This document shows positions 1-64,000 of a DNA stretch of 64,000 nt, in pieces (the stretch's first letter is position 1; every line of letters begins with the position of its first letter). This stretch comes from an uncultured Clostridium sp. (GTDB lineage Bacteria; Bacillota; Clostridia; TANB77; CAG-508). A program made the translations under genes and the position numbers. The stretch lies in assembly GCA_900552135.1 (NCBI GenBank), contig URYN01000003.1, forward strand, positions 24,594 through 88,593, in the 5' to 3' direction. The notes under the pieces are model-generated. The model was not told where the DNA came from. It did no database searches and saw only the letters and a list, made by a program, of their open reading frames with translations.

Positions 1-1179
1 CAAGAGGAGCTACCCATTGTAAGAGAAAACACAACTAAAAGAGAAAATACTGTAAAAGAAAACATTTCTATTGTTGATGAACCAGCAGAAAATGAAAATT
101 TACCAGAACTAAAAAATAAAGGTGAAATTGCAAAAACAAGGTCAGTATATACAGATGCAAATGGAGCAAAAGCAGTTGTGCCAGAAGGCTATGGAGTTGT
201 TTCTGATGCAGGAACAATAGCTGATGGACTTGTTATATCAGATGTTGCTGAAGATGATTTAGATAACACAAAGCAAGGAAATCAATTTGTATGGATTCCT
301 GTAGAGTTGCCAAGTGTAGACTTCAGCAAATATACAAATGAAGATGATATAAACGAAAGACTATCAGAATTAATTCAAAGCAAACAATATCCAATGGCAA
401 TGAAAATGGCTGATGGAAATTATAAAGGAATTTTGTATAGATTTGAATCGGTAAATGAGAATACAGAAATTAGAGTAAGTTTCATTTCTTACACAAATGG
501 AAATTCTGAGAGAGAACCGGCTAATTTGCAAGATAATGCAAGTCTAGTAGAAAATTGGACTAGTGAGCAATATCAAAAAGATTACAATGCTTTGGTAAAC
601 AGAGTAAAAAATGACAAAGGTTTTTGGATTGCAAGATACGAAACAAGTGTTGATGAAACAGGCAAAGCCCAATCAAAGAAAAATCAAAATGTAACAACAG
701 GAATATCATGGTATAAAATGTACAACTACGAAAAAACATTACAAAATAGAAAAACAACAAGTAACATGGTATGGGGAAGCCAATGGGATCAAGTAATGAT
801 ATGGCTAAAAAACGTAAGAAATTATAATACAAAAGATAGACAATATTATATAGTAAACAGTTCAAACATGGGAAATTATTTAAATACAGAAATAAAGGAA
901 GAAAGAGCAAATAGAATTGAAACAGTAAAAAAGAGTGGAGAAGCTGTAAGATATAAATCTGGAACAGTAAAACAAGCCCTTGTAAGAAATATATATGATA
1001 TGGCAGGTAATGTATGGGAATGGACGATGGAAGCAAATTTCACATCTTCTAGAACAGTAAGAGGAGGAGATTGTTCTTATGATGGCGTAACATATCCAGT
1101 TACAGCAAGATTCTCATTCCAGGCAGATTATTCAGGAGAAAAAATAGAAAACATTGGTTCAAGAATGACTATATACTAA
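1..1179 (+). CDS. Surface protein with C-terminal FGE/SUMF1-like (C-type-lectin fold) domain; 5' end lies outside the window
   Basis: Frame 1 is open from base 1, with no stop before the GTG listed at 178. Shares VPxGY..GLVISD..GNQFVWIPVE and NIYDMAGNVWEWT..RGG motifs with the CDSs at 52403 and 58702. Confidence 0.7.
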   Translation, partial: QEELPIVRENTTKRENTVKENISIVDEPAENENLPELKNKGEIAKTRSVYTDANGAKAVVPEGYGVVSDAGTIADGLVISDVAEDDLDNTKQGNQFVWIPVELPSVDFSKYTNEDDINERLSELIQSKQYPMAMKMADGNYKGILYRFESVNENTEIRVSFISYTNGNSEREPANLQDNASLVENWTSEQYQKDYNALVNRVKNDKGFWIARYETSVDETGKAQSKKNQNVTTGISWYKMYNYEKTLQNRKTTSNMVWGSQWDQVMIWLKNVRNYNTKDRQYYIVNSSNMGNYLNTEIKEERANRIETVKKSGEAVRYKSGTVKQALVRNIYDMAGNVWEWTMEANFTSSRTVRGGDCSYDGVTYPVTARFSFQADYSGEKIENIGSRMTIY

Positions 1180-1324
1180 AAAAGAAAATCTGGGTGAAAG
1201 GTAAAAATTAAATTTAAAAAAATGCAAAAACAGTTGAAGATTAAAAAAAGTTATGCTATCATGAGAATGTAAACAAAAGTATTTGAAACGCAAAAGAAGA
1301 GAAAAAGGGGAGGAAAACTAAAAA

Positions 1325-2639
1325 ATGAAAACAAAATTAAAAATCAAACAAGAAGAAGGAATTACGCTTATTGCTTTAGTTGTAACAATAGTAGTTCTGC
1401 TAATATTAGCAGGAGTAAGTATAAGTTTAGTACTAAACAATAATGGAGTAATAAGTAAAGCAAAAGATGCTAAGAATTCAACTGAAAAAGGACAAGCACA
1501 AGATGAAGTTAATCTGGCTATAAATTATTTACAAATAGAAGATGCAACTTCTACACTAACTAGGGAAGATAAAAGAAAAATATTGGAAGATGAATTAAGA
1601 AAAATTTCGGCAGATTCTTCTGTTTCAATTAGTGGATCTGGATATAAAATAACTCATAAAAAATATGATTTTTTTGTAGATGAAGATTTAAAAATATCTA
1701 GCTCGGGAAAAACTTTTGATACTGTTGAATGGGATAAAAAAGCGGCACCAGAGGATATATTTATATGGAAAAGTGATGATCCAAATAATGCTGATTATGG
1801 TGTAGTTATTGGATATAAAAAGAATGTGGATAATTATACAATATTAAGATTCCCAAGTAGATGTACAAAGATTGCTGCCTCATATTATTCAGACATTTAT
1901 AAGGACACTGGCGATGACGAACCAACAATAAGAAGTTATACTAAAAATATTTTAAAGGTGGAAATGCCTGATACGATTACTGAGTTAGGATATGGAGCAT
2001 TTTCTGGAGATAGCGGACGGATTTTATTTTTCAAGCTTAGAAAGAGTTGAGTTATCTAAATGTTTAAGCAAGATTGAAAATCGTGCATTTAGGGGATGTA
2101 AAAATTTAAATATTCAGATACCTGAAAGTGTAACAAAAATTGATTATGGAGCCTTTTGTGGATGTGAATCACTAGAAAGTATAACAATTCCGAAAGGTGT
2201 TAAAAAAATTGGAATTCTGAGTTTTTATGGCTGCACAAATTTGCAACAGATAAATTTACCAGAAGGACTTGAGGAAATTGGTGATAGTGCATTTGAAGAG
2301 TGTAAGTTAATAAAAAGTATAACAATTCCGGAAGGTGTTAAAAAATTTGGAAGTAGAAGCTTTGAGGATTGTACAAACTTGCAACAGATCAATTTACCAG
2401 AAGGACTTGAGTCGATTGGATTTTATGCATTTAGTGGTACAAGTAGTTTATCTGAAATTATAATACCAGCAAGTGTAAAAAAAATAGATGAGTGGGCTTT
2501 TTTTGGCTGGACGGATAACCAAACAATAAAGTGTAGAGCAACTGAAGCAGGAAAAAATTGGTCTATACAATGGAATTATACTACTTATAATGGTGTAGGA
2601 ACAAATATAATATGGGGATATCAGGATAACAACACATAA
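1325..2639 (+). pseudogene. Pseudopilin-like N-terminal module fused to BspA-type leucine-rich repeats, split by a +1 frameshift
   Basis: ORFs 1325..2050 and 1992..2639 overlap in different frames. The N-terminus is EEGITLIALVVTIVVLLILAGVSI. The C-terminal part has repeated IPEGVKKIG..AF..C..L units. The repeat pattern continues across the frame change near 2005-2031. Confidence 0.6.
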
Positions 2640-2712
2640 AAAGTAATTTAGAAAATTATTGTTTAATTATTAAATGTTTTACGAAGAATTGAAAAAATGA
2701 AGATAATAAATA

Positions 2713-2752
2713 AACCTCAAGCATTTCCTAGTTATAGGATTTACTTGAGGTT
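2713..2752. terminator. Hairpin between convergent genes (aacctcaag / cttgaggtt)
   Basis: 9-bp perfect stem. The T-rich flank is on the minus-strand side and the plus-side T-run is weak. Confidence 0.45.
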
Positions 2753-2846
2753 CGTTATGTTATGAGATTAGAAAATATCCAAATTATTAATGATGCACAA
2801 GTAAGTGGTTTATTTTTTACATTTGGAAGAGTAGATTTTACGAAAT

Positions 2847-3584
2847 TTAATATATCAACATATAAAGCGTATCATCATCAAATATTATTTGTTCTTCAGA
2901 AAACTCTTCGTAATCTATATTTTTAAATTTTTCGATTATTTTTGCAGGCATTCCAACTTGTTTTAAGTTCTTATTGCAATAATAATTTACTGCTTGTCGA
3001 ATACACCATGAACAGGCAAATTTTCTTTCTGTTAATGATTGCATTGGTCTTATTCCAACGGCATACTGCTGTGGACTTTTATCGTATTTAAACGAGAATT
3101 TTGTGATAGTTTTTCCAGTTTCTGATTCGTATTTATTTAACAAGTAACTTATGGTTTTTCCAGTGTTTCCATCTACTCTATTGGCGGCTATATGTTCTGT
3201 TATATTTTGCATAATGAAAATACTATTTATTATGCAAGAGATAATCGTAAAAGTATAAATTATATTATTTATTTTTCCTTTTGGAGAAATACTTGCTTGT
3301 GCTAATAATATAATTATAGAACTACCCCATAACATCATTAATGGAACATTTACTCTTCCACATACTCCAGTATTAAATATAAACATTGGTACTATACAGA
3401 TTGATAAAGTTATAAATACAATTAATAAATATTGCATAATATATTCTTTTTTCATTTTTGAAATTATTAGTAATATAAAACTTAAAATTAATACTATTGT
3501 GTTTGTGTGTTTTGGCAACATTGCCATACATTCATTCCAAAGTTCATTTAAATATCCGCCAACTGTTTTACCCCTTAGTAGTAT
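2847..3584 (-). pseudogene. 5'-truncated polytopic membrane protein resembling the C-terminal half of GtrII-type glucosyltransferase-domain proteins
   Basis: Multi-TM sequence ending in a YAVGIRPMQSLTERKFACSWCIRQAVNYYC-type tail. The listed N-terminus (3585..3650) is just the reverse translation of the pilin-module fragment, so the real gene is cut at about 3585. Confidence 0.4.
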
Positions 3585-3691
3585 TGCTAATACTAGCAGG
3601 AGTAAGTATAAACTTAGTGCTAAACAATAATGGAGTAATAAGTAAGGCAAAAGATGCGAAAAACTCTAATGAAGAAGCAAAAACAAAATAA
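3585..3691 (+). pseudogene. Orphan fragment of the pseudopilin-like N-terminal module
   Basis: About 80 nt nearly identical to 1393..1475 (VVLLILAGVSI.LVLNNNGVISKAKDAKNS). It has no start codon or RBS of its own and stops after about 10 more codons. Confidence 0.6.
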
Positions 3692-3699
3692 ATAGAGCA

Positions 3700-3757
3700 G
3701 GTAGGAAATGGTTTGAACCTAGAGTAAGATAAGGTACAAGTCGTTCATATTTTTTTA
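3700..3757 (+). repeat. Copy 1 (shorter) of the 3' element also found downstream of the CDS ending at 59892
   Basis: ggtaggaaatggtttgaacctagagtaagataaggtacaagtcgtt..catattttttt aligns with 60003..60095. It lacks about 32 nt present in copy 2. Confidence 0.65.
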
Positions 3758-3972
3758 TTTGAAGCAATTCAAGTTTTAAACAGTTATTTTTAATACTAGA
3801 TTTATTTGTGGTTATCTTGAACTAAAATGTCAGATTTTTTCTTCTAAACCTTGTTTTTTTAGGTAAAGTGTGGTATCATAGAATATGTCAAATGAATACC
3901 TTATACTTGGCTTTAGGAAAACACACCACTAAACCTAGGTTTAAGGCAAATAAAAAAATAGGAGGTGTCACA

Positions 3973-4236
3973 ATGACAAAGGAAAGAAAACAAGAAATTA
4001 TCACAACTTATAGAAGAGATGAAAAGGACACTGGTTCTCCAGAAGTTCAAATAGCTCTTTTAACAGAAAGAATCAACAATCTTACAGCACATCTTAAAAC
4101 ACACCAAAAAGATAATCACTCAAGAAGAGGATTATTACAAATGGTTGGAGCTAGAAGAAGTTTATTAAACTACTTAGCTAAAGAAGATGTTCAAAGATAT
4201 AGAGACATTGTTGAAAAATTAGGATTAAGAAAATAA
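3973..4236 (+). CDS. rpsO: 30S ribosomal protein S15
   Basis: ATG at 3973 is preceded by an aggagg [29 protein letters not shown] is a typical S15 sequence. The ORF-track start at 3868 is an upstream extension. Confidence 0.95.
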
Positions 4237-4245
4237 TTTTAGCAA

Positions 4246-4279
4246 GGGCGTTTTACAAAAGTTAAAGCGCCCAATTTTT
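4246..4279 (+). terminator. rpsO intrinsic terminator
   Basis: gggcg / cgccc stem followed by a ttttt run. Confidence 0.5.
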
Positions 4280-4390
4280 ACAAATACAAAAGAAAAAATT
4301 TTGTTATTTTGTCGTAAAAAGAGCAAAATAATAAAAAAGAGATATAAAATAAAAAAATTCATTTTAAAGTCACATTAAAGTTGTATAACT

Positions 4391-4652
4391 ATACTTGTAA
4401 AATTAGAGGTAGCTTGTATAAAATGTTATGTTTTAAATTTATTTTGTATGTTGAATTATTTTTAAAATTTACGCCAGTCTGCGTAGCGACCAAACGAAGC
4501 GTAAGCTGAGTGCGATTGAAGAAACTTTCATATATTTTGAATTTTAAAATTGAAAGTTTCGACAACAAAGACAAGAAAATTTAAAAATAATTAAACATAC
4601 AAAGAATACATTGAATAACATTTTATAGAGGTTACAGTCTAAGTACAAGTAT
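4391..4652 (+). repeat. Long imperfect inverted repeat in the pnp leader (arms about 4391-4470 and 4576-4652) with an inner 10-bp perfect hairpin at 4521-4560
   Basis: The reverse complement of the right arm shares atacttgta, tataaaatgttat and tttgtatgtt.aattatttttaaa blocks with the left arm. The inner hairpin is gaaactttca / tgaaagtttc. Confidence 0.6.
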
Positions 4653-4683
4653 TGATTATAAATAAATTAAAAGGAGAGATATT

Positions 4684-6801
4684 ATGTACAGAAAATTTGA
4701 AACAGAGTTAGCTGGAAGAAAGCTAACAGTTGAAACAGGAAAAGTTGCTGAACTTGCAAATGGTGATGCAATAATTCATTATGGAGACACAGTTGTAATG
4801 GTAAACGTTACAGCATCTAAAGAACCAAGAGAAGGAATAGATTTTTTCCCGCTATCAGTTGATTACGAAGAGAAACTATATGCAGTAGGAAAAATTCCTG
4901 GAAGCTTCCAAAAAAGAGAAGGAAAGCCAGCTGACAAGGCAATTTTAACATCAAGAGCTATAGATAGACCTATCAGACCTTTATTCCCAAAGGATTTTAG
5001 AAATGATGTATGTGTTGTTGCAACAGTTTTATCTGTTGAACAAGATAATAGCCCAGAAGTTTGTGCTATGATTGGTGCATCAGTTGCACTATCAATTTCT
5101 GATATACCATTTGGTGGACCAACAGCAGCTGTAAATGTTGGATATGTTGATGGACAAATTGTTATAAACCCAACAGTTGCTCAAAGAGAACATAGCAGAT
5201 TAAAATTAACTGTCGCTGGAACTATGGAAAAGGTTACAATGATTGAGGCAGGAGCAGATGAAATACCAAATGATACAATGCTTGATTGTATAAAAGCAGG
5301 ACACGAAGAAATTAAAAAACTTTGCAAATTCATAGAAGGAATAAAAGAAGAAGTTGGAAAACCAAAATTTGAATATATTTCTTTTGCAACAGACAAAGAC
5401 GTATATGCTGAAATAAAAGAAAACTTCAAAGAGAGAATGTATCAAGATGTACAAGCTCAAGATAAAGAAGTTAGAGATGCTAACATGGATAAATTAGCAG
5501 AAGATATTAAAGCATATTATGTAGAAAAATATGGAGAAGAAGAGGCTGAAGAAAAGAGCACGGAAATTGCAAACAGCATACACGACCTAGAAAAAGAATG
5601 TGTAAGAGAAATGATCTTCAAAGAGCACAAACGTCCAGATGGAAGAAGAATAGATGAAATAAGACCACTATCTTGTGAAGTTGGAGTATTACCAAGAGTA
5701 CACGGAAGTGCAATATTTACAAGAGGTCAAACACAAGTATTATCAGTAGTAACACTTGGAACAAAATCTGAAGAACAAGAATTAGATGGATTAGACGAAG
5801 AAGAATCTAAGAGATACATGCATCAATACAATTTCCCATCTTACTCAGTTGGCGAAGCAAGACCATCACGTGGACCAGGAAGAAGAGAAATTGGACACGG
5901 TGCATTAGCTGAAAAAGCACTAGTTCCAGTAATTCCTTCAGAAGATGAATTCCCTTATACAATAAGAGTTGTATCAGAAGTATTATCTTCAAATGGTTCA
6001 ACATCACAAGCTAGTATTTGTGGAAGCACTCTAGCACTTATGGATGCAGGTGTTCCAATAAAGAAACCAGTAGCAGGAATATCAACAGGACTTGTTACAT
6101 CAAAAGAAAATCCAGATGAATATGTAATGCTTACAGATATTCAAGGAATAGAAGATTTCTTCGGAGACATGGACTTCAAAGTTGGTGGAACAAAAGATGG
6201 TATAACAGCTATCCAAGTTGACATTAAAAACGATGGACTAACATATGATATAATCAAAGAAGCTTTCGAAAGAACAAAAGTTGCACGTGATTATATATTA
6301 GACGAAATAATTAAACCACAAATAGCAGAGCCTAGAGCTGAATTATCTAAATATGCACCAAGAATAATTACAACAACAATCAATGTAGACAAGATTAAGG
6401 ATGTAATCGGACCTGGTGGAAAAATGATAAACAAGATTATAGATGCAACAGGCGTTAAGATAGACATCGAAGAAGACGGAAGGGTTTGCATTTACACAGA
6501 TGATGCTGAAAACGGAAAGAAAGCTTTGAAGATGATTGAAGATATTGCAAAAGATATCGAAGTTGGAAAAGTTTATGACGGAAAAGTTACAAGAATAATG
6601 AACTTTGGAGCTTTTGTTGATATTGGTGGGGGAAGAGAAGGATTACTTCATATTTCTAAAATATCAAACAAGAGAGTTGAAAAAGTTGAAGATGTTTTAG
6701 CAGTAGGCGATGAAATAAAAGTAAAAGTTTATGAAATAGACAATCAAGACAGAATTAACCTAACAATGAAAGATTTAGAAGAGAGTCAAAAGGAAGGATA
6801 A
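4684..6801 (+). CDS. pnp: Polyribonucleotide nucleotidyltransferase (PNPase)
   Basis: 705 aa with two RNase PH-like halves followed by KH and S1 regions ([26 protein letters not shown]). RBS aaggagag is upstream. Confidence 0.97.
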
Positions 6802-6802
6802 A

Positions 6803-8038
6803 ATGAAGTATTTATATATAATACAACAAGCAATGGTATGGATATTAACTGCATATTGGTTATATCAATTAATCGTAAGTTTTTGCTCACTTGTAAAACT
6901 TAAAGATAAACCATTGATTGATGATAGAGACCATAAGTTTATGGCTATATTACCTGCTCACAACGAGGAACATGTAATAGGAAACTTAATAGAAAGTTTA
7001 AAGAATCAAGACTATCCCCAGGATTTAATTGATATTTATGTTATTGCAGATAACTGCACAGATAATACGGTTAAAATTGCAAAAGAGGCTGGAGCCATTG
7101 TGCTTGAAAGATACGAAGATGATCCAAAAAAACAAACGAAAGGTGCTGCTCTACAATGGTTTCTAAAGCAAAAAATAGAAGAGGATGCTGATTATGATGC
7201 ATTCTGTGTATTTGATGCTGATAACATTGTTGACAAAAACTTCTTCAAGGCAATGAACAAAAAACTATGCCAAGGAGAGGAAGTTGTTCAAGGTTATAGA
7301 GATATAAAAAATCCAACAGATAGCTGGGTTTCAGCAGGATATGCAATATTCTATTGGACAATGCATAGATTCTACCACTTAGCTAGATATAATTTAGGAT
7401 TATCTGCTCTATTAAATGGAACTGGATTTATGGTTAAATTTGATATAATAAAACCAACAGGTTGGAACACAAATACCTTAACAGAGGATATAGAATTCTC
7501 TTTAAAACGTATAATACAAGGTAAAAGAGTTGGTTGGGCAACAGATGCAATTGTATATGATGAGCAACCAGTAGGCTTTAAACAATCTTGGTCACAAAGA
7601 TCTAGATGGACAATAGGTCATATTCAATGTTTACAAGAATATACAAAACCACTTGCAGGAGCAGTAGTAAAAAACAAAACATTGATGAACTTTGACGGTT
7701 TATTATATATGCTAGGAAGTATACCAATGTTCATAATGACAATAGTCTTAGTAATTATAAACTTTATAATGTATATTTGGGGTGGAATGAATGTGGGAGA
7801 CCTATTCATAAATTGCCTAAGATATATACTTCCAACTTTCTTATTACCAATATTTATTGGTGTTGTAATTATGATTATAGATAAGAAACCAATAAGACCA
7901 ATGATTAAAGGATTAGCTTTATATCCACTATTTTTAGGCTCATGGTTACTTATAAACTTCAAGTGTTTATTTATACGTGATACAAAGTGGGAGAAGATAG
8001 ACCACGTAAGAGATATAAAAATAAAAGATGTAGCGTAA
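6803..8038 (+). CDS. Membrane glycosyltransferase family 2 (processive type)
   Basis: LPAHNEE, FDADN (DxD) and QRSRW motifs, with N- and C-terminal TM segments. Starts 2 nt after the pnp stop. Confidence 0.8.
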   Translation: MKYLYIIQQAMVWILTAYWLYQLIVSFCSLVKLKDKPLIDDRDHKFMAILPAHNEEHVIGNLIESLKNQDYPQDLIDIYVIADNCTDNTVKIAKEAGAIVLERYEDDPKKQTKGAALQWFLKQKIEEDADYDAFCVFDADNIVDKNFFKAMNKKLCQGEEVVQGYRDIKNPTDSWVSAGYAIFYWTMHRFYHLARYNLGLSALLNGTGFMVKFDIIKPTGWNTNTLTEDIEFSLKRIIQGKRVGWATDAIVYDEQPVGFKQSWSQRSRWTIGHIQCLQEYTKPLAGAVVKNKTLMNFDGLLYMLGSIPMFIMTIVLVIINFIMYIWGGMNVGDLFINCLRYILPTFLLPIFIGVVIMIIDKKPIRPMIKGLALYPLFLGSWLLINFKCLFIRDTKWEKIDHVRDIKIKDVA

Positions 8039-8053
8039 AAATATCAGAGCAAA

Positions 8054-8080
8054 AGAGATGCGATTTGCATCTCTTTTTTA
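8054..8080 (+). terminator. Intrinsic terminator after the GT2 gene
   Basis: agagatgc / gcatctct stem followed by ttttt. Confidence 0.6.
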
Positions 8081-8163
8081 TTAAATACTTCTATAAATAT
8101 TGTGAAATTTCTGTGTTTATGCTAGAATATGTAGGAAGAATTTAAATTTTAAAGGAGAAAATA

Positions 8164-9645
8164 ATGGGAGAAAAATTAAAACACATTTTTAAACTAAAAT
8201 ACATGCATATAGCAATAATAATATTGGGAACAATTTTTATAGCATTATCAATATTCCATACCAATATGTGGTTTGATGAGAGTTATACAATAGGAATAGT
8301 AAGACATTCTTTTTCGGAAATATGGAATATAACAAGCTTTGATGTACATCCACCATTTTATTATTTCTGTTTACATATTTTAAATTTACTATTTGGAGAA
8401 AGCATTATATTATATAGATTGTTTTCGGCAATCACAATTGCATTAACGGCATTACTAGGGTACACTCATATTCGTAAAGACTTTGGAGAGAAAACAGGAT
8501 TCTGGTTTTCGTTTTTAATGTTGTTTTTGCCAGTAGCTGCACAATATGCTGGAGAAATAAGAATGTATTCTTTAGGAATGCTTCTTGGAACAATTATGTG
8601 CATATATGGTTATAGGATTTATAAGAAAGATATTCATAAATTGACTTATGTATTTTTCGGACTAAGTAGTTTAGCCCTAGCATATACTCATTATTATGGA
8701 GTTCTATTGGCAGGCGTTATAAACTTGGCTTTATTCATATATTTAATAAAGAATAGAAAAGAAAGAAAACAAGATTTAATAAAGTTTACAATAACAGCAG
8801 TCTTACAGGTTGTAGCATATTTACCATGGCTTATAGTGTTTGTAAGCCACTTAAAGGGAACAGGTTTCTGGATTACATTAACTTTCCCAGGTTCGATATA
8901 TGAAATACTAACAGTACAGTATAAAGGAAATTTAGCTTTTCAACCAATAATACTTTCAACAGCTTTTTATGCTTATTTAATTTACATGGTAAACAAAACA
9001 CCAAAAGAGGAAAGAAAACCTGGAACTTGGGGATTTATCATTTACATAGGAATAATTTTTTTAGTGTTAGTAATTTGTGGATTATTACATAGTGTAATAT
9101 TGCTAAGCAGATATTTATTAATATTGAATGGAGCATTCATGTTTTCTGTTGCGTTCTTCATGGCAAAAGATACAAATAAATGGAGAATTATATCAATTTG
9201 TGTAATAATTCTAACACTTTCAACAATAAGCAATAACAAGACAATCAAAGAGAATTATTCGTCAGGAAATAGAGAGTTTATTGAATATATTGATGCCAAT
9301 ATTCAAAAGGGAGATATAATTTTATACTCAGGTGCAATAAATGGAGCTGTAATAACAACAGAAGTTTCTCATAGCTATGATAATGTTTCTTATTTCTACA
9401 ATAAAGAGCATTGGGGAGTACATGAGGCCTACAAAGCATTTGCACCATATATGGTAATTGAAGAAGATTTATCAAAAATTCTAAATGACTATACGGGAAG
9501 AATTTGGATTGTTGAAAATGAGAACACACATAGTCTTTATGAAGAGGTAGCCGAAAAATATACAGTAAATAAGATTGATGAAAAACAATTTACAGATATG
9601 TATAAGGACTATAAATATACATTTGAACTAGTTGAAAAAGATTAG
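8164..9645 (+). CDS. GT-C fold (family 39/83-like, ArnT/PMT-type) membrane glycosyltransferase
   Basis: About 11 TM segments, a WFDESYT (DE) first-loop motif and HPPFYY, plus a soluble C-terminal domain. Confidence 0.65.
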   Translation: MGEKLKHIFKLKYMHIAIIILGTIFIALSIFHTNMWFDESYTIGIVRHSFSEIWNITSFDVHPPFYYFCLHILNLLFGESIILYRLFSAITIALTALLGYTHIRKDFGEKTGFWFSFLMLFLPVAAQYAGEIRMYSLGMLLGTIMCIYGYRIYKKDIHKLTYVFFGLSSLALAYTHYYGVLLAGVINLALFIYLIKNRKERKQDLIKFTITAVLQVVAYLPWLIVFVSHLKGTGFWITLTFPGSIYEILTVQYKGNLAFQPIILSTAFYAYLIYMVNKTPKEERKPGTWGFIIYIGIIFLVLVICGLLHSVILLSRYLLILNGAFMFSVAFFMAKDTNKWRIISICVIILTLSTISNNKTIKENYSSGNREFIEYIDANIQKGDIILYSGAINGAVITTEVSHSYDNVSYFYNKEHWGVHEAYKAFAPYMVIEEDLSKILNDYTGRIWIVENENTHSLYEEVAEKYTVNKIDEKQFTDMYKDYKYTFELVEKD

Positions 9646-9689
9646 AAAATTGCTTTTAGTAGATTGCAAAAAGAAGGAGAGTAATAAAA

Positions 9690-10526
9690 GTGGAAAAAAC
9701 AAAGATGAAAGTATATGCTTTTGTTGGTCCATCTGGTACAGGAAAAAGTTATAGAGCACAGATGGTTGCAAGTGCAAACGATATTCATTATATAATTGAT
9801 GATGGATTATTAATAAATGAGAATGAAGTGCTTGCAGGAACTTCGGCTAAAAAGGCTCCAACAAAAATTGAAACAGTAAAACATGCACTATTTATTGAAG
9901 AAAAAGAGCAATCTGAGATGAGAAAGGCACTAAAAAAATATAAGCCTGATAGTTTGCTTATATTAGGAACTTCTGATAAAATGATTGCAAAAATTAGAGA
10001 GAGCTTGGATTTACCAGAGCTTACAAAAACAATATATATAAATGAAGTTGCAACAGAAGAAGAAATGGAGAAAGCAAGAAACATACGTGTTACTCAAGGA
10101 AAACATGTAATTCCGGTTCCAACTTTTGAAATTAAGAAAGATTTTTCTGGGTATATATTAGATCCACTACAAATCTTCAGATCAAAAGGAAAAGGAGAAA
10201 ATCCATATCTTTCGGAGAAGTCTATTATTAGACCAACTTTTAGCTACCTTGGTAATTTTACAATATCAGATAGTGTTTTCAGACAGATTGCAGAAAGAGT
10301 TGCTAAAAAAACTCCAGAGATACATGAGGTTACAAAAACAAGAGTAGAGAACTATGGTGACGGCGGAGTGTATATATATATGGAAGTGGTTTTGAACTAT
10401 GGAAATAATATAATAGAGACATTGCAAAATTTTAAGGTAAAAACTAAAAAAGAAATAGAGAAACAAACTGCGATGAATGTAATGAAGGTTGACCTTGTTG
10501 CAAAGGGAATATATATGGAAGGGTAA
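9690..10526 (+). CDS. P-loop NTPase fused to an Asp23/Gls24-like C-terminal domain
   Basis: Walker A GPSGTGKS at the N-terminus. The C-terminal region ISDSVFRQIAERVAKKTPEIHEV..YMEVVLNYGNNIIETLQNFK..MNVMKVDLVAKGI follows the Asp23 pattern. Confidence 0.55.
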   Translation: MEKTKMKVYAFVGPSGTGKSYRAQMVASANDIHYIIDDGLLINENEVLAGTSAKKAPTKIETVKHALFIEEKEQSEMRKALKKYKPDSLLILGTSDKMIAKIRESLDLPELTKTIYINEVATEEEMEKARNIRVTQGKHVIPVPTFEIKKDFSGYILDPLQIFRSKGKGENPYLSEKSIIRPTFSYLGNFTISDSVFRQIAERVAKKTPEIHEVTKTRVENYGDGGVYIYMEVVLNYGNNIIETLQNFKVKTKKEIEKQTAMNVMKVDLVAKGIYMEG

Positions 10527-10635
10527 AGGCATAATACAAATAACAAGATTTGCATGAAATCAATAGCATACTAAAAAATAATAATATGATAAAAATAAAA
10601 AAATATATAAGTAGAAAGAAAAAAGAATGAAAAAA

Positions 10636-10670
10636 ATGCGGAATATAACATAATGTTTATATTCTGCATT
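10636..10670. terminator. Bidirectional terminator between convergent genes
   Basis: 13-bp stem (one G-U pair) flanked by an A-run and a T-run. Confidence 0.6.
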
Positions 10671-10682
10671 TTTTTATAAAGA

Positions 10683-11534
10683 TTATTCTATATCTTGTTT
10701 TACTTCTGCATGAGTTTCTAGCAATTCAGGTTTCTTTAAATATTTTGATAATTGCTTGAAGGAGGTTGCGTAATAATAACCATCGCAAATTCTCTCATCA
10801 CCAACGAATGCTAGTGTAATACATTTTTCTTCATGAATTTCGTCATCATCATAAACATAGCTCTTTTTCTTTTTACCCATTGCAAAGAACATACTGGTTG
10901 TTCCAAAGTTATACAAATGGTGATATATGCTATCAATACCAAGGGACCCAACATTTGTTAAGAAAACGCTGGTGTGAAATGGACTTGCTTCGATAATTGA
11001 TTTAGGCATTATTCCATGCTTGTCTAAAAAGGTTAGAAACTTTACAGCCAATCGAATCGCTCCACCAGGAATTAGACTTAATGCTTTTGCTAAATTATCT
11101 GTATTGTTAGTTACAGCATTGTCCTTATTCTTCTCTATGGCTGAGTCCAATTTTTCTTTTATTTCAAATATGTTTTCAGTACCATCAAAAGGTAATTTTA
11201 TAGATGTTTCAGTTCCTTCATCAGAAAAATTCTTTTTGATTACAAGAGAAACATAGATTTTATTTCTTGCATAAAGACTACCATTCATTGCAAACCTGTT
11301 TAAATATGGCCTCTCAGCTATTATTCTTACTATTGCTGCGTAGATAATATTCATATAAGACAAACGAATTCCTTCTTCAGCCTTTTTATCTATGTATGCA
11401 TCTATATTATTTAAAACAATATCTTGCTTAAAATATACCTGTGAATCTTCTCTTTCTGGCATGATACATGGTATAACCTTAAAAAATGTAGGAATAGTTT
11501 TTAATCTCCTACCATCACTTCTTCTTCCGAACAT
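10683..11534 (-). CDS. Standalone 2-oxoacid dehydrogenase acyltransferase (CAT-like) catalytic-domain protein
   Basis: 283 aa with a GDERICDGYY motif resembling the DHRxxDG active-site motif. No lipoyl domain. Confidence 0.5.
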   Translation of the reverse strand: MFGRRSDGRRLKTIPTFFKVIPCIMPEREDSQVYFKQDIVLNNIDAYIDKKAEEGIRLSYMNIIYAAIVRIIAERPYLNRFAMNGSLYARNKIYVSLVIKKNFSDEGTETSIKLPFDGTENIFEIKEKLDSAIEKNKDNAVTNNTDNLAKALSLIPGGAIRLAVKFLTFLDKHGIMPKSIIEASPFHTSVFLTNVGSLGIDSIYHHLYNFGTTSMFFAMGKKKKSYVYDDDEIHEEKCITLAFVGDERICDGYYYATSFKQLSKYLKKPELLETHAEVKQDIE

Positions 11535-11809
11535 TTTATTTTCCCCTTTTATTTAAATTTATGTATAAAACAAATAACCATACATGTCTATTTTACTATT
11601 AGTGTATATTTTTGTCAAATTTAATTGGAATTTTGTGGATTAAAAGTTGAAAAACAAAGAAAAAAAAGAAAAAAATACAAAAAGGATGCCGTAATAGAAT
11701 TTGAAAGATAAAAAACCTATAAAATTTAATTGGATAAAAAACGTTGGAATACTTGAATTTCTTGGGTGTTGTGTATATAATATGTATGTTATGATAGGAG
11801 ATAGAGGTT

Positions 11810-12694
11810 ATGTTAGAACAATTAGCTAAATGCGAAATATGTCCTTTTAGATGTAAAGTTAATAGACTGAGTGGTCAGGTTGGAAGATGCGGTTGTGGAG
11901 ATAAAATAAAAGTGGCTAAATATCAGTTACATTATTTTGAGGAGCCATGCATAAGCGGAAAAAGTGGTTCTGGTACAGTGTTCTTTTCAAATTGTAATTT
12001 TAAATGTATTTTTTGTCAAAATTACAAGATTAGTCAAGAGGGAAAAGGCAATGAAGTTACTATTGAAGAACTTGCAAATATATTTTTAAAACTTCAGCAA
12101 GAAGGTGCAAACAATATAAATCTTGTGACTCCAACAATGTATACTTATCAAATAATAGAAGCTATAAAAATTGCAAGAATAAAGGGATTGAATCTACCTA
12201 TAATATATAATAGCAACGGATACGAAAATGTAGAAACCTTAAGAGATTTGAGAGGATATGTTGATGTATATCTTCCAGATTTAAAATATTATGCTGATGA
12301 ACTTGCTATTAAATATTCAAAAGCGCCTAATTATTTTAAGATTGCAACAAAGGCTATTTTAGAAATGATAAACCAAGTTGGACTAACTGAGTTCGATGAA
12401 AATGGTATGATTAAAAAAGGTGTTATAATAAGGCATTTGGTGTTACCTGGACATATTCAAAATTCCAAGCATATACTAAAATGGCTAAAAGAAAATGTAG
12501 AGGGAAATGCTTATGTAAGTGTTATGGCTCAATATTTTCCAACTTACAAGGCAAAGGAAGATGAGTATTTAAACAGAAAATTGACAAGAAAAGAGTACTC
12601 AGAAATCGAACAGTATTTATATTTGTTAGATATTCAGAATGGATATATGCAGGAACTTGGAAAACATGAGGAAGAGTATGTTCCGGATTTTTAA
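11810..12694 (+). CDS. Radical SAM protein (PflX-like / pyruvate formate-lyase activase-related)
   Basis: CNFKCIFCQN is a CxxxCxxC cluster motif. About 294 aa. A TTGAAT-17-TATAAT promoter lies upstream. Confidence 0.75.
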   Translation: MLEQLAKCEICPFRCKVNRLSGQVGRCGCGDKIKVAKYQLHYFEEPCISGKSGSGTVFFSNCNFKCIFCQNYKISQEGKGNEVTIEELANIFLKLQQEGANNINLVTPTMYTYQIIEAIKIARIKGLNLPIIYNSNGYENVETLRDLRGYVDVYLPDLKYYADELAIKYSKAPNYFKIATKAILEMINQVGLTEFDENGMIKKGVIIRHLVLPGHIQNSKHILKWLKENVEGNAYVSVMAQYFPTYKAKEDEYLNRKLTRKEYSEIEQYLYLLDIQNGYMQELGKHEEEYVPDF

Positions 12695-12800
12695 TTAGTG
12701 TAAAAGTATAGAAAATATGATAATAATAAAAAGTAAAGTTTAAAAATTACACAAATTAATAAAAAATATATAGAGTCTAGAAGAAAAACGGAGGTATAAA

Positions 12801-13526
12801 ATGGCTATTTTTGAACATGAATATAGAGTTGGTTTGTCTGATGTTGGACAATCGAATAAAATTACGAATAAGGCAACATTAAGAATATTAGAAAATATTG
12901 CAGGAATGCATTCAGAAGCGGTTGGATTCGGAATAAATAGTATGGATAAAACAGGAATTAGCTGGATAATTCTTGGTTGGAAGATTAAGATTATCTCAAG
13001 ACCGATATATGATGAAGTATTGGCAGTTAAAACTTGGGCAAGATCATTTAATAGAGCTATTTCATATAGAGACTACGAAGTTTATGATAAGAGTGGTAAT
13101 TTGATGATTATTGCTACAAGTAAATGGGCTGTTATAGATATAAATAGTGGAAGACTTGCTGAAATTACACCTGAAATTATTAATGCTTATAAATGTGAGG
13201 AAAAACATGCTTTGGAAGATAACGATGATATGAAAATGAAAGAGCCTGACGAAAAAGAAAAGACTCTAGAATATACAATAATGAGAAGAGACATTGATAT
13301 AAATAAACATGTTCATAATTTATATTATCTGGATTATGCCAATGAAGCACTTCCCGAAGAAATCTACAAAGATGCTAAGTTTGACAACATAGAAATAATG
13401 TATAAAAAACAAATAAAATTAGGTGACGAGATTAATTGTTATTATTCTAAAGAAGAAGATAAAAACATTATAACAATAAAATCAAAAGATGATAAAATCT
13501 TGCATGCAATAGTAGAACTTTATTAA
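12801..13526 (+). CDS. Acyl-ACP thioesterase family protein
   Basis: Double hot-dog pattern with N-terminal YRVGLSDVG..N..T.LR.LE and later INKHVHNLYYLDYA. Confidence 0.75.
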   Translation: MAIFEHEYRVGLSDVGQSNKITNKATLRILENIAGMHSEAVGFGINSMDKTGISWIILGWKIKIISRPIYDEVLAVKTWARSFNRAISYRDYEVYDKSGNLMIIATSKWAVIDINSGRLAEITPEIINAYKCEEKHALEDNDDMKMKEPDEKEKTLEYTIMRRDIDINKHVHNLYYLDYANEALPEEIYKDAKFDNIEIMYKKQIKLGDEINCYYSKEEDKNIITIKSKDDKILHAIVELY

Positions 13527-13630
13527 AGCGTATATTAAATATTTTAAATAAGCAAATAGAAAAGCTTTATAGAATATATATAAGATATATATAAGAATTT
13601 TAAATAAACATGTATAAGAAGATATAAATA

Positions 13631-13680
13631 AAATCCAATAGCTAAGAACCTAAATTCTAAACTATTGGATTTTGATTTTA
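13631..13680. terminator. Bidirectional terminator (aaatccaatag / ctattggattt)
   Basis: 11-bp perfect stem with A- and T-rich flanks between convergent genes. Confidence 0.6.
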
Positions 13681-13760
13681 TATTTTGTTTTGTTCTAAAC
13701 ATTAGAAATTGAATTTCCAATGTGAGATTTTTATTGTTTCTAACTTTAAATTATTATTTT

Positions 13761-15149
13761 TTACTTTGAAACAATTTTGGGACCTATATTTGTTACTGTT
13801 CCAGCACCTATTGTAAGAACAATGTCGTTTGGCATAACTCTATCACGAATGTATTTTGCAATTTCATCGAAATCAGACATGTAAAGTGCAGGTTTACCGA
13901 CTCTGTTTAAGTTGATTAGTTTAACCAAATCGTTTGGAGAAACTCCAACAGTGTTTGTTTCTCTTGCTGCATAGATATCTGTTATGATAATGTTATCGAA
14001 ACCAGATAAACTTTGAGCAAAATCGTTAAGTAGATTTTTAGTTCTGCTATATGTATGTGGTTGGAAAACTACCCATGATCTATTGTATTTCTTTTTCTTC
14101 ATTGCATTATATACAGCTTTTATTTCTGTTGGATGATGTCCATAATCATCATACACTGAAGCACCATTTGTTGTTCCAACAAGTTCAAATCTTCTATGAG
14201 CACCAGTATATTTCAGTAAGCCGGTCTTAATAACTTCTTTGTCGATTCCATATTCATAGCAAGTTGCAATACAAGCTAAGGCATTGTAAACATTATGAAT
14301 TCCAGGAACAGATAACTTAATACTCTTGTAAAATGTATTATTTCTATATACATCGAAAAGAGCAAAACCATTATTATCGAAAGTTATGTTTCTTGCAATG
14401 AAATTTGACTTTTCGTTTTCGATACCAAATGTAACTATCTTGGCGTTTGTATATTTATATAAATCAACTGAATTTTTATCATCTGCATTTAAAACAAGTA
14501 ATCCATCGTTTGGTAAAAGTCCAACAAATTTTACGAAAGCATTTTTTACATGTTCTATGTCTTTGAAATAATCAAGATGATCATTATCTATATTTAAAAC
14601 TATTTCTGTTCTTGGATGGAATTTTAAGAAACTTTCTACATATTCACAAGACTCAAGAATGAAACAATCACTATTTCCTACACGATTATTTCCGTTAATT
14701 GCTTTTAAAATTGCTCCGACTTGAATAGTTGGATCTCTGTGAGCTTCAAGGAAACATACTGAAATCATCGAAGTAGTTGTTGTTTTTCCGTGAGTTCCTG
14801 AAATTGAAATTGTATTTTTATAAGCCTTTGTAATTAAACCTAAGAAAGTAGATCTTTCCATTAGCTCAATGCCTAAACGGTTGGCTTCTAGCATTTCTAT
14901 ATCATCTTGAGGAATGGCTGCACTGTAAACAACAAGGTCTGCCTTTTTTAGAGAATCTAAATCATGACCTATTGTAACAGGAATACCATCTTGGCGAATT
15001 TTTTCAAGAAGTTCTGAATCATTTGCATCTGATCCTGTAACATAAAATCCCCATTTCTTTAAAATTTCTGCAATTCCACTCATACTAGTTCCGCCAATAC
15101 CAAGTAGATGTATTCTTTTATATTGTTTTAGTTCTTCTAAATTAATCAA
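13761..15149 (-). CDS. murC: UDP-N-acetylmuramate--L-alanine ligase
   Basis: IHLLGIGGTSMSGIAE, GTHGKTTTTSM and a Mur ligase C-terminal domain. The likely start is the in-frame TTG at 15149, 10 nt after AAGGAG. The ORF-track start at 15224 has no RBS. Confidence 0.9.
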   Translation of the reverse strand: MINLEELKQYKRIHLLGIGGTSMSGIAEILKKWGFYVTGSDANDSELLEKIRQDGIPVTIGHDLDSLKKADLVVYSAAIPQDDIEMLEANRLGIELMERSTFLGLITKAYKNTISISGTHGKTTTTSMISVCFLEAHRDPTIQVGAILKAINGNNRVGNSDCFILESCEYVESFLKFHPRTEIVLNIDNDHLDYFKDIEHVKNAFVKFVGLLPNDGLLVLNADDKNSVDLYKYTNAKIVTFGIENEKSNFIARNITFDNNGFALFDVYRNNTFYKSIKLSVPGIHNVYNALACIATCYEYGIDKEVIKTGLLKYTGAHRRFELVGTTNGASVYDDYGHHPTEIKAVYNAMKKKKYNRSWVVFQPHTYSRTKNLLNDFAQSLSGFDNIIITDIYAARETNTVGVSPNDLVKLINLNRVGKPALYMSDFDEIAKYIRDRVMPNDIVLTIGAGTVTNIGPKIVSK

Positions 15150-15404
15150 ATCAAGTGCACTCCTTTTCTTTTTTGCTTGATATATTATATACTTTAAATG
15201 AAGTTTTTTCAATACAAAACACAAGTTTTGTTAAACAAAAATGATATTTAATAGATAATATGAAGTATAAATATAATGGTGAATAAAAATTTTGTGAATT
15301 TTTTGTAAAAAGAAGAAGGAAAAACAGTGTTAATGGAGAATAATATAAATGTACATAGAAATAAAATTGTACAAAATAATAAAACATTGGAAGGCGGTGC
15401 TCAA

Positions 15405-15698
15405 ATGGAAGTAACAGAAGTACGTATTAGAAAATTAAATCCAGAAGGAAAGACAAAGGCTATTGCTCAAATAACATTTGACAATGAATTTGTTGTTCAC
15501 GAGGTTAGAGTTCGTGAAGGTAAAGAAGGTTTAGTAATGTCTATGCCTAGAAAAGAAAGAAATGGAAAGTTCTATGATATAGCTCATCCAATCAATCAAG
15601 CAACAAGAGATAAGATTGAAAAAGCTGTATTAGAAGCTTATGACAAAGCTGAGGATCCAGCTCCAGTTTCTGATTCAACAGAAGGCAAAGCTGAATAA
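15405..15698 (+). CDS. spoVG: Septation/regulatory protein SpoVG
   Basis: [35 protein letters not shown]. Confidence 0.9.
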
Positions 15699-15713
15699 TT
15701 TAGTAATAAATAA

Positions 15714-15756
15714 AATACTCATAAAAATCCTAGTGATTTTTTATGAGTATTTTTTG
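15714..15756 (+). terminator. spoVG intrinsic terminator
   Basis: 14-bp stem aatactcataaaaa / tttttatgagtatt followed by a T-run. Confidence 0.7.
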
Positions 15757-15936
15757 CGTGTGCACGAAACATGCAACATAGTACATGATACAAGTTTTCC
15801 TCCGTCCACGAAATGCATCCTCGAATTGCACCATATTGGTACATTTTTTCTCTGTCCCCGAAATGTACCAAATTGCACAATTTTATTGTAATAGTTTCTT
15901 TTCTTAATAATATAATTCAGTATGGGGGAAAGACTC

Positions 15937-17559
15937 ATGAATACAGAAAAGAAACAAAGTTTTATGCAAGGAATAATTACGCTTATGTTTTCTCAGGTGA
16001 TTATAAAGATTATGGGACTTATTTATAAGCTTTATCTAACGAATAGGCAAGGATTTGGAGATACAGGAAATGCAATATATAATGGTGGATTTCAAATTTA
16101 TGCACTGCTCCTCACAATTTCTTCAATAGGTGTTCCAAATGCAATGTCAAAAATGATTTCAGAAAGATTGTCTATTGGTGATAGAAGAGGTGCTGATAAA
16201 ATTCTTAGAGTTGCATTTGCAAGCTTTTCGATAGTTGGATTTATAGGCTCATGTATTTTGTTTTTTGGTGCAAAAACAATTGCAAAAACATGGATTCAAA
16301 TTCCAGAAGCGGAACTAAGCCTAATTGTTCTAGCACCTTCAGTATTTTTAGTTTCACTTATATCGGTACTTAGAGGATATTTTAATGGAAATGAAAACAT
16401 GAAACCTATGGCTAGATCCCAAGCTTTAGAGCAAATGTTTAAAACTCTTTTTACAATAATATTGGTAGAAATAGTTTGCTTAACTATGGGAAGCAAGAAT
16501 ACCACAAAATATATGGCTGCTGCTGCTAATCTGTCAACAACAATGGCTACTTTTATATGCTTTTTATATCTTGTAAATCTATATTTGAAAAGCTACAAAG
16601 TGCGTAGTAGAACTGTAATGACAGGTAAAACATTAAGAATGAAAGAGATAATAAAAAATATTATAATTATTGCAATGCCTCTTACTATAAGTGCAATATT
16701 AGGGTCTCTAAATAAAAATATAGATTCTATGACTATTGTAAGATGCCTGAAGAATTTTATGACTGATGAACAGGCTAAAATTCAGTATGGGATTTTAAGC
16801 GGAAAAATAGATACATTGGTAATGCTTCCTTTATCTTTTAATATTGCTTTTGCAACTGCTTTAGTTCCGGCTATTTCTGCTGGAAAAGCAAGAGGCGACA
16901 TGCAGAGCATTAAAAAAAGAATTTCTTTTTCTTTGTTGATTACTATCTTAATTGGAGTACCATGCACGATTGGAATGTTTACTTTTGCAAAACCAATATT
17001 GGAAATGTTATTTCCGAATGCAAGCAATGGAGAGGCGCTGTTCAAAATAAGCAGTATTGCAATAATATTTATTACAATAGAACAAACAATAAATGGAGCA
17101 TTGCAGGGATTGGGAAAACTAAGCACACCAGTAATATCGTTGGGGATAGGAGCTGTGATAAAATTAATTTTAAACATTGTATTAATTAGAATTCCAAGCG
17201 AAGAATTTATTTTTGGAGGAATTAATGGTGCGGCATTTGCAACTATTGTATGTCATGTAGTTTCTTCTATAATAAGTTTTGCAGCATTAAAGAAAAAAAT
17301 AAATATAAAGTTTAAAATTTCAAAGTACATTTTTAAACCCGTTTTTGCGAGTATAACAATGGCTTTTATTGGGTGGAACATATATAATTTTGCAAAATGT
17401 ATAATTATTCAAAATATAGCAATAATATTAGCAATTCTAATTGCAATAACAGTATATGTGATACTTGTGTTGGCATTAAGAATATTTGATATAGAAGAGA
17501 TTTATATGTTGCCTTTTGGTGCAAAAATTTTGAAGAAATTAAAGATAATTAGAGCTTGA
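15937..17559 (+). CDS. MOP-superfamily polysaccharide/lipid II flippase (SpoVB/MurJ-like)
   Basis: About 14 TM segments. The N-terminus SFMQGIITLMFSQVIIKIMGLIYKLYLTN..G is typical of SpoVB-like proteins. ATG at 15937 follows a ggggga RBS. Confidence 0.75.
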   Translation: MNTEKKQSFMQGIITLMFSQVIIKIMGLIYKLYLTNRQGFGDTGNAIYNGGFQIYALLLTISSIGVPNAMSKMISERLSIGDRRGADKILRVAFASFSIVGFIGSCILFFGAKTIAKTWIQIPEAELSLIVLAPSVFLVSLISVLRGYFNGNENMKPMARSQALEQMFKTLFTIILVEIVCLTMGSKNTTKYMAAAANLSTTMATFICFLYLVNLYLKSYKVRSRTVMTGKTLRMKEIIKNIIIIAMPLTISAILGSLNKNIDSMTIVRCLKNFMTDEQAKIQYGILSGKIDTLVMLPLSFNIAFATALVPAISAGKARGDMQSIKKRISFSLLITILIGVPCTIGMFTFAKPILEMLFPNASNGEALFKISSIAIIFITIEQTINGALQGLGKLSTPVISLGIGAVIKLILNIVLIRIPSEEFIFGGINGAAFATIVCHVVSSIISFAALKKKINIKFKISKYIFKPVFASITMAFIGWNIYNFAKCIIIQNIAIILAILIAITVYVILVLALRIFDIEEIYMLPFGAKILKKLKIIRA

Positions 17560-17731
17560 AATACTATAAAATAGCCCAAAATTAGGATAAAAAAACGTGT
17601 AAGCCTAGAAAATTAAAGCTTTCAACAAAAAAATGGCAAAAAAAAGAAGGATTTTGCTAAATCTTGGCGAATAATGATAATAGTAGATGCATTTAAGTCT
17701 ACATATACAATCTTATAGGAGGTAATTTTAA

Positions 17732-18010
17732 ATGAACAAATCTGATTTAATCGCAGCAATGGCTGCTAAAACAGGAAGCACAAAAAAAGACGCAGAAGCA
17801 ACATTAAATGCATTTGTTGATGTTGTAACAGAAGCTTTAGTAAAGGGAGACAAAGTTCAACTAGTTGGATTTGGTTCTTTCGAAGTTAGAAAAAGAGCAG
17901 CTAGAAAAGGAAGAAACCCACAAACTAAAGAAGAAATCAAAATACCTGCATCAAAAGCTCCAGTATTCAAAGCTGGAAAAGCTTTAAAAGACTTAGTAAA
18001 TAAAAAATAA
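17732..18010 (+). CDS. hup: DNA-binding protein HU
   Basis: [38 protein letters not shown]. Confidence 0.95.
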
Positions 18011-18220
18011 TTTGAATTAATATATATAATATGAATTCATATAGAAATACATAGATGATTTTATCTATGTATTTTTTTTGCTTTCTTATGCATAAATTAA
18101 ATTTTCAAGAATATAATATAATGTATTTTTTGTTGGCAAAAATTATCAATATGTTAAACGTATAAAATGCAGAAAATAAAAGATTAATGTCGATTCTTGA
18201 AAGGTGATTTATATTGAAAA

Positions 18221-18976
18221 ATGGAAAAAAATGTGATACAATGTATGAATAGTGACAAAGAAAAGAGGGAATTAAGTTTGCAAGAAGTTACAGAACTGAG
18301 AAGAAAATATGAAAATGAAATAGAAGAAAAAAAGGGTGGATTCGAATTAATTGCCAGAATTATTGGTTATACAATATATAAAATGAAGATGGAAGGATTA
18401 CTAGAACAAGATGTTGAAGTTTGGGGAAGACTAAAAAGCTTTAAATCAGCCTATGAAAACTATCAAAAAAAGGCTATTGACGATTGTTTTGGAATTAGAA
18501 TCATTGCTCAAAATGACAGCGATTTAGAGAAGGTTAGAAAACAAATAGAAAAACTATTTGTGGTAGACCAGACAAAGGATCATAGAAAAAAGTCGGCTTC
18601 AAAATATAATGCAATACATGAAATGGTTCATCTAGATTCAAAATTTATAAATGCTCATAATATGAAGGAAGAATTAACTCCTGCAGTAGAAATTCAATAT
18701 TGGAACAATGAACTAGAAGAAATGTGTGAAACAGGCGAAATTTCATATTCTAAATATAAACACAAAGACATGAAGAGGATACAAGAAATGTATGACGAAA
18801 ATCCTTTTGCTACATATAAAAATTTACCAACATATTATGAAATAAGAGGAAACAAAATTAGAATGCTTAGTGCTGAAGAAACACTTATAAAATTGTATCC
18901 TGATTTGATAAGACATGAAGCGCATAAAAAAGGAGCAGAATCAAAACAAAAAAGAAAAGAAATAATGTGTAGATAA
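18221..18976 (+). CDS. Standalone RelA/SpoT-fold nucleotidyltransferase-domain protein (small alarmone synthetase-like, divergent)
   Basis: GRLKSFKSAYENY, DDCFGIRII, YNAIHEMV, VEIQYWN and SYSKYK line up with the GRxKxxxS, DxxGxR, YxSxH, EIQxRT and HxxYK motifs. The R and T of EIQxRT are replaced. Confidence 0.6.
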   Translation: MEKNVIQCMNSDKEKRELSLQEVTELRRKYENEIEEKKGGFELIARIIGYTIYKMKMEGLLEQDVEVWGRLKSFKSAYENYQKKAIDDCFGIRIIAQNDSDLEKVRKQIEKLFVVDQTKDHRKKSASKYNAIHEMVHLDSKFINAHNMKEELTPAVEIQYWNNELEEMCETGEISYSKYKHKDMKRIQEMYDENPFATYKNLPTYYEIRGNKIRMLSAEETLIKLYPDLIRHEAHKKGAESKQKRKEIMCR

Positions 18977-19094
18977 AATACTGACAATAGATGTTACAGA
19001 GACATATTATAGAAATAAAATATGCAAAAAACAATAATCTGTAACGAAAATGCAATAAACAGAGTTAAATATGCAGATAAAATAGAAAAAACCG

Positions 19095-19123
19095 TTGACT
19101 TTTAGCTTAAAATATTATATAAT
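19095..19123 (+). promoter_or_regulatory. Sigma-A type promoter of the S10 cluster
   Basis: TTGACT, a 17-nt spacer, then TATAAT. Confidence 0.65.
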
Positions 19124-19363
19124 ATTAAAGCATGTAAGATAGCGTTGAAGTGGAATGTGGCTACAACCACCTAAAAACCAGGGGTTGGAGGGAACTTCCA
19201 TGGAGCATGTCGTGGCTAAGACCAGGCGGTAAGGTTTATAAATAACAAGCACTTATCCCAAGATATTCATGCAAAAACTTGGGCTTTTATATTGGTAATA
19301 CATAAAACACCAGGGTGCGTTTATACCTTCCGACCACAAAATAATTTAAGGAGGGAAAATTAC
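19124..19363 (+). promoter_or_regulatory. Structured 5' leader of rpsJ with a terminator-like hairpin (19256-19283 plus a U-run)
   Basis: The leader is G+C-enriched relative to its flanks. It has a repeated gtggcta.a.acc / accagg motif and a cccaag..cttggg stem followed by cttttat. Confidence 0.5.
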
Positions 19364-19693
19364 ATGGCAAACAAGCAAACTACACAAGTAGCAAATGGTA
19401 AAATCAGAATAAGATTAAAAGCTTATGATCCACAACTTTTAGAACAGTCTGCTGTAAAAATAGTAGATACTGCTAAAAAAACAGGAGCAAAAGTTTCAGG
19501 ACCTATTCCATTACCAACAGAAAAGGAAATCGTAACAATATTACGTTCTCCACACAAACACAAAGATTCAAGAGAGCAATTTGAAATGAGAACACACAAG
19601 AGAGTTATTGATATTCTTTATCCTACACAAAAAACAGTTGAAAGTCTAACAAAATTAGAATTACCAGCTGGTGTAAATATAGAAATCAAATAA
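19364..19693 (+). CDS. rpsJ: 30S ribosomal protein S10
   Basis: ATG at 19364 follows aaggaggg. [23 protein letters not shown]. Confidence 0.95.
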
Positions 19694-19799
19694 TTAAAAG
19701 AGAAGAATAAAGGCAAAACGTTTAGAAACCCATAAAAATCTGACAAAAAAACCATGCTAGTGAATTATCATTAGCCAATAGTTAGGAGGAAATTAAAAA

Positions 19800-20429
19800 A
19801 TGAAAAAAGCAATTATAGGAAGAAAAGTCGGAATGACACAAATCTTCGATGAAGCTGGAAAAGTTATACCAGTTACAGTATTAGAAGCTGGACCTTGTGT
19901 AATAGCACAAGTTAAATCAGTAGAAACAGATGGATACAATGCTGTTCAATTAGGATTTGGAGATGTAAAAGAAAGCAAATTAAACAATCCTGAAAAAGGA
20001 CATTTTACAAAATCTAAATTACCATTAAAGAAACATTTAAGAGAATTCAGAATGGATTCAGTTGAAGATGTAAAAGTTGGAGATGAATTAAAAGCTGATG
20101 TTTTCTCTAAAGGAGACAAAGTTGACATTCAAGGAATTTCAAAAGGAAAAGGATTCCAAGGTGTTATAAAAAGACATCATCAATCAAGAGGACCTATGGG
20201 ACATGGTTCTATGTATCATAGAAGACCAGGATCTATGGGATCTACATCAACACCAGGTAGAGTATTCAAAGGAAAGAATCTTCCAGGACATACAGGAAGA
20301 ATTACAGTTACAATACAAAACCTAGAAGTTGTATCTGTTGACTTAGATAAAAACGTAATATTAGTTAAAGGAAGCGTTCCTGGAGCTAATGGAACAATAT
20401 TAAAAATTAAACAAAGTGTAAAAGCATAA
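19800..20429 (+). CDS. rplC: 50S ribosomal protein L3
   Basis: [19 protein letters not shown]. Confidence 0.97.
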
Positions 20430-20445
20430 GGAAGGAGGAAGAAAG

Positions 20446-21069
20446 ATGCCTAAGATAGACGTATATGATATAAATGGAAAGAAAGTTAAAGAACTAGAAT
20501 TAAACGAAGCAGTATTTGGAATTGAGCCAAACGAAGCAGTTGTTCATAGTGTATTAGTAAACTTTCTAGCAAATCAAAGACAAGGAACACAAAATACAAA
20601 AACAAGATCAGAAGTTTCTGGTGGTGGAAAGAAGCCATGGAGACAAAAAGGAACAGGTAGAGCAAGACAAGGAAGTATAAGAGCTCCACAATGGATTAAA
20701 GGTGGTATAGCTTTAGGACCAAAACCACGTTCTTACAAATACACTGTTAATAAGAAAGAAAGAGCTTTAGCTATAAGATCAGTATTAAGTGCAAAAGTAC
20801 TTGAAAATGAATTAGTAGTTGTAGACAACATGCCATTAAAAGAGATTAAGACAAAAGAAATGGTAAAAGCTCTAAACAATTTAAAAGTAGAAGGAAAAGC
20901 ATTAATAATGCTACCTACAAAAAATGAAAATATCCAAAAATCAGCAAGAAACATTGAAGGAGTTAAAACAACATTAGTTGAAACAATCAATGTATATGAT
21001 TTATTAAAATATAATAAACTTGTTGTTACTGAGGATACTGTAAAGAAATTAGAGGAGGTGTACGCTTAA
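20446..21069 (+). CDS. rplD: 50S ribosomal protein L4
   Basis: [26 protein letters not shown]. Confidence 0.97.
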
Positions 21070-21071
21070 TA

Positions 21072-21419
21072 ATGAGACCAGAAGACATTATAATAAGACC
21101 AATAATTACTGAAGAAAGTAATGAAGGAATTCAAGAAGGAAAGTATACCTTTAAAGTTAATAAGAAAGCTACAAAAATTGATATTGCAAACGCAGTAGAA
21201 AAACTTTTTGGAGTTAAAGTATTAAAAGTTAATACTATTACAGTAAAAGGTAAAGAAAAAAGAGTTGGAAGAAATGTTGGAAGAACATCTGACTGGAAGA
21301 AAGCTATTGTTACAATAGATACAAACCCATCAGACAAAACATATCTTGCAAAAGGTGGAAAAGAAACAAAGATAGCTACAAAGTATAAGACATCTATTGA
21401 TGAATTTATGGGTGCGTAG
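21072..21419 (+). CDS. rplW: 50S ribosomal protein L23 (with about 20-aa C-terminal extension)
   Basis: [31 protein letters not shown]. Confidence 0.93.
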
Positions 21420-21650
21420 TTAAATAAAAATAGCGAGAAATAACTCGGATAATAAAAAATATCTGCTTATGCGGGGCAGGAAAAAAAGAATACGTAAATA
21501 AATATAAATAAAAATTAGAAATAAATTAAAGCGAGGAGTACTAGGAAAACGAGCAAGAAATCCGGAGGTGTACGCTGGTACATTGAGAAATTTCGAAGTG
21601 AAGTTTGACAACGTAATCCGAAGATTAAATTTATTTTGGGAGGAAAAGAA

Positions 21651-22475
21651 ATGGCAACAAAAAAATTCAGACCAATGACTCCATCACTAAGAAACATGAC
21701 AGTTTCTGATTTTGCTGAAATAACAAAAAAAGCTCCTGAAAAATCTTTACTAGCAGTAAAGAAAGAAAAAGCAGGAAGAAATAGTTACGGTAGAATCACA
21801 GTTCGTCACCAAGGTGGAGGAAACAGACAAAAATATAGAATTATAGACTTCAAACGTCAAAAAGAAGACATGGAAGCTACAGTAATAGGAATCGAATACG
21901 ATCCAAACAGAAGTGCAAACATTGCATTAATCCAATATGAAGACGGAACTAAAGCTTATATATTAGCTCCAGTTGGATTAAAAGATGGAGATAAGGTTGT
22001 ATCAGGAGAGCATGTTGATATTAAACCAGGAAACTGCACAAGACTTGCAAACATACCAGTAGGTACTATGATTCATAACATAGAAATAAACCCTGGTCAA
22101 GGTGCAAAATTAGTTAGAGCTGCAGGACAAGAAGCTCAATTAATGGCTAAAGAAGGAAAATTTGCAAATTTAAGATTACCTTCAGGAGAAATGAGATTAA
22201 TAATGCTTAACTGCAGAGCTACAATAGGAACTGTAGGAAACGCAGAATATGAAAATATTAAATTAGGTAAAGCTGGAAAGACAAGACATCTTGGCAAACG
22301 TCCAGAAGTTAGAGGATCTGCAATGAACCCAGTAGATCACCCTCATGGTGGTGGTGAAGGAAAGGCTCCAGTAGGACACGCAGGACCAATGACTCCTTGG
22401 GGTAAACCAGCACTTGGATACAAGACAAGAAAGAATACAAGAACTGATAAATTTATAGCTAAGAGGAGGAAATAA
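21651..22475 (+). CDS. rplB: 50S ribosomal protein L2
   Basis: ATG at 21651 follows gggagg. [29 protein letters not shown]. Confidence 0.97.
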
Positions 22476-22477
22476 TA

Positions 22478-22759
22478 ATGTCAAGATCTAGTAAAAAGAA
22501 ACCATTTGTTGCTCCAGAGCTATTAAAAAGAGTTGAAGCAATGAATGAGAGTGGAAAGAAAGAAGTATTAAAGACATGGTCTAGAGCTTCTACAATATAC
22601 CCACAAATGGTTGGACACACAATCGCTGTTCATGATGGAAGAAAACATGTTCCAGTATATATTACTGAAGAAATGATTGGACACAAATTAGGAGAATTTG
22701 CTCCAACAAGAACATTTAAAGGACATTCAGGAGACAAGACAACAACAACAACAAAGTAA
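22478..22759 (+). CDS. rpsS: 30S ribosomal protein S19
   Basis: [35 protein letters not shown]. Confidence 0.97.
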
Positions 22760-22782
22760 AATATTTAAGGAGGTAAATAAAA

Positions 22783-23157
22783 GTGGAAGAAAAGCAAACA
22801 GAGATAGTTAAAAATGAAGTACCACAAGCAGTTGCAACTCTTAAATATGCTAGAATTTCATCAAGAAAAGTTAAGATTGTAGCAGATTTAATAAGAGGAA
22901 AAAGTGCTGAAGAAGCTTTAGCAATAGTTAAGTTTACACCAAAAGCATCATCAGCTATAATTGAAAAATTGCTAAAATCTGCAATAGCTAATGCAGAAAA
23001 CAATCATGGTATGAAGAGCAATAAATTATATGTAGATCAGATATATGCAAACCAAGGACCTACATTAAGAAGAATAAGACCAGCTGCAAAAGGATCAGCT
23101 GTTAGAATTAGAAAGAGAACAAGTCATATAACAATAGTTCTTAAGGAAAGAGACTAA
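22783..23157 (+). CDS. rplV: 50S ribosomal protein L22
   Basis: GTG start after aaggagg. [24 protein letters not shown]. Confidence 0.95.
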
Positions 23158-23179
23158 GAGTAAGGAGGATAATAGAAAA

Positions 23180-23839
23180 ATGGGACAAAAAATGAATCCA
23201 AACGGACTAAGAGTTGGAATCATAAAAGACTGGAGCTCAAAATGGTATGCAGACTCAAAACATTTTGCAGATTATCTAGTAGAAGACCACAAAATCCGTG
23301 AATATGTTAAGAAAAAACTATACGCTAGCGGAATTTCAAAAGTTGAAATTGAAAGAACTGCAAAATTCGTAAAAGTAAACGTATATACAGCAAAGCCTGG
23401 ACTAGTAATAGGAAAAGGTGGAAATTTAGCTGAAAGCTTAAAAGCTGAATTACAAAAAATGATAGGAAAAGATGTAAATCTAAATATTGTTGAGGTTAAG
23501 AGCCCAGATTTAGATGCACAATTAGTTGCTGAAAATATAGCAGGACAACTAGAAAGAAGAATCTCATTCAGACGTGCAATGAAACAATGTATGCAAAAAA
23601 CAATGAAGATGGGTGCTTTAGGAATAAAGACATCTGTATCAGGAAGACTTGGTGGAGCTGATATGGCAAGAACTGAGTTCTATAAAGAAGGTACAATACC
23701 ACTTCAAACATTAAGAGCAGACATTGATTATGGATTTGCAGAGGCTAACACAACTTATGGTAAAGTTGGGGTTAAAGTTTGGATATATAAAGGAGAAGTT
23801 CTTCCAGCTAAGAAGAAAGTGGAAGGAGGAGACAGATAA
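23180..23839 (+). CDS. rpsC: 30S ribosomal protein S3
   Basis: [19 protein letters not shown], with a KH domain. Confidence 0.97.
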
Positions 23840-24282
23840 TGCCATTAATGCCAAAAAGAACAAAATATAGAAAACAACAAAAAGGTAGAAATAGAGGAAA
23901 GGCAACAAGAGGAAATGTAGTTACTGACGGTCTATATGGACTTCAAGCATTAGAAGCAGGACAAATTACTTCTAACCAAATAGAAGCAGCCCGTGTTGCT
24001 ATGACAAGATATATAAAAAGAGGTGGAAAGGTTTGGATTAAAATCTTCCCAGATAAACCTATAACAAAGAAACCAGCAGATACTCGTATGGGTAAAGGTA
24101 AAGGATCAGTTGAATACTGGGTAGCAGTAGTAAAGCCAGGAAGAATATTATTCGAACTTGCTGATGTATCAGAAGACATCGCAAGAGAAGCATTAAGACT
24201 TGCTGCTAACAAACTATCTGTTAAGTGTAAATTTGTTAAAAAGGAAACTGAAGTAGGTGGTGAATTAGATGAAGATAAATAA
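23839..24282 (+). CDS. rplP: 50S ribosomal protein L16
   Basis: [16 protein letters not shown]. Confidence 0.96.
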
Positions 24283-24625
24283 GATTAGAGAAATGTCTTC
24301 ACCAGACTTAGAAAAAGAATTAGGAGAATTAAAATCAGAATTGTTCAAACTAAGATTTAGCTTAGCAACAAACGGATTAGACAATCCTATGAAAATTAAA
24401 GAAGTTAAGAAAGACATTGCAAAAATAAAAACAGTTTTAACACAAAGAGAATTAAATGGTGGAAAAGATGTAGAAGTAAAAAACGTTGTAAAAGAAGCTA
24501 AAAAAGCTCCTGCAAAGAAAGAAACTGCATCAGAAGAACCAAAAAAAGAAGCTAAAAAAACAACTGCTAAAAAGGAAACAGCTAAGAAAACAACAAAGAA
24601 AGCTGAAGAAAAAGAAAGCAAATAA
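24269..24625 (+). CDS. rpmC: 50S ribosomal protein L29 with a Lys/Ala/Glu-rich C-terminal tail of about 55 aa
   Basis: The L29 core is [35 protein letters not shown]. The tail is [41 protein letters not shown]. Confidence 0.9.
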
Positions 24626-24691
24626 TTTAGCTTAAAATAATAATAATGAATCTTTGATATTTAATATGATATTAAAAGAAAGGAGATTAAA

Positions 24692-24955
24692 ATGGAAGAA
24701 AGAAATCTTCGTAAAACAATGATAGGAATTGTTTCATCTGATAAGATGGACAAAACTGTAGTTGTATCTGTTGAACAAAGAGAAATGGATAAAACTTACG
24801 GAAAAATCAAAAAGAAGACATATAAATTAAAAGCCCATGATGAAAACAACGAATGCAAAGTTGGAGATAAAGTAAAAGTTATGGAAACAAGACCTTTATC
24901 AAAAGACAAGAGATGGAGAGTTGTTGAAATCTTAGAAAAGGCAATAATCAAATAA
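24692..24955 (+). CDS. rpsQ: 30S ribosomal protein S17
   Basis: [20 protein letters not shown]....HP.Y.K-type sequence. Confidence 0.95.
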
Positions 24956-24987
24956 TATAAAGAATGTAAGAAGGAGGTACTAGTTTA

Positions 24988-25356
24988 ATGGTACAGCAAC
25001 AAACAGTATTAAAAGTAGCTGATAATACAGGTGCAAAAGAAATTATGTGTATTAGATGCTTAGGCGGTTCTTATAGAAAATATGCTAGAGTTGGTGATAT
25101 TATAATTGCTTCTGTTAAAACAGCAACACCAGGTGGCGTTGTAAAAAAAGGCGAAGTAGTTAAAGCAGTAGTTGTTAGAACTAAGAAACCAATAAGAAGA
25201 GCTGACGGATCTTATTTAAGATTTGACGAGAATGCAGCCGTTATAATAAGAGACGATGGAACACCAAAGGGAACTCGTATATTTGGCCCAGTAGCAAGAG
25301 AATTAAGAGATGGAGAATATATGAAAATACTTTCATTAGCTCCAGAAGTTCTATAG
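24988..25356 (+). CDS. rplN: 50S ribosomal protein L14
   Basis: [21 protein letters not shown]. Confidence 0.97.
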
Positions 25357-25407
25357 AATGTTACATAAAATCGAGAAATGTATAAAAACATTAGTGAGGT
25401 GAAAAAA

Positions 25408-25716
25408 ATGAAACTAAGAAAAGGCGACACAGTTAAAGTTTTATCTGGAAATGATAAAGGAAAAACTGGAGAAATCCTAGAAGTAATACCTAAAACAGAA
25501 AAAATAATTGTTAAAGGTATAAATATAAGAAAAAAGAGTGTTAAGCCAAGAAGACAAGGAGAGCAAGGAGGAATAATTCCTTCAGAAGCAGCAATACATT
25601 CAAGTAAAGTTGCTCTAGTTTGCCCTAAATGTGGAAAAGCAACAAGAATAGGATATGTTGTTGAAAATGGCGAAAAAGCTCGTGTATGCAAGAAATGCAA
25701 CGCAAAATTAAAATAG
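25408..25716 (+). CDS. rplX: 50S ribosomal protein L24 (zinc-ribbon-containing variant)
   Basis: ATG at 25408 follows gtgaggtg. MKLRKGDTVKVLSGNDKGKTGEI. CPKCGK..CKKC at the C-terminus. Confidence 0.93.
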   Translation: MKLRKGDTVKVLSGNDKGKTGEILEVIPKTEKIIVKGINIRKKSVKPRRQGEQGGIIPSEAAIHSSKVALVCPKCGKATRIGYVVENGEKARVCKKCNAKLK

Positions 25717-25743
25717 TTATGGAAAGGAGGTCTATAAAGACTT

Positions 25744-26283
25744 ATGGAAATATTAAGAGAACAATATGAAAAAGAAATAGTACCAGCATTAATGAAAAAG
25801 TTTAATTATAAATCAGTAATGGAAGTTCCAAAGCTAGATAAAATAGTTATTAATATAGGATTAGGTGATACAAAGGAAAATCCTAAGGAATTAGACAATG
25901 CTATAAGTGAATTAGCACAAATAACAGGACAAAAACCTATAGTAACAAAATCTAAGAAGGCAATAGCTGCATTCAAATTAAGAGCAGGTGTGCCAATTGG
26001 ATGTAAAGTTACATTAAGAAAAGACAAAATGTATGATTTTGCTAATAAATTATTTAACGTAGCACTTCCAAGAGTAAGAGATTTTAGAGGAATACCTGCA
26101 GATTCTTTTGATGGTAGAGGAAACTATTCAATGGGAATTAAAGAACAATTGATATTCCCTGAAATAGAATACGAAAAGGTTGACAAAGTAAGAGGAATGG
26201 ATATTATATTTGTTACAACTGCAAAGACTGATGAAGAAGCAAAAGAGCTATTAAAGTTATTAGGTATGCCTTTTAAAAATTAA
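25744..26283 (+). CDS. rplE: 50S ribosomal protein L5
   Basis: [22 protein letters not shown]. Confidence 0.97.
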
Positions 26284-26338
26284 TTATAGGAACTAATTAA
26301 TTTAGAATATCGAATTAGGTATAAAGAAAGGAGTAAAA

Positions 26339-26524
26339 ATGGCTAAAAAATCTTTAAAGGTTAAACAAGCAAGACCACAAAAATTTGCTACTAGAGAATA
26401 TAACAGATGCAAGCTATGTGGAAGACCTCATGCTTACATTAGAAAATATGGAGTTTGCCGTGAGTGCTTCAGAAAATTAGCTCATGAGGGAGAAATTCCA
26501 GGAATTAAGAAAGCAAGTTGGTAA
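26339..26524 (+). CDS. rpsN: 30S ribosomal protein S14 type Z (zinc-binding)
   Basis: 61 aa with [18 protein letters not shown]. Confidence 0.96.
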
Positions 26525-26656
26525 AATATAATTTGAAATTCAAAACGCATAAATTTTATATGCAAAAATATAAAATTAGATTTGCGTAATTGATTTGAAA
26601 TTTATCAATTTTTAATATTAATATAAGAGAATGTGATAAGGAGGGAAAAAGAAAAT

Positions 26657-27058
26657 ATGGTTACAACAGATCCAATAGCAGATATGCTAACAAGAATTAG
26701 AAATGCAAGCAATTCTAAGCATAAGACAGTTGACATACCAGCATCAAATATGAAACTTTCAATAGCAAAGATTCTATTTGAAGAAGGATATATAAAGTCT
26801 TATGAGGAAATAAAAGAAGAAAATAATCAAGGTGTAATAAGAATTACAATAAAATATACTGAAAAAGGTAAGAAAGTAATCGATGGATTAAAAAGAATTA
26901 GTAAACCAGGATTAAGAGTTTACGCTTCTAAAGATGAATTACCTAAAGTATTAAACGGATTAGGAATAGCTTTAATCTCAACATCAAAAGGAATTATGAC
27001 TGATAAAGCTGCAAGAGAAGCAGGTTTAGGTGGAGAGGTTCTAGCATACATTTGGTAA
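26657..27058 (+). CDS. rpsH: 30S ribosomal protein S8
   Basis: ATG at 26657 follows aaggaggg. [13 protein letters not shown]. Confidence 0.96.
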
Positions 27059-27087
27059 TTAAATGACAAAAAGGAGGGAAAACAAAG

Positions 27088-27627
27088 ATGTCAAGAATAG
27101 GAAACATGCCTGTTACAGTACCAGAAGGTGTTGAAGTAAAATTAGATGGTCAACACATTACTGTAAAAGGACCTAAGGGAAGTCTTGAAAGAGACATTCA
27201 TCCAAATATAAAAGTTGAATTAGACGGAAATGAAATAAAAGTTTCAAGACCAGATGATTCAAATCAAAATAAAAGCTTACATGGAACAACAAGAGCTTTA
27301 ATCCATAACATGGTTGAAGGTGTTGTACATGAATTTAAGGTAGAATTAGAAATAAATGGTGTAGGATACAGAGCTCAAAAACAAGGAAACAAACTTGTAT
27401 TAAGCCTAGGATATTCTCATCCAGTAGAAGTTGAAGCACCTGCAGGAATTGAATTTGATGTTCCAGATGCTAACCACATCACAGTTAGAGGAATTGATAA
27501 GGAAATAGTAGGGGAAGTTGCAAACTTCGTAAGAGCTAAACGTCCACCAGAGGTTTATAGAGGAAAAGGAATCAAATATGCTACTGAGCATATTAGACGT
27601 AAGGAAGGTAAAGCTGGTAAAAAATAA
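27088..27627 (+). CDS. rplF: 50S ribosomal protein L6
   Basis: MSRIGNMPVTVPEGVEV...GQHITVKGPKG. Confidence 0.97.
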   Translation: MSRIGNMPVTVPEGVEVKLDGQHITVKGPKGSLERDIHPNIKVELDGNEIKVSRPDDSNQNKSLHGTTRALIHNMVEGVVHEFKVELEINGVGYRAQKQGNKLVLSLGYSHPVEVEAPAGIEFDVPDANHITVRGIDKEIVGEVANFVRAKRPPEVYRGKGIKYATEHIRRKEGKAGKK

Positions 27628-27757
27628 AAATTTTAACTATAAACTTCGTCTTGCGGTGTTAAACTGCATAAAAATTTTTTCAATGTACCAATCGTACAAT
27701 TTCAAAAATTTTTATTTGTTTGCCTAGCAATACTTGTTTATATTTAAAATTTAAAAT
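27627..27757 (+). repeat. Nested imperfect inverted repeat filling the rplF-rplR spacer
   Basis: aaaattttaactataaac pairs with gtttatatttaaaattt. The inner pair is ataaaaattttt / aaaaatttttat. The apex is tgtac..gtaca. Confidence 0.5.
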
Positions 27758-27829
27758 AAGATGAATCTTAATCATAATAACTAAAATAATATGACTAATG
27801 CTGTTACATTAGTTAGAAAGGAGTAAGAA

Positions 27830-28189
27830 ATGATTGGAAAGATAGATAGAAAAGCTACAAGAGAGAGAAGACATATTCGTGTACGTACTAAAATAAGTGG
27901 AACTCCAGAGCGTCCAAGATTATGCGTATATAGAAGTAATAAAAACCTATTTGTACAAGTAATTGATGATGTTAATGGAAATACATTAGTTCAAGCATCT
28001 ACATTGGACAAAGAAGTAAAAACAAAACATGCAAATGTTGAAGCAGCAAAAGAATTAGGAGCCCTAATTGCAAAAAGAGCTGGAGAAAAGAAAATTACAA
28101 CAGTTGTTTTTGATAGAAGTGGATACTTATACCATGGTGTAGTAAAAGCTTTAGCTGAAGCTGCAAGAGAAGCAGGATTAGAGTTTTAA
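27830..28189 (+). CDS. rplR: 50S ribosomal protein L18
   Basis: [23 protein letters not shown]...QVIDD. Confidence 0.96.
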
Positions 28190-28203
28190 TATAAAGGAGG
28201 GAA

Positions 28204-28701
28204 ATGAAAGTGCAAGAAGAAAATTCTACAGAATTAAAAGAGAAAGTAGTAGCTATAAACAGAGTTGCTAAAGTTGTTAAAGGTGGAAGAAACTTTAGAT
28301 TTAGTGCAGTAGTTGTTGTAGGAGACGGAGCAGGACACGTTGGTGTTGGAAATGGTAAAGCAGCCGAAGTTCCAGATGCTATAAAGAAAGCTATTGAAGA
28401 CGCTAAGAAAAATCTTGTAGAGGTTTCTATAGTTGATACAACTATACCACATGAAATTATAGGAAAATTCGGAAGTGCAAGTGTTATGCTAAAACCAGCA
28501 GAAGAAGGTACTGGAATTATAGCTGGTGGTAGCGTTAGACCAGTTCTAGAACTTGCAGGATATAGAGATATAAGAACAAAAATAATAGGAACAAACAATC
28601 CAAGAAACGTTGTATATGCAACAATAGAAGGATTAAAGAGTATGCAAACAGTTGAATCTGTTGCAAAGAAGAGAGGAAAGAAAGTAGAAGAAATAATGTA
28701 A
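28204..28701 (+). CDS. rpsE: 30S ribosomal protein S5
   Basis: [41 protein letters not shown]. Confidence 0.97.
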
Positions 28702-28710
28702 TTTTTCTAT

Positions 28711-28739
28711 TTGACAAATACTCAAAAATTAATTAAAAT
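28711..28739 (+). promoter_or_regulatory. Consensus-like internal promoter in the 68-nt rpsE-rplO gap, where rpmD would normally be
   Basis: TTGACA, a 17-nt spacer, then TAAAAT. Confidence 0.45.
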
Positions 28740-28769
28740 GAACTAGAAATTAGGAGGTGTAATCGCGAA

Positions 28770-29204
28770 ATGAAATTAGACGAATTAAAACCAGCACAAA
28801 AAAATACAAAAAGAACAAGAGTTGGTCGTGGAGTTGGTTCTGGATTAGGAAAAACTTCAGGAAGAGGTCATAAAGGTCAAAAAGCAAGAAGCGGTGGTGG
28901 AGTAAGACGTGGATTCGAAGGTGGTCAAACACCATTATATAGAAGATTACCAAAAAGAGGATTCACAAATATCCATGCATTAGAATATACAGAAGTAACA
29001 TTAACAATGTTATCAAAAGTAAAGAATGAGAATGTTACAGCTGAAAGCTTACTTGAAGAAGGAATAATTGGAAAAGCAAACGATGGAATAGTAATCCTTG
29101 GAACTGGTAAATTAGATAAAAAAGTCAATGTTAAAGCTGCAAGATTTACAAAGTCAGCCAAAGAGAAAATCGAAGCTTTAGGTGGAAAGGCAGAGGTGAT
29201 CTAA
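28770..29204 (+). CDS. rplO: 50S ribosomal protein L15
   Basis: MKLDELKPA....[26 protein letters not shown]. Confidence 0.97.
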
Positions 29205-30527
29205 TTGTTTAAGACCATAAAAAATGCGTTAAAAACACCAGAAGTTAGAAAAAAATTACTATATACTTTATTATTAATAGTAATTTTTAGATTAGGTTGT
29301 TATATAACAATACCAGGAGTTGACTCAGTAACAGTATCAGATCAAATGAAAGCTGCATCAAATGGTGTAACAGGACTTATAGATACAATATCTGGAGGTG
29401 CTTTCTCAAGACTTTCAATATTTGCAATGTCTATAACACCTTACATCACAGCATCAATTGTTATTCAATTATTAGGTATGGTAATTCCAAGCTTAGAGCG
29501 TTTAGTTAAAGAAGGCGGAGAAGAAGGAAAAACCAAAGTTAACAAATATACAAAAATATTAACGGTCATTCTAGCACTTATAGAAGGACTTGGAGTATTC
29601 TTCTCATACAAATCAACAGGAATATTCCTAGATACAGGCTTTTTAGGTGGATTCTTAACAGTCCTATCATTAATGACAGGTACTGCACTACTTATATGGC
29701 TTGGAGAACAAATTACTAACAAGGGAATCGGAAACGGAATTTCAATGTTAATATTTGTTGGTATCATCGCAGGATTACCAAAAGGAATTACTGCTGTATG
29801 GAAGTTAATATTTGTAGATGGAGCATTTAGCACAGTAGGATTAATAAAAGCTTTAGCAGTTGTATTAGGTGCACTAGTACTAGTTGCAGGAGTTATATTC
29901 GTTCAACTTGCTGAAAGAAGAATTCCTGTACAATACGCTAAAAAAGTAGTTGGAAGAAGAATGGTTGGAGCACAAAACACAAATATACCATTAAAACTTG
30001 CTATGGCAGGTGTAATGCCTATAATCTTTGCATCATCATTCTTAACATTCCCTGCAATGATATTACAAATATTTGTAAAAGATATTGCAACACAAACAGG
30101 ATTCTGGGCTGGAGTATATAAATTCTCTATAGCTTCATCATATTCAAACATTGGAATCGGATACACAATTGCAAATGCAATAGTTTACTTACTATTAATA
30201 TTAGGATTTACATATTTCTATACTTATGCAATGTTCAATCCAGCTGAAATATCTGGAAACATCAAGAGAAATGGTGGATTCATACCAGGAATAAGAGCTG
30301 GAAAACCAACAACAGATTACTTATCATCAGTAATCTCTAAAATAACCTTAGTTGGAGGATTGTTCTTAGCATTAATAGCAATACTTCCAATGCTTGCAAA
30401 ATTCACAAGCTTGAATATCGCATTTGGAGGAACATCAATACTAATCGTAGTAGGTGTTGCATTAGAGACAATACAACAATTAGAATCTCAACTTGTAACA
30501 AGACATTACAAAGGATTCTTAGAATAA
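29205..30527 (+). CDS. secY: Preprotein translocase subunit SecY
   Basis: TTG start directly after the rplO stop. 10 TM segments. GIFAMSITPYITASIVIQLL. Confidence 0.96.
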   Translation: MFKTIKNALKTPEVRKKLLYTLLLIVIFRLGCYITIPGVDSVTVSDQMKAASNGVTGLIDTISGGAFSRLSIFAMSITPYITASIVIQLLGMVIPSLERLVKEGGEEGKTKVNKYTKILTVILALIEGLGVFFSYKSTGIFLDTGFLGGFLTVLSLMTGTALLIWLGEQITNKGIGNGISMLIFVGIIAGLPKGITAVWKLIFVDGAFSTVGLIKALAVVLGALVLVAGVIFVQLAERRIPVQYAKKVVGRRMVGAQNTNIPLKLAMAGVMPIIFASSFLTFPAMILQIFVKDIATQTGFWAGVYKFSIASSYSNIGIGYTIANAIVYLLLILGFTYFYTYAMFNPAEISGNIKRNGGFIPGIRAGKPTTDYLSSVISKITLVGGLFLALIAILPMLAKFTSLNIAFGGTSILIVVGVALETIQQLESQLVTRHYKGFLE

Positions 30528-30533
30528 AAAAAT

Positions 30534-30566
30534 AGAACGGGGGAAAATACCTTCGTTCTTTTTTGT
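30534..30566 (+). terminator. Intrinsic terminator after secY
   Basis: agaacg..cgttct stem followed by tttttt. Confidence 0.6.
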
Positions 30567-30739
30567 TACTTAAAGAAGCTACGGTTTACATCCGTGGTTA
30601 TGACTTATGTTTAAATAAAATGATTATTTAGCACTTGATTGTGCAGGGAAAAATTAATCATTTTTCTTTTGCTAAATTATTGTTAGTGTAAAATGGCAAG
30701 AAATTGGCATAATAATAACGAGATATTATGTTTAAATAA

Positions 30740-30768
30740 TTGACAAATTTGGGAAAATAAGCTAAAAT
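30740..30768 (+). promoter_or_regulatory. Consensus-like promoter upstream of adk
   Basis: TTGACA, a 17-nt spacer, then TAAAAT. Confidence 0.5.
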
Positions 30769-30865
30769 AAACATATAGAAATGAGAAAAACTATTAAATT
30801 TTAGCCTCTAATATTTTATTAGGGGCATAAAAATTTGTGGTTTTATTTGAAGGGAGATTTTATTT

Positions 30866-31537
30866 ATGTATTTAATAATGTTAGGTGCACAAGGTACAGG
30901 AAAGGGAACAGTAGCAGGACTACTTACAAAACAAACAGGCTGGCCTCAAATTTCTACAGGAGACATATTTAGAGCAAATATATCTAATAAAACAGAATTG
31001 GGAATAAAGGCAAATGAATATATTTCAAAAGGACAATTAGTACCAGATGAAATTACAGTACCAATGGTTATAAATAGATTAAACGAAGAAGATTGCAAAG
31101 ATGGAGCTATATTAGATGGATTTCCACGTACAGTTGAACAAGCACAAAAACTAGATGAAATTCTTGCTGAAAAAGGTAAAAAAGTTGATTTAGTGATAAA
31201 TTTAACAACACCAAGAGATGAAATAATAACAAGAATCTTAAACAGAAGAGTTTGCTCAAATCCAGAATGTAAGGCAACATATAATTTAACAATGCATCCT
31301 TCAAAAGTACCAGGAATTTGCGATAATTGTGGTTCAAAACTAGTACAAAGAGGAGACGACAGCGATGAAAACGCAATTAAACAAAGACTTGCAATATATG
31401 ATGAAAAAACAAGTCCATTAATCGATTTTTATTCAAAGAAAAATGTGGTAATCACTGAAGAAGTCAGCGAAAAAATCAATAGACTTGGAAAAGAAGCAGC
31501 AGAAGATGTATTAAAAAAGATAGAAAGTATGAAATAA
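30866..31537 (+). CDS. adk: Adenylate kinase (zinc-lid type)
   Basis: MLGAQGTGKGT P-loop. The lid has C..PEC...C..CG. Confidence 0.95.
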   Translation: MYLIMLGAQGTGKGTVAGLLTKQTGWPQISTGDIFRANISNKTELGIKANEYISKGQLVPDEITVPMVINRLNEEDCKDGAILDGFPRTVEQAQKLDEILAEKGKKVDLVINLTTPRDEIITRILNRRVCSNPECKATYNLTMHPSKVPGICDNCGSKLVQRGDDSDENAIKQRLAIYDEKTSPLIDFYSKKNVVITEEVSEKINRLGKEAAEDVLKKIESMK

Positions 31538-31568
31538 TTTAATATAGAAATAAAAGAAGGTAATTAAA

Positions 31569-32339
31569 TTGGTAAGTATAAAAAATAAATCAGAAATTGA
31601 AAAGATGAGAGAAGCTTGCAGAGTAGCAAACTTAGCTCAAAAAGCTGTAGAAGCTGCAATAAAACCAGGAGTTTCAACTTGGGAATTAGATAAGATTGCA
31701 GAAAGAACTATGAGAGAAAATGGTGCAATTCCAGCAGAAAAAGGTTATCCAAGTGGAGTAAAAGGAGTACCAGCTTTTCCAGGTTCTATATGTGCATCTG
31801 TAAATGATGTTGTAATACACGGAATACCATCAAAAAGAGAGATTCTTCATGATGGAGATATAATAAGTGTAGACTTAGTTGCATACAAAGATGGATTCAA
31901 TGGAGATTGTTGCAGAACATATTTTGTAGGAAATGTAAGTGCTGAAGCTAAAAGATTAGTAGAAGTTACAAAACAAGCATTTTTTGAAGGAATAAAATAT
32001 GCTAAAAAAGGCAACAGATTAGGAGACATCTGTCATGCAATAGGTGAATATGTTGAAAAGAATGGTTACAGCGTAGTAAGAGAGTTCCAAGGACATGGAA
32101 TTGGAGAAAGTATGCATGAAGATCCAGGAATACCTAATTACGGAAAAGCTGGAAGAGGAATAAGACTTGAACCAGGCATGACTCTAGCCATTGAACCAAT
32201 GGTTATAATGGGCAACCCGGGGATTCTTGAACTTGAAGATGGATGGACAATAATATCAGAGGATGGAAGTTTGGCTGCACACTATGAAAATACAATTTTA
32301 ATTACAGAAAATGAGCCAGAAATATTGACATTAGCCTAA
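31569..32339 (+). CDS. map: Type I methionine aminopeptidase
   Basis: TTG start. Metal ligand pattern DGDIISVD..D...GHGIG...HE..E. Confidence 0.95.
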   Translation: MVSIKNKSEIEKMREACRVANLAQKAVEAAIKPGVSTWELDKIAERTMRENGAIPAEKGYPSGVKGVPAFPGSICASVNDVVIHGIPSKREILHDGDIISVDLVAYKDGFNGDCCRTYFVGNVSAEAKRLVEVTKQAFFEGIKYAKKGNRLGDICHAIGEYVEKNGYSVVREFQGHGIGESMHEDPGIPNYGKAGRGIRLEPGMTLAIEPMVIMGNPGILELEDGWTIISEDGSLAAHYENTILITENEPEILTLA

Positions 32340-32429
32340 AAATGTTATATACTATATAAGCTATTATGGATATAATAGCTATATTGTATTTATAAAATAA
32401 AATACAAGCAGTAAAATGGAGGGAAAATA

Positions 32430-32648
32430 ATGTCAAAAGAGGATGTTATTGAAGTAGAAGGTACTGTTGTTGAAACATTACCAAATACAACATTTAAAGT
32501 AGAGTTAAAAAATGGTCATCAGATATTAGCTCATATCTCAGGAAAGTTAAGAATGAATTACATCAAAATTCTTCCTGGAGACAAAGTTAAAGTTGAATTA
32601 TCACCATACGATTTAAACAGAGGAAGAATAACTTGGAGAGCAAAGTAA
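32430..32648 (+). CDS. infA: Translation initiation factor IF-1
   Basis: [38 protein letters not shown]. Confidence 0.97.
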
Positions 32649-32699
32649 TATCTAATACTAATTATATAACAATATATATTCTAGGAGGTGCTAAAAATC

Positions 32700-32813
32700 A
32701 TGAAGGTAAGACCATCAGTAAAGAAAATATGTGACAAATGCAAAGTTATAAAAAGAAAAGGTGTTGTCAGAGTAATATGCGAAAACCCAAAGCATAAACA
32801 AAGACAAGGATAA
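32700..32813 (+). CDS. rpmJ: 50S ribosomal protein L36 (absent from the supplied ORF track)
   Basis: Read by hand. ATG at 32700 follows aggagg. Encodes [37 protein letters not shown], with stop at 32811-32813. Confidence 0.93.
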
Positions 32814-33112
32814 TTGAAAAAATTAGATATTAACACAAATCTGTATAAGCGGCTGTTGAATATAGTTCTCTATATTTGATTAAAATTAGGTTTGTGTTTA
32901 TATATATGTTCTAATTAAAATTAAAGACTAGTTTAAAAAACTACAAATCAGAGATTGATTATAAAATACCTCTAAATTTATAATTGATTTGGAAATTTGA
33001 AAGAATTAAATTAGCACATTTCACCTTTAGTTTTAATTTGAATATAAAAAGAATTAATCTTAATTCTAAAATAGCAAAATTTAAATATTAAAAAACATTT
33101 GGAGGTGCAAAA

Positions 33113-33478
33113 ATGGCTCGTTTAGCAGGAGTTGATTTACCTAGAGAAAAAAGAGTAGAAATAGGACTTACATACATATATGGAATAGGACTATCTCGTT
33201 CTCAAGAAATATTAAAAAAAGCTGGTGTAAATCCAGATACTAGGGTAAAAGATTTAACAGATGAACAATTACAAGCAATAAGAAATGCAATGGAAGGTTA
33301 TACTCTAGAAGGTGACCTAAGAAGAGAAGTTGCTCTTAACATCAAAAGATTAACTGAAATCGGATGCTACAGAGGAACAAGACATAGAAGAGGTCTTCCA
33401 GTTAGAGGACAAAGAACAAAAACTAATGCTCGTACAAGAAAAGGACCAAGAAAATTAGTTAGCAAGAGCAAAAAATAA
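33113..33478 (+). CDS. rpsM: 30S ribosomal protein S13
   Basis: [26 protein letters not shown]. Confidence 0.97.
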
Positions 33479-33551
33479 TAAATAAAAAAGTAACACAAGT
33501 TACAAAATCATTTTAAAAAAAGAAAATCCAAAAGGAGGGAAATCTTTAAAA

Positions 33552-33953
33552 ATGGCTAATACAAAAAATACAGCAAAGAAACCAGTTAGAAGAAAAGACA
33601 GAAAAAACATAGAAAAAGGTATGGCACACATTCATTCTAGCTTTAATAATACAATAGTTACAATAACAGATACACAAGGAAATGTTTTATCATGGGCAAG
33701 TGCTGGAGAACTAGGATTCAAAGGTTCAAGAAAGAGCACACCATTCGCAGCAGGAGAAGCTGCTGAAACAGCTGCAAAAGCTGCTATGGAACATGGACTA
33801 AAAACTGTTGATGTATTTGTAAAAGGACCAGGTTCTGGTCGTGAATCTGCAATCAGATCATTACAAACAGCAGGTCTTGAAATAACATCAATCAAAGATG
33901 TTACACCAATACCTCACAACGGATGCAGACCACCAAAAAGAAGAAGAGTATAA
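33552..33953 (+). CDS. rpsK: 30S ribosomal protein S11
   Basis: [19 protein letters not shown]...[16 protein letters not shown]. Confidence 0.97.
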
Positions 33954-34045
33954 TTTCTTCGTAAAAATAAATATAGAATTAAAGCATGAAAATGCTACAA
34001 TAACGAAATAAAAGTTACAAAATTTTAAGGAAGGTGAAATAAAAA

Positions 34046-34672
34046 ATGGCAAGATATAAAGACGAACAATGCCGTATTTGCCGTAGAGAAGGACAAAAAT
34101 TGTTCTTAAAAGGTTCAAGATGCTATTCAGACAAATGTAGCATAACAAGAAGAAATTATGCACCAGGACAAAATGGTCAAAAGAAAAGCAAAATTTCTGA
34201 ATACGGTACTCAATTAAGAGAAAAACAAAAAACAAAAGCTTTCTACGGAGTTGGAGAAAAACAATTCAGAAGATATTTTGATATGGCTTCAACAAGCAAG
34301 GGAAAAACAGGTGAAGTTTTACTTCAAATATTAGAGAGCAGATTAGATAATGTAGTATACAGATTAGGATTCGCAAGTTCAAGAGCACAAGCAAGAATGC
34401 TTGTAACACATGGAGCTTTTGAAGTAAACGGACAAAAAGTTGATATACCATCATACTTAGTAAAAGCAGGAGATACAGTTTCTGTAAGAGAAATTAGAAA
34501 AGATAATGGAGCAATAAAAATTGCTACAGAAGAAAATAGTGCAAGACCAGTTCCAGCTTGGTTACAAAAAGATAAAGAAAAACTAAGCGGAAAAGTTGTT
34601 ACACTAGCAACTAGAGAAGACATTGACCTACCTGTTGAGGAACATTTAATAGTAGAGCTTTACTCTAAATAA
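34046..34672 (+). CDS. rpsD: 30S ribosomal protein S4
   Basis: [29 protein letters not shown], with an S4 domain. Confidence 0.97.
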
Positions 34673-34828
34673 TAACTAGAAGTTAATTAGAAATTAGTAG
34701 GCAGAGGAAAGAAAACTTACAGTAAAGTATATAAAAGGAGAAGTAGAGTATAAAGGTATAAGAATTAGAATAATGATCTAACTTCATGGCCTCTAACCTC
34801 TAACTTCTAAAAAAATTAGGAGGTAAAA

Positions 34829-35776
34829 ATGATAGAATTTGAAAAGCCAAATATTAAATGCTTAGAAATGGACAACAGTAAAAATTATGCCAAATTTACA
34901 TGTGAACCACTGGAGCGTGGTTATGGTATTACAATAGGAAACTCATTAAGAAGAATATTACTTTCTTCATTACCAGGAGCAGCAATAACATCTGTAAAGA
35001 TTGATGGAGCAGCTCATGAGTTCACAACAATACCAAATGTAGTTGAAGATGTACCAGAAATTATAGTAAACTTAAAAATGGTAAGAGTAAAAATTAATGG
35101 AGACGAAACAAAAACTCTAAGAATTAATTTTGAAGGAGAAGGAGAAGTTACTGCAGCAAATATCGAAACAGATGGAACTGTAGAAATCCTAAACCCAGAT
35201 TTACATATTGCTACAGTTGCTGAAGGTGGACATCTAACAATGGAAATGACTGCTAACCGTGGCAGAGGTTATAATAATGCTGAAAAGAATAAAACACCTG
35301 ATATGCCAATAGGAGTTATTCCAATTGATTCTATCTACACACCAGTAAAAAAGGTTAATTATACAGTAGAAAATACTAGAGTTGGCCAAATGGTTGATTT
35401 GGACAAATTAACAATAGAGTTATGGACTGATGGAAGCTTAAAACCTTATGAAGCATTAAGCTTAGCAGCTAAAATCATGACAGAACACTTAGAACTATTT
35501 ATAGATTTATCTGAAATCAGCAAAAATACACAAGTAATGGTTGAAAAAGAAGAATCTAAGAAAGAAAGAGTTCTAGAAACTTCAATAGAAGACTTAGAAT
35601 TATCTGCAAGATCATTCAACTGCTTAAAGAGAGCAGGAATATCTACTGTAGAAGATTTAACAAATAAGACAGAAGCTGAAATGATGAAAGTAAGAAATTT
35701 AGGTAAAAAATCATTAGATGAAGTAACTAACAAATTACATTCATTAGGTCTAGACTTCGCAAGCAATGATGATTAA
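34829..35776 (+). CDS. rpoA: DNA-directed RNA polymerase subunit alpha
   Basis: [25 protein letters not shown]. The C-terminal domain has [14 protein letters not shown]. Confidence 0.97.
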
Positions 35777-35791
35777 AGGAAGGTGAAAAAA

Positions 35792-36316
35792 GTGGCAACA
35801 AATAGAAAATTAGGAAGAACAACTGATATACGTTTATCAATGCTTAAGACTCAAGTTACAGATCTTTTATGGCATGGAAAAATAGAAACAACTTTAACAA
35901 GAGCTAAAGAAACAAAAGCAATAGCTGATTCATTAATAGCTCTAGCTGTAAAAGAAGCTGGAAACTTTGAAGAAGTAGAAGCAAAAGTTTCAAAAGCAAA
36001 AGTTGATGAAAAAGGTAACAAAGTTACTGAATTAGTAAAAAGCAAAAATGGCAGAGAATACTTAAAAGTAGTAAGAGAAACAACTACTGAAAAAAGAAAG
36101 AAAGACATGCCATCAAAACTTAATGCAAGAAGAAAAATCATGCAAAATGTTAACAAAGTAAAAGATGCAGACGGAAAGAATGTTGATATACCAACAAAAT
36201 TATTCGATGAATTAGCACCAAAATACAAAGATGTAAAAGGTGGATATACAAGAATAATAAGAAAAGGTCAACGTAGAGGAGACGCTGCAGAAACAGTTAT
36301 ATTAGAATTAATATAG
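35792..36316 (+). CDS. rplQ: 50S ribosomal protein L17 (with about 55-aa internal insertion)
   Basis: [12 protein letters not shown]..........IETT..RAKE and a C-terminal GGYTRI......RRGD. GTG at 35792 is 8 nt after aaggaagg. The ORF-track GTG at 35783 is also possible. Confidence 0.9.
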
Positions 36317-36326
36317 TATAATATTG

Positions 36327-36356
36327 AAGGACAATGCTTTCTGCATTGTCCTTTTT
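36327..36356 (+). terminator. Intrinsic terminator ending the ribosomal cluster
   Basis: 11-bp stem aaggacaatgc / gcattgtcctt followed by a T-run. Confidence 0.7.
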
Positions 36357-36433
36357 GTCATTAATAAAATTCATGGTGTTTACACCAAAGGAAAAAATAA
36401 TAAAAAGATTAATGAGAACAGGAGCTTAGGCGG

Positions 36434-36769
36434 TTATGTCATAAGCTCCTTATATTCGTCATAAGTAAGAACCTTTACAAAATTGAAGTCTTTAGAAAAA
36501 GCTTTTAGAATGCCAAGAGTATTATCGGTGGAGTCTAAATCAACCACTAAAATTTCTGAAATATCTAAATTGTAGTATAACATTTTATAAATGAAAATTT
36601 TTAAAAAATATTCAATGGTATTTTCTTGATTATGTGTAGTTATTACAAAGAATGAGCCATCAAAAGAGATTTTGGGATATTTATGTAAGTGGATAATAGT
36701 TTTTAATATGTCAAACAATCCATATAATGCTAAGACCCATAATATTGAATTAAATATAAAATTAGCCAC
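36434..36769 (-). CDS. Small hypothetical membrane-anchored protein
   Basis: 111 aa with one N-terminal TM segment. No recognisable motifs. Confidence 0.4.
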   Translation of the reverse strand: MANFIFNSILWVLALYGLFDILKTIIHLHKYPKISFDGSFFVITTHNQENTIEYFLKIFIYKMLYYNLDISEILVVDLDSTDNTLGILKAFSKDFNFVKVLTYDEYKELMT

Positions 36770-37025
36770 TTTAAGAGCCTCCTTGAAATTGCAAATTTAT
36801 AAGAAAAGATTTTTTATATATTATATGTGAGAAACAATTAAAGTGTGAAAGGAATGTGATGTGAGATATGTCGTAAATAGTCGTACGAATGTTTGTATAA
36901 AATAAGCAAAAACTATTGCTTTTGAGTGAAAACAATAATATAATATAGCAATAAAATGATTGAAAGAAATGTATACTTATGATAATATAAAAAAGTTAAA
37001 ATAATAAGAAATAGAGGAATTAATT

Positions 37026-39299
37026 TTGCAGTTAGAAGGACAAGTAGTAAATATTATATATAGGAATGAAATAAATAGTTATACAGTAGCATCTTTTGAA
37101 ACAAACGAGAAGGAAGAAACTACTATTGTAGGCTATTTACCATTTGTAAATGAAGGAGATAACTTAAAAATAACAGGTGACGTAGTAAAACACCCTGATT
37201 ATGGTGAACAATTCAAAATTGTAACTTTTGAAAAGATGATGCCAACTACAAAAGAAGCATTAGAGAGATATTTGTCAAATGGAACATTTAAAGGAATTGG
37301 ACCTGCTACGGCAAAGAAAATTGTAAATACATTTGGTGATGATACTATTAATGTTATAAAACTCGAGCCACAAAAGTTGATTCAGATTAAGGGAATAACT
37401 AAAGAAAAGGCTCTTGAAATCGCAGAGCAATTTTTAGCAAATTGGGAAATATGGCAGATTGTAGGCTTTTTAGATAAGTTTGGAATTGGTCCTCAGAGTG
37501 CAGAGGGAGTATACAAAAAATTAGGAGAAGGTGCCTTAGAAAAAATAAGTGAAAATCCATACATTCTAATAGATGTAGCAAGCAAGGTTAGCTTTGAAAA
37601 GGTAGATAAAATAGCACTTGAGATGGGAGCACAACCTGATAATTATAAAAGAATTAGAAGTGGTATAAAGTATGGACTAGAAAGAATAGGCTTAAATGGA
37701 AATTCAAGTGTACTCTATGAGAATTTAATAAAATATGAAATTGATTTATTGAAGGTTGATGAAAATTCCATAGAAGAAGCAATTATAAATATGAAAGCAA
37801 AGGGAGAAATAGTAATAGAAGAAAGACCGATTTCTGATAATCCAACAAAAGTAATAGAATGGGTTTATTCAAAAGCTTTTTATGATGCGGAAAAAAATAT
37901 TGCAGAGAAGTTGATTACATTAAGAGACTTCGATAACATGAAATACATAAAAACATTAAAAAAAGATTTAAAATTAATTGAGGATGATATTGATATAGAA
38001 TTATCAAATATGCAAAAAGAAGCGGTGGAAAGTATAAACGAAAATAATGTATGTGTAATAACTGGTGGACCTGGTACAGGAAAAACTACAATTATAAAGG
38101 CAATTATAGAATTGTATAAAAAGCATGGAATGAAGCCTGTGCTATGTGCTCCTACAGGAAGAGCCGCAAAACGTATGACAGAAACAACGGGTGAAGATGC
38201 AAAAACCTTACATAGACTTCTTGAACTTTCAGGAATATCTGATGATGTAGACAATTTCAATACAGAACTACTTGTAACTCCTATTGATGGGGATATTATA
38301 ATAGTTGATGAAGCATCAATGCTTGATATGTTTTTAATGAATTATCTATTAAAAGCAATATACAAGGGCACGAAACTTGTATTAGTAGGAGATATAGACC
38401 AGCTACCATCAGTTGGTCCAGGAAGTGTTTTAAAGGATATTATTGAATCAAAACAAATTACTACGATTACATTAAATCAGATTTTTAGACAAGCAGCAAA
38501 AAGTAAAATAATCGTGAATGCACATAGAGTAAATGAGGGAGAAAGTTTCATAGGAGGCAATGTAAAACAAACTACAATAGATGACCAGAATATAGATTTA
38601 TTAGATGATTTCTTCTATATAAATGAATCTGACCAAGAGAAGATACAAAAAACAATAATAAGCTTATGTAAAGGCAGGTTACAGAAGTTTGGAAATTTTG
38701 ATTTCTTCAATAATATACAGGTAATTACACCTACCAAAAAAGGAAAACTTGGAACCAAAGAATTAAATGTATTGCTACAAAATGAATTGAATCCAGAAGA
38801 TAGTGAGAAACATGAAAGAACTTTTGGAGAGATAAAATTTAGAGAGCAAGACAGAGTAATGCAGACAAAAAATAATTATAATATAATGTGGCAAAAAGAC
38901 AATGATAGAGAGTTTAAAAAAGAACTTGGAAACGGTATTTTTAATGGAGAACTTGGAAGAATTGAACGAATTAATAAAGAAGAGAAGACTGTAACTGTCA
39001 GATTTGATGACGGAAAATATGCAATGTATGAAAATACAGATTTGGACCAACTTGAACATGCATACAGCATTACTGTTCATAAATCTCAAGGAAGCGAATT
39101 TGATGTAGTAATTTTAATTGCTGCACAAACGGCTCCAATGTTACTTACAAGGAATTTAATTTATACAGCAATGACGAGAGCAAAGAAATTGCTAATTATA
39201 ATTGGACCACAGAGCACAGTTAATTACATGATACAAAATAACACAACAAGACAAAGAAACACAGGTTTGAAATTTAAATTAGAAAAGATTGGAGAATAG
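37026..39299 (+). CDS. recD2: RecD2-type (RecD/TraA family) ATP-dependent DNA helicase
   Basis: ITGGPGTGKTT, IIVDEASMLD, LVGDIDQLPSVGPG and ITVHKSQGSEFDVV motifs. The N-terminal HhH region contains GIGP. Confidence 0.9.
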   Translation: MQLEGQVVNIIYRNEINSYTVASFETNEKEETTIVGYLPFVNEGDNLKITGDVVKHPDYGEQFKIVTFEKMMPTTKEALERYLSNGTFKGIGPATAKKIVNTFGDDTINVIKLEPQKLIQIKGITKEKALEIAEQFLANWEIWQIVGFLDKFGIGPQSAEGVYKKLGEGALEKISENPYILIDVASKVSFEKVDKIALEMGAQPDNYKRIRSGIKYGLERIGLNGNSSVLYENLIKYEIDLLKVDENSIEEAIINMKAKGEIVIEERPISDNPTKVIEWVYSKAFYDAEKNIAEKLITLRDFDNMKYIKTLKKDLKLIEDDIDIELSNMQKEAVESINENNVCVITGGPGTGKTTIIKAIIELYKKHGMKPVLCAPTGRAAKRMTETTGEDAKTLHRLLELSGISDDVDNFNTELLVTPIDGDIIIVDEASMLDMFLMNYLLKAIYKGTKLVLVGDIDQLPSVGPGSVLKDIIESKQITTITLNQIFRQAAKSKIIVNAHRVNEGESFIGGNVKQTTIDDQNIDLLDDFFYINESDQEKIQKTIISLCKGRLQKFGNFDFFNNIQVITPTKKGKLGTKELNVLLQNELNPEDSEKHERTFGEIKFREQDRVMQTKNNYNIMWQKDNDREFKKELGNGIFNGELGRIERINKEEKTVTVRFDDGKYAMYENTDLDQLEHAYSITVHKSQGSEFDVVILIAAQTAPMLLTRNLIYTAMTRAKKLLIIIGPQSTVNYMIQNNTTRQRNTGLKFKLEKIGE

Positions 39300-39301
39300 A
39301 A

Positions 39302-40030
39302 ATAAGATACATAGATATTTATAATATTGTTGAATATATAATTGAATTAATTTATCCACCAAAGTGTGTATTTTGTGGAAAATTCAACCAAGAATATCTA
39401 TGCAAAAATTGCCGAAAAGCCTTGCAACAAGTCGAAAAAATGCATATAGATTATTATAAAAATAAAGAAATATTTTTCGACGAACATATTTATATGTTTA
39501 AATATAAGAATATAAGAAAGAATATACTGGATTATAAATTTAATGATAAATCATATTATTATAAGGCTTTTGTGAACATTTTGTTAAAAGACAAAAAAAT
39601 GTGTGAAATTTTAAAATCTTATGATATAATAGTTCCAGTTCCAATACATAATAAAAGAAGAATGGAAAGAGGATACAATCAAACAGAATTAATAGCCAAG
39701 GAATTATCAAGAAAAATAACCTATTATACTAATACTATGGAAAAAACAAAACAAGAAATATTAAAATATGAAAATATTCTGATAAAGAAAAATAATACCA
39801 AGCCTCAGAGTTCATTAAATAAAATACAAAGAGCTGAAAATGCTAAAAATGTTTATAAACTTAGAAAAAACAAAAGAATGATATTGGAATATGAAAAAAT
39901 TAAAAATAAAAATATACTTATTTTTGATGATATTTATACAACTGGTGCAACGGCGAATGAATGTGCAAAAGTAATAAACGAAGAACTGGCACCAAATAAA
40001 ATCGGAATATTAACTATGGCAAAAGATTAA
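39302..40030 (+). CDS. comFC: ComF family (ComFC-like phosphoribosyltransferase-fold) protein; start codon uncertain
   Basis: The PRTase motif ILIFDDIYTTGAT is present. The expected N-terminal zinc finger (PPKCVFCGK...LCKNCRK) is encoded in frame upstream of the listed TTG (39422), but that stretch has no ATG/GTG/TTG. A GGAG lies 6-7 nt before ATA at 39302. Confidence 0.6.
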   Translation: MRYIDIYNIVEYIIELIYPPKCVFCGKFNQEYLCKNCRKALQQVEKMHIDYYKNKEIFFDEHIYMFKYKNIRKNILDYKFNDKSYYYKAFVNILLKDKKMCEILKSYDIIVPVPIHNKRRMERGYNQTELIAKELSRKITYYTNTMEKTKQEILKYENILIKKNNTKPQSSLNKIQRAENAKNVYKLRKNKRMILEYEKIKNKNILIFDDIYTTGATANECAKVINEELAPNKIGILTMAKD

Positions 40031-40061
40031 CAGAAGAATATAAATTTATAAGGAGGAATTT

Positions 40062-42005
40062 ATGGAAGACTTAGTAGAGAGCATTTTGGACTATATTAGA
40101 TCTGATTATACGGATTACGCTATTATGATTAATGGTGAGTGGGGAAGCGGAAAAACTTATTTTTGGAATCATAAAATAAGAAATAAGATTGAGGCAATGC
40201 AGGTAAACGGAAAGAAATACACTACTATCTATATGTCGCTTTATGGAATATCTAACCTAGAAGAAATAAGTAAAAAAATCTTTATCGAAACTACTCAACT
40301 TATGGATAAGAACTTGAAAAAATTCATGGGCTCCAAAGGAGAAAAGGTAATACCAGAATATGCAAAAACAGGACTTGATATGGCTAACTTTTTTGGTGTT
40401 ACACAAAATGGAGACAAAATAGACTATGAGGAATTCTTCTCAACAGACGACAAAGTACTTTGCTTCGATGACCTTGAGAGAGCTAATGTAGATGTTATAG
40501 ATATATTAGGATATATAAATAACTTCGTAGAACATGATCATATAAAAACAATAATTATATGTAACGAAAAAGAATTGTCTACAAAATTAAAAAGCAGTAA
40601 TTTGGAAATGAAAACATTTATTGCTACCTACTTGTTAGATAAACAAAACAAACTTAATATAAAAACAGATGAACCAATGGTTGAAAGGATTCAAGATACA
40701 ATTGAATATGTATTTGATAAGGCAAATGATTACGAAAGAATCAAGGAAAAACTTATTGGAGAAACTTTTGAATATGCACCAGAATTCACTTATATAATTA
40801 ATGGCTTATTAATGAGATATGAAAGATATCCAGAATTAATTAGATTTTTAAGAGAAAATTCATATTTAATTACTACAACATTTAACAAGAGTGGAACAAG
40901 AAATTTAAGAATTTTGAAGCATGCATTAAATGACTTTAAGAAAATATTTGATATGGTAAATCAGGATTATCCGAACACAAATAATAGAATATTGCAGACA
41001 ATGCTTATATTTACAATAGCTATATCTTTTGAAATTAAGGCTGGAAAAGTTACAAAAGATAAGTTTAAAAATATTATGAACAACGAAGAATATAGAGCAA
41101 TATTGGTTTCTTCAAGAGTATTTATGGATAACAGACAATTCTACATTAAAGAATTTGATAATACTTACTATTATAATTTTAAAGTTGAATATAGGTTCTT
41201 TAAATTTATAGAGATGTATGTGCGTACAAGAATATTTGACATGAAAGTATTTAAAGAGAACATGGAGGTTATAAGAAATACTGTAGATACAGACAAGCTT
41301 CCAGGATACAAGAGACTGCTTACAGAAGAATATTGGAAAATATCAGATGATCAATTCCCAACTGTAATAAATGGAGTAATTGAAGACGTAAAAAGTGGTA
41401 GGATAGAACCAATAAATATTGTAAAACTTTTTGCATATTTCAGCCATTTTATTGAGAATAATTTAATAGATTATGATATTCAAACAATCGAAAGTGTTTT
41501 CTTAATGGGAATGAATATTGCTTCAGTTTCGGCTTCATATTGCGATGATGCAGAAGAAGAACTATCTCAAATTGCAACAGAAGATGCTGGAAGCGAAATG
41601 AATAATATAATTGCAAGATTTAATGAGTTAAATGCTCAATTAAAAGATAAAATGTACAAAGAAAAAGCAGATGAGTTATTCAAGTGTATACCAATGAAAA
41701 TGGAATTGTTCTATGATAAGTTTGCGAAGGAATGTAATAATGTTCCAATATTTAAATATTATGATCCATTCCAACTATTCCAAAGAATATCTTGTGCAAG
41801 CAATGAAGATATAGTATCAATCAGAGAAATGTTGTCTGAAAGAGCTAAAAAGTATAAAAATGAGATTGAACCTGAAATGAAGAATATTGCTAAACTAAAA
41901 CAAATTATGATGGATTATATCGATGGAAAACACCCAACAATAAAAACATTTATGATAGAAGAGTTTGCTAAAGAACTTGAAAAAATACTTGAAAACTACC
42001 AATAA
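40062..42005 (+). CDS. KAP-family-like P-loop NTPase
   Basis: Walker A is GEWGSGKT. Walker B is VLCFDDLER, matching the KAP hhhhDDLDR form. A long alpha-helical C-terminal region follows. No TM insertions seen. Confidence 0.6.
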   Translation: MEDLVESILDYIRSDYTDYAIMINGEWGSGKTYFWNHKIRNKIEAMQVNGKKYTTIYMSLYGISNLEEISKKIFIETTQLMDKNLKKFMGSKGEKVIPEYAKTGLDMANFFGVTQNGDKIDYEEFFSTDDKVLCFDDLERANVDVIDILGYINNFVEHDHIKTIIICNEKELSTKLKSSNLEMKTFIATYLLDKQNKLNIKTDEPMVERIQDTIEYVFDKANDYERIKEKLIGETFEYAPEFTYIINGLLMRYERYPELIRFLRENSYLITTTFNKSGTRNLRILKHALNDFKKIFDMVNQDYPNTNNRILQTMLIFTIAISFEIKAGKVTKDKFKNIMNNEEYRAILVSSRVFMDNRQFYIKEFDNTYYYNFKVEYRFFKFIEMYVRTRIFDMKVFKENMEVIRNTVDTDKLPGYKRLLTEEYWKISDDQFPTVINGVIEDVKSGRIEPINIVKLFAYFSHFIENNLIDYDIQTIESVFLMGMNIASVSASYCDDAEEELSQIATEDAGSEMNNIIARFNELNAQLKDKMYKEKADELFKCIPMKMELFYDKFAKECNNVPIFKYYDPFQLFQRISCASNEDIVSIREMLSERAKKYKNEIEPEMKNIAKLKQIMMDYIDGKHPTIKTFMIEEFAKELEKILENYQ

Positions 42006-42103
42006 GAACCTACAAAATAAAATTATAAAAATGAATAATTTCTTCCTTATTTGTAATAATAAGAATATAAAATAAAGATTTATTATAAATGAGGAGGAAC
42101 AAA

Positions 42104-42658
42104 ATGAAAGCAACTGGTGTTGTTAGAAGAATAGATGACTTAGGCAGAGTTGTTATTCCAAAAGAGATAAGAAGAACGCTTAGAATTAAAGAGGGAGACC
42201 CACTTGAAATTTTTACAGATAAGGAAGGAGAAATAATTTTGAAAAAATATTCTCCTATTGGGGAACTTTCTGAATTTGCATCAGAATATGCTGAAACATT
42301 AACAAAAACAACAGGACACATTGCCTGTATAACTGATAAAGATACAGTAATAGCTGTCTCTGGAGCTTCAAAAAAAGAGTGGCTGGAACAAAATATAAGT
42401 AGAGAACTAGAAAGAATTCTTGAAGATAAGGAAAATTATATAAGTAAGGAAAATAACGATATGGCAGTTCCAATTACTCAAAATGAGACAAGAGATAAGA
42501 TAAATAAAGCACAGGTTATATATCCAATAATATCTGACGGAGATGCAATAGGGAGTGTTATACTTCTATCCAAGGATGAAAAAACTAAAATGAGCGAAGT
42601 TGAACAAAAAGTTGCACAATCTGCCGCAAATTTTCTAGGGAAACAAATGGAAATATAA
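42104..42658 (+). CDS. spoVT: Stage V sporulation protein T (AbrB-type N-terminal domain plus GAF-like domain)
   Basis: MKATGVVRRIDDLGRVVIPKEIRRTLRIKEGDPLEIF. Confidence 0.88.
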   Translation: MKATGVVRRIDDLGRVVIPKEIRRTLRIKEGDPLEIFTDKEGEIILKKYSPIGELSEFASEYAETLTKTTGHIACITDKDTVIAVSGASKKEWLEQNISRELERILEDKENYISKENNDMAVPITQNETRDKINKAQVIYPIISDGDAIGSVILLSKDEKTKMSEVEQKVAQSAANFLGKQMEI

Positions 42659-42764
42659 AAATAATGGCACAAAATAATAAATTTTTTCAAAAAGTACTTG
42701 ATAAAAAAATTTTTTTATAGTATAAATATATAAGAGTATGATACTTACAAAGGAGGAAATGAAA

Positions 42765-43016
42765 ATGGAAGGACCAATAAATGAAAATGCATTTACAGAA
42801 AATGTTGGAACAAATGAAATAAAAAATCAATTTGATGCATCTGTACCAAGCAAAATAAGCACTTGGACAAAAATTAAAAACTTCTTATTCCAAGACATAA
42901 CAGTTGAACTTACACCAAGACAAGAAGCTACATTTAAAGCAATAAATGATTTTTGGCATCAAGAAATTGATGAAACACAAGCAAAGAGTTTTTTGTTCCA
43001 AAAAATACAATTTTAA
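42765..43016 (+). CDS. Small hypothetical protein
   Basis: An aggagg RBS lies 8 nt before ATG at 42765. No recognisable motif. Confidence 0.4.
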   Translation: MEGPINENAFTENVGTNEIKNQFDASVPSKISTWTKIKNFLFQDITVELTPRQEATFKAINDFWHQEIDETQAKSFLFQKIQF

Positions 43017-43144
43017 TTAGAAAAATTTATTTATACTAGGGAAATTAGATATATAAATATTATTAATTTATAATCTAAAGACTCTAGTTTTTTTATTTTA
43101 ATAATAAAACTACTTGAAAACTGTATATTTTTGTTATAGAATAA

Positions 43145-44212
<1,068 letters not shown>

Positions 44213-44569
44213 TTAGAGTTATAGCAATATATAATTTATTGCAAGCCAGATGATTATTTTGAATTAGCTAAAAATCTAATAGAAGTATAAAATATTTTTA
44301 TAAAGTTCTTGTGGGGCTTGAGAATATCAAGCCCCAGAGAATTAATTATAAAACAGTATGAGAAATTTTAAGGCGATGTGAGAAAGAAATTAAATTATAA
44401 AATATTACGAGCAACCTAATAGAATCAAATGCAAATAACACGGAAATCAAACTAAAAGTTAGATATTAGAGAACTATAGTATAAATATAGTTTTGCAATA
44501 TCTATCTTAAAAGTTAAGCTAGATAAACCAAGCAATAAAACAATTAAAAAATCTGAAGGAGGTTTTTGT

Positions 44570-45757
44570 ATGAATAAAAAAACTGTTAGAGATATTGATG
44601 TTAAAGGAAAGAAAGTACTTGTAAGATGTGACTTCAATGTACCACTAGATGAAAATTTTAATATTACAGACAATAGAAGAATAGTAGGAGCATTACCAAC
44701 AATAAAATACTTATTAGACAACGAATGCAAAGTAATACTATGCTCACATTTAGGAAGACCAAAGGGACAGGTAAAAAAAGAATTTTCGCTTGCACCAGTT
44801 GCAAAAGAATTATCAAGACTATTAGGAAAAGAAGTTAAACTTGCAGAGGACATAATTGGACCAAGTGCAAAAGAACTAACTTCAAATATGAAGGATGGAG
44901 AAATAGTTCTATTAGAGAATGTAAGATTTGATGCAAGAGAAGAAGCAAATGATCCTGAATTTGCAAAGGAACTAGCTTCAATGGCAGAAATATATGTAAA
45001 TGATGCATTTGGAACAGCTCATAGAGCTCACAGTTCAACAGCTGGAGTTGCAAGCTATTTACCAGCAGTTGCAGGATTTTTAATGGAAAAAGAAATCAAC
45101 TTCTTGGGAACAACTCTAGAAAATCCAGAAAGACCATTTATGGCAATTTTAGGAGGAAAGAAAGTATCTGATAAAATTGGTGTAATAGATAGTCTATTAG
45201 AAAAAGTTGATACATTAATAATTGGTGGAGGAATGGCTTATACATTCTTCAAAGCAATGGGATATAATGTTGGAAATTCAATTTGCGAATTAGATAAATT
45301 AGACCTTGCAACATCACTTATGGAAAAGGCAAAAGCTAAAGGTGTTAAATTAATGCTACCAATCGATACAAAGATTGGAAAGGAATTTAAAGAAGATACA
45401 GAAAGTAAAACAGTTTCTTATAAAGAAATTCCTGATGGCTGGGAAGGATTTGACATCGGAGCTGAAACAATAAAAATGTATGAGGAAGAACTTTCAAAAG
45501 CAAAAACAGTAATCTGGAATGGACCTGTTGGTTTATTTGAATTTGATCAATTTGCAATTGGAACAAATAGCATAGCAAAATTCTTGGGAAGCATGAAAAA
45601 TGTAACAACTATAATTGGTGGTGGAGACTCAGCGGCAGCTATAGAAAAACTTGGAATAGGAGATAAATTTACACATATATCTACAGGTGGAGGAGCATCT
45701 CTTGAATTCTTAGAGGGAAAGAAACTTCCAGGAGTAGAATGTTTATTAGATAAATAA
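44570..45757 (+). CDS. pgk: Phosphoglycerate kinase
   Basis: [17 protein letters not shown] and GGGDS. Confidence 0.97.
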
Positions 45758-45774
45758 AATAGTAGAATTGAATT

Positions 45775-45808
45775 TCGCCCAATAGGGACGCCCCTTTTTG
45801 GGCGAAAG
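45775..45808 (-). repeat. GC-rich palindromic repeat, copy A (inverted orientation)
   Basis: tcgcccaatagggacgcccctttttgggcgaaag is the reverse complement of the unit seen at 45906 and 56196. It has an internal 8-bp stem tcgcccaa / ttgggcga. Confidence 0.75.
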
Positions 45809-45905
45809 AATATAAAGATTAAAAAGACAGATAAAGAAATTAAGATAAAAATTTAAATAAAGAAAATTTTAACTTTAGATTTGAAAAAGAATGAAAAATT
45901 TTCAA

Positions 45906-45935
45906 CCAAAAAGGGGCGTCCCTATTGGGCGAAAG
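45906..45935 (+). repeat. GC-rich palindromic repeat, copy B (lacks the 5' arm)
   Basis: ccaaaaaggggcgtccctattgggcga is a 27-nt perfect match to the reverse complement of copy A. It abuts the tpiA RBS. Confidence 0.75.
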
Positions 45936-45944
45936 GAGTTTTAT

Positions 45945-46697
45945 ATGAGAAAAAAAGTTATTGCAGGAAATTGGAAAATGAACATGCTTCCTGGAGACAC
46001 AATAAATTTTATAGAACAATTTGCACCTCTTGTAAAAGGCACAGAGCATGAAGTTATTTTATGTGTTCCATATACAGACATATTTTATGCATGGCATACA
46101 CTTGAAGGAACAAATATTCATTTAGGTGCTCAAAACATGCACTGGGAAGAAAAAGGAGCATACACAGGAGAAATATCTGCACAAATGCTTAAATCTATGG
46201 GAGTTGAGTATGTAATAATTGGTCACTCTGAAAGAAGAGCATATTTTGCAGAAACAGATGAAACTGTAAATAAGAAAATTAAATCAGCATTTGCAAATGA
46301 TTTAAAGCCAATAGTTTGTGTTGGTGAAAGCTTAGAACAAAGAGAAGAAGGAAAAACAGTAGATATAATTACTTCTCAAGTTGAGAAAGCATTAGAAGGA
46401 CTTACTGATGAGCAAGTTAAAAATACAATAATTGCTTATGAACCAATATGGGCAATTGGAACAGGAAAAACAGCAACATCAGAAGACGCAAACAACAGCA
46501 TAAAAGCAATAAGAAATAAAATTTCAAATATCTATGGAAAAGATGTTGCAGAAAGTGTTATAATACAATATGGTGGAAGTGTAAAATCTTCAAATGCCAA
46601 AGAACTATTTGAAACATCTGACATAGATGGAGCATTAGTTGGTGGGGCAAGTCTAAAAGCAGACGAGTTCGCCAAAATAGTAAACTATGATAAATAA
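45945..46697 (+). CDS. tpiA: Triosephosphate isomerase
   Basis: ATG at 45945 follows aaggag. IAGNWKMN, GHSERR, AYEPIWAIGTG. Confidence 0.96.
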   Translation: MRKKVIAGNWKMNMLPGDTINFIEQFAPLVKGTEHEVILCVPYTDIFYAWHTLEGTNIHLGAQNMHWEEKGAYTGEISAQMLKSMGVEYVIIGHSERRAYFAETDETVNKKIKSAFANDLKPIVCVGESLEQREEGKTVDIITSQVEKALEGLTDEQVKNTIIAYEPIWAIGTGKTATSEDANNSIKAIRNKISNIYGKDVAESVIIQYGGSVKSSNAKELFETSDIDGALVGGASLKADEFAKIVNYDK

Positions 46698-46759
46698 CAG
46701 AAGAAGCAAAATAACAAGAATGTATGTACTAAAATGAAAATGGAAGGAAGTTATATAAA

Positions 46760-48295
46760 ATGAAAGACAAATTAACAATGCTAATGATAATAGACGGATT
46801 TGGAATAAATGAAAAAGAACAAGGAAACGCTGTAAAGCTTGCTAATACTCCAAATCTAGATAAACTTATGAAAACATGCCCTAATTCAAGAATATTTGCA
46901 AGTGGACTAAGTGTAGGACTTCCAGAAGGACAAATGGGAAATTCTGAAGTTGGACACACAAACATTGGAGCAGGAAGAATAGTTTATCAAGAATTAACAA
47001 AAATAACAAAATCAATAGAAGATGGAGACTTTTTCAGTATTCCAGAATTCAATAAGGCAATAGAAAATTGTAAAAAATACAACTCAAAATTACACATAAT
47101 TGGATTAGTATCTGACGGAGGAGTTCATAGTCATATTCGCCATTTATACGGATTACTAGAACTTGCAAAGAGAAAAGACTTTGAAAATGTATTTGTACAT
47201 TGCTTCATGGACGGAAGAGATACTCCACCAGCTTCAGGAGAAAGCTATATAACAAAACTAGAAGAAAAAATGAAAGAAAAAGGAATTGGAAAAATTGCTA
47301 CAATTTCTGGTAGATTCTATGCAATGGATAGAGACAAGAGATGGCAAAGAGAGCAAAAAGCTTATGATGCAATGGTCTATGGAAAAGGAAATAAAGCAAG
47401 TTCAGCAATACAAGCAGTTGAAGCATCATACCAAAAAGAAGTATTTGATGAGTTTATAGAACCAACAGTTATATGCAATGGAGATGCACCTGTTGCAAAA
47501 ATAGAACCACATGATTCTGTAATTTTCTTCAACTTTAGACCAGACAGAGCAAGACAAATAACAAGAACACTTGTTGATCCAGAATTCAATGAATTTGAAA
47601 CAAGAAAAGACTTAGATTTATGCTTTGTTTGCATGACTCCTTATGATGAAACTTTACCAAATGTTGAAATAGCATTCAAAAAAGAACATTTGAAAAATAC
47701 TTTCGGAGAATATATAAGCAATTTAGGATATACACAGTTACGTATTGCAGAAACAGAAAAATATGCACACGTTACCTTCTTCTTTAATGGAGGACAAGAA
47801 AAACAATATCCAGGAGAAGATAGAATATTAGTACCATCTCCAAAGGTTGAAACTTACGATATGCAACCTGAAATGAGTGCAAGAGAAGTAACTGAAAAAG
47901 TTGTAGATGCAATCAATTCTAAAAAATATGATGCAATAATATTAAATTATGCAAATACAGATATGGTTGGACATACAGGAAGTCTAGAAGCTGCAATAAA
48001 GGCAGTAGAAACAATAGACGAATGCGTAGGAAAAGTTGTAGAAGCTGTAAATGCACAAAATGGAAGATTAATAATAACAGCAGATCACGGAAATTGTGAG
48101 CAAATGATAGATTATAAAACAGGAGAGCCACATACAGCTCATACAACAAACCCTGTTCCAGTAATCTTAGTTGGAATGGAAAATGCAAAATTAAAAGAAG
48201 GAAAACTTGCAGACTTAGCACCAACAATGCTAGATATAATGAACCTTCCAAAGCCAGAAGAAATGACAGGAGAAAGCATTATAGTAGAAAAATAG
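46760..48295 (+). CDS. gpmI: 2,3-bisphosphoglycerate-independent phosphoglycerate mutase
   Basis: DGFG, MGNSEVGH.N.GAGR and DGGVHSH motifs. Confidence 0.96.
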   Translation: MKDKLTMLMIIDGFGINEKEQGNAVKLANTPNLDKLMKTCPNSRIFASGLSVGLPEGQMGNSEVGHTNIGAGRIVYQELTKITKSIEDGDFFSIPEFNKAIENCKKYNSKLHIIGLVSDGGVHSHIRHLYGLLELAKRKDFENVFVHCFMDGRDTPPASGESYITKLEEKMKEKGIGKIATISGRFYAMDRDKRWQREQKAYDAMVYGKGNKASSAIQAVEASYQKEVFDEFIEPTVICNGDAPVAKIEPHDSVIFFNFRPDRARQITRTLVDPEFNEFETRKDLDLCFVCMTPYDETLPNVEIAFKKEHLKNTFGEYISNLGYTQLRIAETEKYAHVTFFFNGGQEKQYPGEDRILVPSPKVETYDMQPEMSAREVTEKVVDAINSKKYDAIILNYANTDMVGHTGSLEAAIKAVETIDECVGKVVEAVNAQNGRLIITADHGNCEQMIDYKTGEPHTAHTTNPVPVILVGMENAKLKEGKLADLAPTMLDIMNLPKPEEMTGESIIVEK

Positions 48296-48359
48296 AACTA
48301 TAAAACGAATCAAAACAAGAGGAAAATAATATAATAGTAGAAAAAAGTAGGGAGAATGG

Positions 48360-49133
48360 ATGAAGTCGAAAGCAACAATAAAAGAACTTTATTCAAAAAT
48401 TAGACAGTGTCTATTTTATATGATACCTGAAAGCTGGGAAAGTATATATTTATATGCATCTGTTATACAAAGGGATAATGGTGAAGAAACAGGAGAAATG
48501 TTTTTTTACTATTTTCCTAAAAGTATAATAAAAAGAAATCCTATAAATGTATATCAAATACCAAATAAATTCAATCTTGATGAAAATGAATTTATAAAAC
48601 TAACAAATGAACTATATGAACTAATAAAAGAACTAAGAAGACAGTGTAAAATATATGAAAAAATAGATTGGTCTAATATAACGATTAGTATAGAAAATGT
48701 AGAATTCTTAGCTGAATATGATTGTGATGACTTAATTAATTCTATATATTCGAATAATGATAGAATGGTAATATGGCAATATAAATATTTAGATTATCCA
48801 ATGGAGAAATTTCCAAAAGAGATAAGAAACATAATAAAGCAATATTTAGCCGAAGAAGAACATGGATTACATGCAAAGAAAACATATGGTGAAACATTTT
48901 ATCAACCTCACGAACATAACAATATCAGTTATGATATAAATAGAAAAGAAGATGAATATATAAAAGTCGATGAAGAAACTAAGGATTTTACAATGGTAAA
49001 TGATGATATTTATGAAGTAAAGCCAAAAAGAAAATTCTTCAAGAAAAAGGATAACAATAAAATGTTAAACGAAAAAAATGAAAAATTTAAAGAAGATGAA
49101 ATAGTAGTTAGAAATCAAATTTTAAAATACTAA
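48360..49133 (+). CDS. YezG-like (DUF600-type) immunity protein with a C-terminal extension
   Basis: IPESWESIYLYASV....GEMFFYYFP and the later LYELIKELRR...W pattern match my recollection of Bacillus YezG-family antitoxins. Confidence 0.5.
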   Translation: MKSKATIKELYSKIRQCLFYMIPESWESIYLYASVIQRDNGEETGEMFFYYFPKSIIKRNPINVYQIPNKFNLDENEFIKLTNELYELIKELRRQCKIYEKIDWSNITISIENVEFLAEYDCDDLINSIYSNNDRMVIWQYKYLDYPMEKFPKEIRNIIKQYLAEEEHGLHAKKTYGETFYQPHEHNNISYDINRKEDEYIKVDEETKDFTMVNDDIYEVKPKRKFFKKKDNNKMLNEKNEKFKEDEIVVRNQILKY

Positions 49134-49181
49134 AACAGCTACATTATATGAAAAAATTTGAGAAAAAATAAGGAGAAAATT

Positions 49182-50894
49182 ATGGCTGGAAAAAGAACAA
49201 TGGAGAGTGGCAGAACAAAAAAAGGAAAAACCTTTTATTTTTATAAATTAATTGTTGTATTATTTTTTGTTCTTGCTGTAGCTTTTGTACTTTATATTGC
49301 ACCAAACTATATTAGGAATGATGTAGGAGAAAAAACGAATTTAGTAATAAATAATAGTAATGTTACAAAGAGTTTAAAAAATGATGTATTAATTGAAGAT
49401 GGAGTTGTGTATGTGTCTACAAAAGACATTGCGAATTTCTTCGATGGAAATATATTTTATGATAATAAATATGACCAGATTATTACATCATCAGACACAA
49501 AGCTTGCAAGCTTAAAAATAAACAATGATACTATCACTGTAAACGGAGCTTCAAAAGAAATAATGAAACCAGCAAAAAAAGTTGAACAAGAGTTCTATCT
49601 GCCATTTTCGGAAATAAGCAAAAGTGTATATAATGTGGAAACAAAATATATTGAAGACACAGACACAGTTGTATTAGTTTCTCTTGATAGAGAACTAACC
49701 TATGCAAACAGTAGAAAAAATAATAGCGTAAAATACAAACCAACTGGATTTTCAAAAACAATTGATAGAGTAAGTGCAGGAGATAATTTAACTATAGTTC
49801 AACAAGATGATAGTACAGATTCTTCTGGCTGGGTAAAGGTTACGACTGAAAATGGAAAAGTTGGATATGTAAAGGAAAACAGTATTGCTAACGAGAAAAA
49901 GGTAAGGGACAACCTTGAAATAGAGCCACAAGTACAAGGAAAAATAAGCATGTTTTGGGATTATTTTTCAGAATATGCACAAGCTCCTCAAAGAAGCGGA
50001 AAAGTAGAAGGAGTAAATGTTGTTTCACCAACATTCTTCACACTACAAAAGCTTGGCAAGGGAAACATTGTTGCAAATGTAGGAACAAGAGGAACTAACT
50101 ATATAAATTGGGCTCATAATAACGGATATAAAGTATGGGCATCATTCTCAAACAACTCACTAAAAGACACAACATCTGAAATCTTGAATGATTACGAATT
50201 AAGACAGAAGCTGATAGATAATATTATAACAGCAGTTGTTACATACAATATTGAAGGAATAAACATGGATTTTGAAAATATCTATGAAGCCGATAAATTA
50301 ATGTATTCAAGATTAATTATAGAACTTGCACCAAGACTAAGAGAATTGGGAAAAGTACTATCTGTAGATGTAACAGCTCCAGATGGATCACCAGACTGGT
50401 CATTATGTTATGATAGAAACACCATTGGCAAAGTTGCGGATTATATCGTGTATATGGGATATGACCAAAACGGTGTATCATCTCCAAAAGAAGGAACAAC
50501 AGCAGGCTGTGACTGGGTTGAAGCAAACATCAAGAAATTCTTAGGACAAGAAGAAGTTTCAGCAGACAAATTAATACTTGCGGTTCCATTCTACACAAGA
50601 ATTTGGACAGAAACAAATGGAGAAATAGACAGTAGAGTAGTTGAAATGAAAGAAGTATATTCTTTAATTCCATCAGATGCAAAAATAGAATGGGATGACG
50701 AATTAAAGCAAAACTATGCTGAATATCAAAAAAATGGCAAGACATATAAAGTATGGATTGAAGATGAAAAATCTTTAAAATACAAGCTAGAATTAGTTAA
50801 TACTTATAATTTAGCAGGAGCAGCATATTGGGAAAAAGATAGAGAACCAGACAGTATTTGGAGCACAATAGCACAGATATTAAATGTGAAATAA
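49182..50894 (+). CDS. Membrane-anchored glycoside hydrolase family 18-like protein with stalk and SH3b-like domains
   Basis: N-terminal TM segment, an SH3b-like GWVKVTTENGKVGYVKENSI and a GH18-like GINMDFENI motif (DxxDxDxE region). Confidence 0.65.
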   Translation: MAGKRTMESGRTKKGKTFYFYKLIVVLFFVLAVAFVLYIAPNYIRNDVGEKTNLVINNSNVTKSLKNDVLIEDGVVYVSTKDIANFFDGNIFYDNKYDQIITSSDTKLASLKINNDTITVNGASKEIMKPAKKVEQEFYLPFSEISKSVYNVETKYIEDTDTVVLVSLDRELTYANSRKNNSVKYKPTGFSKTIDRVSAGDNLTIVQQDDSTDSSGWVKVTTENGKVGYVKENSIANEKKVRDNLEIEPQVQGKISMFWDYFSEYAQAPQRSGKVEGVNVVSPTFFTLQKLGKGNIVANVGTRGTNYINWAHNNGYKVWASFSNNSLKDTTSEILNDYELRQKLIDNIITAVVTYNIEGINMDFENIYEADKLMYSRLIIELAPRLRELGKVLSVDVTAPDGSPDWSLCYDRNTIGKVADYIVYMGYDQNGVSSPKEGTTAGCDWVEANIKKFLGQEEVSADKLILAVPFYTRIWTETNGEIDSRVVEMKEVYSLIPSDAKIEWDDELKQNYAEYQKNGKTYKVWIEDEKSLKYKLELVNTYNLAGAAYWEKDREPDSIWSTIAQILNVK

Positions 50895-50919
50895 AGCAAT
50901 TATAAAAAAATATATGAAA

Positions 50920-50958
50920 AAGGCAGAATATCTAATGAAAGATAATCTGCCTTTTTTC
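50920..50958 (+). terminator. Intrinsic terminator
   Basis: aaggcaga / tctgcctt stem followed by a tttt run. Confidence 0.6.
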
Positions 50959-51131
50959 CCTTTTTATTTTAGTAAAAAAATTTTAAAAAAAATTTTTCAC
51001 ACCTATAATTGTTTTAATAAAATTCATTTATAATTGGAACATTTGAATAAAATGTAATAAATGAAAAAGAAAAAAATACAATTAAAAGAGAAAAATCTGC
51101 TCTAGAGCAATTATAGAATGGAAGATGAAAG

Positions 51132-52187
51132 ATGAAGAAAACCTTATATGTTGACATATGCTATGATAAAAAAGAATATAAAACAAGAAAAAAAGAAGAA
51201 AAATCAGATACAATTTTGCAATTTATAAATATTAGCAAATCAAGAAAGATAAAGATAAAACCAAAACTAAAACAGAAAGAAAAGGAAGATAATTCAGAAA
51301 GAGAAGAACATATAAACTTAAAAAAGAACATAAAAAAACTAAATAGAAAAATTGAAAAAAGAATTAGAAAAATAAAAAAATGTGCTCTAAGAGTAAATGT
51401 TAAAATAGTGCCTTCAAATGAAGTAATAAAAATAGTAAAGAAGTTAGAGGCAATAGAAAAAAATAAGAAAATAAAAGAAACAGAAAAAAATAAGAAAATA
51501 AAAGAAGTAGATAAAATAAAGGAAATAGAAAAAATAAAGAGAATAAGCGAGCAAAATCTTGAAGAGAAAAAATTAAAGATACATACTTTTGATATTAACA
51601 ATTTAGTAAATGAAATAGAACAAAGCAAAAATATATATTGTGAAAATTCGATAGAAATACTTAATAATATAATGAAAGACGGGAAAAAAGAAACAAAAGA
51701 ACAGAGTGTTTATATACTATTAGAACAAAGCTCTAATTTAAACAACATAAAAATAAAAGAGATGCTTAATCAATATAAAATAGTGTATATAATAACAGAC
51801 AATGTAAAACAATATAGAAAAATAGAACAATTTGCAGATGAGGAAGCAGAAATGCTTATTATATTAAATAACAGAAAAAAAAGCCTGTCAAAAGCAAAAT
51901 ATATAATCAATTATGACTTTAGACAAGAAAATATAGAAAAGTTTAATATAAACAGAACTGCAACTATTTTGAATGTTGCACAGAATAAAATAAAGATATA
52001 TCAAGGATTCCAAGGAATAGTTATAAACAATATAAGACTAAAAAGTGAAAAAGATGAAAAATTTCCTATAGAATACGAGATAGAAAAAAATAGAGAAAAA
52101 GTAAATAAAAAGATAAAAAATGAGGAATATTATTTAATTGGAGAAAATGGAGAAATTAATAAAGAGGAAATAATAAAACTGCAATAG
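51132..52187 (+). CDS. Lys/Glu/Ile-rich hypothetical protein with an internal tandem repeat
   Basis: 351 aa with a repeated EKNKKIKE unit. The C-terminal half is less biased. No recognisable domain. Confidence 0.4.
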   Translation: MKKTLYVDICYDKKEYKTRKKEEKSDTILQFINISKSRKIKIKPKLKQKEKEDNSEREEHINLKKNIKKLNRKIEKRIRKIKKCALRVNVKIVPSNEVIKIVKKLEAIEKNKKIKETEKNKKIKEVDKIKEIEKIKRISEQNLEEKKLKIHTFDINNLVNEIEQSKNIYCENSIEILNNIMKDGKKETKEQSVYILLEQSSNLNNIKIKEMLNQYKIVYIITDNVKQYRKIEQFADEEAEMLIILNNRKKSLSKAKYIINYDFRQENIEKFNINRTATILNVAQNKIKIYQGFQGIVINNIRLKSEKDEKFPIEYEIEKNREKVNKKIKNEEYYLIGENGEINKEEIIKLQ

Positions 52188-52402
52188 AATTAAGTTGGAA
52201 AAACTAAAACTTATATATTTAATAAAAATTCAACGAAACATATTAGAAAAAATAAAACAGTAAACAAAAAATATAACATTCTAAAAAAGTGTATTAACTA
52301 AAATATTACAACAATATTACAAATAAAAAAATCTATTGAAATCAAAAAAATGGTATGATATTATGAAATACAATAGAGAATAATTAAGAAAAGAGGAAAA
52401 CT

Positions 52403-53710
52403 ATGGATAAAAGAAAATTGAATAATGAAACCGGAATAACAATAATAGCTTTATCAATTACAATAATAGTAATGCTTATATTAGCGGGAATTTCTATAGC
52501 TACAGTAAGTCCGATGATAAAAAATTCTGAAGAAGCAAAACAAGAACAAGACATTGAAACAGAAAAATCAATTGTATCAAGGGCAGCATTTGCAGCTGAA
52601 AAAGTAGGGGTAAAAGGTAGGATTACTAAAGATAATTTACAAAAGATGATGCAAAATGAACTTCCATCTGGCAATTTTACTGTTATAGAAAATGGAGATG
52701 GTTTTACTATTACATTTACAGATTCAAACAGATCATATAATGTTGATGCAACAGGAGGAAATAGTTCAAGCTCTGAAACGATAATTGACGGAGTGACAAT
52801 ACCTGCAGGCTATTATTATGTGGGTGGAACAAAGGCAAAAGGATTAGTAATTTCTGATAATGTAGCAGATAACGAATTAGATAAAGGAAAAGAGGATGTT
52901 AGAGAAGAGTTAAGTGGAAACCAATGGGTATGGGTGCCTGTAGAAACACCAAGTAGTTTATATACAACAGTAGATGCAGGACAGGCTTTAGCAGGAAGTA
53001 CAGGAGTAAAGACTACAAAATATACAAATTCAGCTATAATAAAAGGAAGAGTTAAACCAGGAGATACAAGTAGCTATAGGGAACCAGATTTGGTAATTGG
53101 AAAAGATGGAACTAGTTATGATTATGCAAATTATGCAACAGCAGGATTTACTAGCTTAAAAAATATGGCTGATACTATGGCAAGTGATTATAATGAAATG
53201 ATAAGAAGTCTAGAGAAGTATAAGGGATTTTTTATAGGAAGATATGAGTTAACGGCCGATGGGGAAAAGACAGGAACCACTCAAACGGATAAAAATTGGT
53301 ATGAATTATATAAAAATTGTACTAAATGGGCGAAAGAAGGAACAAAAGTAAAAACAAGAATGATATGGGGCTTGCAGTGGGATGCAACATGTAATTGGTT
53401 AGCAAGCTCTAACTTTGATATAAATGATTCAAGTAAATGGGGAAACTATACAAATAATACTACTAATAATGGAAGAGGAACAAAACAGGAGACAGGATAT
53501 AGTGAAAGTTGGAAGGCAAATAATATATACGACTTTGCTGGAAATTGTCATGAGTTTACGCAAGAAGCAAGTGATTGGGCTAATAGAGTTGGCAGAGGTG
53601 GTTATTATTATACTTATGGATCTGGTGTACCAGCTTCTGGAAAGCAAAGTTCTTTATATTCAAATACACAAGGCTTTGGCACTCGCCCAACTTTATATAT
53701 AATTCCATAA
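52403..53710 (+). CDS. Pseudopilin-like N-terminus plus FGE/C-type-lectin-fold head (paralog without the GC-rich tail)
   Basis: ETGITIIALSITIIVMLILAGISI. IPAGYYYVGGTKAKGLVISD..GNQWVWVPVE. NNIYDFAGNCHEFT..RGG..GFGTRP. Confidence 0.75.
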   Translation: MDKRKLNNETGITIIALSITIIVMLILAGISIATVSPMIKNSEEAKQEQDIETEKSIVSRAAFAAEKVGVKGRITKDNLQKMMQNELPSGNFTVIENGDGFTITFTDSNRSYNVDATGGNSSSSETIIDGVTIPAGYYYVGGTKAKGLVISDNVADNELDKGKEDVREELSGNQWVWVPVETPSSLYTTVDAGQALAGSTGVKTTKYTNSAIIKGRVKPGDTSSYREPDLVIGKDGTSYDYANYATAGFTSLKNMADTMASDYNEMIRSLEKYKGFFIGRYELTADGEKTGTTQTDKNWYELYKNCTKWAKEGTKVKTRMIWGLQWDATCNWLASSNFDINDSSKWGNYTNNTTNNGRGTKQETGYSESWKANNIYDFAGNCHEFTQEASDWANRVGRGGYYYTYGSGVPASGKQSSLYSNTQGFGTRPTLYIIP

Positions 53711-53805
53711 TGAGCGTTTAATTTTAACTGTGTAAAATCGAGCATATAGGAGAGTATAATCTTAACCGAACACCTACAAACCTGTTGGAATATCTTTCCA
53801 ACCTC

Positions 53806-53834
53806 TTGACAAATCTTCAAAAAAGGTTTAATAT
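53806..53834 (+). promoter_or_regulatory. greA promoter
   Basis: TTGACA, a 17-nt spacer, then TAATAT. Confidence 0.5.
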
Positions 53835-53901
53835 ATTTAATTGTGAATTAATATTAGATAAATAGATCTATACTGCAAATGTGCAAAAGGAGGTTAGCAA
53901 T

Positions 53902-54378
53902 ATGGAAGAGAAGGGAATACTTGTATCACAAGAAGGTTATGAAAAATTAGAAAAAGAATTAGATTATCTTAAAACAACAAAAAGAGCAGAAATAGCAGAA
54001 AAAATAAAAGTTGCACTTGGATTTGGAGATTTATCAGAAAACTCTGAGTATGATGAAGCAAAAAATGCTCAAGCAGAGAATGAAGGCAAAATAGCTGAAT
54101 TAGAAAACAAAATAAGATATGCAAAGATAATCGATGAATCTGAAATAGATACAAAAACAGTACAAGTTGGAAATATAGTAAAAGTTTATGACGAAGAATT
54201 TGAAGAGGAAGTAACATATACAATAGTTGGTTCTACTGAAGTTGATTTGGCACAAAACAAAATTTCTAACGAGTCTCCTGTAGGAGCTGCTTTAATCGGA
54301 AAGAAAAAGAATGATGTTGTAGAAGTAAAAGTTCCTGCTGGAACAATGAAATACAAAGTCTTAGCAATAACGAAATAA
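53902..54378 (+). CDS. greA: Transcription elongation factor GreA
   Basis: [13 protein letters not shown]...R.EIAEKI..A...[12 protein letters not shown]. Confidence 0.95.
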
Positions 54379-54382
54379 TAAA

Positions 54383-54424
54383 AAATCCTTTTTATGATTT
54401 TAATATCATAAGAAGGATTTTTTC
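54383..54424 (+). terminator. greA intrinsic terminator
   Basis: Long stem aaatcctttttatgat / atcataagaaggattt followed by a T-run. Confidence 0.65.
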
Positions 54425-54544
54425 ATTGCTACTTTATTACAGAAATTGCAGAGTATAGCAAAAAAATCACTCACAAATTATTTCGTGAGCGACCTTTAAT
54501 TTTATTATAAACTTGCAACAATAAGAAACAAATTATATAAAAGC

Positions 54545-55264
54545 TTAGATTCTAATTGCTGATTCAAGGGCAAGTTTTATCATTGAGTTTAAAGAGGTTT
54601 GTCTTGCCTCAGCTGATATTTCTTGATGTTTATAGTGTGAGTCAACAACACTTAACAAACAGCTGGCTTTCTTTCCAAATATATGGGCATTATAAAATAA
54701 AGCAAATGCTTCCATTTCCGCACCGATGATGTTTAAGTCCTTTGGAAATCTTGCAATTAATCCATTTACATCTTTAACATAATAATCAAAACAATCTGTA
54801 CAAAGAGTATTTCCTTTTATGTAAGGAATATTACAATCATGAGCAGTATCCTCGATTATTTTATTTAATTCTGCACTTGATTCCATAATGTGAACATCTT
54901 CTTCATTAAGTTCAAAGGCATAATTTCCTTCTGTGTATGTGTTATCAACTAAAATTGTATCAAGCAGATTCAAATCCTCTGAATAAGCTCCGCAAGAACC
55001 AATTCTTATAATTGAATCTACATCATAAAATTTGAATAATTCATAAGAATAAATTCCCATACTTGGCATTCCCATGCCAGATGCAAATACAGTTATTTTC
55101 TTGCCTTTATACTCTCCGGTATAACCAAACATGTTTCTAACTGAATTCACTAATTTTACATTAGTCATAAAATTATCTACAATATATTTTGCTCTTAATG
55201 GGTCTCCAGGCATTAGAACAACTTTTGCAATGTCTTCTTTTTTAGCTTCATTGTGTGGTGTCAT
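54545..55264 (-). CDS. deoD: Purine nucleoside phosphorylase, DeoD type
   Basis: MTPHNEAKKEDIAKVVLMPGDPLRAKYI..GMGMPS..Y.EL. ATG at 55264 is 8 nt after AAGGAG. Confidence 0.92.
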   Translation of the reverse strand: MTPHNEAKKEDIAKVVLMPGDPLRAKYIVDNFMTNVKLVNSVRNMFGYTGEYKGKKITVFASGMGMPSMGIYSYELFKFYDVDSIIRIGSCGAYSEDLNLLDTILVDNTYTEGNYAFELNEEDVHIMESSAELNKIIEDTAHDCNIPYIKGNTLCTDCFDYYVKDVNGLIARFPKDLNIIGAEMEAFALFYNAHIFGKKASCLLSVVDSHYKHQEISAEARQTSLNSMIKLALESAIRI

Positions 55265-55496
55265 AAACACAACTCCTTGTATAATTTATTTAGGTTTTTC
55301 TAATGGATTTACCTATAAACCGATAGTCGCTATAAGAATTTATATCCGTATAGTAACTTTATAATGCAATTATAACATAGAAACATAAAAGTACAAGTGA
55401 AAATTTATTTTTACAAGAAATCTATTGAAAAATTAAAAAAATATGATAGAATATAAATACTAAAAAGAAAATTTGTTTGCACCAAAGGAGAAAAAG

Positions 55497-56096
55497 ATGA
55501 TAGCATATCTAAAAGGAAAATTACAATTTAAATCTGATGAATATATAATTATAGAAGTACAAGGAATTGGCTATAAGGTATTTATGTCGAAGAAGGCAAT
55601 CGATTCTTTGCCAGATGATGGAGAGGTAAAAGTTTATACATATTTAAAAGTTAGAGAGGACGACATTAGCTTATTTGGATTCAATTCAAATGAAGAGCTA
55701 CATACATTTGAGTTACTTATTTCGGTTGGGGGAATAGGTGCAAAATCTGCAATAACAATACTTTCCAATATTACACCTTCAAGATTTGCCTTAGCCGTAA
55801 TAACAAATGAAGTAAACACTTTAAAGAAATTACCAGGCATTGGACCAAAAACAGCACAAAGAATTATTCTCGAATTGAAAGATAAGATAAAAACAGAAGA
55901 TGCAATTTCTAATAATGAAGCTGACGAAGATAGCATAGATAACAAAATGAAGAATGAAGAGGAACAAGAAGATTTAATTCAGGCTCTTCAGGTGCTAGGA
56001 TACAGAAGATATGAGATTAATAAGATATTGCCAAAGATAAAACAAGAGAGTTTGGAAGAAAAAATAAAAGAGGCATTACAATATTTAGCTCATTAA
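55497..56096 (+). CDS. ruvA: Holliday junction branch migration complex subunit RuvA
   Basis: MIAYLKGKL......YIIIEVQGIGYKV and LPGIGPKTAQRI. Confidence 0.93.
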   Translation: MIAYLKGKLQFKSDEYIIIEVQGIGYKVFMSKKAIDSLPDDGEVKVYTYLKVREDDISLFGFNSNEELHTFELLISVGGIGAKSAITILSNITPSRFALAVITNEVNTLKKLPGIGPKTAQRIILELKDKIKTEDAISNNEADEDSIDNKMKNEEEQEDLIQALQVLGYRRYEINKILPKIKQESLEEKIKEALQYLAH

Positions 56097-56195
56097 AATA
56101 AATTTGAATTTAGAGGAAAAGTTTCAAAAAATAAGGGCAGACTATTTTTTATGTAACAGCCCAAAAATTGAAATAAAAAAAGCTATGAAGAAATC

Positions 56196-56229
56196 TCGCC
56201 CAAAAAGGGGCGTCCCTAATGGGCGAAAA
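56196..56229 (+). repeat. GC-rich palindromic repeat, copy C
   Basis: tcgcccaaaaaggggcgtccctaatgggcgaaaa differs by one nucleotide from the copy A/B core. It lies 19 nt before the rarA ATG. Confidence 0.75.
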
Positions 56230-56247
56230 TAGAAAGGAAGCAATTAA

Positions 56248-57492
56248 ATGAATGCGAATGAACCACTGGCGTACAGAATGAGCCCTAAAACATTAGATGA
56301 TTACGTTGGACAAGAAAAGATATTAGGAAAAGATAAAATTTTATATAGAACCATTCAGGCAGATAGGCTTTCTAGCATTATTTTATGGGGACCTCCTGGC
56401 TGTGGCAAAACATCTTTGGCAAGGGTTATTAGCAATACCACAAAATATAAGTTTACAAAGTTAAATGCAGTAACGGCAGGGGTTGGAGATATAAAAAATG
56501 CAATAGAGGAAGCAAAAAATCCTTTTCTAAATCCATCTGGAAGATGTATTTTATTTATTGATGAGATTCATAGGTTTAATAAATTGCAACAAGATGCGTT
56601 ATTACCATTTGTTGAAAATGGAACTGTAATATTAATAGGTGCGACTACTGAAAATCCATATTTTGAAGTAAACAAGGCTTTGATATCTAGGTCTATGGTG
56701 TTTCATTTGGAGCCACTAACTGTTGACAACATATATACTATTCTAAAAAGATCTTTGAAGAAACCAGAGGGGCTTGGAAGTTACAATATAAAAATAGAAG
56801 ATGATACACTTTACAAGATTGCAGAAACTGCAAATGGTGATGTTAGAACAGCCCTAAATGGACTCGAGGTTGCCGTTTTAACAACGAGAATTGGAGAAGA
56901 CGGATATATTACAATTACAAATGAAATTGCCAAAGAGAGCGTTCAAAATAGAAAAGCTATATTCGATAAAAAGGGAGACAGCCATTACGATAATATAAGT
57001 GCTTTCATAAAGTCTATGCGTGGAAGTGATCCTGATGCTGCAGTATTCTATTTAGCAAGAGCACTAAACGGTGGAGAAGACCCAATGTTTTTGGCAAGAA
57101 GAATAGTAATTGCTGCATCTGAAGATGTTGGAATGGCAAACCCTAATGCTTTAATTTTGGCAACCAGTGCAATGCAAGCAGTTCATTTTGTTGGAATGCC
57201 AGAAGCAAGAATAATTTTAGCTGAAGCAGCCGTTTATGTTGCAACATCAAAAAAATCAAATGCAAGCTATCTTGCAATAAATAAGGCTTTAGAAGATGTA
57301 GCAAATAAAGATACAGGAGAAGTTCCAATGCATATTAGAAATGCACCAGCAGAGGGAATGGAAAAAGAGGGATACCATGTAGGCTACAAATACCCACACG
57401 ATTATCCAGGTCATTATGTGGAACAACAATATTTGCCAGACAAAATGGTTGGAACGAAATATTACATAAAAGACGAAAACATACCAGATTAA
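56248..57492 (+). CDS. rarA: Replication-associated recombination protein A (MgsA/RarA AAA+ ATPase)
   Basis: PLAYRMSPKTLDDYVGQE..LG, WGPPGCGKTS, IDEIHRFNK.QQD.LLP. Confidence 0.92.
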   Translation: MNANEPLAYRMSPKTLDDYVGQEKILGKDKILYRTIQADRLSSIILWGPPGCGKTSLARVISNTTKYKFTKLNAVTAGVGDIKNAIEEAKNPFLNPSGRCILFIDEIHRFNKLQQDALLPFVENGTVILIGATTENPYFEVNKALISRSMVFHLEPLTVDNIYTILKRSLKKPEGLGSYNIKIEDDTLYKIAETANGDVRTALNGLEVAVLTTRIGEDGYITITNEIAKESVQNRKAIFDKKGDSHYDNISAFIKSMRGSDPDAAVFYLARALNGGEDPMFLARRIVIAASEDVGMANPNALILATSAMQAVHFVGMPEARIILAEAAVYVATSKKSNASYLAINKALEDVANKDTGEVPMHIRNAPAEGMEKEGYHVGYKYPHDYPGHYVEQQYLPDKMVGTKYYIKDENIPD

Positions 57493-57504
57493 AAAATGCA
57501 TAAA

Positions 57505-57548
57505 GAAAAAAAGCTTCAAGTTAATTTGTACTAACTTGAAGTTTTTTT
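57505..57548. terminator. Bidirectional terminator between rarA and the SPFH gene
   Basis: 10-bp stem cttcaagtta / taacttgaag flanked by an A-run and a T-run. Confidence 0.65.
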
Positions 57549-57558
57549 AGCATTTGAA

Positions 57559-58485
57559 TTATTCAGCTTTTACATCTTTTTTTACTTTTTTGCTATCTGT
57601 AAGAATATCTTTCATAGCACCGATACTAGAAAGGGTTGATGTTGCTTCAAATGGAATAAATACTTTATTTGCATCTCCATTAGCAATCTCTTTCAAAGCT
57701 TCTAAAGATTTTAATTGAACTAATTTGTCATCTGGGTGAGCTTTCATCATTGCATCATAAACCATACGAACTTCGTCTGCTCTTGCTTCTGCAACTTTCT
57801 TAATAGCTTGAGCTTCACCATCGGCACGTCTAATCTTAGACTCTTTCTCAGCTTCAGCTTCAAGAATTGCGGCTTCTTTTTTACCTTGTGCAAGTGTAAT
57901 TGCAGCCTGTCTTTCACCTTCAGCTTGAAGGATTTGAGCTCTTTTAGTTCTTTCTGCATTCATTTGCTTTTCCATTGAATCTCTAATGTCTGCAGGTGGA
58001 GTAATATCTTTTATCTCAACTCTATCAATCTTGCAACCCCAAGAATCTGTTGCTTCATCAAGAATAGCTCTTAACTGTTCGTTTATCATATCTCTAGAAC
58101 TGAATGTTGAATCCAAATCCATTTTACCAACAATATCACGAATAGTAGTAATTGCAAGATACTCAATACCTTTCTTCAAACTTTGAATTTCATACACAGC
58201 TTTTGCTGGGTCTGTAACTTTATAAAACACAACAGTATCTATTGTGATAGTAACATTATCTTTAGTAATTACGTTTTGTGGTGGAACGTCCATAGTTTGT
58301 TGTTTTAAACTAACAACGCTTCTAACACGGTCAACGAATGGAATAATAATTGTAAGACCTGCATCAGCTACTTTATGAAATTTACCTAATCTTTCAATTA
58401 TATAAACTTCAGATTGTCTTACAACTTTGATTGATTTTACTGCTATAATTAAGATTATAACTAGTAATACGATTAAAAACCACAT
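57559..58485 (-). CDS. SPFH/band-7 (stomatin-like) membrane protein
   Basis: N-terminal TM segment, then VRQSEVYIIERLGKFH and an Ala/Glu-rich coiled coil. ATG at 58485 follows aggagg. Confidence 0.88.
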   Translation of the reverse strand: MWFLIVLLVIILIIAVKSIKVVRQSEVYIIERLGKFHKVADAGLTIIIPFVDRVRSVVSLKQQTMDVPPQNVITKDNVTITIDTVVFYKVTDPAKAVYEIQSLKKGIEYLAITTIRDIVGKMDLDSTFSSRDMINEQLRAILDEATDSWGCKIDRVEIKDITPPADIRDSMEKQMNAERTKRAQILQAEGERQAAITLAQGKKEAAILEAEAEKESKIRRADGEAQAIKKVAEARADEVRMVYDAMMKAHPDDKLVQLKSLEALKEIANGDANKVFIPFEATSTLSSIGAMKDILTDSKKVKKDVKAE

Positions 58486-58558
58486 AATGATTCCTCCTGA
58501 AATATAATTTAACACAATCATTATATCATAGAAAGTCCGGAAAATAAAGATACAACAG

Positions 58559-58590
58559 GCTTTTTTACAAAATAATATTAAAATATTGAT
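58559..58590 (+). repeat. Left copy of the 32-nt direct repeat bracketing the 58702..59892 cassette
   Basis: gcttttttacaaaataatattaaaatattgat compared with 60210..60242 gccttttttacaaaataatataaaaatattgat: one extra C and one substitution. Confidence 0.8.
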
Positions 58591-58701
58591 GTGAGAATGA
58601 AAATATTTCAGATGAAATCAAAAATAAATGAAAAACAGTTGAAAATAAAAATTTGTAATGGTAGAATAAACAAAGAAAAATACAAAGGAGGAAAAAAGAA
58701 A

Positions 58702-59892
58702 ATGAACAATAAATCAAAAAATAAACAAGAAAAAGGAATTACGCTTATTGCTTTGGTTGTAACTATTATAATAATGCTAATATTAGCAGGGGTTAGCATT
58801 AAACTTGCAATAGATAATAATGGTGTAATAGAAAATGCTAAAGAAGCAAAAGACCAGTATGAGCAGGCACAAGCTAATGACGAAAGTGGATTGGAAGATT
58901 TGGCTTCGAAACTGAAAGAACAAATAGATGCAAATAAAAACAATAATTCAGGTTCAGGAAGTTCTGAAAGTACAGTAGATGGAGTGCCAATCCCAGCAGG
59001 ATTTGTATATGTAGGAGGAACAAAAGCAAGTGGTCTAGTAATTTCAGATAATGCAGCAGACAAAGAAAAATATAAAGGACAAACAACAGTAGGAATAGAT
59101 TTAGTAGGAAACCAATTTGTATGGATACCAGTAGAAAATATAGCAGATTATAAAAGAACTGCTTATTCAACACAAGTTGCAACAGGAACAACAGATACAA
59201 CAACAAATTCAGAGCAAATAAAATACAGTAGCTCAGATAGTGATTACTTTAAAGAAGCATTGCCTGCAGACGAAAAGACAAGTGTAGAAACCAATAAGGG
59301 ATTCTATATTGGAAGATACGAAGCAGGAGACCAAGAAAGTACAGACTCTAAAAAATTAAGAGCAAGCGGAGCACCAACAAGTAATACAATAACAGTAAAA
59401 GCAGGACAAGCCCCATATAATTATGTAACAAGAACACAGGCTAAAAGCCTAGCAGAAGGATTTAGTACAAAACAAAAATATACAAGTGTAAAATCAAAAC
59501 TAGTAAGTAGCTATGCATGGGATACTGCAATTGCATTCATACAAAAAACGAATAGTGATTATGGAAGTAGTTCAGAAGAAGGAAATTATCAAGATTCTCC
59601 AACATTTACTTATACAGGAATAGCAGATACAGAAAAAAATAAACAAACCAAAGAAAATGGAACAAGTACATTAATTCCAACAGGACAAACCACAGCCGTA
59701 AATAACATATACGATATGGGAGGAAATGTATGGGAGTGGACTACAGAGTCTTTTTCTTACACGCGCACTCCGTACACGGGTCGTGGAGGCCGTTACAGCG
59801 GCTACTTCGCTAATTATCCAGCTGGTGGCCGTAGTAGCGGTTCCGACGGTGCCCGCGGTGACTGTGGGTTCAGGCTTACTTTATTCTTGTAG
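58702..59892 (+). CDS. Pseudopilin-like N-terminus plus FGE/C-type-lectin-fold head; candidate DGR variable protein
   Basis: ATG at 58702 follows aaaggagg. KGITLIALVVTIIIMLILAGVSI. IPAGFVYVGGTKASGLVISD..GNQFVWIPVE. NNIYDMGGNVWEWT..GRGG..GFRL. Confidence 0.8.
   Translation: MNNKSKNKQEKGITLIALVVTIIIMLILAGVSIKLAIDNNGVIENAKEAKDQYEQAQANDESGLEDLASKLKEQIDANKNNNSGSGSSESTVDGVPIPAGFVYVGGTKASGLVISDNAADKEKYKGQTTVGIDLVGNQFVWIPVENIADYKRTAYSTQVATGTTDTTTNSEQIKYSSSDSDYFKEALPADEKTSVETNKGFYIGRYEAGDQESTDSKKLRASGAPTSNTITVKAGQAPYNYVTRTQAKSLAEGFSTKQKYTSVKSKLVSSYAWDTAIAFIQKTNSDYGSSSEEGNYQDSPTFTYTGIADTEKNKQTKENGTSTLIPTGQTTAVNNIYDMGGNVWEWTTESFSYTRTPYTGRGGRYSGYFANYPAGGRSSGSDGARGDCGFRLTLFL
59757..59880 (+). other. Candidate DGR variable region (VR) at the 3' end of the CDS
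   Basis: By hand count 59761-59880 is 74/120 G+C and 18/120 A, set in AT-rich DNA. The in-frame codons are mostly NNC (cgc tac ggc tac agc ggc tac ttc ggc agc tcc gac gcc cgc gac). Confidence 0.55.
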
Positions 59893-60002
59893 ACCTGAGC
59901 CCTGGTTTCTCTGAATATTAATTCAGCAGGAATCATAACCCATAGTATAGATATGGGAAAAGGAATCTCAAATTTGAGAATTAACATAAATATAAGAGAG
60001 TA

Positions 60003-60095
60003 GGTAGGAAACGAGTTGAACCTAGCGTAGCTAAGGTACAAGTCGTTTCTACCGGACTAAAGTGGTGTGCAGATTTTGTACATCATATTTTTTTC
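60003..60095 (+). repeat. Copy 2 (longer) of the 3' element; 51-nt imperfect hairpin at 60003-60053 followed by a small terminator-like hairpin and T-run
   Basis: About 22 bp are paired by hand (ggtaggaaacga..tcgtttctacc outside, ttgaacctagc-gta-gctaaggtacaa inside). Aligns with 3700..3757. Confidence 0.65.
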
Positions 60096-60209
60096 AAATT
60101 ATTGTTATAGTAAATTGGAAACTAACCAGAGATTGTTTATATATGGTAAGATTTCAAAAAAGTGTTATAGTAAAAGAAATATGCCAATATTGATTACATT
60201 GAAAATTTT

Positions 60210-60242
60210 GCCTTTTTTACAAAATAATATAAAAATATTGAT
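60210..60242 (+). repeat. Right copy of the direct repeat
   Basis: See 58559..58590. Confidence 0.8.
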
Positions 60243-60266
60243 TTTTGTGAAAAATTATGGTAAAAT
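60238..60266 (+). promoter_or_regulatory. secG promoter (extended -10)
   Basis: TTGATT, a 17-nt spacer ending in tgg, then TAAAAT. Confidence 0.5.
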
Positions 60267-60304
60267 GAACGAGTTAAGATAAATACCAAAAAGGAGCGGT
60301 AAAA

Positions 60305-60553
60305 ATGCAAATAGTAAAATATATTTTAATAGCTTTATATGTAATAAACTGTATAGCCTTATTAATTGTAACAATGATGCAAAATAAAGATAATAGTGGT
60401 GCATCTGGAACAATAGTTGGTTCATCAACAAACAGTTTCTATGAGAAGAATAAAGGAAAAACTCATGAGGGTAGAATAAAGAGATGGACAATAATATTAG
60501 GAATATTATTCCTTGTATTAACAATAGTACTTGGAATAGTTTTCATGATGTAA
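60305..60553 (+). CDS. secG: Preprotein translocase subunit SecG
   Basis: 82 aa with two TM segments and a central glycine/serine-rich loop (QNKDNSGASGTIVGSS). Confidence 0.8.
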   Translation: MQIVKYILIALYVINCIALLIVTMMQNKDNSGASGTIVGSSTNSFYEKNKGKTHEGRIKRWTIILGILFLVLTIVLGIVFMM

Positions 60554-60684
60554 TTATAAATAGAAATTATTAGGCGGCAGAAAATCTATTCTGTCGTTTT
60601 TGTTTGTATAATAGAAAAGTTATATAAGGTATAAATTTATGCAAAAAGTAAAATATTAAAATACCAGAAGGAGTATTTCTAAAT

Positions 60685-62655
60685 ATGAAGAAAAGAAAAA
60701 ATGATTTCAAGAAATTTTTTATACATGAGCAGAAAAATAAAAAGTCAAAGAAATTAATTAGAAAAAGTGAGAAAATTGAATATAGAAATATCAGCAATGA
60801 GGAAGAAAATGATTCAATAGTTGGAATTTATAAAAAGAGTAGAAACTTTGGATTTGTTGTTCCAAATGACAAAACTTTAGGAGAAGACATTTATATTCCA
60901 AAAAAGAAATGTGCTGGAGCAAAGAATAATCAGGTGGTTGTTGTAAAAATAGATAAAAAATCTGACAAAGATAAAAGACCAGAGGGAACAATAATCGAGA
61001 TATTAGGAAAGATGGACGAAGCTGGAGTAGACATGCTTTCTTTAATAAAGGAGTACAAGCTTCCAAATGAATTCCCACAACCTGTGATTGATGAAGCTCT
61101 TCAAATATCTCAAACTATTGATGAAAAGAACATAGCTCAAAGAGTCGATTTAAGAAATGAAGAAATTTTTACTATTGATGGTGAAGATGCAAAAGACCTT
61201 GATGATGCAGTTAATGTTAAGAAGAATGATGATGGAACATACACTTTAGGAGTTCATATTGCTGATGTAAGTTACTATGTAAAATCTGGTTCGAAGCTAG
61301 ATAAGGAAGCGATAAAAAGAGGAACTAGTATTTATATGATGGACAGAGTTATTCCGATGCTTCCAAAAGAGCTTTCAAACGGAATATGCAGTCTAAATGA
61401 AAATCAAGATAGATTTACTATATCTGTAATAATGAAGATAAACGAAAAGGGAAAAGTAGTAGAGTCTAGAATATTTAAGTCTGTAATAAAAACAACCAGA
61501 AGAATGAACTACCATGATGTGAATGATTTATTTTTGTGGGAGGACATAAAACAAGGAAAGCTAGAAATAGAAAACGAAAACGATAAAAAGATTACTACAG
61601 AAGAATATGAAAAAATAAAAAATACTGCAAATAAATATAGCCAATTCATTGAGCATTTCTTAAGAATGAGAGAATTAAAGGAAATTCTTAAGAAAAGAAG
61701 AGATTTGAATGGAAGTTTAAATCTGAATATTCCAGAGAGTAAAATTATATTAAATAAAAACGGTGTAGCTGTAGATGTACAAAAATATGATTATTTGGAA
61801 TCAAATGAAGTAATAGAGCAGTTTATGCTAACTGCAAATGAAACAGTAGCTGAAAGCTTTTATTATGTACAAGCACCATTCATATATAGAAATCATGAAA
61901 TCCCAGAGATGGAGAAGATTGATGAACTAAACAAGTTCTTATTTGGATTAGGATACAAGATAAGAGGAATAAAGAAAGATGACGAATCAAGTGTTCATCC
62001 AAAGGCTTTTGCTCAAGTACTTGATGAAGTGAATGGAAAACCAGAAGAAAAGGTAGTTTCAAACTTAATCTTAAGAACGTTAAAGGTTGCAAAATACGAG
62101 AGTGAAAACAAGGGACACTTTGGTATTGCAAGCAAATGCTATTGCCACTTTACCTCACCAATAAGAAGATACCCAGACTTATTTATACACAGAGTAATAT
62201 CATCATATTTGAAACATGATTACAATATAAACGATGAATTGAGAGAAAAATACGGAATAGAAGCAGTCAAATACGCAGAAAGTTCTTCTGAAAGAGAAAG
62301 AGTTGCACAGAAGGTAGAAAGAGACGCCGAAAAGATAAAGAAGGCGGAATACATGCAGAAGAAAATTGGAGAACAATATGATGGAGTTGTATCTGGAGTT
62401 ACTCAATTTGGAATGTTTGTTGAATTAGAAAATACAGTTGAGGGATTAATTAGATTTGAAGACCTCGGAGATGAATACTTTGATTATGATGATCAAAGAA
62501 AAACATTAAGAGGAGAGAAATCAAATAAAACATATAGAGTGGGAGACAAGGTAAGAATTGAAGTAAAATCTTCAGACAAAACAACAAGAAGAATAGACTT
62601 TAAATTAATAGATGATACGCTTAATAATAAAGATGAGCAAAAAGATAAAGAATAA
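60685..62655 (+). CDS. rnr: Ribonuclease R
   Basis: RNB domain (FTIDGEDAKDLDDAV, MLP..LSNG.CSL), HFTSPIRRYPDL and a C-terminal S1 domain (G.VSGVT.FG.FVEL). Confidence 0.93.
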   Translation: MKKRKNDFKKFFIHEQKNKKSKKLIRKSEKIEYRNISNEEENDSIVGIYKKSRNFGFVVPNDKTLGEDIYIPKKKCAGAKNNQVVVVKIDKKSDKDKRPEGTIIEILGKMDEAGVDMLSLIKEYKLPNEFPQPVIDEALQISQTIDEKNIAQRVDLRNEEIFTIDGEDAKDLDDAVNVKKNDDGTYTLGVHIADVSYYVKSGSKLDKEAIKRGTSIYMMDRVIPMLPKELSNGICSLNENQDRFTISVIMKINEKGKVVESRIFKSVIKTTRRMNYHDVNDLFLWEDIKQGKLEIENENDKKITTEEYEKIKNTANKYSQFIEHFLRMRELKEILKKRRDLNGSLNLNIPESKIILNKNGVAVDVQKYDYLESNEVIEQFMLTANETVAESFYYVQAPFIYRNHEIPEMEKIDELNKFLFGLGYKIRGIKKDDESSVHPKAFAQVLDEVNGKPEEKVVSNLILRTLKVAKYESENKGHFGIASKCYCHFTSPIRRYPDLFIHRVISSYLKHDYNINDELREKYGIEAVKYAESSSERERVAQKVERDAEKIKKAEYMQKKIGEQYDGVVSGVTQFGMFVELENTVEGLIRFEDLGDEYFDYDDQRKTLRGEKSNKTYRVGDKVRIEVKSSDKTTRRIDFKLIDDTLNNKDEQKDKE

Positions 62656-62819
62656 ATTAATGAGATAAGGACGAGCAAAAAGTTGGAGAATAAATTAATG
62701 AGAAGGCTGATAAAGTGAAAAAATAAAACATTGAAATAAAGTTTATCAACCAAAAATAGAAAAATGCTTAAGAAAAACCCGCATTAAAAAGAAAAAGAAT
62801 AATAGAGAATATGAAAAAG

Positions 62820-62862
62820 GAAAGTAAAATGTGAATTGATAACATATTTTACTTTCTTTTTT
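62820..62862. terminator. Terminator shared by rnr and the convergent membrane gene
   Basis: 11-bp stem gaaagtaaaat / attttactttc followed by tttttt. Confidence 0.6.
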
Positions 62863-62894
62863 ATAAGCTTATATTATATTTGTGAATTGCGAAC

Positions 62895-63464
62895 CTATTT
62901 TTTTGAAGTTTTCTTTTTCTTTATAAAAATTGATGCCAATATAATTAAAAGAAGAACTACAATAATCGCAATAACACCTGGCCAGCCGAATGCAGAAACA
63001 ATCTTGCTACCTAAAGACATTATAATACCTGCTAAAATAACACCTAATGAAACAGCAACAATGCTTGTTTTAAAGTCAAGATTTAAGAATGAAGCGGCTA
63101 GTGTTCCTGTCCAAGCTCCTGTTCCAGGTAGAGGAATTCCAACAAATAATAATAGTGCCCAGAAGATTCCTCTATTTCCTGCAGAGGCTTTTAATTTTTC
63201 TCCGCCTTTTTCTCCTTTAGTTAAGCACCATGTAAAGAATTTGCCAATGAACTTTTTATCTTTACCCCATTCAAGAACTTTTCTTGCAAACCAATATATA
63301 ATTGGAACAGGAAGCATATTTCCTAAAATTGCGATAGGGTAGTATAAAAATATGTTTAATCCTAAACTTTCCGCAATTGGAATAGCTCCTCTTAGTTCTA
63401 CGATTGGAACCATACTTACAAAAAATACAATTAAATATTTTAATACGATTGGTAAACTTGCCAT
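62895..63464 (-). CDS. Small multidrug-export-like membrane protein (COG2426 family)
   Basis: VPIVELRGAIP.A...G......Y..AILGNMLPVP pattern with 4-5 TM segments. Confidence 0.7.
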   Translation of the reverse strand: MASLPIVLKYLIVFFVSMVPIVELRGAIPIAESLGLNIFLYYPIAILGNMLPVPIIYWFARKVLEWGKDKKFIGKFFTWCLTKGEKGGEKLKASAGNRGIFWALLLFVGIPLPGTGAWTGTLAASFLNLDFKTSIVAVSLGVILAGIIMSLGSKIVSAFGWPGVIAIIVVLLLIILASIFIKKKKTSKK

Positions 63465-63824
63465 AATAAATTTGTATGATGTTATAATAAATCTAAAAAT
63501 TAGATATTAAATATTAAAAATCAAAACTTAATATTAAAATCGAAAATTAGATAATTAAATCATACTTCCTCCTTTATAAAATTTCTTACCCATTGTACTA
63601 TAATGTCTGAGAAAAGTAAAGAAAAAATTGAATTAAATTAAAATGATTGCTGATTAGAGCAACAATATATCATTTTCTATCAATGAAGTAAAATCCGTAA
63701 AGTGAAAAGTTAAAGGCAATGAAGTAAAATCGAGAATATACTGGCAATATTATGTAAAATATGTTATAATAAAGAAGTATCCAAAAAAAACTTGGAACTT
63801 TTACAAAATTAGGAGGTGCTTTTA

Positions 63825-64000
63825 ATGCCTAAAGGCTATACAAGTCAAAAGGGCGTTATATATTCCGATGTAATTCGGGATATGGCAGAAGATCCAAACT
63901 TTTTGAATGAGGAGGTAAGAGGCAGACTATCCAGAATGAGGTACCGTGAGCAGGAATACCTTGGTGGCAATGTTGAAAATATATTGCTACTGGAGGGAGT
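63825..64000 (+). CDS. Hypothetical protein; 3' end lies outside the window
   Basis: An aggagg RBS lies 8 nt before ATG at 63825. The frame is open to the window edge (MPKGYTSQKGVIYSDVIRDMAEDPNFLNEEVRG...). Not in the ORF track because no stop is reached. Confidence 0.45.
   Translation, partial: MPKGYTSQKGVIYSDVIRDMAEDPNFLNEEVRGRLSRMRYREQEYLGGNVENILLLEG

Follow-up and report, generated by a model that had tools for sequence, protein, structure and literature searches.

The Mtd/Brt/Avd system of Bordetella phage BPP-1 is the prototype of the DGR retroelements. Type IV pilins can be modular and bear a lectin or adhesin module, as do PilB and PilC of Streptococcus sanguinis. DGRs containing a MutS-like (MSL) gene form the 'Architecture D' of Wu et al. 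2018, the Legionella pneumophila DGR included, and TvpA of Treponema denticola is an FGE-type C-type lectin (CLec) variable protein with seven remote targets (PMC5758913). DGRs combining Msl and Avd are also known in Bacteroides, where tip adhesins of type V pili are diversified by DGRs (bioRxiv 10.1101/2024.11.15.621889).

The locus described here lies in a 64-kb stretch of DNA (the window; coordinates are given on its + strand). The 3' end of one of its genes is, very probably, a DGR product whose cis cassette has been deleted, and which is now frozen or else rewritten only if a cassette exists elsewhere. The DGR target gene, 58702..59892, is an open reading frame preceded by an AGGAGG ribosome-binding site and encodes a variable protein of 396 aa. 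The protein begins with a prepilin-like leader, continues through a linker of low complexity into a conserved body, and has a domain of the FGE-sulfatase/CLec type at its C-terminus. Pfam FGE-sulfatase scored 28.3 bits on this protein (cutoff 23.3), over profile positions 111-206 only, and the PDB profile of pFGE 1y4j matched across GNVWEW...GFR with E = 0.0014. An earlier note on this DNA had placed a variable region (VR) at the C-terminus of a C-type-lectin/FGE-fold protein carrying GNVWEWT, RGG and GFR motifs, and these matches and the motifs found agree with that placement. The fold was assigned from sequence profiles alone because the AlphaFold2 model, built on a 76-sequence alignment of low diversity, was poor (pLDDT 51.6) and the variable surface was not visible in it. 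Homologues of the target protein number 7931, the best 120 of them at 75-89% identity, and are named 'SUMF1/EgtB/PvdO family nonheme iron enzyme' by NCBI because the fold is shared. DGR variable proteins of the FGE-type fold are binding proteins, not enzymes; the annotation is misleading.

The tail of the gene stands out in its base composition. Positions 59761-59880 contain 74 G+C in 120 nt (0.617) and 15% A, and rank top for G+C among all 120-nt stretches of the window, in which overall G+C is 0.305 and a second region above 0.50 occurs only at ~22.3 kb, within a ribosomal protein gene. The recount agrees with the ~62% G+C and ~15% A given in the earlier note for this segment, whose list of NNC/NNT codons was also right at every codon checked. 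A template repeat (TR) for the tail was found on a human-gut metagenome contig (L098) from another sample than the window's, ~230 nt after a reverse transcriptase (RT) gene encoding 339 aa with an RVT_1 fold and YMDD and GNYTSQ motifs. The VR of the window (59746..59880, 135 nt, codons 349-393) has 30 mismatches to this TR; it agrees with the TR at 85 of 85 non-A positions, and the mismatches fall on 30 of the 50 TR adenines (p ~5e-17), with 20 A>G, 6 A>T and 4 A>C substitutions that span 59746-59864. Against the sister TR of L116 there were 31 A-site and 4 non-A mismatches. The G+C of the VR jumps to 62%, from ~41% in the template, because 24 of the 30 substitutions at template adenines are A>G or A>C. 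By its match to an RT-adjoining TR that differs at adenines only, 59746-59880 is identified as the VR of a DGR, and an adenine-specific origin of the differences is shown at the level of sequence; the VR proposed in the earlier note thus holds, with shifted limits, as the block begins ~10 nt upstream of the claimed start and stops 12 nt short of the final base of the stop codon. The TR-form pattern of the VR/TR block, with adenines kept, was AAGTCTTATTCTAACACGAACAATCC...GGGTTCAGGCTTACT. A 70-nt fragment (L050), 100% identical to 59680-59752, was considered as the start of a TR and rejected; it is isolated beside uvrB and without an RT. Following established DGR biology, an A-rich TR with 18 AAY codons would have been transcribed, its RNA would have been reverse-transcribed with misincorporation opposite template adenines, and the cDNA would have replaced the 3' end of the target gene, turning AAY into NNY codons and raising the G+C.

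Column variability was computed on 120 homologues, the best 120 of 7931. Among these, the 18 AAY codons had a mean entropy of 3.0 bits (2.39-3.55) versus 0.52 over the other 27 TR codons, the TR AAY codons correlated with the hypervariable columns (Spearman rho 0.81), and 99.2% of the residues at AAY columns fell within the NNY codon set. Hypervariability limited to adenine-templated codons, as had been expected for this region, was therefore found in the homologue comparison. The bodies of some homologue pairs were identical while their VRs had 17-24 differences.

The homology between VR and L098 TR closes with an invariant segment (59866..59880, GGGTTCAGGCTTACT) that encodes GFRLT, is the same in both repeats, and specifies residues invariant among homologues. 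Past 59880 the VR continues as TTATTCTTGTAG and the TR as CTAATACAATTT. From its position, this segment is where an IMH-like element would lie, and no IMH/IMH* pair was recognisable at the VR/TR 3' end. The GC-only run at 59848-59861, earlier offered as the IMH, was rejected; the TR reads AATGCCAACGATAA there, and the run is GC-rich only because six template adenines have mutated, so that it is a mutated stretch of the VR itself. A structured spacer (59893..60059) follows the stop codon. It is almost unchanged across loci whose coding regions are 84-95% identical, and its predicted RNA fold has z = -6.5 versus shuffled sequences. The two hairpins previously noted in this region, at 59911-59926 and 59939-59957, are present, the first of them beginning 31 nt past the end of TR/VR homology; a third lies at 59966-59979, and a terminal 51-nt hairpin at 60003-60053 has 20 pairs, 8 of which show compensatory changes between the two cassette families. 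The end of the spacer falls inside the repeat CCTACCGGACTA(GTCC). Rfam searches at gathering thresholds and tRNA/tmRNA scans found no RNA genes in the window. The system resembles BPP-1 in its apparent A-to-N mutagenic retrohoming into a C-terminal CLec VR and in a homology block closed by an invariant segment, beyond which the DNA forms hairpins. It differs in having no recognisable GC-rich 14-bp IMH or adjacent GC hairpin, and in being cellular, whereas BPP-1 is a phage; when IMG/VR was scanned for a phage origin, using Avd, the TR pattern and the RT, nothing closely related turned up, and the RTs that came nearest were only 29-30% identical.

In relatives (L034, L087-L115 and L116-L123), the orthologous targets stand beside a cassette in the order target, ~170-nt structured spacer, MSL, Avd, RT, TR and a short SSB-like gene. 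The corresponding domains are PF01624 (MSL), PF22296 (bAvd), PF00078 (RT) and PF00436 (SSB-like ORF); the NCBIfam DGR Avd model gave 69 bits on the bAvd, under its cutoff of 80, and the short SSB-family ORF after the TR is conserved in >30 loci. Judged by these domains, the relatives' cassette is of the MSL/Avd DGR type, with a small MutS-domain-I accessory plus Avd and without HRDC, and the window element, as a predicted member, belongs to this already known type. Architecture D (PMC5758913) is matched by the small MutS-domain-I protein, Avd, RT of ~340 aa and TR of the relatives, by the lack of HRDC, by the VR at the C-terminus of an FGE/CLec-type domain and by adenine-only mutagenesis. The gene order in relatives (target, spacer, MSL, Avd, RT, TR) sets them apart from it, as does the SSB-family ORF past the TR, which is outside the four accessory classes of PMC5758913, and the window holds the target alone. 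With Treponema TvpA the system shares the FGE-sulfatase-type CLec fold, the VR after GNxWEW and RGG motifs, and several targets scattered per genome, most of them cassette-less. Treponema, however, uses an HRDC accessory and lipoprotein targets, in place of the MSL, Avd, SSB-like ORF and prepilin-like leader seen here, and in the present case the cassette-less state comes from a traceable deletion. The type V pilus DGRs of Bacteroides are likewise from the human gut and have Msl and Avd accessories, and the concept of a hypervariable lectin head on a pilus-type scaffold, putative here, is similar; the pilins there are of the lipoprotein type V kind, whereas a type IV prepilin-like leader is found here, and the host is Bacteroidota there and Clostridia, probably Christensenellales, here.

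No RT, Avd, MSL or TR was found in the 64 kb by repeat finding, motif scan or tblastn with MSL, Avd and RT, in keeping with the absence of a retroelement from the window reported before. A TR copy within the window was sought by repeat finding and low-stringency blastn of the VR, which returned only the GNVWEW region of a paralog, and was rejected. Homology to the cassette loci breaks off at 60059 and picks up again at 60100. Between these points lies a 40-nt filler (60060..60099), found by a terminator-like scan to hold a terminator-like hairpin (60062-60086) followed by a T run; no cassette-bearing locus has this filler, which is confined to the window, L002-L004 and L124. The right edge of the deleted 2.57-kb core is the stump of an SSB-like gene (60100..60205), 88% identical to L116 11699-11807 and 83.5% to L098; tblastn with the 66-aa SSB-like ORF gave E = 7.5e-8 at 60094-60147. 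The locus retains an intact target and spacer, the filler and, of the SSB-like gene, the 3'-terminal ~100 nt. The identical junction was seen in four other assemblies (L002-L004 and L124) of the same species, with flanks 97.7% identical, and L001, another member of this species, has retained MSL here together with pieces of Avd and RT. Read as an alignment, this shows that a DGR core of ~2.6 kb was cleanly deleted, leaving the window locus with the scar of its cis cassette; a remote target, as proposed in the earlier note, is thereby not shown.

The window also holds two paralogs without a VR, already named as paralogs in the earlier note, both with AT-rich C-termini: 52403..53710 (41% identical) and 1..1179 (34% identical), the latter cut by the window edge. 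The former gene is truncated in L001-L004 because the segment matching window 52746-53786 is missing there. Delineated by repeats D1, D10 and D17 is the stump of a second target-type gene (3502..3740), in which a fragment of the prepilin-like N-terminus is joined to the 5' half of the terminal hairpin; a full-length VR-bearing target occupies this locus, upstream of rpsO, on a contig from a related MAG (L013).

The leader and hydrophobic helix (MNNKSKNKQEKG/ITLIALVVTIIIMLILAGVSI, 58702..58800) had been described as a pseudopilin anchor. In favour of this, KG/ITLIALVV fits Gly at -1 and a hydrophobic helix; against it, +5 is Ala and not Glu, Pfam N_methyl reached 18 bits (E = 0.0021), under its cutoff of 21.2, and NCBIfam made no pilin call. 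Weak PDB profile matches were obtained to MshA pilin (E = 0.39) and geopilin (E = 0.67), and the homologue P0102 is named 'pseudopilin PulG' by JGI. These features weakly suggest a prepilin-like leader or pseudopilin anchor. A short class III-like leader plus hydrophobic helix followed by a large globular binding module is the layout of S. sanguinis PilB and PilC, which differ in keeping a canonical leader and sitting in pil operons, while here Glu5 is absent, profile scores are sub-threshold and the 64 kb are without pilus machinery. No prepilin peptidase, assembly ATPase or platform protein was detected among the 30 window proteins scanned against Pfam; these proteins (22 outside the pilin-like family) are housekeeping or unassigned, and include PNPase, ribosomal proteins, SecY, glycolysis enzymes, SpoVT and RecD2. 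Since a CLec/FGE ligand-binding C-terminus is combined with a prepilin-like leader or membrane anchor, the target protein is most likely a surface-displayed, diversifiable binding protein.

Two explanations would dispense with a deleted DGR altogether. The GC-rich patch might have come from horizontal transfer, from gene conversion by a GC-rich relative, or from chance fluctuation, with which the abrupt composition shift, taken alone, is compatible. The confinement of 30 of 30 template differences to adenines, the exact tracking of the template's AAY codons by homologue variability and the presence of the same framework beside RT, Avd and TR in dozens of loci all speak against this; such an origin has a negligible probability and is effectively refuted by the template match and the homologue variability. 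The missing cassette might also be an assembly artefact in which the TR/VR repeat collapsed and the intervening 2.6 kb were dropped, and many contigs do end at or near a VR or TR, while hybrid contigs (L114 and L117) exist. The junction, however, is 180 nt downstream of the VR/TR repeat and holds the unique filler, its right edge falls within the SSB-like gene and not at the TR, and it recurs in the four further independent assemblies, which makes an artefact very unlikely. For the orphaned VR, left by deletion of its cis cassette, we infer that it is now either frozen or rewritten by another cassette outside the 64 kb. It shows no drift at the 85 non-A positions and its reading frame is intact, which fits recent or continuing rewriting as well as a young fossil. 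One and the same VR haplotype, that of P0102, recurs in 36 blocks of the collection (with the contigs shown coming from different samples), on slightly varied bodies, which might suggest that the VR is frozen because orphaned. This reading was rejected, as the P0018 cluster, a lineage with a cis cassette, is equally invariant, with one VR on 8 different gene bodies; VR invariance across samples is therefore no proof of lost activity.

Possibly, though at clearly less than an even chance, the VR is that of an active remote target, as the earlier note had it; an intact MSL-Avd-RT-TR cassette at another place in the chromosome, perhaps next to a second target copy, would then go on rewriting it in trans, with recognition through the retained 3' elements. 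DGR trans action and remote targets are documented (PMC5758913), and genomes of the clade carry several VR-bearing targets at different loci, some cassette-less (L012 and L013 in one MAG; L125 and L126 in one assembly). In favour of rewriting in trans, L125 and L126, at equal coverage, have gene bodies with 0 differences over 1045 nt, while their VRs are separated by 25 differences, of which 23 fall on TR adenines. The VR of L126 is cleanly A-only even though its 3' spacer is missing. The degraded state of the cassette beside L125 tells against rewriting in trans. An intact cassette is present at the glmS/uvrC locus in L116 and L118, and contig L117, which may be an assembly chimera, joins a window-type Band_7 flank to a glmS/uvrC-locus cassette. 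The lack of non-A changes relative to the L098 TR (0 of 85) also favours rewriting in trans, while the 64 kb without RT or TR and the constancy of the P0102 haplotype over slightly different bodies speak against it. The only same-locus cassette-less alleles compared, L124 and L002, differ by a changed patch of at least 214 nt that includes SNPs on both VR flanks; because these changed together with the VR, the pair was rejected as a case of trans diversification and points to a recombination patch, not to in-situ retrohoming. Not far short of an even chance is given to the alternative of an imported and now inert VR, produced in a donor strain whose L098-type cassette worked and brought into the cassette-less locus when the conserved 5' leader and 3' spacer recombined with their homologous counterparts. 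The L124/L002 patch supports such import, as do identical VRs on gene bodies up to 84 residues apart and target gene bodies that are block mosaics. The window target protein is only 77% identical to the allele found at this locus in strains with 97.7% identical flanks, and the target gene is 87% identical to that of L125 while neighbouring housekeeping genes are at 68-74%. Set against import is that no donor allele with the exact VR was found, the nearest homologue (P0001) differing at 22 VR residues, and later rewriting in trans would still be compatible with it. On these patterns, homologous recombination appears to carry VR alleles from strain to strain.

A DGR VR can thus be recognised, even where the retroelement is absent, from an abrupt rise in G+C and a run of NNC/NNT codons at the 3' end of a gene for a lectin-fold protein, and the missing template and RT partner can be recovered from public metagenomes. 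The decay of such loci is documented by a clean cassette deletion and by internal deletions of the RT; their VR alleles outlast it and are spread through recombination. Two leads, the SSB-like gene that is conserved downstream of the TR and the 3' hairpin with its covarying pairs, are not described so far. With this element, an abundant lineage of human-gut Clostridia joins those in which DGRs act on surface binding proteins. The anchor may be type IV pilin-like in this case, beside the type V pilus adhesins lately reported from Bacteroides. Speculatively, and with the odds well against it, a lectin head diversified by a DGR may be displayed by gut Christensenellales-like Clostridia on a type IV (tip) pilin that lacks Glu5, in a two-tier diversification system. 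If true, this would go beyond what has been described in a five-gene retroelement of MSL, Avd, RT, TR and a dedicated short SSB, in a structured 3' element of 170 nt accompanying each copy of the target, and in orphaned VR alleles that would be kept in play through trans retrohoming and recombination between loci and strains.

The coding sequence 58702..59892 encodes a protein of 396 aa and has an AGGAGG ribosome-binding site, and its C-terminal part matches the FGE-sulfatase (C-type-lectin-like) domain above the Pfam gathering score. The composition reported in the earlier note for 59761-59880 was reproduced (74/120 G+C, 15 % A), this being the most G+C-rich of the 120-nt stretches in the window (mean 30.5 % G+C), and the gene terminates in the codons that had been listed. 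The two hairpins described earlier are present at the coordinates given (59911-59926 and 59939-59957), and 1..1179 and 52403..53710 are genuine paralogs, both with AT-rich C-termini. The absence of a retroelement was likewise confirmed, as no reverse transcriptase (RT), Avd, MutS-like gene or template repeat (TR) was found within the 64-kb window; searches of the window for Rfam families and tRNA were also negative. The paralog at 52403-53710, which has no variable region (VR), is an intact 435-aa form in the window and is cut to 117 aa in the same-species strains L001-L004, from which a 1-kb segment (52746-53786) is absent. Just upstream of it lies a Lys/Glu/Ile-rich ORF (51132-52187) with no family match, containing 27-nt tandem repeats at 51416-51546.

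A cognate template was identified on the human-gut contig L098, which contains the end of Avd, the RT, a TR and a small ORF. This TR and the window VR (59746-59880, 135 nt) differ at 30 positions. Every mismatch affects an adenine of the template (A>G at 20 positions, A>T at 6 and A>C at 4), and the two are identical at 85/85 non-adenine positions; the probability of all 30 falling on the 50 adenines by chance is about 5e-17. The adenine-only mismatch to a template-like copy that had been predicted was found, on a contig from another sample, with no non-A exceptions. The template is 41 % G+C and 37 % A, and the G+C spike of the VR arises because 24/30 substitutions were to G or C. Scanning a degenerate TR pattern against metagenome contigs gave 29 loci, all 29 from human gut. 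A 96 %-identical RT (P0121) occurs on 28 contigs, including a 269-kb Hadza contig with an intact locus in which the target, the MutS-like gene (MSL), Avd, RT, TR and an SSB-like gene lie in this order between glmS and uvrC. The TR of that contig departs from the window VR at 4 non-A positions. The GTDB MAG contig L034 carries, in order, the target end, the spacer, CCTACCGGACTAGTCC (x2), MSL (PF01624), bAvd (PF22296), an RT of 337 aa (PF00078, with YMDD and GNYTSQ motifs) and an A-rich TR 150 nt downstream of the RT. In L006 and L007 the target is accompanied by a MutS-domain-I protein of 154 aa and by bAvd, after which the contigs end. In the seven contigs L116-L122, from a widespread strain, the cassette-adjacent target has the same VR (about 8825-8950). 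Compared with the TR of its own cassette, this VR has lost 6 nt and has duplicated 9 nt of codons derived from AAT-AAC-AAT, which suggests template slippage or decay.

A protein search with the target retrieved 7931 relatives, and the best 120 of these (75-89 % identical) were aligned. Among these 120, mean column entropy is 0.44 bits over residues 1-343, and residues 351-388 include a discrete set of columns at about 3 bits, separated by invariant RGG, FA, PAG, R and GFRLTLFL. The hypervariable columns hold S, Y, G, N, D, V, I, L, F, R, T, C, H and A, the set encoded by NNY codons, and some protein pairs have identical bodies with 17-24 VR differences. This column pattern together with the identical-body pairs is the signature of diversification by a diversity-generating retroelement (DGR). 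The 18 AAY codons of the L098 TR coincide with the hypervariable columns of the homologue alignment (minimum 2.39, mean 3.0 bits; NNY-set residues 99.2 %), compared with 0.52 bits at the other 27 TR codons (Spearman rho 0.81). Codon 344 (59731-59733, the W of GNVWEW), which precedes the first position of all the recovered TRs, also varies (N, L, Y, F, S, C, G, D, A; 2.0 bits) and is an NNT codon in L008, L012, L013 and L106 (AAT, GAT, TAT, TTT). A longer TR, although none was recovered, probably exists in some lineages.

Across all loci, the approximately 170 nt after the target stop (59893-60059) show almost no variation. The window aligns with cassette-bearing loci up to ...CCTACCGGACTA, then diverges, and homology returns from 60100 (position 11700 of L116, a contig with a sister TR) at 88 % nt identity, within the 3'-terminal part of the small post-TR gene (tblastn E = 7.5e-8 at the right edge). 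The intervening 40 nt (60060-60099), a terminator-like hairpin and T-run, occur only in loci with the same junction. A stretch of 2.57 kb has thus been deleted, comprising MSL, Avd, the RT, the TR and the greater part of the SSB-like gene. The same junction is present in L002-L004 and L124, which belong to the same species, given the 97.7 % identity between their flanks and the window. At the corresponding position L001, also of this species, retains MSL plus Avd and RT fragments, and a FokI-type restriction-modification island comes next. The missing cassette is unlikely to be an assembly artefact because the junction lies away from the TR/VR repeat and recurs in independent assemblies. The region is very probably a genuine DGR VR whose cis core has been deleted.

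The GC-only run at 59848-59861, proposed earlier as an IMH, was rejected, since the template reads AATGCCAACGATAA there and the run is part of the mutated region. The TR/VR homology terminates instead at 59866-59880, where GGGTTCAGGCTTACT is invariant. Strong secondary structure is predicted for the spacer (59893-60059; z = -6.5), which ends in a 51-nt hairpin (60003-60053) of 20 pairs, 8/20 with compensatory changes between two cassette families, the structure being kept in both (also at L034 349-403 and others). This hairpin could have a role in recognition, termination or RNA stability. It directly precedes a palindromic repeat, CCTACC-GGACTAGTCC (x2), inside which the deletion edge lies. 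The spacer is not obviously required, because L126 has a clean A-only VR without it. Elsewhere in the window, a GC-rich intergenic element that forms a hairpin occurs twice (45871-45934 and 56165-56228; ...AAAAAGGGGCGTCCCTAATGGGCGAAA). It is similar to one after uvrB in L050 and is probably a terminator or REP-like motif common to these sites.

The VR may still be served in trans by a cassette elsewhere, or it may be a fossil, now frozen or imported. Consistent with service in trans, genomes of the clade contain several targets with a VR, spread over different loci and partly cassette-less (L012, L013), and the window VR has no drift at any non-A position. L125 and L126, from one assembly and at equal coverage, have 0/1045 nt body differences and 25 VR differences, 23 of them at template adenines. 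The hybrid contig L117 joins a window-type Band_7 flank, at the target 5' end, to the glmS/uvrC-locus target and cassette, and in L114 the VR 5' flank runs into the TR 3' flank; both arose either as chimeras of the assembly, through repeats that the joined loci share, or by real recombination. The fossil reading draws on L124 and L002, which at the same cassette-less locus have 1 difference in 995 nt of body and different VRs; SNPs on both sides of the VR differ too, which points to a patch of at least 214 nt exchanged by recombination. Bodies with as many as 84 residue differences also carry identical VRs, bodies are block mosaics, and the cassette adjoining L125 and L008, on the upstream side, has been inactivated by an internal deletion that removed the RT catalytic core. 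A frozen or imported VR is slightly favoured over one served in trans. Cross-sample invariance of the VR haplotype is uninformative on VR activity because the same invariance is seen in a lineage that keeps its cis cassette.

Within the 90 %-identity clusters of the target homologues P0018 and P0071, one VR is common to all members on mosaic bodies, and with L124 and L002 these clusters indicate that VR haplotypes seem to be stable and shuffled by recombination. When L125 and L008 were compared with window 10751-13526 and 58672-60010, the target gene was 87 % identical in nt between the window and L125, against 68-74 % for the neighbouring housekeeping genes, which suggests that target and cassette have spread horizontally among gut Clostridia.

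The pseudopilin anchor that had been proposed is weakly supported. The target leader (MNNKSKNKQEKG followed by ITLIALVV...) is similar to a class III signal peptide and one target homologue is named 'pseudopilin PulG' by JGI, but the N_methyl prepilin motif is sub-threshold in Pfam, NCBIfam made no call on the leader, Glu5 is replaced by Ala and pilin matches in a PDB profile search are weak. Tip-located minor pilins typically lack Glu5, which makes a putative tip adhesin an attractive reading. A scan of 30 window proteins, of which 22 do not belong to the pilin-like gene family, detected no pilus machinery. A second target-type gene stump (3502-3740) consists of a prepilin-like N-terminal fragment and the 5' half of the terminal hairpin, then a T-run. 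A full-length target with a VR occupies this locus, which is upstream of rpsO, in the related MAG L013; the window has instead a 267-aa membrane ORF (2847-3650, minus strand) with no family match. A prepilin-like leader with BspA-type leucine-rich repeats (LRR_5) at 1325-2639 is split into overlapping ORFs (1325-2050 and 1992-2639), by a frameshift or as a pseudogene, and its L002 orthologue (15164-16852) is intact at 562 aa.

The MSL+Avd cassette of the relatives is of the Architecture D type of Wu et al. (PMC5758913), where non-adjacent and remote DGR targets are also described. The element is cellular, not phage, and its hosts are uncultured gut Clostridia, one homologue having the NCBI source label Christensenellales. 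Pilus adhesins of Bacteroides type V pili are diversified by Msl-containing DGRs (10.1101/2024.11.15.621889), and a 'GspG-type pilin' domain on DGR targets has a single mention in one survey (PMC11661182); no paper dealing with DGR targets of a type IV pilin-like kind turned up in a literature search. The SSB-family ORF (66-79 aa; PF00436, E = 8.6e-8) always follows the TR, at more than 30 loci in both cassette families, with 60-100 % protein identity across them (L098 5-244, minus strand; L116 11549-11749; stump at window 60100-60205). It lies outside the four accessory classes in PMC5758913 and may be a fifth DGR component. The mechanism and element class are already established, and the case is a solid and instructive one with three modestly new features, namely the prepilin-like leader, the post-TR SSB-family gene and the covarying 3' hairpin.
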